From contig JANQHP010000040.1 in NCBI GenBank assembly GCA_028282625.1, forward strand, positions 1 through 33,530: a stretch of 33,530 bases of DNA, given 5' to 3'. Positions 1-33,530 of the stretch are shown here, in pieces. Source of the stretch: Rickettsiales bacterium (GTDB lineage Bacteria; Pseudomonadota; Alphaproteobacteria; Rickettsiales; UBA8987). A program made the position numbers and the translations under genes. Every line of letters starts with the position of its first letter. Position 1 is the stretch's first letter. The notes beneath the pieces were generated by a model. That model made no database searches, was not told the DNA's origin, and worked only from the letters and a program-made list of their open reading frames with translations.

Positions 1-411
1 TATGTCAAAGGCAGGCTACTGCTTGAAGTACAGCGTGCCAAAGAGGCTTATGCCTTGCTCAAATCCGGTGCGCTGAACGGCCTGAGTATTGGCTATCGCG
101 TACAGCAATCCGATATTGAGCCGAGTAGCGGGGTCAGGATGTTGCAGGATATTGACCTGTTTGAGGTCAGCCTTGTGACCTTTCCTGCGAATGCACATGC
201 GGGTGTGACCTCGGTAAAAAACAATGCTCCTGATACCGTGCGTGGGTTTGAGCATTTCCTGCGGGAGGCAGGTTTTTCACGCAAACATGCGCGAGACATT
301 GCACTGCATGGCTTTGACGCGGTGCAGGAGAACCTGCGGGAGGCAGGGAGTGAGGCATGGATCGCCGCAGATGAGGCCTTTGATAAGGCCATTTCTATTT
401 TACACACATAA
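1..411 (+). CDS. HK97-family prohead protease, C-terminal part (RcGTA g4 position); the 5' end lies upstream of the window
   Basis: Frame 1 is open from nt 1 to TAA 409-411. The translation ...LKSGALNGLSIGYRV...IDLFEVSLVTFPANAHAGVTSV... matches the conserved C-terminal block of HK97-type prohead proteases. It lies directly 5' of the capsid gene, as in HK97-like phages and RcGTA. Confidence 0.85.
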   Translation, partial: YVKGRLLLEVQRAKEAYALLKSGALNGLSIGYRVQQSDIEPSSGVRMLQDIDLFEVSLVTFPANAHAGVTSVKNNAPDTVRGFEHFLREAGFSRKHARDIALHGFDAVQENLREAGSEAWIAADEAFDKAISILHT

Positions 412-428
412 CAACAAAGGATGGGAAA

Positions 429-1631
429 ATGACACTCTCACGCTTAACCAAACGTGTGGAGGCGCTAGGCTCTGCATGGGAACAATTTAAACAGGTCAAT
501 GATCGTCGGATTGACGAAATTGAACGCAAAGGCAATGCTGATCCACTGACGATCGAGCAGCTGAACAAGATCAATGGTGCGCTGGACGGATACAAAAACC
601 GCCTAGAACACATGGAAACCGCCATGGTGCGCCCAGGTCTTGGCGGCGTGGCAGCCCAAGGTGGCTACAGCGCTTCCGCCTCGGAGCACAAGGAAGCTTT
701 TTGCTCTTACCTGCGCAAAGGTACCGAAGACGATCTGGCATTTTTGGAGAAAAAAGCGCTTTCGGTTGGCTCAGACCCTGATGGTGGCTACTTGGTCACG
801 CAGCAGATGTCTGGCTCGATTGTGGAGAAAGTCTATGAAACGTCTCCGATGCGTCAGTTGGCTTCTGTGGAAAGCATTTCCAGCGATGCACTGGAAGTGC
901 TGGAAGAAACGACGGAAGCAGTCGCGGGTTGGAGTGCTTCAGAAACCGCCGCGGTAGCTGATACAGATACACCGGACTTCGTGAAGAAGGTGATTGCGGT
1001 GCATGAGCTTTTTGCGCAGCCTAAAGCGACCCAAAAGCTGCTGGATGATGCCAGTGTGGATGTGGAAGCCTGGCTTTCTGAGAAATTGGTGGATGTGTTC
1101 TCTCGCAAAGAGAATGCGGCTTTCATCAACGGAACGGGGACCGGTCATCCTAAGGGGATTTTGACGTATCCTGCAGGCACTTCTGCCACGCAAATTGAGC
1201 AGGTCAATTCCGGTAGTGCGGGTAATGTGACGGCCGATAGCCTGATTCAGCTTTATTACGCGCTGAAGGAAGAATATGCCGCGCATGCGACCTTCCTGAT
1301 GAACCGTGCGACCGTGCAACAAGCACGCTTGCTCAAAGAAAGCACGACGGATCAATATCTGTGGAATCCTGGTTTAAGCGCTGGCGCTCCCGATACGTTG
1401 CTCGGTGTACCGGTGATGCAAGCTGCCGACATGCCTGCACCTACGGCTTCCAGCCTTTCCGTGGCGCTCGGTGATTTCTCGCGTGCTTACCAGATTGTGG
1501 ACCGGACAGGGCTGCGTGTACTGCGTGACCCTTACACCGAGAAGCCTTTTGTGAAGTTTTACAGCACCAAACGTGTGGGCGGTGATGTGATTAACACTGA
1601 AGCGATCAAGCTGCTGAACCTTGCAGTGTAG
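429..1631 (+). CDS. HK97-fold major capsid protein (RcGTA g5 position)
   Basis: 400-aa ORF with AAGGA about 7 nt upstream of ATG 429. An N-terminal coiled delta-domain-like region (LNKINGALDGYKNRLEHME) is followed by typical HK97 capsid blocks (GSDPDGGYLV, ENAAFINGTGTGHPKGIL, AYQIVDRTGLRVLRDPYTEKPFVKFYSTKRVGGDV). Confidence 0.95.
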   Translation: MTLSRLTKRVEALGSAWEQFKQVNDRRIDEIERKGNADPLTIEQLNKINGALDGYKNRLEHMETAMVRPGLGGVAAQGGYSASASEHKEAFCSYLRKGTEDDLAFLEKKALSVGSDPDGGYLVTQQMSGSIVEKVYETSPMRQLASVESISSDALEVLEETTEAVAGWSASETAAVADTDTPDFVKKVIAVHELFAQPKATQKLLDDASVDVEAWLSEKLVDVFSRKENAAFINGTGTGHPKGILTYPAGTSATQIEQVNSGSAGNVTADSLIQLYYALKEEYAAHATFLMNRATVQQARLLKESTTDQYLWNPGLSAGAPDTLLGVPVMQAADMPAPTASSLSVALGDFSRAYQIVDRTGLRVLRDPYTEKPFVKFYSTKRVGGDVINTEAIKLLNLAV

Positions 1632-1656
1632 TTAAGAAAGTACAGCTTTCTCTTTT

Positions 1657-1694
1657 TGAGGCGGCAGGCATAGGGCTTGTCGCCTCATTTTTTT
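1657..1694 (+). terminator. Rho-independent terminator immediately after the capsid gene
   Basis: A 13-bp stem (1657-1669 pairs with 1675-1687; 11 Watson-Crick plus 2 G-U pairs) has a 5-nt loop ATAGG and is followed by seven T (1688-1694). Confidence 0.75.
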
Positions 1695-1716
1695 AAGAGC
1701 GAAGGGGGCAACTTGG

Positions 1717-1959
1717 ATGCGTATTCAGATGACAGAGACACGCCGAGGCAGTGAGGACGGGCTCAAGGTGCGTTGCTACGAGAATGGGCAAACATACGAT
1801 ATGGAGCGCCATTTGGCCTGCGCTTTTTTGGCTGCCGGATGCGCCATTCCAGCTTGGGAGCAAACAAGCATCATTACCGCAGCGTGTTATGGCACAGAAC
1901 GCAGCCGTCCCAATAAAGGCAGATTCATTGAAATAAGGAACATGAAGGAAAAGACATGA
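1717..1959 (+). CDS. small hypothetical protein between the capsid and connector genes (80 aa)
   Basis: ATG 1717 is preceded by GAAGGGGG. The stop overlaps the next start (ATGA at 1956-1959). The N-terminus MRIQMTETRRGSEDGLKVRCYENGQTYDM resembles small conserved ORFs I recall next to capsid genes in alphaproteobacterial phages, from memory only. No family could be assigned. Confidence 0.5.
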   Translation: MRIQMTETRRGSEDGLKVRCYENGQTYDMERHLACAFLAAGCAIPAWEQTSIITAACYGTERSRPNKGRFIEIRNMKEKT

Positions 1960-2498
1960 AGCATCACTCACCAAGGCTAATATTATTTTTACCTCCGACC
2001 ATGGAACCACTCTCATTGGAGGAAGTAAAAGCCTATTTGCGTATTACAGATTCACGGCAAGATAACCTGGTTGATATTATGATTAAAGCCGCACGTGAAC
2101 ATGCGGAGCTTTATACACGGCGTTCTTTAATGGCAAGAGAGTGGAAGCTTGTCTATTCTGATTATGCCCCAACACGTGTGTTTCTTCCACGTGGACCCAT
2201 TCGTTCTTTTGCTTTTGTAAGAATAGAAGATGAATCAGGTGCCACCACGAATTTAAGCACGGATGAATATTATTTAAGCCCCTCTTCAGATGAAATCATT
2301 TTAAAAACCTCACCACGGGGCCATGCTGTCGAGTTTCGTTATGTAGGAGGATATGGTGGGGCTTCCAGCGTGCCTGGCGCCATTCGTCAGGGTATGCTGA
2401 TGCATATTGCGCAGATGTATGAATCAGAAGGTGTAGACCATGGCATGAGCACTGCCATACGCAATCTTTATGATATGTATCGGGTGGTAACGTTATGA
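1956..2498 (+). CDS. gp6-like head-tail connector/adaptor protein (RcGTA g6 position)
   Basis: The motif EPLSLEEVKAYLRITDSRQDNLVDIMIKAAREHAELYTRRSL is typical of the phage gp6-like head-tail connector family. ATGA overlaps at both ends (1956-1959 and 2495-2498) support translational coupling. An alternative start is ATG 2001. Confidence 0.85.
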   Translation: MKHHSPRLILFLPPTMEPLSLEEVKAYLRITDSRQDNLVDIMIKAAREHAELYTRRSLMAREWKLVYSDYAPTRVFLPRGPIRSFAFVRIEDESGATTNLSTDEYYLSPSSDEIILKTSPRGHAVEFRYVGGYGGASSVPGAIRQGMLMHIAQMYESEGVDHGMSTAIRNLYDMYRVVTL

Positions 2499-2845
2499 GT
2501 GGGCACCATCAACAAAAGATTGCACGCGCAAAGCTCAACACGTTTTTGACCATTGAGCAACCCATTCGGGTAAGCGACCAGGCGGGCGGTTATAGCACCA
2601 GCTGGCAGGTGCTCGCTGCCGTGTGGGGCTGGGTCCGACATGTGGGTAGCATTTCCAGTGATTCATATGGCAATAACGCTTCGGTAGGCGGGCAGCGCTT
2701 TCGGCTGGTGATACGCTACCGAAGCGATGTAACCGCGGATATGCGGATTCTGATCGATGGGAAGATCTATCGCATTCTTTCGGTGGTCGACCCGGATCAC
2801 GGGCAGCACACACTCGAGCTTATCATCGAAAAAGGAGAGCAATAA
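2495..2845 (+). CDS. head closure / head-tail joining protein (RcGTA g7 position)
   Basis: 116-aa ORF. The C-terminal pattern FRLVIRYRSDVTADMRILIDGKIYRILSVVDP is characteristic of the SPP1 gp16 / HK97 gp9-type head-tail joining family. It overlaps its neighbours (ATGA, TAATG). Confidence 0.85.
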   Translation: MSGHHQQKIARAKLNTFLTIEQPIRVSDQAGGYSTSWQVLAAVWGWVRHVGSISSDSYGNNASVGGQRFRLVIRYRSDVTADMRILIDGKIYRILSVVDPDHGQHTLELIIEKGEQ

Positions 2846-3252
2846 TGGCACAAGCAGCATGGGAAGTACAAAAATCGCTTTATGCACTGCTTTCTGGTGA
2901 CCCTACCTTGGCGGGTATGGTAAGCGGTGTGTATGATTTTGTACCGGTGGAGGCGGATTTTCCACTGGTGGTGATTGGGCGCACGAAAGAGGAGAGGATC
3001 GTTAGCCCCGGGGTTAGCACCACGGCGATTGGGATCGAGATCAGCGTGTTAAGCGAGGCAAGCAGCCGCGAGCAATGTACGGAGGTAGCAGAAAGAGTGG
3101 AGCATTTGCTACATAGCACAGCCCTGGTTCCACAAGGCTATCTGGTGGTGGGGAGCACGATCAAAGGGAACGTGACGCAGAAATTGGACGAGGGTGGCTA
3201 TTACCAAAGCATGATCCAGTGGGATGTGTGGGTGCGGCCTTCTGCGTCATAA
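2845..3252 (+). CDS. DUF3168-type tail terminator/completion protein (RcGTA g8 position)
   Basis: 135-aa ORF with AAAGGAGAG upstream. The N-terminus AWEVQKSLYALLSGDPTLAGMVSGVYDFVPVEADFPLVVIG matches the DUF3168 pattern found in GTA clusters. Confidence 0.85.
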   Translation: MAQAAWEVQKSLYALLSGDPTLAGMVSGVYDFVPVEADFPLVVIGRTKEERIVSPGVSTTAIGIEISVLSEASSREQCTEVAERVEHLLHSTALVPQGYLVVGSTIKGNVTQKLDEGGYYQSMIQWDVWVRPSAS

Positions 3253-3263
3253 TGTCTAACGGA

Positions 3264-3294
3264 CTGGATCCCGCTATCAAGTAGCGGGATGACG
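3264..3294. repeat. palindromic repeat CTGGATCCCGC-N9-GCGGGATGACG (same family as 17103-17133)
   Basis: A perfect 9-bp stem (ATCCCGCTA at 3268-3276 pairs with TAGCGGGAT at 3282-3290) has a 5-nt loop. The flanks CTGG...GACG are identical to those of the copy at 17103-17133. No T-run follows, so it is not a classical terminator. Confidence 0.65.
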
Positions 3295-3310
3295 CTAAAA
3301 ATTAAATAAA

Positions 3311-3339
3311 TTGAAACAAAAGTGCTGTTGTGGTATAGT
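3311..3339 (+). promoter_or_regulatory. candidate sigma70-type promoter TTGAAA-N17-TATAGT
   Basis: TTGAAA at 3311-3316, an exact 17-nt spacer, and TATAGT at 3334-3339, preceded by an A/T-rich tract (3296-3310). The predicted +1 (about 3346, an A) coincides with ATG 3346. Confidence 0.5.
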
Positions 3340-3345
3340 ATAGGC

Positions 3346-3777
3346 ATGCATTTAGGAAAAACACTGACATTGGATATTCGCCTGCAAGAGGCGGTGGTGG
3401 CTTTTAAGAAGGCGCTGATACCGGATATGGTGGACCAGCATGAGATGGTTGTAAGTGTAGATAGCCAGGAAGCGGCCACAGCGTACGCCGAGCAGAAAAC
3501 ACAGCAGATGGAGCGTACGCAGGAGCAAACACGCATGGAGCGTGAGAAAACGCACGAGATTTTGCATGACCCGCATTTTGCCTGGATGCAGACCGAAGAA
3601 CATAAATACCAGAAGGCACTTAGGAGTTTGGGGGTGGAGGTGGAGCAAGTGATTATGCCGCTGGCCGCCATCGTGCAGGCCTCGGTGGAAGAAGAGCTTG
3701 GGGTGGAGCCTGCGCTTACGCCTGCAGCAGCGATGCCTGCTCGTGAGGCCATGCCACCTCCTGCTGTGGCAGCGTAA
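3346..3777 (+). CDS. hypothetical acidic coiled-coil protein (143 aa from ATG 3346; 151 aa if GTG 3322 is used)
   Basis: This is the only long + strand ORF in the g8-g12 gap. It is hydrophilic, with a Q/E/R-rich predicted helix (AEQKTQQMERTQEQTRMEREKTHE) and a Pro/Ala-rich tail. There is no Shine-Dalgarno before either start, which fits a leaderless ATG 3346 if the promoter is real. The antisense ORF 3201-3812 is Cys/Ser-rich and looks like a shadow. Confidence 0.45.
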   Translation: MHLGKTLTLDIRLQEAVVAFKKALIPDMVDQHEMVVSVDSQEAATAYAEQKTQQMERTQEQTRMEREKTHEILHDPHFAWMQTEEHKYQKALRSLGVEVEQVIMPLAAIVQASVEEELGVEPALTPAAAMPAREAMPPPAVAA

Positions 3778-3810
3778 GCAACAAAACACATCATAGAATA
3801 CACGAACTGC

Positions 3811-3845
3811 AAGAAGCTGATTTTTCAGCTTCTTTTTTTGTTTTT
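3811..3845 (+). terminator. Rho-independent terminator 16 nt upstream of the g12 start
   Basis: A 9-bp perfect stem (AAGAAGCTG at 3811-3819 pairs with CAGCTTCTT at 3826-3834) has a 6-nt loop and is followed by TTTTTGTTTTT (3835-3845). Confidence 0.65.
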
Positions 3846-3861
3846 AAACGGAGGAATGATC

Positions 3862-4461
3862 ATGGATTTTGCAGAAGAGCGGTTGCCAGAAGATATCGCC
3901 AATGGCGCGGAGGGCGGCCCGGAGTTTTCGACCGATATTGTGGTGCTTAGCAGCGGGCATGAGCAGCGCAATAGCAATTGGCAATATCCGCGTGCGCGCT
4001 ACCACATCAGCAAGCCATTGCAAACGCAGGCGCAGATAGAGCGCTTGCAGGCCTTTTTTCGTGCGCGGAAAGGGCGTGCGGCCGGGTTTCGCTTTAAGGA
4101 TTGGAGCGATTACATGCTGGAAAGCGAGGCAATTGGCACGGGTACGGGCTTGGAAACCAGCTTCCAGCTGGTGAAATCGTACACGAGCGGTGGCGTGCAG
4201 AGCGTGCGCACCATTACCAAGCCTGTCATGGGAAGCATCAGCATTTTTGTGGATGGGTTTTTGCAATCCAGCGGCGTGAGTGTGGACGTAACGACTGGCG
4301 TCGTGACGTTTGATACGGCACCTGCCTTGGGTGGTGTGATCACTGCCAGTGGTGAATTTGATGTGCCGGTGCGCTTTGATAATGATTTGCTACAAGCCAA
4401 GCTGGAAGAGCAGGGAAGCTACAGCATGAACAATATAGAGTTAGTTGAAATACGCTTATAA
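3862..4461 (+). CDS. DUF2460-family distal tail protein (RcGTA g12 position)
   Basis: The N-terminus MDFAEERLPEDIANGAEGGPEFSTDIVVLSSGHEQRNSNWQYPRARYHIS fits the conserved DUF2460/TIGR02217-type N-terminus. CGGAGG lies 7 nt upstream of ATG 3862. The ORF-track start at 3838 is an upstream extension. Confidence 0.9.
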   Translation: MDFAEERLPEDIANGAEGGPEFSTDIVVLSSGHEQRNSNWQYPRARYHISKPLQTQAQIERLQAFFRARKGRAAGFRFKDWSDYMLESEAIGTGTGLETSFQLVKSYTSGGVQSVRTITKPVMGSISIFVDGFLQSSGVSVDVTTGVVTFDTAPALGGVITASGEFDVPVRFDNDLLQAKLEEQGSYSMNNIELVEIRL

Positions 4462-4487
4462 ACATATAGTTAATAATATTATATAAT
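4459..4487 (+). promoter_or_regulatory. possible internal promoter TAAACA-N17-TATAAT in the AT-rich g12-g13 spacer
   Basis: Consensus -10 TATAAT at 4482-4487. The -35-like TAAACA (4/6 match) lies at 4459-4464 with a 17-nt spacer. The 41-nt spacer is almost pure A/T, unlike the rest of the cluster. Confidence 0.3.
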
Positions 4488-4502
4488 AAATAGGATAAAG
4501 TA

Positions 4503-5360
4503 ATGAAAACGCTTAGTTCCGCCTTAAATGCGCATTTGCAGCAGGAGGTGACCACGCTTGCACTCTGCTGGAAACTGACTCGCACCGATAGCGTGGTAAT
4601 GGGGTTCACCACCGCGGACCGGGATATTGTTCTGGATGGGGTGACCTATCAGGCTTCCACCGGTTTTGCGCCCGGTGATTTGGAAAGTAATGCGCAAATG
4701 GAGGATGACCGACTGTTGCTGGAAGGATTGCTGCATACCGAAGCGATTACCGATCAGGATGTGACCGCGGGAGTCTATGATTTTGCGGATATTGAGATCT
4801 TTATGGTGAATTATATGGATTTGACCCAAGGCAAAGTGGTGCTTCGGACCGGTATTTTTGGGGAAGTGACCTATGAAAACAACCAGTTTTCAGTCGAAAT
4901 TCACGGCAAATCCCACCAGATGAACCGCACGATCGGGCAGCTTTATTCCCCGCTATGCCGCGCAGAGCTTGGTGATAGCGCGTGCGGTGTAGCACTTGCG
5001 GGCTATACGCGCACCGGCACGGTGACCCAGGTGTTAGACGCCCAAACGCTGGAGGATACAGCGCTGACAGATGTTTCGGGCTTCTTCGATTTTGGCGTGG
5101 TGACCTTTACCAGCGGTGCCAATCAGGGCAAAAGCATGGAGGTGCGGCGCTATATCAACGATGCCTCCTCGCCGCGCTTTACCCTAGCCTTGCCCATGCC
5201 AGAGCCAGTGCAGGTGGGTGATGGCTACAGCATCGTAGCGGGGTGCGACAAGAAAATCGCCACATGCAAGGCGCGCTTTAACAATATCCTCAATTTCCGC
5301 GGGGAGCCTCATGTGCCGGGCATGGACCGGATGCTAAACGGTGATTCGACGCCAAGCTAG
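4503..5360 (+). CDS. DUF2163 / BR0599-family tail hub protein (RcGTA g13 position)
   Basis: The N-terminus TTLALCWKLTRTDSVVMGFTTADRDIVLDGVTYQASTGF and the C-terminus GCDKKIATCKARFNNILNFRGEPHVPGMD match the conserved DUF2163 and phage BR0599 C-terminal motifs. Confidence 0.9.
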   Translation: MKTLSSALNAHLQQEVTTLALCWKLTRTDSVVMGFTTADRDIVLDGVTYQASTGFAPGDLESNAQMEDDRLLLEGLLHTEAITDQDVTAGVYDFADIEIFMVNYMDLTQGKVVLRTGIFGEVTYENNQFSVEIHGKSHQMNRTIGQLYSPLCRAELGDSACGVALAGYTRTGTVTQVLDAQTLEDTALTDVSGFFDFGVVTFTSGANQGKSMEVRRYINDASSPRFTLALPMPEPVQVGDGYSIVAGCDKKIATCKARFNNILNFRGEPHVPGMDRMLNGDSTPS

Positions 5361-5362
5361 CC

Positions 5363-5848
5363 ATGCAACCTACATTGGATCATAGGCGACGCCAGATTGT
5401 GAAAGAGGCGCGCGGGTGGCTTGGCACGCCTTTTTTGCATCAGGGGAGGGTGTGCCATAGTGATGTGGCGCGCGGCGGGTGCGACTGCATTGGATTGATT
5501 GCCGGTGTGGCGAAGGCGCTACAGCTCAAAAGCCACGCGCCGAGCAACCCACTGCTGCACAGTGTGGATATGGGAGGTTATGGGCGTGTACCCGACGGGA
5601 TCCATCTGGAGCGGATGCTGAAGACGCATTTACACATAATTCCGCTGGAAAGCTCCTTGCCAGGCGATGTGCTGCTGCTGCGCTTTGCTGAGCATCCACA
5701 GCATGTGGCGCTTTTAAGCGATTATGGCACGGCACGCGGCATGATCCATTGCTACGCGCAGGCGCGCCGTGTGGTGGAGCATCGCTACGACCGCTGGTGG
5801 CAGGCGCGCACGGTTTCTGCTTTTCGTTTTGATCTTTTCGTTCACTAA
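5363..5848 (+). CDS. NlpC/P60-family cell-wall peptidase (RcGTA g14 position)
   Basis: 161 aa. EARGWLGTPFLHQGRV...GGCDCIGLIAGV contains the NlpC/P60 catalytic Cys context. It starts 2 nt after the g13 stop. Confidence 0.85.
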   Translation: MQPTLDHRRRQIVKEARGWLGTPFLHQGRVCHSDVARGGCDCIGLIAGVAKALQLKSHAPSNPLLHSVDMGGYGRVPDGIHLERMLKTHLHIIPLESSLPGDVLLLRFAEHPQHVALLSDYGTARGMIHCYAQARRVVEHRYDRWWQARTVSAFRFDLFVH

Positions 5849-5884
5849 CACACTTCGTTCACTAAAAACACAGGGCATCACATT

Positions 5885-8800
5885 ATGGCTTCTATTGTAC
5901 TGAATTCTGCGGCAACCTATGTAGGCAACAGCAATCCGCTGTTGAACCTTGGCTTGCGGCTTGCCTCTAAAACGGTAGGCAAGCAGGTGGATAACTGGCT
6001 TTTGGCACGCTTTCAGCCACCCAAAATTGTAGGTTCCAGGCTTTCGGATGTGGCGGTGCAAAGCTCAGCCTATGGTGACATGATGCCGGTGATTTATGGC
6101 AATGCGCGAATTGCGGGCAATATTATCTGGTCGCGTCCGATCAAGGAAACCGCGAGTACAAGCTCTGCCGGGAGTTCTGGTGGTAAGGGTGGCGCCGGAA
6201 CTGCAAGCCGTAGGCAAACCACGTTTTCCTATTCCGTGACGCTTGCCATTGGGCTTTGCGAGGGTCCAATTGATGAGGTAGTACGCATTTGGGCGGATTC
6301 TACTATCATTGATCCGGAGCAGTTGGCGGGATCGTATCGCATCTACCAAGGTGATGAGGCGCAAATGCCTGACCCGGTGATGGAAGGGTTTGAAGGATCA
6401 GGCAATGTGCCGGCTTACCGCGGCATGGCCTATATTGTGCTGGAAGATTTTCCGCTGGAGGAATTTGGTAACCGCGTGCCCAACTTCACTTTTGAGCTGA
6501 AGCGTCGCGTGATGGAAGCAGGCGCAGAGGAAGAGGTGGAAGAGGCAATCCATGAGATGATGGTCATTCCGGGCGCAGGTGAGTTTGTGTATGACACGCA
6601 GGTGCAGCAGAAGCTGGCGGGCAAGGATGTGGGGGGCAACTGGATCCAGCAGGGTGGTTTGCAGGCAATCAACCAGAATAATCTGCACCACAAAGCAGAT
6701 GCCGTGCTGGCGCTGGATCAATTGCAGGAAACCTGCCCGAACCTCACCTGGATTGGGCTGGTGGTCAGCTGGTTTGGCGATAGTTTAGATGCGGGGCAGT
6801 GCATCATCAAGCCGGGTGTGGAGTATACAGAAGGCGCGCATACGCAGCCCGATAGCTGGCAGGTGGCGGGCTACACGCGCGGAACCGCGCATCCTATTTC
6901 CACCGACGAGCAAGGCATTGTGCGCTATGGCGGGACGCCGACCGATGCAAGTGTGCTGCGCCTGATTGCCGAGGCCAAAAACCGTGGGCTCAAGGTGATG
7001 CTTTACCCGATGGTGTTTATGGATTTGCCGGATAAGCCCTGGCGCGGGCGGATGAGTGGTACACCAGTTAATGTGAGTAATTTATTTACAAAAACAGAGG
7101 GTTATGATGCATTTATTATGCATTATGCAAACCTTGTGGGGAGCCAAGTCGATGCCTTCGTGATTGGCTCCGAGCTGATTGGGCTCACCAGCGTGCAGGA
7201 TGTGGATAACAGCTTTCCCGCAGTGGATGCCTTGGTGAATCTAGCCTGGCTGGTGAAGCCGGTGGTGGGGAGCAATGTGACCGTGACCTATGCTGCGGAT
7301 TGGAGTGAGTATCACCACACGACCGGCGGGTGGTATCACCTGGACCCGCTTTGGGCTTCCCCCAATATTGATGTGGTGGGGATCGATGCCTATTTCCCGC
7401 TGACCGATACGCCACAAGAGTCGATTACCGAGCAGGATATCAAGGATGGCTGGACTTCCGGGGAAGGGTATGACTGGATTTATACGGATGAAGCGCGGAC
7501 GATTAAGCAAAATATTGCGCCAGAATATGCGTGGAAAAACATCGAGTGGTGGTGGAAAAACACGCACACCAACCCCGATAGCAGCGTGACAGCCTGGGTG
7601 CCGGAATCGAAGAAGATCTGGTTTACCGAGTTTGGTTTTCCGAGTGTGGATGGGTGTAGCAACCAGCCCAACGTGTTTTTTGATCCCGCCAGTAGTGAGG
7701 GCGCTTTGCCACGTTTTTCCACCGGTTCGATTGATATTCGTGCGCAGCGTATGGCGATTCGGGCCACGCGCGCGGTGTGGAAAAATTCCACGATGATCGA
7801 GCGGCAATTCTTGTGGACGTGGGATGCGCGCCCGTTTCCTTTTTGGCCCGACCTCACCAGCATTTGGGGCGATGGTCCGCTCTGGGCAACCGGTCATTGG
7901 GTGCAGGGCAAGTTTGGCACGTCGGGCCTGGGGTCTATTATCCGCAATTTATGCCAGCGTGCGGGAATCAAGGATGCTGAAATTGACACCTCCCGCTTTA
8001 GCGATCTGGTGGATGGCTATGTGTTGGCCGATCAAACCACCGCCAAGGAGGCCGTGGGCGACCTGCAGCAGGCCTATTTCTTTGATATACAGGACTCCTC
8101 GCCGCTGCTGAGCTTTATGCCGCGCGGCAACCTTCCGATCATCACACTGACAGAAGAGGATTTGGTACCGGATCGCAAAAACAAGTTGCTGCGCCTGATA
8201 CGTGTGGAGGAGAACGAAATTCCGCAGAAGGTGGACGTGAATTATATCCGCAAAAGCTCGGATTATCAGGTGGGCAACCAGCATGCGCGCCGTATTTCTG
8301 GCTACAGCCAGGAGCAGCAGACGCTGAATTTGCCGGTGGTGATGAACGATCAGCAGGCGCGCACGATTGCCGATATTGCGCTTTTTGAGCGCTGGAATAG
8401 CCGCACGCTTTATGTATTCCGCCTTTCTATGCGGCACGCAGCGCTGGAGCCCGCAGATGTGGTGCAGCTGGAGGTGGAAGGCAAAACGCATCTGCTGCGC
8501 CTGGTGCGGACCGAGGTCAAAACGCCGGGCGTGATGGAGGTAGAGGCGGTGATCGAGAATCAGCTGCTCTACCGCAGAAATTATGCACCAAGCTCGGGCG
8601 AGGGGACCTATAGCCTGCCACCAGAAGGCGAGGTGGCCTTGCAGATGCTTGATATTCCTTCGCTCACGCAAACCGATACGCCGCAACTGCATGTGGCCGC
8701 GTGTGGCACGGGCGGCAGGTGGCAGGGTGCTGCGCTCTACCGATCAGACGATACGGGCACAACCTTTCGGCAAAGTGTGGATATTGAGCAGCAGGCAGTA

Positions 8801-9547
8801 CTTGGCAGCGTGGTGGAAGCGTTGCCGCTTGCTTTTGCTTCCCTTGTGGACCGTGGGAGTAGCCTCGAGGTGCTGTTGCTGCAAGGAGAGCTGGAAAGCA
8901 TAAGCGAAGAGGCGGTGCTCAATGGTGCCAATGCCGCGCTGGTGGGCGATGAGATCATCCAGTTTCAAACGGCGACCTATCTGGAAGCGCAGCGTTACCG
9001 CTTGAGCGGGTTTTTGCGCGGCAGGATGGGTACGGAGTGGGCGATGGCTGAGCACAGTGCGGGCGAACGCTTTGTGCTGCTCGATAGCCTGGTGCAGGCG
9101 GTGGAGGTTTCGCCTTCGCTCTTTGGCATTAAGCGGCATTATAAGGCCGCCGCCTTTGGGCAGAGCCTTGAGAGTGCGGCGCTCGTGCCATTTACCTACG
9201 AAGCGCGGACGTTGATGCCTTACGCGCCAGCACATGTGAGGGGCGTGCGCCAGAGCGATGATAGCCTCACAATTCAGTGGATACGCCGTGCACGGGTGCA
9301 GGGCCAGTGGGCCAATGGCATCGACGTGCCGCTGGATGAGGCAAGCGAGCAGTATGAGGTGGATATTTTGGATGGCGGGGGTGCGGTGGTGCGTACGATT
9401 GCGGGGCTTGCGAGCCCTACTTGCAGTTATAGCGCCGCAGAGCAAACGGCGGATTTTGGCAGCGTGCAGGTCAATGTGCGTGTGGTGGTCTATCAAGTAT
9501 CACAGCGAGTCGGGAGGGGTTATGGGACTGAAGAAACCATCAGATAA
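5885..9547 (+). CDS. GTA host-specificity / baseplate multidomain protein (RcGTA g15 position)
   Basis: Uninterrupted 1220-aa ORF. The N-terminus ...GSRLSDVAVQSSAYGDMMPVIYGNARIAGNIIWSRPIKE matches the conserved start of GTA g15 / phage host-specificity proteins. The central region with WFTEFGFPSVDG looks like the GTA TIM-barrel-like glycoside-hydrolase domain. Confidence 0.92.
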   Translation: MASIVLNSAATYVGNSNPLLNLGLRLASKTVGKQVDNWLLARFQPPKIVGSRLSDVAVQSSAYGDMMPVIYGNARIAGNIIWSRPIKETASTSSAGSSGGKGGAGTASRRQTTFSYSVTLAIGLCEGPIDEVVRIWADSTIIDPEQLAGSYRIYQGDEAQMPDPVMEGFEGSGNVPAYRGMAYIVLEDFPLEEFGNRVPNFTFELKRRVMEAGAEEEVEEAIHEMMVIPGAGEFVYDTQVQQKLAGKDVGGNWIQQGGLQAINQNNLHHKADAVLALDQLQETCPNLTWIGLVVSWFGDSLDAGQCIIKPGVEYTEGAHTQPDSWQVAGYTRGTAHPISTDEQGIVRYGGTPTDASVLRLIAEAKNRGLKVMLYPMVFMDLPDKPWRGRMSGTPVNVSNLFTKTEGYDAFIMHYANLVGSQVDAFVIGSELIGLTSVQDVDNSFPAVDALVNLAWLVKPVVGSNVTVTYAADWSEYHHTTGGWYHLDPLWASPNIDVVGIDAYFPLTDTPQESITEQDIKDGWTSGEGYDWIYTDEARTIKQNIAPEYAWKNIEWWWKNTHTNPDSSVTAWVPESKKIWFTEFGFPSVDGCSNQPNVFFDPASSEGALPRFSTGSIDIRAQRMAIRATRAVWKNSTMIERQFLWTWDARPFPFWPDLTSIWGDGPLWATGHWVQGKFGTSGLGSIIRNLCQRAGIKDAEIDTSRFSDLVDGYVLADQTTAKEAVGDLQQAYFFDIQDSSPLLSFMPRGNLPIITLTEEDLVPDRKNKLLRLIRVEENEIPQKVDVNYIRKSSDYQVGNQHARRISGYSQEQQTLNLPVVMNDQQARTIADIALFERWNSRTLYVFRLSMRHAALEPADVVQLEVEGKTHLLRLVRTEVKTPGVMEVEAVIENQLLYRRNYAPSSGEGTYSLPPEGEVALQMLDIPSLTQTDTPQLHVAACGTGGRWQGAALYRSDDTGTTFRQSVDIEQQAVLGSVVEALPLAFASLVDRGSSLEVLLLQGELESISEEAVLNGANAALVGDEIIQFQTATYLEAQRYRLSGFLRGRMGTEWAMAEHSAGERFVLLDSLVQAVEVSPSLFGIKRHYKAAAFGQSLESAALVPFTYEARTLMPYAPAHVRGVRQSDDSLTIQWIRRARVQGQWANGIDVPLDEASEQYEVDILDGGGAVVRTIAGLASPTCSYSAAEQTADFGSVQVNVRVVVYQVSQRVGRGYGTEETIR

Positions 9548-9803
9548 TCAAGAAATAAACGAACTGGCGATGCGGCGCATCATGAAGGAAACGGTGAAGG
9601 AAGCCGTGCACGAGACGCTGACCGGGCTTGGGTTTAACACCGAGCACCCGCACGAGATGCAGGCGGATCTGCGCTATTTGCACAAAACGCGCAAGGGGAG
9701 TGAGTTTTTGGCGCTTCGGGCGAAAACCTCACTGCTAGCCTTTATGGTGCCCACGGCGCTCTATATTTTGTGGGAGGCACTTAAAGAGGGCGTGAAGAAA
9801 TAG
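9522..9803 (+). CDS. small C-terminally membrane-anchored hypothetical protein (93 aa), overlapping the g15 3' end
   Basis: ATG 9522 is preceded by GGGAGGGG (9512-9519). It overlaps g15 by 26 nt in another frame. An amphipathic N-terminal region is followed by one hydrophobic helix (LLAFMVPTALYILWEAL). The ORF-track start at 9258 would put 88 extra codons inside g15. Confidence 0.6.
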   Translation: MGLKKPSDNQEINELAMRRIMKETVKEAVHETLTGLGFNTEHPHEMQADLRYLHKTRKGSEFLALRAKTSLLAFMVPTALYILWEALKEGVKK

Positions 9804-9832
9804 CATGCTTTAGCAGTGGGCATCCAACGTCG

Positions 9833-9861
9833 TTGCCTTTAAGCGCAATTGGCACTATCGT
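9833..9861 (+). promoter_or_regulatory. weak candidate promoter TTGCCT-N17-TATCGT upstream of the membrane-protein gene
   Basis: 4/6 matches in each hexamer with a 17-nt spacer. It is the only such arrangement in the 97-nt spacer. Confidence 0.25.
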
Positions 9862-9900
9862 AGAGCAGAGAAGGGTTATTGTATTAAGGATAGAAGTGTT

Positions 9901-11277
9901 ATGGCAAGTCGTCTTGCACAGCCGGGATTTTGGATCAAAACGCTTCTGTTTCTGCTGGCAGAAGGGGCGCTGATATGGACCTATATCCAAAAGATAGAAC
10001 GCGTGAGCTTTATTTGTAGCCATCGTTCGCTTTATACCCCCTCTTTTACCGCGTTTTGCGACCAGTCGCTCGCACTGCATTATTTGCATTTTTCCCTGCT
10101 TTCCCTGGCACTTGCGCTCTTTTTGTTAGCGCTTTATCTGTTGCCGCTAACCTGGCGGAATATCTGGCGATCGAGCCTATGCTTCTTCGTGGCGCTGTAT
10201 CTTTTGGTTTCCGGCTATTGGGTAATTACCTCTCATATTGCAGACGTGCGCACCTATAGCTATGAGCTGTTCATTACCGCCTTTTATACCTGGATGACGC
10301 TCTGCTTGGTGCTTTTGCTGATCGCGGTATTGTTTCCACCCATTCGACGCGCAGCGGTGATTGTGGCCTTGCTCTTCACCGCAATCGCCACGGTGCTCTT
10401 TACGCTGGAAGGGCGAGGCAGTGTGGAACATATTACCCCGCTACTGGGCGGATTGTTTGCGGATGTATCCTTTTACACCATTCGTCTGAGTGCGCTCTTT
10501 AGCGTATGGATGATGCTTACCGTTGGCGCATTGGCAATTGCTTTAATCTGGTTAGCAAGCCAATGGGTCCGCTCAGGCCATGTAACGGTGCAGCCGGTGC
10601 TTCAAACAGGGAAATATGTGCTGATTGCGATTGCCATTTCAAGCCTGTCCCTTCTTTCCATCCCATTTGGTAATCGCTTGAATCAGAGTGATGTGGCACA
10701 CGCCAAAGGATTTATTGAAACCTTTGTGCCAAAATTGGAGGGTTATTATAGCACCTATGGCCAGTATCCCAAAAATCTGGATCGTTTTTTGGAGTCCATT
10801 ACCTCGGTGCCGCGCTTGATTGATATCTTTGAGTATCTCGCGCATGAGCATGAGGGGTCGTATTATTTAAGCCGACCGCAGAAATATTGCTTTGTGTTCC
10901 TGGATCCGGGGCGGAAGTTTGGCTACCACGCGTACACAAGCGATACCAAAAAATGGCAGTATTTTAGCCCACTGCAATCGCTGGAGAATGAGTATTTAAA
11001 CGTATGCGGCGACGATGGCCCAACTTCACATGAGGCTATTTTAGCCGACCATTTGGGGCTTAAAGGCTTGCACGATCCGCTTGGTCGTCTTGGTGCCGAG
11101 GTGGGTATGGTCACGCCGCCGCCTGGCACACGGCAGTCCACCCAGCGCTTGAAAAACGAACTGCAAAGCCTAGGCCGCCAGGAGCCTTCGATCTACGGCA
11201 CCATTCCAGGAAACACGCAGGAGCTAAGGGCATTGCTGCACCAAAGTCAGGAAAAAGCCGCACCAGTAGAGGAATAG
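9901..11277 (+). CDS. polytopic membrane protein (about 7-8 TM) with a ~190-aa C-terminal soluble domain, function unknown
   Basis: 458-aa ORF with AAGGAT upstream. Hydrophobic segments repeat through residue ~265. The hydrophilic domain then begins AHAKGFIETFVPKLEGYYSTYGQYPKNLDRFL. I recognise no family. Confidence 0.7.
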   Translation: MASRLAQPGFWIKTLLFLLAEGALIWTYIQKIERVSFICSHRSLYTPSFTAFCDQSLALHYLHFSLLSLALALFLLALYLLPLTWRNIWRSSLCFFVALYLLVSGYWVITSHIADVRTYSYELFITAFYTWMTLCLVLLLIAVLFPPIRRAAVIVALLFTAIATVLFTLEGRGSVEHITPLLGGLFADVSFYTIRLSALFSVWMMLTVGALAIALIWLASQWVRSGHVTVQPVLQTGKYVLIAIAISSLSLLSIPFGNRLNQSDVAHAKGFIETFVPKLEGYYSTYGQYPKNLDRFLESITSVPRLIDIFEYLAHEHEGSYYLSRPQKYCFVFLDPGRKFGYHAYTSDTKKWQYFSPLQSLENEYLNVCGDDGPTSHEAILADHLGLKGLHDPLGRLGAEVGMVTPPPGTRQSTQRLKNELQSLGRQEPSIYGTIPGNTQELRALLHQSQEKAAPVEE

Positions 11278-11381
11278 TGCTGCCTCTAATACACACCGCC
11301 AAGCAACAAGCAAATTGACGTATCCGCTTACGAATGCTAAGCACAGTTGCAAGTAGATTCAATCGTGCGAAGGAGGCATGC

Positions 11382-12308
11382 ATGCGCGTCACACGCAAAG
11401 TAAAACAGATTCTTTCTTATTATGAGTCTGACCATCCGGGTGTCAAAGCCAATTTGGCACGTATCTTGATGCATGGGCGCTTAGGTGGCACCGGAAAAAT
11501 GGTTATTTTACCGGTCGACCAAGGGTTTGAACATGGCCCTGCGCGTAGCTTTGCAGCCAATCCCTCTTCGTATGACCCGCATTACCATTTTCAACTGGCC
11601 GTGGATGCGGGCTTAAGTGCCTTTGCCGCGCCGTATGGGATGCTGGCTACGGGTGCTGCCAGCTATGCCGGTGCGGTGCCGCTCATTTTGAAAGTCAACA
11701 GCGCAAACTCCCTTTCGAATATGCCTGAGCCTACCCAAGCGGTCACAGGCACCGTGCGTCAGGCGTTGCAGCTTGGCTGCTCGGCGATTGGCTTTACCAT
11801 CTATCCCGGTTCGGACCATTGCTATGCCATGATGGAACAAATTCGCTTTATGGCAGAAGAAGCACGTGCCTGCGGCTTGGCGGTGGTCATCTGGTCATAT
11901 GCACGCGGTGGCAAGGTAAGTTCCAAGGGAGAAACCTCGATTGATACCATTGCGTATGCCGCGCATATGGCCGCACTCCTTGGCGCGCACATCATTAAGG
12001 TGAAGTTGCAAACCAACCATCTGGATGGGGAAGCAACACAGAAGGTGTATCAGGAACACAACGTTGCGATTAACACACCGGCTGAGCGCGTGGCACATGT
12101 GGTCCAATCTTGCTTTAATGGCAAACGCCTGGTGGTGTTTTCCGGCGGAAGTACCAAGGGCAGCAACGCAGTCTATGATGATGCGCGCGCGATTCGTGAT
12201 GGCGGCGGCAATGGCTCGATCATTGGACGCAACACCTTCCAGCGTCCGCGTGAAGAAGCACTGGCCATGCTGGATAAGATTGTACACATCTATCAAGGCA
12301 AGGCCTAA
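11382..12308 (+). CDS. fbaB: class I fructose-bisphosphate aldolase (FbaB/DhnA type)
   Basis: AGGAGG lies 5 nt upstream of ATG 11382. GRLGGTGKMVILPVDQGFEHGPARSFAANPSSYDP aligns with E. coli FbaB [35 protein letters not shown]. The Schiff-base region IIKVKL is present. Confidence 0.88.
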   Translation: MRVTRKVKQILSYYESDHPGVKANLARILMHGRLGGTGKMVILPVDQGFEHGPARSFAANPSSYDPHYHFQLAVDAGLSAFAAPYGMLATGAASYAGAVPLILKVNSANSLSNMPEPTQAVTGTVRQALQLGCSAIGFTIYPGSDHCYAMMEQIRFMAEEARACGLAVVIWSYARGGKVSSKGETSIDTIAYAAHMAALLGAHIIKVKLQTNHLDGEATQKVYQEHNVAINTPAERVAHVVQSCFNGKRLVVFSGGSTKGSNAVYDDARAIRDGGGNGSIIGRNTFQRPREEALAMLDKIVHIYQGKA

Positions 12309-12341
12309 TTTGCAACGCCCTGACCTGCAAGGGGATACCCA

Positions 12342-13595
12342 ATGATCTGGTTGCTGATTGTGGTGCTGATTATGGCATCGGCCTTTTTCTCGGGCTCTGA
12401 AACGGGCCTCACTGGAGTCTCACGTGCAAAAATCCATCAACTCAAGATGGATGGTTCCAAACGCGCCGCGCAGGTGAGCCTGCTGCGGGAGCGGAAAGAT
12501 CGCCTGATTGGCGCGATCTTGCTCGGCAACAATGCGGTGAATATTGCCGCTTCTGCGCTGGCAACCAGCGTCGCTATTGCTTGGTTTGGTCAGGAAGGCG
12601 TATGGATTGTGACCATTGCCATGACCTTGGTCGTGCTGATTTTTGCCGAAGTGGCGCCTAAAACCTTTGCATTTTACAACTCTGAAAAAGTTGCGCTGGC
12701 CGTGGCACCTATTTTCCTGGTGCTGGTCAAAGTATTTGCACCCATCACGCAGGCCGTGCAGTGGTGTGTGAATGCCGCGTTTCGCATCGTGGGCATCCAA
12801 GTGCAGCAAGATAACGACATGGATGCCACCGATATATTGCGCGGCACTATTGCGCTGCAGCACGATGAAGGGCGTGTGTTTAAAGACGATAAAGACATGC
12901 TTGGCAGCATTTTGGACCTCAACACGGTGGAGGTCTATGAAGTGATGCGTCACCGCAAGCGTATGTTTACCCTCAATATGGATCTGCCACAGCCAGAGCT
13001 CATCGACAAGGTGCTGCAAAGCCCGCATACGCGGATTCCCTTATGGCAGGAAAAGCCAGATAACATCGTGGGGGTATTGCACAGCAAGGATCTGATGCGC
13101 GCGCTGCATAAACAGACGGCACAAGAAACACCCCTTGATATCAAGGGCATTATGCAGACTGCCTGGTTTGTACCGCAAAGCCGTTCGCTTAAAGACCAAT
13201 TGCAGGCGTTTCGGGAAAAGCAGAGCCATTTTGCGCTGGTGGTGGATGAATATGGTGTGTTGCTCGGGTTGATTACGTTAGAGGATATTATCGAAGAAAT
13301 TGTGGGGGATATTGAAGATGAGTATGATCGCCGCCGCGTGAAGATCCGGCAAATGCCCGATGGTTCCTGCCTGGTGGATGGCACGGTTACGGTACGCGAC
13401 CTCAACCGCCATTTGGAGTGGAACTTGCCCGACGATGACGCTGCAACGGTCGCAGGGCTGCTGATTCATGATATTCAGATGATTCCCGATGTGGGGCAGG
13501 TCTTTCATCTGCATGGCTATCGTTTTGAGGTGCTGCGTAAGCAACGCAACCAGATTATGGGCCTTCGGATTAATCGACTTACAAGCGAAGAATAA
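12342..13595 (+). CDS. HlyC/CorC-family transporter-associated protein (DUF21 + CBS pair + CorC_HlyC domain)
   Basis: The N-terminus FFSGSETGLTGVSRAKI is the DUF21 signature. It has 4 TM segments, a central CBS region (VEVYEVMRHRKRM...), and a C-terminal transporter-associated domain (DGSCLVDGTVTVRDLNRHLEWNLPDDDAATVAGLL). Confidence 0.9.
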   Translation: MIWLLIVVLIMASAFFSGSETGLTGVSRAKIHQLKMDGSKRAAQVSLLRERKDRLIGAILLGNNAVNIAASALATSVAIAWFGQEGVWIVTIAMTLVVLIFAEVAPKTFAFYNSEKVALAVAPIFLVLVKVFAPITQAVQWCVNAAFRIVGIQVQQDNDMDATDILRGTIALQHDEGRVFKDDKDMLGSILDLNTVEVYEVMRHRKRMFTLNMDLPQPELIDKVLQSPHTRIPLWQEKPDNIVGVLHSKDLMRALHKQTAQETPLDIKGIMQTAWFVPQSRSLKDQLQAFREKQSHFALVVDEYGVLLGLITLEDIIEEIVGDIEDEYDRRRVKIRQMPDGSCLVDGTVTVRDLNRHLEWNLPDDDAATVAGLLIHDIQMIPDVGQVFHLHGYRFEVLRKQRNQIMGLRINRLTSEE

Positions 13596-13618
13596 CTCTA
13601 ATAAATTATTAATATATC

Positions 13619-13647
13619 TTGACAGAGAGAGGGCAATTTGCTACTCT
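13619..13647 (+). promoter_or_regulatory. candidate promoter TTGACA-N17-TACTCT
   Basis: A perfect -35 hexamer at 13619-13624, a 17-nt spacer, and a weak -10 (3/6). It would give a leader of about 175 nt for the 13830 gene. Confidence 0.3.
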
Positions 13648-13786
13648 TATCCTTGTATTTGTGTTTCTATGCGAATCAAGGCATAGCGTTTTAGCCGTTT
13701 TTACGGCCAACATTGATGGTTGGTTGAAAGCTCTTGCGCTAAAATGTTGTGCTTTGGTTCGTGTGGTATACGCAAATCAAAATATC

Positions 13787-13813
13787 CAAGCAGCTGGTGT
13801 TGCCAGCTGCTTG
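13787..13813 (+). promoter_or_regulatory. perfect 11-bp hairpin abutting the Shine-Dalgarno of the 13830 gene
   Basis: CAAGCAGCTGG (13787-13797) pairs with CCAGCTGCTTG (13803-13813) around a 5-nt loop. No T-run follows. AAGGAG starts 3 nt later. Confidence 0.4.
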
Positions 13814-13829
13814 AAAAGGAGTTCTTAGA

Positions 13830-14216
13830 ATGAAAAGGTTAGGGGCGAAAATGCTCGCCATGCTTATTGTTTTTGCTATCCTGTATGGGATAGGCTGGAT
13901 GCTGTTTCCGGACAAAATGTCCATTTCCTTGGCATCTGACAAACCTGAAACCCGGATCGTCGTCTATGTAGACGACAACTATGACCCAGGGCGAGGATTC
14001 CAGGGCAGTCCTGCCTCGGAGGAGGATAAATGGGTTCAAATTGTCGGAAATTTAACCTGCAAGTGGGAGGATAACGGTAACGGCTCTGGGCATTGCGAAG
14101 AAGAGCCCTACCGTTATCTCCACACCGTGGAGCGGGGCGACGTCTTCTGGAATGGGCCCAAGGGGCCTGAATCCAACGGGTGGGCAGTCTTGCTTGCCCG
14201 CGAACCCGTCAACTGA
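13830..14216 (+). CDS. small exported or membrane-anchored hypothetical protein (128 aa)
   Basis: AAGGAG lies 8 nt upstream of ATG 13830. It has an N-terminal signal/anchor (KMLAMLIVFAILYGIGWMLF) and a hydrophilic Gly/Asp/Glu-rich body with two Cys (TCKWEDNGNGSGHCEE). It is followed by its own terminator. No family could be assigned. Confidence 0.6.
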   Translation: MKRLGAKMLAMLIVFAILYGIGWMLFPDKMSISLASDKPETRIVVYVDDNYDPGRGFQGSPASEEDKWVQIVGNLTCKWEDNGNGSGHCEEEPYRYLHTVERGDVFWNGPKGPESNGWAVLLAREPVN

Positions 14217-14242
14217 GAAACCAACAACCAAACTATCTGAAC

Positions 14243-14281
14243 ACACCGCTTGCCTGAAAGGGCAGGCGGTGTTCGCTTTTT
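14243..14281 (+). terminator. Rho-independent terminator
   Basis: A 12-bp stem (ACACCGCTTGCC at 14243-14254 pairs with GGCAGGCGGTGT at 14261-14272; one G-U pair) has the loop TGAAAG and is followed by TCGCTTTTT. Confidence 0.75.
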
Positions 14282-14404
14282 AGGCAATGCTTTTGTATGC
14301 TTAAAATTTTTGCATCAACATGCATCTTTGATTGCATCGTAAACCGGCTTGTTTTATAACCTTTTGCGGTGTTGGTATACCTTAAAACGGAGCATACATT
14401 TTCC

Positions 14405-15424
14405 ATGTCCCAGGCTACACATACCACCGATGTTGCGGTAATCGGTGCCGGGCCTGTGGGGCTTTTTGCCGTGTTTGAGTGTGGCTTGCTTGGCATGCGC
14501 TGCCACGTGGTAGATACGCTCGCCGAAGTGGGTGGGCAATGTACTGCACTTTATCCCGAAAAGCCGATTTATGACATTCCGGGTTTTCCTTCGATTGATG
14601 GGCAGGATTTGATCGCCAATCTGCATGCACAGGCCGCACCTTACCATCCGACGTACCATTTGGGGCAGCAGGTAACAGAGCTGCGTGAGGCAGAAGATGG
14701 GTGGCGTTTAACCACCAGTCAGGGCACGCAGATTCAAGCCAAAGTGGTGATGATTGCCGCTGGATGTGGCGCTTTTGGGCCAAACCGTCCACCGCTTGAA
14801 GGCCTTGCGGCCTATGAAGAAACCGGCGCGGTGGCTTATATGGTGCAGAAGAAGGAAGCCTATCGCGGCAAAAAGATTGTGATTGCCGGAGGAGGAGATT
14901 CTGCTGTAGATTGGGCGCTTTCTTTAGCCGACATTGCTGCCGAGCTGACGGTCGTGCATCGCCGCCCGAAATTCCGCTGCGCCCCCGATTCCAGTACTAA
15001 ACTGCAAGCATTGGCCGAAGCCGGCAAGGTGCAGATGGCCATTCCTTATCAGCTGGATAGCCTGAAAGGGCAGGGCGGTACCTTGGAAGCGGTAGTGCTG
15101 AAAGACCTTGATGGCAACCAGAAAGAAATAGCGGCTGATCATCTGCTGCCGTTTTATGGGCTGGCGATGACGCTTGGGCCGATTGCCACATGGGGCTTAA
15201 ATTTAGAAAAAGACCATATCACGGTGGATCAAGCGACTTGTGCTACCGATCAGAAGGGCATCTATGCCATTGGCGATATCAACCACTATCCGGGCAAGCG
15301 GAAGCTGATTGTGTGTGGCTTTTCCGAGGCTGCGATGGCGGCACATGATGCCTATCATCATGTGTTCCCGGATAAGGAATTGCACTTTGAATATTCCACC
15401 AGCAAGGGAGTGCCAAACGCATGA
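14405..15424 (+). CDS. thioredoxin-reductase-type ferredoxin-NADP+ reductase
   Basis: [55 protein letters not shown] is the hallmark N-terminus of TrxR-like FNRs. A second dinucleotide fold [11 protein letters not shown] is present. ATG 14405 is preferred over the GTG 14369 extension. Confidence 0.88.
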
Positions 15425-16308
15425 GTGCTAAGGTGATAGACGGCAAAGCGTTTGCCGCCAAGATGCGCGCGCAGATTGCCACGGCGACCAACGATGTGGC
15501 TGCTAAAGCGGGCCGCGCGCCTGGCCTGGCTGTGGTGTTGGTCGGCGAGGACCCGGCGAGCCAGGTGTATGTACGCAACAAGGGTAAGCAGACCAAGGAA
15601 GTGGGCATGGCCTCTTTTACCCACAACTTGCCAGAAACCACCACGCAAGAAGCCTTGCTGGCGCTGATTGCAAAGCTTAATCAAGACGAGGCGGTGGATG
15701 GTATTTTGGTGCAGTTGCCCCTACCAAAGCATATGGATGAGCATGAGGTGATCAATGCCATTGCGCCGGAAAAGGATGTGGATGGTTTTCATGTGATAAA
15801 CAGTGGCAAGCTGATAACCGGGCAGCCCTCGTTGGTGCCGTGCACACCGCTTGGGTGCTTGCTGCTTTTAAGGGCGCATGTGCCAACCCTTGCGGGCAAG
15901 CATGCGGTGGTGCTTGGGCGCTCCAACATCGTAGGCAAGCCGGTAGCACAACTCTTGCTGCAAGAAAGCTGCACGGTGACCATCGCCCACTCGCGGACGC
16001 AGGATGCGCCGGCACTGTGCCAGCAGGCTGATATTCTTGTGGCCGCGGTTGGTCGCCCGAAGATGGTGCAGGCCGATTGGATCAAGCCGGGTGCGGTAGT
16101 CATCGATGTGGGCATTAATCGTGTGGAGGTAGGTGGCAAAGCACGCCTGGTGGGGGATGTGGATTTTGATTCGGTGAGTCAGGTGGCCAGTGCCATCACG
16201 CCGGTGCCAGGTGGGGTGGGGCCGATGACCATTGCCTGCTTACTACGCAACACGCTGCAAGCTTTTTGTGCGCGGATGCACATTCCCATGCCACCTTTGG
16301 AGGGGTAA
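15421..16308 (+). CDS. folD: bifunctional methylenetetrahydrofolate dehydrogenase/cyclohydrolase
   Basis: Motifs [44 protein letters not shown] and [14 protein letters not shown] overlap with the preceding gene. Confidence 0.95.
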
Positions 16309-16310
16309 AC

Positions 16311-16994
16311 GTGGGCGAATCGGAGCAACACAACGATCACACCGAAAACGAGCATCCCACCTCGGCTTTGCTTGAGAAAGTGGTGGACCATCACCAGCAC
16401 GATACGATTTCGATTGGCGAAATTAAGAATGCCATGCATGAACGTGGGTTTGGCGTACTGATGGCGATTGCCGCACTGCCGCTTTGCTTACCAATTCCAG
16501 CACCGCCGGGTTATACCACGTTTTTTTCGATCCCCTTGTTTTTGTTTTCCCTGCAGATGATTTGGGGCAGGGACTCTCCCTGGATTCCAAAATGGATCGC
16601 CAGGCGGCAGATTAAGCGTAAAACACTGGCCCATCTGGTGGAAAAAGCGGCACCCATGCTGCGCAAGATTGAACGATTGCTAAGAGCGCGCCTGTATTTT
16701 GCAAGCTCGGCTACCGGTGAACGCCTGATTGGGATCGTCGCGTTTATCTGTTCACTCTCGATTGCGGTGCCCCTGCCGCTGACCAATCTGCCGCCGGGTT
16801 ATGGCATTTTGATTATGTCACTCGGGCTTTTGGGTAAAGATGGCGTCACGATCCTGATTGGCATGGCGGTGGGCTTATTGGGTGTGGGCATCACCATGGG
16901 GATTCTTATTGCGGGCCAAACGGCCGTCCTTTCCCTGCTTGGAGGTGCCGCACCGGTCGTCGTGGTCCCCCCAGAAGGCGTGGTATTGCCTTAG
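16311..16994 (+). CDS. exoD: ExoD-family exopolysaccharide synthesis membrane protein
   Basis: ISIGEIKNAMHERGFGVLMAIAALPLCLPIPAPPGYTTFFSIPLFLFSLQMIWGRDSPWIPKW fits the ExoD family pattern. GTG 16311 has GGAGGGG 5-6 nt upstream and starts 2 nt after the folD stop. The ORF-track start (TTG 16266) lies inside folD. Confidence 0.8.
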   Translation: MGESEQHNDHTENEHPTSALLEKVVDHHQHDTISIGEIKNAMHERGFGVLMAIAALPLCLPIPAPPGYTTFFSIPLFLFSLQMIWGRDSPWIPKWIARRQIKRKTLAHLVEKAAPMLRKIERLLRARLYFASSATGERLIGIVAFICSLSIAVPLPLTNLPPGYGILIMSLGLLGKDGVTILIGMAVGLLGVGITMGILIAGQTAVLSLLGGAAPVVVVPPEGVVLP

Positions 16995-17010
16995 GTTGGA
17001 GTGGGGTGGT

Positions 17011-17031
17011 AAGTTGCAAGTTGCAAGTTGT
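17011..17031. repeat. heptamer tandem repeat (AAGTTGC x2 plus AAGTTGT)
   Basis: Read directly from the sequence: aagttgc aagttgc aagttgt. Confidence 0.7.
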
Positions 17032-17049
17032 ACGCACCTTTCTTCCATT

Positions 17050-17078
17050 GTCATTCCCGCGTAGGCGGGAATCTAAGG
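17050..17078. repeat. palindromic repeat GTCATTCCCGC-GTAG-GCGGGAATCTAAGG (inverted variant of the 17103 / 3264 family)
   Basis: A perfect 8-bp stem (17053-17060 pairs with 17065-17072) has a tetraloop. Its reverse complement TAGATTCCCGC...GCGGGAATGAC parallels CTGGATCCCGC...GCGGGATGACG. Confidence 0.6.
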
Positions 17079-17102
17079 GTCAGGATGTAAGGAGGTGATG
17101 GT

Positions 17103-17133
17103 CTGGATCCCGCGATTAAATCGCGGGATGACG
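17103..17133. repeat. palindromic repeat CTGGATCCCGC-N9-GCGGGATGACG (second copy of the 3264-3294 family)
   Basis: A perfect 10-bp stem (ATCCCGCGAT at 17107-17116 pairs with ATCGCGGGAT at 17120-17129). The flanks are identical to the copy at 3264-3294. Confidence 0.65.
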
Positions 17134-17168
17134 GGGTGTGTGGAGAGTGGCATGGGTACTTCCCCGGA

Positions 17169-17189
17169 GCGGGTTTCTTTGAAACCCGC
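17169..17189. repeat. third perfect hairpin with a GCGGG/CCCGC core
   Basis: GCGGGTTTC (17169-17177), loop TTT, GAAACCCGC (17181-17189). Confidence 0.55.
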
Positions 17190-17430
17190 GAGTAGCGACC
17201 AAGTGGGAGCTTAAGCCTTCGCGGCGCTTGAGCGACATGAAAGAAGAGCAAAGCGACGCCGCACTCATGTGCGGATTAAGGGGGCAAGGTCCCTGCTTAA
17301 TAGAAAGTGCACCCCACTTCACCCTTGTGCCGGAAGGGCAGATGCTTTATACCGCATGGTGCGGGTGATGTGAGGTGATCATCCACGCGCTTAACGATAC
17401 ACATATGTAGAAAAAATAGGCCGCTCAGTC

Positions 17431-19494
17431 ATGACGCTGGATACTTCCCTGGCACACGCACATGATACCGACCTGCAAACCATGGCGCATGCGATCCGCG
17501 TGCTCTCCATGGACGCGGTGGAGCAGGCCAAGTCCGGTCATCCCGGCATGCCGATGGGGATGGCGGACGCCGCCACCGTGCTTTTCACCCAGTTTTTATC
17601 CTACGACCCGACGAAACCCGATTGGGCCAACCGGGATCGCTTCGTGCTTTCAGCCGGCCACGGCTCGATGTTGCTTTATAGCCTGCTGCACCTGACCGGC
17701 CATCAGGACATGCCGCTTTCCGAGCTCAAACGTTTTCGTCAGTTGGGGGCGAAGACCTGTGGCCATCCGGAATATGGTGAGGCAGCAGGCATTGAAACTA
17801 CCACCGGTCCACTTGGGCAGGGGCTTGCCAATGCAGTCGGTATGGCGCTGGCCGAGCGCTTGCTGCAAAGCCGCTACACCACAAGCATTGTGGATCATTA
17901 TACCTACGTGATTGCAGGCGATGGCTGCCTGATGGAGGGTATTAGCCAGGAGGCGATTTCCTTTGCCGGCCATCTGGGCCTTGGACGCCTGATCGTGCTG
18001 TTCGACGATAATGACATCACGATTGATGGCGGAACGGATTTAAGTACCAGTGAAGACCAGCAGGCGCGTTTTGCCGCCAGTGGCTGGCATGTGCAATCGG
18101 TCGATGGGCACAATATGGAAGCGGTGGCGAAGGCCATTGCCGCAGCCAAGGCGCATACAGGCCAACCCTCCATGATTGCATGCAAAACCACGATTGGCTT
18201 TGGTGCGCCCACCAAAGCCGGCACCGCTGCTTGCCACGGTGCACCACTGGGCGCTGAAGAAATTGCTGGCGCGCGCGCGAGGCTTGGCTGGGAACACGGA
18301 CCGTTTGAGATCCCCGAAAGCATCAAGCAAGCCTGGGAGGCGTACGGCGCGCGTGGGCAGGAAGAGCGCAAACGTTGGGAGCAGCAACTGGCTGATATCC
18401 TGGCCAACCGTTGCACCGATACTGAATGTCCAGATCCTTTTGATAACCAAGCAAAGCTGGCTGAATCCTTTTTGCAGGCGCAAGCGGGCACGCTACCAGC
18501 GAGTCTGGGCCAAACCATTGTCGCGCTCAAAGAGGAATTTGCACAGGCAAAGCCCATGGCCAGCCGTAAATCTTCGGGCCTCACTTTAGAAAAACTGACC
18601 GAGCTTATTCCCACCATGATTGGAGGCTCGGCGGATTTAACCGGTTCCAACAATACCAAAGTCGCGGCGACACAAGCGGTCACGCGCAAGGATTTTTCTG
18701 GACGTTATATTTATTACGGCATTCGTGAACATGCCATGGCCGCGATGATGAATGGCATGGCGTTGCATGGCGGGATTCTCCCTTATAGCGGCACTTTCTT
18801 TGTGTTTAGCGACTATTGCCGCCCGGCGATTCGCCTTTCTGCCTTGATGGAGCAGCAGGTGATTTACGTCATGACGCATGATTCCATTGGCTTAGGCGAA
18901 GATGGACCGACCCATCAACCTGTGGAGCATCTGGCAAGCCTACGTGCCATGCCGGGCTTACGCGTGCTGCGTCCGGCCGATGCGGTGGAGGTAGCCGAAT
19001 GCTGGCAGTTGGCACTGGAGCATCAAAATAGCCCTTCCATGTTAGTGCTAAGCCGCCAGAACTTGCCAACCGTGCGCCTTGAGGCGGGCAATCAAAATCT
19101 TGCAGCACGCGGTGGCTATATCTTACGGGAAGCAAACCAGAATAGCCCCAAGGTGGTGCTGATTGCCACGGGCTCGGAAGTCCAGATTGCCTGCGAAGCG
19201 CAGCAAACTTTAGAAGCGCAAGGCATCGCAACACGTGTGGTCTCGCTGCCTTGTACCGAACTTTTTGAGAGCCAAGAGCCTGCCTATCGTGAGGAAGTAT
19301 TAGGCGGCGAAGGAATGTTGCGCGTTGGCATCGAGGCCGGCGTAGCCTTTGGTTGGGAGCGTTACTTAGGCAGAAATGGCATTTTTATTGGCATGGAAGG
19401 CTTTGGTGCCTCCGCGCCCGCATCGGATTTATACCAGCATTTTGGCATTACCGCTGAACATATTGTAGCACGCGTTAAGGAGAAGCTTGCATGA
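17431..19494 (+). CDS. tkt: transketolase
   Basis: Motifs [33 protein letters not shown] and [19 protein letters not shown]. The start is uncertain (ATG 17431 or ATG 17482) and neither has a clear SD. Confidence 0.94.
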
Positions 19495-20492
19495 CCATCC
19501 GCGTTGGCATTACAGGATTTGGTAGAATCGGGCGGTGCGTGCTGCGCGCCTGGCTGGAAAGCAAGCGCAGCGACATTGAAGTGGTGGCGCTAAACTTTCG
19601 TCGTACGGTGGAAGACAAAATGCGTCTGCTGCAATATGACTCCACCCACGGCAGACTGAATGCCAACATCACGATTGCCGATGAAGAACATATTACTATC
19701 GATGAGCATAAGATCCGGGTCTTTCATGAAGACCAGCCTTCCAATATAGGCTGGAATGAGGCCCGTGTGGATGTGGTGCTGGAATGCACCGGCGTGTTTA
19801 AGGCCAAAGAGCAGGCAAGCCAGCATTTAGGCGGATCGGTCTCCAAGGTGTTGATTTCAGCACCCGCACCAGACCCGGACGCCACGATTGTGCTTGGAGT
19901 GAACGAAGAGACCCTCACAGGCGCAGAACAGGTGATCTCGGTTGGAAGCTGTACCACCAATTGCCTGGCGCCGGTAGCTAAAGTGTTACAACAACATTGC
20001 GGCATTGCCGAAGGTTTCATGACCACGATTCATGCTTATACCAGCGATCAAACCTTGCTGGATAACAGCCACAAAAACCCACGTCGTGCCCGTTCTGCCG
20101 CGCTTTCCATGATCCCCACCTCCACCGGTGCGGCCAAGGCGCTAGGCTTAGTGCTGCCGGAATTACAAGGCAAGCTCGATGGTACATCTATCCGCGTGCC
20201 TACACCCAATGTTTCACTGGTGGATTTGGTCTTTAATGCTGAGCGCACAACGGACCCGGGTGCTATCACAAGAGCCATGCAAGAAGCTTCCTCAGGCAAC
20301 ATGCAAGATATTTTGGGTATATGTAGCGAACCGTTAGTATCGATTGATTTTAATCATAGCCCTTACAGTGGTGTGTTTGATACAACTCAAACGCATCAAG
20401 TCCGGGACAATTTATTCCGTGTAGCAGCCTGGTACGACAATGAATGGGGCTTTTCGAACCGGATGCTGGATTTGGCAGCACGGGTGGGTTAA
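19491..20492 (+). CDS. gap: glyceraldehyde-3-phosphate dehydrogenase
   Basis: Motifs [13 protein letters not shown], the SCTTNCLAP active site and [13 protein letters not shown] overlap with tkt. Confidence 0.95.
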
Positions 20493-21718
20493 TGCCACTA
20501 CGCTGCCTTTCGACATTACTGCGCGATGCGCCTGAAACACTTGCCGGCAAAAAAGTACTCCTGCGTGTGGATTATAACGTACCCATTGCACATGGGCGTA
20601 TTACTGACAAAGCACGCATTTTAAGAACCATTCCAACGCTTCGAGCCCTGCTGGATGCAGGAGCCGTGGTGGTGGTGCTTTCCCATTTTGGCCGCCCTAA
20701 AAAGGGATTTGATCGACGTTTTTCGCTGGCTCCTGTGGTCGACGCATTAGCGGAAACGCTGCGGGAACAACTAGGCCACAGCGTACCGGTGCATTTTGGC
20801 GTCGAATCCGTGGGGCAGGAGGCCCATCATGCCATTGCCGCCACAGCACCCAGCGAAGTAGTGTTGTTAGAAAATCTCCGCTTTTACGCTGAAGAAAGTA
20901 CGAATGACGATACCTTCTCCGCACAGTTGGCCACACTTGGAGATATTTTTATCAACGATGCCTTTTCTTGCGTACACCGCGAACACGCTTCCATTGTAGG
21001 GATCACGCGGCACATCCCTTCTTACGCCGGACTATTGCTAGAAGAAGAACTCCGTACATTGGAGCAAGCGCTTGAGGCACCAGAACGCCCCGTGGTAGCA
21101 GTAGTAGGTGGAGCTAAAATAAGCACTAAAATTAAAATGTTAAAGAATTTACTTGATAAAGTAGATCAACTTTTGATTGGCGGCGCCATGGCCAATACAT
21201 TTTTATACGCCGAGGGCAAAGAGATTGGCCACTCGCTTTTTGAAAAAGATCAGGTCGCACTTGCACAAGCCATTTTAGCAAAGGCACACGCCAGTGACTG
21301 CCATGTTTCTTTACCCACGGACGCGGTCACCGCGCAAGAACTTACGCCACATACGAACTGCTCGGTTTTTTCCTGTGATAACGTGCCTTCTGACCAAGCC
21401 ATCCTGGATATTGGCCCAGAAACCACGCAGCATTGGCAAGATATCATCTCAACATGCCGTACGCTAGTGTGGAATGGGCCACTTGGCGCCTGCGAAGTGC
21501 CACCTTTTGACGTAGGCACCACCACCATTGCCAGAACCGTTGCGTTACAAACCAAAAAAGGAGCCTGTTTTTCGGTTGCCGGCGGCGGAGATATTTTGGC
21601 CTCGTTAAAACAAGCCGGCCTGCAAGAACAATTCAGCTATGTCTCTACGGCGGGAGGCGCCTTCCTACAATGGCTTGAAGGCACCACACTCCCTGGTGTG
21701 CAAGCACTAGAATCCTAA
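20492..21718 (+). CDS. pgk: phosphoglycerate kinase
   Basis: Motifs KKVLLRVDYNVPI, SHFGRPKKG, VVGGAKISTKI and STAGGAFLQWLEG. ATG 20492 overlaps the gap stop (TAATG). The ORF-track start at 20444 lies inside gap. Confidence 0.95.
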   Translation: MPLRCLSTLLRDAPETLAGKKVLLRVDYNVPIAHGRITDKARILRTIPTLRALLDAGAVVVVLSHFGRPKKGFDRRFSLAPVVDALAETLREQLGHSVPVHFGVESVGQEAHHAIAATAPSEVVLLENLRFYAEESTNDDTFSAQLATLGDIFINDAFSCVHREHASIVGITRHIPSYAGLLLEEELRTLEQALEAPERPVVAVVGGAKISTKIKMLKNLLDKVDQLLIGGAMANTFLYAEGKEIGHSLFEKDQVALAQAILAKAHASDCHVSLPTDAVTAQELTPHTNCSVFSCDNVPSDQAILDIGPETTQHWQDIISTCRTLVWNGPLGACEVPPFDVGTTTIARTVALQTKKGACFSVAGGGDILASLKQAGLQEQFSYVSTAGGAFLQWLEGTTLPGVQALES

Positions 21719-21807
21719 AAATCGCCTGCCACATCCCTCAAAAAACGGTTGCCTCCCACAAGGGGATGTTGCATAAATGTAACAGTGTGATGCGTAATCC
21801 AAAGAGT

Positions 21808-23202
21808 ATGGTTGTACATAAAGATATCCTTATTGTAGACGATGAAGCCGATATTCGTGATTTGGTCGCGGATATTTTAGAAGATGAAGGCTATCACACG
21901 CGTCAGGCATCCAATAGTGATGAGGTGTTTCATGCGTTTGCAGAGCGTGTGCCCGACGCGGTAGTGCTGGACATCTGGCTTAAAGATAGCGGGCTGGATG
22001 GCCTTGGCATTCTGGAAATATTGGTACGCAAATACCAGCATACGCCTGTGGTGGTGATGAGCGGCCATGGCACAATTAAAACGGCCGCCTCCAGCCTGAA
22101 AATGGGCGCCTATGATTATATCGAAAAGCCTTTTACACACGATAGGCTGGTCAATGTCGTAAAAAAAGCCATACGCGCATCCGAGCTTTCAAGAGAAAAC
22201 CGTACGCTGCGGCAACAGGGCTATAATTTAAACGCCTTGCTTGGAAAATCACAAAGCATCGTACAGCTGCAGCAAATCATTGATCAGGTGGCTGCCACCA
22301 GTAGCCGAGTGTTTTTAAAAGGAGAAAAAGGGGTCGGCAAAGAAGCAGTAGCACGGATGATCCACCGCAAATCTGCCCGCAAAACCAATCCCTTTATCGT
22401 CTTAAACACCTATTCCCTTGACCCGGAAAACATTGCCCATGTTTTGTTTGGCACCAAAGAAAATGACGATATCCATGCCAAAGGAAGAACCATTGGTTTA
22501 TTGGAACGGGCAGAGGGTGGCACTCTTTTTATCGATGATGTGTCGCGCATCCCCTTAGAAACACAGCTTGAATGCGTACGCTTCTTGCAAAGTAACCAGT
22601 TCAAACGGGTGGGGGAAGAAAAGGAACTGCACGCGGATGTACGCGTGATCGCAAGCACCGATATCGATCCAATTGAGTCCATCCAATTAGGGCTCTTACG
22701 GGAAGATTTTTTCCACCGTCTCAATTTGGCATCCATAGAGGTGCCTGCACTGCGTGAGCGGACCGAAGATATTGCCCTGTTATGCGATTACTACCTCACA
22801 AAGGCGGCCGAGCAGAGCAGGCTGCCGAAGCGCACCCTTGCTGAAGATGCGATCATTGCTTTGCAAGCACATCATTGGCCGGGTAATTTGCACCAGCTTC
22901 GTAATGCGATGGAGTGGATTATCATCATGTGCCCCGGATATTCAGACACACCGGTGACCACCAGCATGATAGAAGCATATCTTGCGTTGTCTAATCAAGA
23001 GCACAACACCGAAGTGCTGGACAAGGGCACTATGATCTCCTTGGCACTCAAGCCAGCGCGCGATGTGTTTGAACGCCAGTATCTAAGCATGCATCTAAAG
23101 CGCTTTAACGGGAATATATCGCGTACCGCCAAGTTTGTAGGGATGGAGCGCAGTGCCTTGCACCGCAAATTGCGCTTGCTGCATATTAAAGAGGAAGCGT
23201 AA
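21808..23202 (+). CDS. ntrX: NtrX-like response regulator (receiver + AAA+ + Fis-type HTH)
   Basis: Receiver domain DILIVDDEADIRDLV...AVVLDIWL. AAA+ domain with Walker A GEKGVGKE. C-terminal HTH NGNISRTAKFVGMERSALHRKLR. No GAFTGA loop is present. ATG 21808 gives the usual short N-terminus; ATG 21766 and 21790 are alternatives. Confidence 0.82.
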   Translation: MVVHKDILIVDDEADIRDLVADILEDEGYHTRQASNSDEVFHAFAERVPDAVVLDIWLKDSGLDGLGILEILVRKYQHTPVVVMSGHGTIKTAASSLKMGAYDYIEKPFTHDRLVNVVKKAIRASELSRENRTLRQQGYNLNALLGKSQSIVQLQQIIDQVAATSSRVFLKGEKGVGKEAVARMIHRKSARKTNPFIVLNTYSLDPENIAHVLFGTKENDDIHAKGRTIGLLERAEGGTLFIDDVSRIPLETQLECVRFLQSNQFKRVGEEKELHADVRVIASTDIDPIESIQLGLLREDFFHRLNLASIEVPALRERTEDIALLCDYYLTKAAEQSRLPKRTLAEDAIIALQAHHWPGNLHQLRNAMEWIIIMCPGYSDTPVTTSMIEAYLALSNQEHNTEVLDKGTMISLALKPARDVFERQYLSMHLKRFNGNISRTAKFVGMERSALHRKLRLLHIKEEA

Positions 23203-23212
23203 CCCTAAAAGG

Positions 23213-24250
23213 CTAGTTCGCTTCTTCCTGGCGCTCGGTATACATCTCCACCCGGCGATTGAGCGGGTTGCGTACCCCATCGGCCGTTTCCACCGCCGGG
23301 TCGGACTCACCAAATCCAAAGGCTTCAATCTGCTCACTTTTTAACCCACTTGCCACCAAAATCTTTTTCACTTCCTCGGCCCTTCGCTGCGAAAGCACCA
23401 AATTATACGATTCACTGCCGGCGCGATCGGTGTGCCCATTGAGCGTGATGCTGTAGCCCGAGATATCTTTTACTTCCATAAGGCGGAGTAAAAGTTGCAT
23501 GCTTTCTGGTGAAACGATGGCACTATCAAAAGGGAAATAAAGCACCTTGGTTTGCGTGAGGGTATCGGTTGCTTCTGCTTCTTTTGTCGCCTCATCGACG
23601 GGCTCCTCAGTAACCTCTGCCGTTTCTGTGCCTTGCTCTTCTGCTGCCACCTCTTCTGCTTGAGCAGCATCCTCAAGCGCAGGCACCGTCTCTTCTGGCT
23701 CCGCATGGGAAGCAACTTCCGTGCTCGCTGGCGGCGCCTGCTCTTCTTCCTTCTCAAGATAATGCAAACTAATATGGTTGATCACTTCAAAAAAGGCCGT
23801 ACGGCAGCTTGTATCTTGCTTCAGCCAAAACATGGACTCTTGCACCACCCAGCAATCGTAAAGAAAATGCGCGCTGGCGGCTGCTTCCGGGTCTTTGGCC
23901 ATCACGTGGCTATTGACCTTATCAAGCAGCACGCGCCTGGCTTCCACCAGATCTGAGGCCAACAAGGAGCGCACATCCCAATCCTGCACATGCTCAGGGT
24001 CCGGATGCACCCCTTGTGCTGCGCGCCTGGCTTTCCTTAAAAAATACTGGGATTGCTCCCACCGTTGCTGGTGCGAGAGTTCGCTAGAAAACTGCTTGTA
24101 GTGCCTTGCCAGAATGCCAGTAAAGCTCTTATCATCCTGATTGATAGACCAATGTTGCTGCACAGGTTGGCACGCCACCACACCCACCATTACCACGCTA
24201 AGCAGGGCAACACGCACTGCATTGAGTTTTTTGTGCAAGGTCAACATCAT
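23213..24250 (-). CDS. OmpA-family lipoprotein with an acidic linker
   Basis: Signal peptide plus lipobox (LLSVVMVGVVAC). The linker is rich in E, A and T. The C-terminal OmpA-like peptidoglycan-binding domain reads FDSAIV...NGHTDRAGSESYNLVLSQRRAEEVKKIL...NRRVEM. Confidence 0.85.
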   Translation of the reverse strand: MMLTLHKKLNAVRVALLSVVMVGVVACQPVQQHWSINQDDKSFTGILARHYKQFSSELSHQQRWEQSQYFLRKARRAAQGVHPDPEHVQDWDVRSLLASDLVEARRVLLDKVNSHVMAKDPEAAASAHFLYDCWVVQESMFWLKQDTSCRTAFFEVINHISLHYLEKEEEQAPPASTEVASHAEPEETVPALEDAAQAEEVAAEEQGTETAEVTEEPVDEATKEAEATDTLTQTKVLYFPFDSAIVSPESMQLLLRLMEVKDISGYSITLNGHTDRAGSESYNLVLSQRRAEEVKKILVASGLKSEQIEAFGFGESDPAVETADGVRNPLNRRVEMYTERQEEAN

Positions 24251-24252
24251 CT

Positions 24253-24447
24253 TTATTCTCGTTCTTCAATCCATGCCATTTGTATGGCTTCTAAAATTTT
24301 TTCATTGGAAGATTGTGGGTGATCGGAAAAATCTTCTAAACCGCATATCCACCGATGCAGATCGGTAAAACGTAAATTGACATTATCAACATCCGGGTAT
24401 TTTTCTTCAAGAGCAATCGCAATATCATGAATATCCTGCCACTTCAT
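24253..24447 (-). CDS. iscX: IscX/YfhJ-like Fe-S assembly accessory protein (64 aa)
   Basis: [62 protein letters not shown] aligns along its length with E. coli IscX (...[56 protein letters not shown]...). GAGGAAG lies upstream of ATG 24447. The stop is 2 nt before the ompA-family start. Confidence 0.8.
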   Translation of the reverse strand: [64 protein letters not shown]

Positions 24448-24589
24448 CCCGCTTCCTCTCTCCAAAAATTATCGTTGCAAGCCCTGATAGATACAGGCTA
24501 TATCACCCTATACCTTAGCCCAAACGAATATGCAACTGCTATCCCTTTTGTATAAAATACCCTGGCGACCTATAGGATAAAACGGCTTG

Positions 24590-25438
24590 ATGATGTCTCC
24601 GCTACACACCACACCTTCTGTCGATGACTTGCTTCGCCAGGCATTAGAAGAAGATATCGGCAAAGAAGATATCACGTCCCAAAGCCTTATTCCACCGCAG
24701 ACAACATGCACCATGCACTGCGTGGTAAGGGAGCCTACCATCATTGCAGGGCTTCCTATCGCAGCAAAGGCTTTTTCCTTTTTTGGCAAAGTGTCGTGCA
24801 CCTTGCTCAGTGATGAAGGGCTTCACGTGCCGGCACAAAGCCCCTTGTTAAAGGTCACAGGCAACGCACGCCATATTTTAAAAACCGAGCGCGTGGCGCT
24901 GAATATCCTTCAGCATTTATGCGGCATTGCCACCCTCACCCATCAATATATTGAAGCGGTTAAAGGAACGGGCATCACCATTTTAGATACGCGCAAAACC
25001 ACACCAGGCCTAAGAGAAATTGAAAAATATGCGGTAAGGGTAGGGGGTGCAACCAACCATCGTATGCGGCTGGAGGATGCGATTTTAATCAAAGACAACC
25101 ATATTCATGTGGCAGGAGGGCTGGATGCCGTGCTTGCGAAGCTAAAAGCCTCGCCGCCCTCGTTGCCTGTTGAAATAGAATGCGACACGATAGAGCAGGT
25201 CAAAAAGTGCCTGGAAGCGAAGGTAGACCGTATTTTATTAGACAACATGCCTGTGCCTACCATCAAGGAAGCCGTCACCCTTCGAAACAGCCTTTCTCCT
25301 TGCACCATGCTGGAAGCCTCTGGCGGCATCACGCTGGACAATATAGGAGAGATCGCCCAAACAACGATCGATTTCCTTTCTATTGGCGCGCTGACACATT
25401 CCGCACACCGGATTGATATTGCGCTGGATGCGGGATAA
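24590..25438 (+). CDS. nadC: nicotinate-nucleotide pyrophosphorylase (quinolinate phosphoribosyltransferase)
   Basis: Motifs LKTERVALNILQHLCGIATLT, ILDTRKTTPGLR, EKYAVRVGGATNHRMRLEDAILIKDNHI and LEASGGITLDNI. The start is ATG 24590 or 24593. Confidence 0.92.
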   Translation: MMSPLHTTPSVDDLLRQALEEDIGKEDITSQSLIPPQTTCTMHCVVREPTIIAGLPIAAKAFSFFGKVSCTLLSDEGLHVPAQSPLLKVTGNARHILKTERVALNILQHLCGIATLTHQYIEAVKGTGITILDTRKTTPGLREIEKYAVRVGGATNHRMRLEDAILIKDNHIHVAGGLDAVLAKLKASPPSLPVEIECDTIEQVKKCLEAKVDRILLDNMPVPTIKEAVTLRNSLSPCTMLEASGGITLDNIGEIAQTTIDFLSIGALTHSAHRIDIALDAG

Positions 25439-25600
25439 ATCAAACGGCCAACTGGCAGCCTCTGAAGAAAAAAGGCTTTACTTTTGTTTCACTTTGCCTT
25501 AATGAGCTTCCCCTCAGGCGGTAACGGTGCGCGTTCGCACTGCAATAGCCCGTTTTAAGAATGTTTTTGAAATTTTGTAAGTAAACGCACTGGATTTTTT

Positions 25601-26092
25601 ATGGCAACACGTATTCGCTTAGCAAGAGGTGGCAGCAAAAAGCGCCCTTTTTACCGTATTGTAGTTGCAGATAGCCGCGCCCCACGCGACGGCAAGTTTA
25701 TCGAAAAGATCGGTACCTATAACCCTCTGGTTCAAAAAGGGGACGCACAACGTGTGGTGCTAAACACCGAAAGGGCCAAACACTGGCTTTCGGTTGGGGC
25801 AGTGCCTTCCGAGCGTATTCTTTCTTTCTTCAATGAGGCAAAGCTTGGCCAAGAATATGCTGCGGTCAAACACCTCAATGCAAAGCACGAAAAGCGTGTG
25901 GCCCTTAAGGCAACGGAAATAGCCGAGCGCAAGAAAGCAGAAGCCAAGGCTAAAGCTGAGGCAGAAGCTGAAGCGGCAAAGCAAGCCGAAGTCGAAGCAG
26001 CACCCGCCGAAGCTGAAGAAGCTAAAGAAGAGGCAGCAGCAGACGAAACATCTGCAGATGAAACAAAAGAGCCAGAAGAAGCAAGCGCTTAA
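25601..26092 (+). CDS. rpsP: 30S ribosomal protein S16 with an Ala/Glu/Lys-rich C-terminal extension
   Basis: [42 protein letters not shown] is the canonical S16 N-terminus. The C-terminal ~60 aa is low-complexity ([15 protein letters not shown]...). Confidence 0.93.
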
Positions 26093-26279
26093 GAAGCAAC
26101 TCTTTCCTCTTCCTTTTATTTCTCGGCCCTTCCCATCACAGAATAGCACGCGTGAAAACGCGCCGCATGCGAGCGTTGCACCTTGGTGCGTGCGCGTCGT
26201 GCATTAGGCTTGCTCTAAAAGGCGGCTTGTGTATGATGCGGATGTTTGGACTTTATTGTAAAAAGGCACATCACAGGCA

Positions 26280-26777
26280 ATGAATCGTTTCTGGTCGTTC
26301 GTGCTTTTAGCCACCTTGTTAGCCGGCATGTGGTGGGTTTGGTCCGGTCTTAACAAACCTCAGCTGCTTGCCTTAGGCGCACTCTCCATTGGCCTAATCC
26401 TCTTAACGCTGCACCGCATGACCCGACTTTTTGGTCAAACGGCGTGGCACGTATGGCCGTTATATCTGCGCATCGGCACATGGGGATATTTTTTGTGGCT
26501 GATCAAAGAAATTGTCTTGTCGAGCTTAAAAGTTACCTTAGAAATATGGTCGCCTAAGCCAAACATTCAACCCGCTATCGGCTGGATCAAAGCCGATACA
26601 GACCGCGAATCCGAAACTGCGCTTTATGCCCACTCCATTACGCTTACACCTGGCACCACGTGCTTACAGGTGAAGAGGGGCGCGCTATGCATACACGCGC
26701 TTGACCATGCAAGCCTCAAAGAGCTGGAACAGGGGCAGATGGCACAAAGAATTTATACCACCAGGCTTGAGAAATAA
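26280..26777 (+). CDS. mrpE: Mrp/Mnh-type cation/proton antiporter subunit E
   Basis: 165 aa with 2-3 N-terminal TM segments. The central block IKEIVLSSLKVTLEIWSPKPNIQPAIGWIKADTDRESETALYAHSITLTPGTTCLQV fits the MnhE pattern, including ITLTPGT. Confidence 0.8.
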   Translation: MNRFWSFVLLATLLAGMWWVWSGLNKPQLLALGALSIGLILLTLHRMTRLFGQTAWHVWPLYLRIGTWGYFLWLIKEIVLSSLKVTLEIWSPKPNIQPAIGWIKADTDRESETALYAHSITLTPGTTCLQVKRGALCIHALDHASLKELEQGQMAQRIYTTRLEK

Positions 26778-26783
26778 TACCAC

Positions 26784-27074
26784 ATGGCTGCTATAATCCT
26801 AACCATGTCTTTAATGAGTATGCTGCTTGCGGTAATCCGTGTGGTGAAGGGCCCCACTATCTATGACCGGATTCTTGGGGCAAATATTTTTGGTACCAAA
26901 ACCGTTATCACCATTTTATTGATTGCCTTGCTTTCAGGGCAGAATATGCTGATTGATATTGCCATGGTTTATGTGATGCTGAATTTCATCACCACACTTG
27001 GCATATTGAAATACCGCGTGGCGCGATCTTTTAAATCGAATCAGTTGATTGCTGAGGATAGCAAAAGCCTATGA
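26784..27074 (+). CDS. mrpF: Mrp/Mnh-type antiporter subunit F
   Basis: 96 aa with 3 TM segments. The motif RVVKGPTIYDRILGANIFGTKTV is typical of MnhF/PhaF. Confidence 0.8.
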   Translation: MAAIILTMSLMSMLLAVIRVVKGPTIYDRILGANIFGTKTVITILLIALLSGQNMLIDIAMVYVMLNFITTLGILKYRVARSFKSNQLIAEDSKSL

Positions 27075-27400
27075 CACCTATCATACTGGAATGGATCAGC
27101 TGGGGCAGCATCATGCTTGGCACGTTCTTTTTGCTCACAGGCGCCGTTGGCTTGCTCCGTATGCCGGATTTTTATACACGCCTGCATCCATGCAGTGTGG
27201 TGGATGGCATTGGCATGCCGCTCTTTATACTCGGCATCATCCTGCAATTCCCATTAGGAATTATCACCGTCAAGCTGCTTTTCTTAATGGTCTTTTCCTG
27301 GATCACAAGTGCAACGGCTTCGCACGCGCTGGGCAAAGCCGCCTTGCTATCGGGCCTTAAACCGCAAGGCACCACCTCATCCAAACCACGCTCTTCATAA
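27071..27400 (+). CDS. mrpG: Mrp/Mnh-type antiporter subunit G
   Basis: GAVGLLRMPDFYTRLHPCSVVDGIGMPL matches the MnhG/PhaG signature. ATGA overlap with subunit F. Confidence 0.85.
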   Translation: MTPIILEWISWGSIMLGTFFLLTGAVGLLRMPDFYTRLHPCSVVDGIGMPLFILGIILQFPLGIITVKLLFLMVFSWITSATASHALGKAALLSGLKPQGTTSSKPRSS

Positions 27401-27415
27401 CTACCAAAACCTACA

Positions 27416-28009
27416 ATGGAATCGCTCAGCACACATCTATTGTTCTTTGTCAGCGACGATTTGTTGCTCCTGTTGCTTCTGTGCGTTGCCGTAGCGATCG
27501 CACTAACCGATCATTTGTTTTTTGCAACCATCTTGCTTGCGATTTTCAGCCTGCTTATGGCGGCGATCTATATGGTGCTTGGCGCACCGGATGTTGCGAT
27601 TACAGAGGCTGCCATTGGCGCTGGCGTAAGTACATTGTTGTTTTTAGCCACGCTGCTTATTGTGGATGATAAAAGCAAGAAAAGTTCCATCAACTACATG
27701 CCGCTTATTCTTGTGGCATGCGTGGGTGTGTTGCTTTTTTTGGCCACGCTGGAGTTGCCCACGCTTGGTGATGTGAACGCCCTGACCAATCAACATATTG
27801 CTCCTTATTATCTTAACCAATCGACTGCCGATATCGGTATTCCCAATGTGGTCACTTCCGTGCTGGCAAGCTACCGTGGCTTTGATACCATGGGAGAAGT
27901 GTTTGTTATTTTTACCGCCGGCATTGCAGCCTTTGCGTTATTATTTGTGCCAGCAACGCCTAAGAAGCAAAAAAGAAGCAACGCCCGGCCACGCAAAACT
28001 TCGTCTTAA
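27416..28009 (+). CDS. DUF4040 (MrpA C-terminal-like) fused to an MnhB N-terminal-like segment
   Basis: LMAAIYMVLGAPDVAITEAAIGAGVSTLLF is the DUF4040 signature. NVVTSVLASYRGFDTMGEVFVIFTAGIA is the MnhB signature. The protein ends with a basic tail shortly afterwards. Confidence 0.78.
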   Translation: MESLSTHLLFFVSDDLLLLLLLCVAVAIALTDHLFFATILLAIFSLLMAAIYMVLGAPDVAITEAAIGAGVSTLLFLATLLIVDDKSKKSSINYMPLILVACVGVLLFLATLELPTLGDVNALTNQHIAPYYLNQSTADIGIPNVVTSVLASYRGFDTMGEVFVIFTAGIAAFALLFVPATPKKQKRSNARPRKTSS

Positions 28010-29233
28010 ATGTCGGACCTTTTTACGCAACATTGGTATGGCCATGCACCGCGTGTGCCTATAGCACAATGGCCAGAGCTTCCAGCCCTGCAAACCTTGT
28101 GTGACGTGAGTACCGATGCTGCGTTGCGTGCCGATGCGACGCAATTGGCTCGCACCTTGCAGAGTCAGTTTTCCCATGTGGTGGTTATTGGCAATGGTGG
28201 CTCCAGCCTTTGTGGCAAAACGCTTGCCCATTTTATGCATTTTGCCGCCCCAAGTAAAACGCAGCTGGTTTTTTTAGAAAATGTGGACCCTACCTATACG
28301 CTAAAAGAGCTGGGTAGCTTGCCTTTAGAGCGCACCGCAGTAGTGTGTGTCAGCAAATCAGGTGAAACCGCTGAGGTGCTGGCGCATACCGTGCTCCTGC
28401 TGGAGCGATTTAAAGCCGCAAAAATCTCCCTCCAAAACCGCGTATGTGTCATTACCAGCCAACCCGAAAGCACCTTAGGCCAGCTCGGGGAGAAGCTTGG
28501 CGCCACACATCTGGACTTTGGGGATGTGGGAGGCAGATTCTCGATTTTTGCAACCGCCTCATGGCTATGCGCGGAACTAGCGGGCATGGATAGTGCTGAG
28601 CTTCAAAAAGGCGCCGCACATGCGATCGATCATTTTCAAAACACGCAAGGAGCCCAAGCAAAAGAAACAGCGGCCACCTTTTTGGCATGGATGCAATCTG
28701 GTATTCAAAGCCTGGTCACGATGCCTTATAGCAATCAGCTTACCTGCGCGGCACAATGGTATCGACAGCTGTGGGCAGAAAGTACTGGCAAACAAGGCAA
28801 GAGCATCCTGCCTTCTGTCGCACTTGGTTCGGTAGACCAACATAGCCAATTGCAACTTTATTTAGATGGTCCCAAAACCATAGGGCTACAATGTTGGCAT
28901 GTGCGCGATTGGGAAGAAAGTGCCCCGTCCACCCTTTTGCACACAGAAGATTATTTGCCAGAAGGGCACTACTTACAACATTGCCACATGTCCGATATTT
29001 TGGACGCGCAATTCCATGCCACCAAAGAAGCGTTGATCGCACATGAGGTGCGGCTGCGCGTGGTTGAAATACCCACCTTAACCACCTTTTGGCTGGGGGC
29101 ATTTCTTATGCAGCAGATGCTGGAGGTCGTGATGGTGTGCGCGGCATTGAGCATCAACCCCTTTGACCAGCCTGCCGTGGAGAAGAGCAAACATCTTCTG
29201 CAAGATATTTTGGCACAAAAAACCGGGATTTAG
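28010..29233 (+). CDS. pgi: glucose-6-phosphate isomerase (short, ~400-aa type)
   Basis: SIS-domain motifs [26 protein letters not shown] and VGGRFSIF, plus [34 protein letters not shown] and [16 protein letters not shown] 28010 abuts the previous stop (TAAATG). Confidence 0.87.
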
Positions 29234-29300
29234 TCTTGTTTTCTTGCGCACATGGCTTGCGCGCGCTATAAAACCACCCTCGATTTTAAAAAGCCACGCC

Positions 29301-29657
29301 ATGCTAGTCACACTCTTAAAAGGTAAATTGCACCGCGCCACCGTTACCCATGCCAACCTGGCTTACGAAGGCAGTGTGGCAATTGATAAAGCGCTGATGC
29401 AAAAGGCAAATATCTTACCGCATGAGCAAGTGGATATTTACAATATCACCAATGGCAGCCGTATCACTACCTATGCCATTGAAGCACCCGAAGGCAGCCG
29501 GACCATTGGCATCCAGGGTGCTGCTGCGCATCATGCGTCTACGGGCGATCACGTCATTATTTGTGCGTACGCGCAAATGCATCAAGAGGAGGCAGAAAAC
29601 TGGCAGCCGCATGTGGTTATTTTGCAAGAAGAAAACGAGATCAAGCATCATGGCTGA
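29301..29657 (+). CDS. panD: aspartate 1-decarboxylase proenzyme
   Basis: [29 protein letters not shown] aligns with E. coli PanD [29 protein letters not shown], including the Gly-Ser self-cleavage site. The ORF-track start at 29163 is an upstream extension. Confidence 0.93.
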
Positions 29658-31782
29658 GCTTATTTTAGAGTTGCTAAGTGAGGAAATTCCCGCGCGCATG
29701 CAAGTGCCGATGGCGCAACAATTGCAGCAAAAAGCAGAAGCCAAGCTGCAAGCAGCAGAAGTCTTTGCCCATAAAGTAGAAACCTACGTCACACCAAGGC
29801 GCCTGGTGCTTCTTGCCGAAGGCATCAGCCTGACCCAGGAAAACGCGGTCGTGGAGAAGCGTGGCCCCCGCACCAATGCGCCCGAACAGGCCATTGAGGG
29901 TTTTCTCCGTTCAAACGGCTTGCAAAAGAAGCAGCTTATTACCCGTGACGTGCCCGGCAAGGGTGAATTTTTCTTTGCGATTTGTGAGCAAAAAAGCCAG
30001 CCCATGCATGTGCTTTTGCAAACGATATTAGAGGAACTGATTACGTCCCTCTCCTGGCCAAAATCCATGCGCTGGGGCGAACAGGAAATCACATGGGTGC
30101 GCCCGCTTCATCATATCTGCTGTGTTTTTGCAGGCGAAGTGCTGCCACTGAAATGTGGTCATCTACAAGCCGGTGGCACAAGCGTTGGGCATCGTTTTTT
30201 AGCGCCGGAACCTTTTGATGTGACCACCATCGCTGCCTATCGCGATACACTCAAAAATGCCTATGTGATGCTGGAGACCAAGCAACGTATCACAGAGATC
30301 AAACAGCAAGCAGAAAGCTTGGCCCAAGAAGCGGGACTTACAATCATTGAAGATGAAGCCTTGCTGCTTGAAATTGCAGGCTTAGTGGAATGGCCTTTGG
30401 TGCTGATGGGAAAAATTGACCCAGATTATATGCATATTCCCGATGAGGTGTTGATTGCCTCCATGCGCACCCATCAAAAATATATTTGTTTGCGAGAGCC
30501 TTCGGGCAAGATTGCTCCGCATTTCTTGATGGTAGCCAACACCCCCACCCAGCATCAAAGCCAAGCAATTGTGCAGGGCAATGAGCGCGTGCTTCGCGCA
30601 CGCCTTGCCGATGCCGCCTTTTTCTGGGAATTGGACCACAAAAAAACCCTGACCGAACACGCCGAAAAGCTGACGCATATCACCTTCCATAGGCGGCTTG
30701 GTTCCTTAAAGCAAAAAACAGCGCGTATTCAGGCGCTGGCAAAATATATTTCCGTGTGGGTGGCACATGCCCAGTTGGAACAGGTGGAACGGGCGGCCTC
30801 TTTGTGCAAGGCCGACCTTCCAACAGAAATGGTCCATGAGTTTCCCTCACTCCAGGGAAAAATCGGATATTATTATGCCTTGGAAGAGGGGCAGGAAGAG
30901 GAAGTGGCCAAAGCCATTGCCGACCATTACGCGCCGCTTGGTCCTTCGGATCAGGTGCCAACAGAGCCTGTTAGCGTGGCTGTGGCGCTAGCAGATAAAG
31001 TCGACAGCCTAGCGGGGCTTTTTGCCGCAGGCGATATCCCCACTGGCTCGAAAGATCCTTTGGCACTACGCCGCACTGCCTTAGGTGTCCTCCGCATTAT
31101 AGTAGAAAACAATTTGTATATTCCGCTGCACTTGCTCTTTGCGCATGCACTCAAGCAGTGTCCTTCTGCACTGTTTAAGTCTCCAAAGGAAAAGCAGCCT
31201 GAAGACAAAAAGACCTTGCTTCAACGTGGCACGCGGACCCAGCCCGCTGCGGTCAGCCAGCAGCTGATTATCTTTATGCGAGACCGCCTGAAATATTGGC
31301 TTAAAGAACAAGGCAAGCGGCATGATTTAATTGCGGCGGTCTTTGCGGATGAAAAAGAAGATGATTTGCTGCGCATCACAGAAAAGCTTGCATCGCTTGA
31401 AGGCTTTATGGCAAGCGAGGCGGGCATTGATATGCTCACAGTCTATCGCCGCGCCGCCAACATTCTAACAATTGAAGAAAAACAGGAAAAGAAAAGATAC
31501 AAAACCAACCCTGCCAGGCACGTGCTGGAGCAGGAGGAAGAGTTGGTACTTTACGATGCGCTGCATGAAGCCCAAGGGAGTATCAAAAAAGCGCTCAAAG
31601 AGCATGAATATCAGCAAGCGATGGACAGGGTAGCCTCGCTGCGGAGTGCGGTGGATGGTTTTTTTGAACATGTCACGGTCAATTGTCACAAGCAGGAACT
31701 CAGAACCAATCGGCTCAAGCTGCTTGCATGGCTTCGCCATTTGGTCGATAGCATCGCAGATTTTAGCACAATAGAAGGGTAA
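29650..31782 (+). CDS. glyS: glycine-tRNA ligase beta subunit
   Basis: [18 protein letters not shown] is the canonical GlyS N-terminus, with TPRRLVLL and MRWG blocks. 710 aa. ATG 29650 overlaps panD by 8 nt. Confidence 0.93.
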
Positions 31783-31788
31783 AAAATC

Positions 31789-33078
31789 GTGGCAAAGAGG
31801 TTGGGCATCGGCATTGCAGGGCTTGGCACCGTTGGGCAAAGCGTGGTTGCTATTTTGGAAGAGCAAAAGCACCTCATCGAAGAGCGCACCTCTTGCACGC
31901 TCGATATTGTAGCGGTTTCTGCGCGGAACAAAGCACAAGAGCGCAAGGTGGATTGCTCTGCTTATCGCTGGTACGAAGATGCCGGCGCACTCGCCGAGGA
32001 TAGCGACGTGGATATCGTCGTTGAGTTGATTGGCGGGGAAGAGGGCATCGCACACAGCCTATGCCAAAAAGCACTGGATGCAGGCAAGCATGTGGTGACT
32101 GCAAACAAAGCCCTGATTGCCAAACATGGCACAGCACTTGCCACACAAGCAGAAGCAACAAAGGTCACGCTAGCCTGCGAAGCGGCCGTAGCAGGGGGCA
32201 TTCCTGTCTTAAAATTATTGCGGGAAGGCATGGCCGCCAACAACGTACAACAAATTGCAGGCATCTTAAACGGGACCTGCAACTATATCCTGACCACGAT
32301 GGAACGTGATGCGGCAGATTTTGAGGAAGTGCTCCAAAAAGCGCAGGAAAAAGGCTTTGCAGAAACCCCGCCTGACCTGGATATTGATGGATGGGACGCC
32401 GCCCACAAGCTTGCTATCTTAAGCCAGATGGCATTTGGGCGTATGCAGTCCCTGGATCATATCGATGTAAAAGGCATCCGCCACATTGCACTCTGCGATG
32501 TCCAAATCGCCAGCCAATCCAACTACGCCATCCGCTTGCTAGGCATGGCTTCCATACAAAATCAAGAGGTGCAGGCACATGTGCGGCCTTTCCTTGTGCC
32601 CAAAACCTCGCCTTTGGGAGGCGTGGATGGTGTGTTAAACGCCGTACAGCTAGAGGGAGACGCGCTTGGCACCTTGTTCTTAACGGGTGCGGGTGCCGGC
32701 GGTATGCCAACAGCTTCCTCGGTGGTGGCCGATATCATCGATATTGCCCGTGGTTTTCATGTGCCTCTCTTTGGGGTGCCTGCCACCACATTAAAGGAAG
32801 CACACACACAGAAGGGGCCAAAGCCTAAAACGCCCTCATCCTACTACATACGCCTGCCTGTCAAAGATGTGCCTGGCGTGCTTTCCAGCGTGACCAAACA
32901 TCTTGGAGAGCAAAATGTAGGCGTAGCACAGGTGGAGCAGCATGTGCATGAAGGCAACACGCATATTGTGGTCTTTACCCACCCATGTACGGAAGAAGAT
33001 GTGGGTGTGTTGTGTCAAACCTGGGAAAATTCTGAGGAAGTACTTACCGCTCCCACCTGCATCCCACTTTTTGATTAG
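31789..33078 (+). CDS. hom: homoserine dehydrogenase
   Basis: GIAGLGTVG NAD(P) fold, VVTANKAL, GILNGTCNYIL, DLDIDGWDAAHKLAIL and a C-terminal ACT-like region. GTG start at 31789. Confidence 0.93.
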   Translation: MAKRLGIGIAGLGTVGQSVVAILEEQKHLIEERTSCTLDIVAVSARNKAQERKVDCSAYRWYEDAGALAEDSDVDIVVELIGGEEGIAHSLCQKALDAGKHVVTANKALIAKHGTALATQAEATKVTLACEAAVAGGIPVLKLLREGMAANNVQQIAGILNGTCNYILTTMERDAADFEEVLQKAQEKGFAETPPDLDIDGWDAAHKLAILSQMAFGRMQSLDHIDVKGIRHIALCDVQIASQSNYAIRLLGMASIQNQEVQAHVRPFLVPKTSPLGGVDGVLNAVQLEGDALGTLFLTGAGAGGMPTASSVVADIIDIARGFHVPLFGVPATTLKEAHTQKGPKPKTPSSYYIRLPVKDVPGVLSSVTKHLGEQNVGVAQVEQHVHEGNTHIVVFTHPCTEEDVGVLCQTWENSEEVLTAPTCIPLFD

Positions 33079-33081
33079 GCA

Positions 33082-33530
33082 CTAGCCATAGATGCGGCGC
33101 ATCTCTTCTGCCAACGCGCCAAGTGCACCTGCGGCAATCGCTGCGCGTATCTGCTGCATCAGCTTTTGATAATAATAGATATTATGCTGGGTCAACAGCA
33201 TCGGCCCAAGCATTTCCTTCGCCTTGAACAAATGATGCAGGTAAGCACGGCTATAATGCTGGCATGTGGGGCAGGCACATGCAGGGTCAAGCGGTTCTGG
33301 GTCTTCGGCATATTGCGCATTGCGAAGATGCAAGGTGCCCTGGCTTGTAAAAGCCTGCGCGTTGCGCCCCGAGCGTGTGGGAAGCACGCAATCAAACATA
33401 TCCACCCCACGCATCACTGCCTCGATAATATCCAAAGGCTTGCCAACGCCCATCAAATAGCGTGGCTTTAAAGCGGGTATGTGCGGCACGGTATGCTCCA
33501 ACGTTTGTAGCATTACCTCATGCCCTTCAC
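33082..33530 (-). CDS. tgt: queuine tRNA-ribosyltransferase, C-terminal part (the 5' end lies beyond the window end)
   Basis: The minus-strand frame stays open to nt 33530. KPRYLMGVGKPLDIIEAVMRGVDMFDCVLPTRSGRNA and the zinc site CACPTCQHYSRAYLHHL align with E. coli Tgt. Confidence 0.93.
   Translation of the reverse strand, partial: EGHEVMLQTLEHTVPHIPALKPRYLMGVGKPLDIIEAVMRGVDMFDCVLPTRSGRNAQAFTSQGTLHLRNAQYAEDPEPLDPACACPTCQHYSRAYLHHLFKAKEMLGPMLLTQHNIYYYQKLMQQIRAAIAAGALGALAEEMRRIYG

What the first reader, a model, noticed from the sequence alone, without database searches (positions are those of the whole stretch)
3253..3861. The GTA tail tube / chaperone / tape-measure block (g9-g11) is missing and replaced by a foreign-looking 0.6-kb cassette
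Seen:
- The DUF3168 gene (g8 position) ends at 3252 and the DUF2460 gene (g12 position) starts at 3862.
- The 609-nt gap contains only a palindromic repeat (3264-3294), an A/T-rich promoter-like region, one 143-151-aa acidic coiled-coil ORF and a terminator.
- The flanking GTA genes are long, uninterrupted and mostly overlapping or only a few nt apart. g15 is 1220 aa with no frameshift.

Known: in RcGTA-type clusters g8 is followed by the major tail (tube) protein g9, chaperones g10/g10.1 and the tape measure g11 before g12. Together these need well over 1 kb and are required to build a tail.

Inference: this is not a generally decayed cluster. There are three possibilities:
- The tube/TMP genes have been relocated, giving a split GTA locus.
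- The cluster makes something structurally different from a canonical siphovirus-like GTA.
- A recent replacement event has disabled it.

The same repeat family occurs at a second intergenic site (17103-17133), which suggests that repeat-mediated recombination created the junction.
Basis: partly seen in the sequence, partly recalled or inferred. Interest (0 to 1): 0.78.

Follow-up and report, generated by a model that had tools for sequence, protein, structure and literature searches.

The report
GTA gene cluster lacking its tail-tube module
A chromosomal gene-transfer-agent cluster lacks its tail-tube, chaperone and tape-measure genes and has a small orphan gene in their place, but related clusters from other samples share this layout, so it is an old reduced architecture of a kind already described, not a fresh disruption.

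Summary
g8 (tail terminator, 2845-3252) and g12 (distal tail protein, 3862-4461) are 609 nt apart. No trace of g9, g10, g10.1 or g11 exists anywhere in the 33.5-kb window. The spacer holds:
- a REP-like palindrome;
- a sigma-70-like promoter;
- a 143-aa acidic helical ORF with no homologue in 1.8-5.8 billion proteins;
- an intrinsic terminator.

Most of the interpretation does not hold.
- The ORF is not foreign-looking, because its codon usage is host-like.
- The junction is not recent. The closest relative found (L079, capsid 71% identical) has the same g8 / promoter / hydrophilic orphan ORF / terminator / g12 layout.
- Three more distant contigs join g8 to g12 directly or through one 111-aa ORF.
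- Nothing ties the palindrome to the junction.

Other relatives of this capsid clade have clusters that stop after g8 or after g9 and two small ORFs. Published surveys describe the same pattern in Rickettsiales: heads plus distal tail, hub and megatron kept, other tail parts undetected.

Best reading: a maintained, reduced or split GTA cluster with a moron-like resident gene in the gap. Whether tube and tape measure sit at another locus or are dispensed with cannot be decided from one contig. An independent assembly of run SRR20820736 breaks at 3291 and 3687, so the junction needs read-level confirmation.

The parts
429..1631 (+). g5 major capsid protein (HK97 type)
   Evidence: PF05065, E 6e-84. 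71% identical to the capsid of L079.
1657..1687 (+). strong intrinsic terminator after the capsid gene
   Evidence: 13-bp stem followed by T7. -25.9 kcal/mol, z -6.4.
1717..1959 (+). 80-aa conserved small ORF between g5 and g6
   Evidence: 44-60% identical tblastn matches at the same position in L080-L082. No Pfam or PHROG family.
1956..2498 (+). g6 head-tail adaptor
   Evidence: PF05135, E 1.9e-08.
2495..2845 (+). g7 head completion (stopper) protein
   Evidence: PF05521, E 9.5e-20.
2845..3252 (+). g8 tail terminator
   Evidence: PF11367, E 1.6e-13. phrog_176 'tail terminator'.
3261..3294 (.). REP-like palindrome, copy 1
   Evidence: 10-bp stem, -15.5 kcal/mol. 85% identical to 17100-17133 with compensatory stem changes. 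The Logan contig L043 ends at 3291, inside it.
3311..3339 (+). sigma-70-like promoter (TTGAAA, 17 nt, TG-n-TATAGT)
   Evidence: 10 of 12 consensus matches plus an extended -10. The ATG at 3346 lies 7 nt after the -10 hexamer and has no Shine-Dalgarno sequence, so a leaderless mRNA is inferred.
3346..3777 (+). ORF143, an orphan acidic helical protein (alternative GTG start at 3322 gives 151 aa)
   Evidence: Host-like codon usage in this frame only. Only self-hits in the 5.8e9 and 1.84e9 protein libraries. No credible family match in Pfam, PHROGs or NCBIfam, and no PDB match by sequence or fold. hhalign against g9, g10 and g11 profiles gives probabilities of 0.3% or less. AlphaFold2 predicts four helices at mean pLDDT 69.
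3811..3845 (+). intrinsic terminator of ORF143
   Evidence: 10-bp stem followed by a T run. -15.3 kcal/mol, z -4.4.
3862..4461 (+). g12 distal tail protein (GGAGG ribosome-binding site 8 nt upstream)
   Evidence: PF09343, E 4e-70. TIGR02217 above its cutoff.
4503..5360 (+). g13 baseplate hub
   Evidence: PF09931 plus PF09356.
5363..5848 (+). g14 NlpC/P60 peptidase
   Evidence: PF00877, E 5e-05.
5885..9547 (+). g15 megatron (1220 aa)
   Evidence: PF22612, PF13547, PF13550 and PF23666.
17100..17133 (.). REP-like palindrome, copy 2 (between exoD and tkt)

Best explanation
This is a chromosomal RcGTA-type head-tail cluster with a reduced, old architecture. The tube, chaperone and tape-measure module (g9-g11) is not encoded between the tail terminator g8 and the distal tail protein g12. 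The head-neck genes (g5-g8) and baseplate genes (g12-g15) are kept intact.

The gap is occupied by an ordinary REP-like palindrome and by a lineage-specific gene, ORF143. ORF143 looks like an independent transcription unit: its own sigma-70-type promoter, probably a leaderless ATG, and its own intrinsic terminator. In phage terms this is a 'moron'. It has no detectable relationship to any tail protein.

Shown:
- g9-g11 are absent from the window.
- The neighbouring genes are intact.
- ORF143 has native codon usage and no homologue.
- g8-to-g12 junctions without g9-g11 occur in independent contigs.
- Clusters in capsid relatives are often split at or after g8.

Inferred:
- The junction predates the divergence of the window and L079.
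- g12-g15 are transcribed by read-through or processive antitermination across the internal terminators, as in the Caulobacter GTA.
- If the particle still has a tube, g9-g11 are supplied from another locus (a split cluster). This is the reading I commit to, and it is also the weakest step.
For: Absence of g9-g11 and intact flanks.

ORF143 is a real gene but unrelated to tail proteins. Its promoter and terminator.

Same layout in L079:
- capsid 71% identical;
- g8 confirmed by PF11367 at 6.7e-18;
- promoter-like CTGAAA-17-TATAAT;
- a 228-aa A/Q/E-rich ORF;
- a terminator at -20.6 kcal/mol, followed by g12.

Other junctions without g9-g11:
- L091: g8 overlaps g12 by 8 nt.
- L094: 9 nt between g8 and g12.
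- Both g8 genes match the g8 profile at 93-95% probability, and L091's matches the g9 profile at 0.1%.
- L172: g8, a 111-aa ORF, then g12, tightly packed.

Split clusters in capsid relatives:
- L082 and L085 stop after g8.
- L081 stops after g9 plus two small ORFs.
- L079 starts at the portal gene with no adjacent terminase.

Literature:
- In Rickettsiales, capsid/portal plus distal tail, hub and megatron are conserved, many other components were not identified, and several clusters are scattered per genome; tail components such as the tail tube are reported missing or undetected in the diplonemid endosymbionts (PMC9254644).
- GafZ antitermination bypasses terminators inside the Caulobacter GTA cluster (PMC11150451).
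Against: - No second locus with g9-g11 could be looked for. Only one contig of this organism is available, and the nearest relatives are short metagenomic contigs.
- ORF143 and the L079 ORF share no detectable sequence similarity (BLASTP E 6; Smith-Waterman z -0.26). The shared layout could therefore be convergent rather than inherited.
- A good terminator 27 nt before g12, with no promoter after it, would block g12-g15 expression unless antitermination exists. That is assumed, not shown.
- The junction is not confirmed by the independent Logan assembly, which breaks at 3291 and 3687.
Confidence: 0.4

Rival explanations
1. Tube-less particle. This lineage no longer uses a tail tube or tape measure. 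The terminator ring (g8) docks directly on the distal-tail or baseplate complex (g12-g15), giving a head with a stubby, podovirus-like tail. Such a tail would still pierce the outer membrane and hand DNA to the recipient's uptake machinery.
For: - g8 and g12 are translationally coupled (8-nt overlap or 9-nt gap) in L091 and L094.
- They are separated only by a 111-aa ORF in L172.
- Both flanking modules stay intact across relatives whose g12 is only 35-62% identical to the window's.
- A published survey of Rickettsiales and Holosporaceae genomes reports tail components as missing or undetected, and some tail domains (for example the megatron TIM barrel) under purifying selection (PMC9254644).
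- From general knowledge: terminator, tube and distal-tail proteins share one fold and stack ring on ring, and RcGTA DNA entry depends on recipient competence proteins.
Against: - No known siphovirus-type tail assembles without a tape measure and tube.
- g9 is present next to g8 in capsid relatives L080, L081 and L083, so the tube gene exists in the clade.
- No particle data exist.
- The g8-g12 interaction was not modelled.
Confidence: 0.25
2. Inactive remnant. The deletion of g9-g11 disabled the GTA. The remaining genes are decaying or have been co-opted, and ORF143 with its terminator simply fills and polarises a dead operon.
For: - A terminator lies directly upstream of g12 with no downstream promoter.
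- g8 has diverged so far that no word-sharing homologue was found among 5.8e9 proteins.
- The literature treats loss of tail genes as possible ongoing reduction, with relaxed selection on tail domains (PMC9254644).
Against: - Every flanking gene is a full-length ORF with full-length domain matches, including the 1220-aa g15.
- The same architecture at 71% capsid identity (L079), and g8-g12 junctions in three further g12 lineages, imply long persistence. That is hard to reconcile with neutral decay.
Confidence: 0.2
3. Functional replacement. ORF143, and the positional counterparts ORF228 in L079 and ORF111 in L172, is a fast-evolving analogue of the tape measure or tail chaperone that cannot be recognised by sequence.
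For: - ORF143 and ORF228 are helical and/or hydrophilic, acidic and A/E/Q-rich; ORF111 has a coiled-coil N-terminus; all three sit where g10 and g11 normally lie.
- ORF111 of L172 has a coiled-coil N-terminus and a Gly-rich hydrophobic stretch, and a weak hhalign match to the g11 profile (E 0.004, probability 8%).
- Kogay et al. note that apparent gaps may be replacements by analogous genes (PMC9765227).
Against: - ORF143 matches g9, g10 and g11 profiles at 0.3% probability or less.
- It has no hydrophobic Gly-rich segment and lacks the conserved C-terminal motif of the g11 alignment.
- It carries its own promoter and terminator instead of being coupled to the operon.
- It has no similarity to ORF228 or ORF111.
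- A tape measure without a tube gene explains little.
Confidence: 0.08
4. Assembly artefact or strain variant. The real genome, or a co-existing strain, carries g9-g11, and the assembler jumped across repeated sequence.
For: - An independent Logan assembly of SRR20820736 ends exactly on the 31-mer 3261-3291 of the palindrome, which belongs to a repeat family.
- It resumes at 3687, inside ORF143.
- No Logan contig covering 3292-3686 was found.
Against: - Both sides are in the correct order and orientation.
- The palindrome is only 34 nt, shorter than a read.
- ORF143 reads through position 3687 without a frame or codon-usage break.
- An unrelated metagenome contig, L079, has the same layout.
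Confidence: 0.05

Closest known systems
Reduced or scattered RcGTA-like clusters of Rickettsiales, Holosporaceae and Rhodospirillales (George et al. 2022, PMC9254644; 'small clusters' of Shakya et al. 2017, PMC5721377)
   Same: - Head and portal genes plus distal tail, hub and megatron are retained.
- Tube and other tail parts are missing or undetected.
- Clusters are often broken into several loci.
- The genes that remain are intact.
   Different: - Head-neck and baseplate modules here are contiguous on one chromosomal stretch, with 9 recognisable RcGTA homologues. By Shakya's count (9 or more) this would be a 'large cluster'.
- The host appears to be free-living: 52% GC, with transketolase, GAPDH, PGK, PGI and a DeoC/LacD-family aldolase next to the cluster.
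- The exact g8|g12 junction, with an inserted autonomous gene, is not described in the text I could read.
Canonical RcGTA head-tail cluster (Rhodobacter capsulatus g1-g15; structure in PMC7296036)
   Same: - Same gene order and families for g5, g6, g7, g8, g12, g13, g14 and g15.
- Chromosomal location.
- A megatron with the GTA_TIM domain.
   Different: - g9 (PF06199), g10 (PF11836), g10.1 (PF09550) and g11 are absent. They are present in canonical loci L026, L035, L040 and L041.
- In an NJ tree, g12 groups away from the canonical loci.
Phage 'morons' (autonomous promoter-gene-terminator units between two genes that are adjacent in related phages; concept from HK97/HK022 comparisons, recalled from my own knowledge)
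   Same: - ORF143 lies between g8 and g12, which are adjacent in L091 and L094.
- It has a predicted sigma-70 promoter in front and an intrinsic terminator behind.
   Different: - Morons usually differ in base composition from their surroundings. ORF143 does not.
- Expression independent of the cluster is not shown.
Caulobacter crescentus GTA cluster with internal terminators bypassed by GafZ (PMC11150451)
   Same: Strong intrinsic terminators lie inside a GTA cluster that otherwise looks like one operon. In the window they sit after g5 and after ORF143.
   Different: No GafY/GafZ homologue or binding element was searched for or seen in the window, so antitermination here is an assumption.

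Membership tests
RcGTA-type head-tail cluster | Collinear head-neck genes g5-g8 (HK97 capsid, adaptor, head completion, tail terminator) | tested here: met
   PF05065, PF05135, PF05521 and PF11367, in order and mostly overlapping.
RcGTA-type head-tail cluster | Baseplate genes g12-g15 (Rcc01695-family distal tail protein, phiJL001 gp84/BR0599 hub, NlpC/P60 peptidase, megatron with GTA_TIM) | tested here: met
RcGTA-type head-tail cluster | Tail tube g9 (PF06199), chaperones g10 and g10.1 (PF11836, PF09550) and tape measure g11 between g8 and g12 | tested here: not met
   No Pfam hit in the spacer ORF. No tblastn trace in the window. hhalign probabilities of 0.3% or less.
RcGTA-type head-tail cluster | Chromosomal, not part of an intact prophage (no integrase, replication or lysogeny genes nearby) | tested here: inconclusive
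   Downstream flank is housekeeping genes: a DeoC/LacD-family aldolase, folD, tkt, gap, pgk and glyS. The upstream side is cut off within what is presumably the prohead protease gene.
RcGTA-type head-tail cluster | Produces particles that package host DNA | not testable with these tools
   Needs culture, EM and DNA analysis.
Reduced or split GTA clusters (George et al. 2022 pattern) | Head and portal plus distal tail, hub and megatron retained while the tube and tape measure are undetected | tested here: met
   The same holds in L079, L091, L094 and L172.
Reduced or split GTA clusters (George et al. 2022 pattern) | GTA genes distributed over several loci of one genome | not testable with these tools
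   Only one contig of this organism is available. Relatives L081, L082, L085 and L079 show cluster ends at g8, after g9 plus two small ORFs, or before the portal gene.
Phage moron | Inserted between genes that are adjacent in relatives | tested here: met
   g8 and g12 are adjacent in L091 and L094.
Phage moron | Own promoter and factor-independent terminator | tested here: inconclusive
   Consensus matches and a stable hairpin only. There is no transcript evidence. One promoter-like hit in the region is about what shuffled sequence gives (0.8 expected).
Phage moron | Base composition different from the neighbours | tested here: not met
   GC 55% against 52%. The codon score of 0.41 is within or above the neighbours' range.
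Tape measure, tail chaperone or tail tube protein (for ORF143) | Sequence, profile or fold similarity to PF06199, PF11836, PF09550 or GTA g11 | tested here: not met

The most novel reading that the evidence does not exclude
Several alphaproteobacterial lineages, including this one, have GTA-like particles that dispensed with the tail tube and tape measure. The g8 terminator ring sits directly on the g12-g15 baseplate, making a short-tailed, siphovirus-derived particle. The recurrent, sometimes translationally coupled g8|g12 junction would be its genomic signature.
Probability: 0.22. Interest if true: 0.8.

Novelty: new member of a known kind. Interest (0 to 1): 0.4.

Why it matters
Whether 'incomplete' GTA clusters are junk, split systems or a different machine is an open question in GTA biology (PMC9254644, PMC9765227).

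This window and the four related contigs narrow it. The missing part is exactly one assembly module (tube, chaperones, tape measure). The cut falls at the same g8|g12 boundary in several g12 lineages. Both retained modules stay intact.

That gives a concrete, testable contrast: a second locus versus a tube-less particle. It also gives a simple genomic marker, the g8-g12 distance, for screening complete genomes. On its own, this locus is one more example of a known pattern. ORF143 is an uninformative orphan.

Tried and rejected
ORF143 as a tube, chaperone or tape-measure protein. No credible match in any of:
- Pfam, PHROGs, NCBIfam;
- PDB by sequence and by fold;
- profile-profile comparison against g9, g10 and g11 alignments built from canonical loci.

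Homologues of ORF143. Only the protein itself was found in:
- the 5.8e9-protein word search;
- the full phmmer scan of 1.84e9 representatives;
- phage and plasmid tblastn;
- the loci of the nearest relatives.

Other readings of the spacer:
- Minus-strand ORFs across the spacer (203 and 145 aa) have negative codon-usage scores and no family, so they are spurious.
- A structured RNA or tRNA: no Rfam family and no tRNA in the window.
- Relocation within the window: the genes after g15 are a 93-aa TM protein (phrog_6420) and a 458-aa polytopic membrane protein, then housekeeping genes.

Close relatives for breakpoint mapping. None exists in the collections.
- The best g12 is 62% identical.
- g8 finds nothing.
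- The best capsid is 71% identical.

Other dead ends:
- Homology between ORF143 and the L079 ORF228 or the L172 ORF111: none.
- A paper mentioning run SRR20820736: none.
Full report
**What is in the window**

The first 9.5 kb is an RcGTA-type head-tail cluster on the + strand.
- It starts with a cut-off 5' gene (presumably the prohead protease) and the g5 capsid gene (429-1631).
- A strong terminator follows at 1657-1687, then an 80-aa ORF.
- Next come g6 (1956-2498), g7 (2495-2845) and the g8 tail terminator (2845-3252).
- After the spacer come the g12 distal tail protein (3862-4461), the g13 hub (4503-5360), the g14 NlpC/P60 peptidase (5363-5848) and a 1220-aa g15 megatron with all four expected domains.
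- After g15 lie a 93-aa membrane-anchored protein (phrog_6420) and a 458-aa polytopic membrane protein.
- Ordinary chromosomal genes follow: a DeoC/LacD-family aldolase, CNNM, folD, exoD, tkt, gap, pgk, an NtrC-type regulator, nadC, rpsP, mnh, pgi, glyS and hom.

This is a bacterial chromosome, not a phage genome.

**Check of the observation**

- The g8-g12 spacer (3253-3861) is 609 nt.
- It holds a palindrome (3261-3294; 10-bp stem, -15.5 kcal/mol, z -3.1).
- It holds an A/T-rich stretch with a near-consensus promoter (TTGAAA, 17 nt, TG-n-TATAGT; 3311-3339).
- It holds an ORF of 143 aa from ATG 3346, or 151 aa from GTG 3322, ending at 3777.
- It holds a hairpin plus T-run terminator (3811-3845; -15.3 kcal/mol, z -4.4).
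- A second copy of the palindrome sits at 17100-17133. It is 85% identical with compensatory stem changes, and a related palindrome lies at 17050-17073.

tblastn with g9, g10, g10.1 and g11 from four canonical GTA loci, and with tube, chaperone and tape-measure proteins from two prophages, finds no trace of these genes anywhere in the 33.5 kb.

**One caveat about the junction**

Two contigs from an independent (Logan) assembly of run SRR20820736 are 100% identical to the window. One ends at 3291; its last 31-mer lies within the 34-nt palindrome (3261-3294). The other begins at 3687, inside the ORF. No contig covering 3292-3686 was found.

The join is therefore vouched for only by the window's own assembly. 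I rate an artefact as unlikely, for three reasons:
- order and orientation are right;
- the ORF runs through 3687 with no change in coding statistics;
- an unrelated metagenome shows the same layout (see below).

It should still be checked with reads.

**What ORF143 is**

It is very probably a real gene. Its frame scores 0.41 on a codon-usage log-odds built from the window's confirmed genes. Its GTA neighbours score 0.13-0.39 and the other five frames are all negative. Its GC1/2/3 pattern matches the neighbours. So it is not 'foreign-looking'; only the roughly 50-nt promoter region is A/T-rich.

It is a true orphan.
- The only hit among 5.8 billion clustered proteins is itself.
- The only hit in a full phmmer scan of 1.84 billion representatives is also itself.
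- There is no credible match in Pfam, PHROGs, NCBIfam or PDB by sequence.
- There is nothing in phage or plasmid collections.

AlphaFold2 without an alignment gives four helices (11-24, 40-73, 76-94, 99-118) and a disordered Pro/Ala-rich tail, at mean pLDDT 69. Foldseek finds nothing meaningful. Profile-profile comparison with alignments of g9, g10 and g11 from canonical loci gives probabilities of 0.07-0.2%.

The ATG lies 7 nt after the -10 hexamer with no Shine-Dalgarno sequence. I therefore infer a leaderless, monocistronic unit closed by its own terminator. That is the anatomy of a phage 'moron', apart from its native composition.

**Relatives**

No close relative exists in the collections.
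- The best g12 is 62% identical.
- g8 finds nothing.
- The best capsid is 71% identical (L079).

The comparison is still informative.

1. L079 (40% GC) has portal, protease, g5, g6, g7 and g8 (PF11367, 6.7e-18). Then come an A/T-rich spacer with CTGAAA-17-TATAAT, a 228-aa A/Q/E-rich hydrophilic ORF with no family, a 10-bp terminator (-20.6 kcal/mol), and g12 with its own ribosome-binding site. This is the window's architecture. The two middle ORFs share no detectable similarity, however (BLASTP E 6; Smith-Waterman z -0.26), and L079 has no palindrome.

2. L091 and L094 (27-28% GC) have g7, then a g8 that matches the g8 profile at 93-95% probability (L091's matches the g9 profile at 0.1%). g12 then overlaps g8 by 8 nt or follows after 9 nt.

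3. L172 has g8 (PF11367, 4.8e-25), a tightly coupled 111-aa ORF, then g12 and g13.

4. The closest relatives of the window's tail module are L075-L078 and L096-L098 (g12 58-62%, g13 47-50%, g15 45-51%). In L077 and L096-L098 the roughly 7 kb upstream of g12 holds three to four large forward ORFs of unknown family preceded by reverse-strand genes (four in L077, L097 and L098). L097 shows g8, and L077 a g9-like gene, at the upstream end of this region. L075 and L076 show only unknown forward ORFs upstream of g12. No recognisable g10 or g11 is present.

5. Other capsid relatives end their cluster right after g8 (L082, L085) or after g9 plus two small ORFs (L081). L080 and L083 have g9 downstream of the neck genes (directly after g8 in L080).

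6. Canonical loci L026, L035, L040 and L041 have the expected g8-g9-g10(-g10.1)-g11-g12 within about 1.4-1.7 kb.

An NJ tree of g12 puts the window next to group 4. L091 and L094 form one separate branch and L172 another. The g8|g12 junction without g9-g11 therefore occurs in at least three g12 lineages.

**Consequences for the interpretation**

A recent, one-off replacement that has just disabled the cluster is unlikely. The layout is shared with a relative whose g8 is only 33% identical. Junctions of the same kind persist elsewhere, with intact and even translationally coupled flanking genes.

Nothing supports repeat-mediated recombination. The palindrome is a REP-like intergenic element of a kind seen elsewhere in the window, and it is absent from L079.

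The literature already describes the general pattern.
- In Rickettsiales, capsid/portal complexes plus distal tail, hub and megatron are broadly conserved, many components are undetected, clusters are scattered, and some tail domains remain under purifying selection (George et al. 2022, PMC9254644).
[quoted passage not shown] 2022, PMC9765227).
- Shakya et al. 2017 separate large from small clusters (PMC5721377).

**Most likely mechanism**

I commit to the following reading.
- The cluster is a maintained, reduced GTA cluster.
- ORF143 is an unrelated resident gene with its own promoter and terminator.
- The tube, chaperone and tape-measure functions, if used, come from another locus. Clusters in this capsid clade are demonstrably broken at just these module boundaries.
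- g12-g15 would then depend on read-through of the ORF143 terminator. Processive antitermination across terminators inside a GTA cluster is established for Caulobacter (PMC11150451), and the window has another strong terminator after g5. No antiterminator was identified here.

Confidence is about 0.4. The rivals are:
- a tube-less, short-tailed particle (0.25);
- an inactive remnant (0.2);
- ORF143 as an unrecognisable tape-measure or chaperone analogue (0.08);
- an assembly artefact or strain variant (0.05).

**Novelty and score**

This is a new member of a known kind: an incomplete or split RcGTA-like cluster. There are two modest additions.
- The loss is module-precise and recurs at the g8|g12 boundary.
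- In two related lineages the gap hosts a moron-like orphan gene.

A specialist would not be very surprised. The value lies in a sharper, testable form of an open question. Interest is 0.4. If the tube-less particle reading proved true (probability about 0.22), it would deserve about 0.8.

Noticed in passing
L075-L078 and L096-L098 (for example L097:1102-7966): The closest relatives of the window's g12-g15 carry a large unknown region upstream of g12. L097 has ~7 kb between g8 and g12: four reverse-strand genes (one with a weak SUEL-lectin hit) plus three large forward ORFs (~330-580 aa). L077 and L098 share this layout with ORFs up to 685 aa, and L096 has four forward ORFs (337-851 aa). None of those scanned has a phage family hit in Pfam or PHROGs. 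They also carry DUF2335 between g13 and g14, and some have DUF2793 after g15. This may be an unrecognised alternative tail module.
   Followed up: partly
L172:1905-2240: A 111-aa ORF tightly coupled between g8 and g12, with a coiled-coil N-terminus and a Gly-rich hydrophobic stretch. It has a weak hhalign match to the N-terminal half of the g11 profile (E 0.004, probability 8%). It may be a miniature tape measure.
   Followed up: partly
L031:9214-9995; L033:9269-9995; L061:910-1566: Loci in which the tube gene g9 is followed by one ORF of about 100 aa (L031, L033) or by a gap of about 240 nt (L061), and then directly by g12, with no normal-size tape measure. In L031 and L033, g8 lies several kb upstream.
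   Followed up: no
window 1717-1959: An 80-aa ORF between the capsid gene and g6, conserved at the same position (44-60% identity) in L080-L082. It belongs to no known family and is not part of the RcGTA gene list.
   Followed up: partly
window 1657-1687: A very strong intrinsic terminator (13-bp stem, T7, -25.9 kcal/mol) directly after the capsid gene, inside the cluster. It would fit attenuation or antitermination control.
   Followed up: partly
window 17050-17133: Two adjacent REP-like palindromes in the exoD-tkt intergenic region. GTCATTCCCGCGTAGGCGGGAATC is at 17050-17073, and a copy of the 3261-3294 element is at 17100-17133, with compensatory stem changes between the two copies.
   Followed up: partly
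window 61, 3291, 3687 and 12230: Logan contigs of SRR20820736 are identical to the window but break at these four positions. The window's own left end (position 1) is only 60 nt from the first break. This may reflect a repeat or strain variation there, within the cut-off 5' gene.
   Followed up: partly
window 9522-11277: After g15 come a 93-aa protein (phrog_6420, C-terminal hydrophobic helix; possibly holin-like) and a 458-aa polytopic membrane protein with no family. The 5' end of the 93-aa gene overlaps the end of g15.
   Followed up: no
L079:1-3216: In the closest capsid relative the cluster begins at the portal gene, directly after two reverse-strand non-phage genes. The terminase is therefore not adjacent, which is another sign of scattered GTA genes in this clade.
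   Followed up: partly
L080-L083: Capsid relatives with about 1.4-2.5 kb of extra sequence between g5 and the 80-aa ORF or g6. The content was not examined.
   Followed up: no
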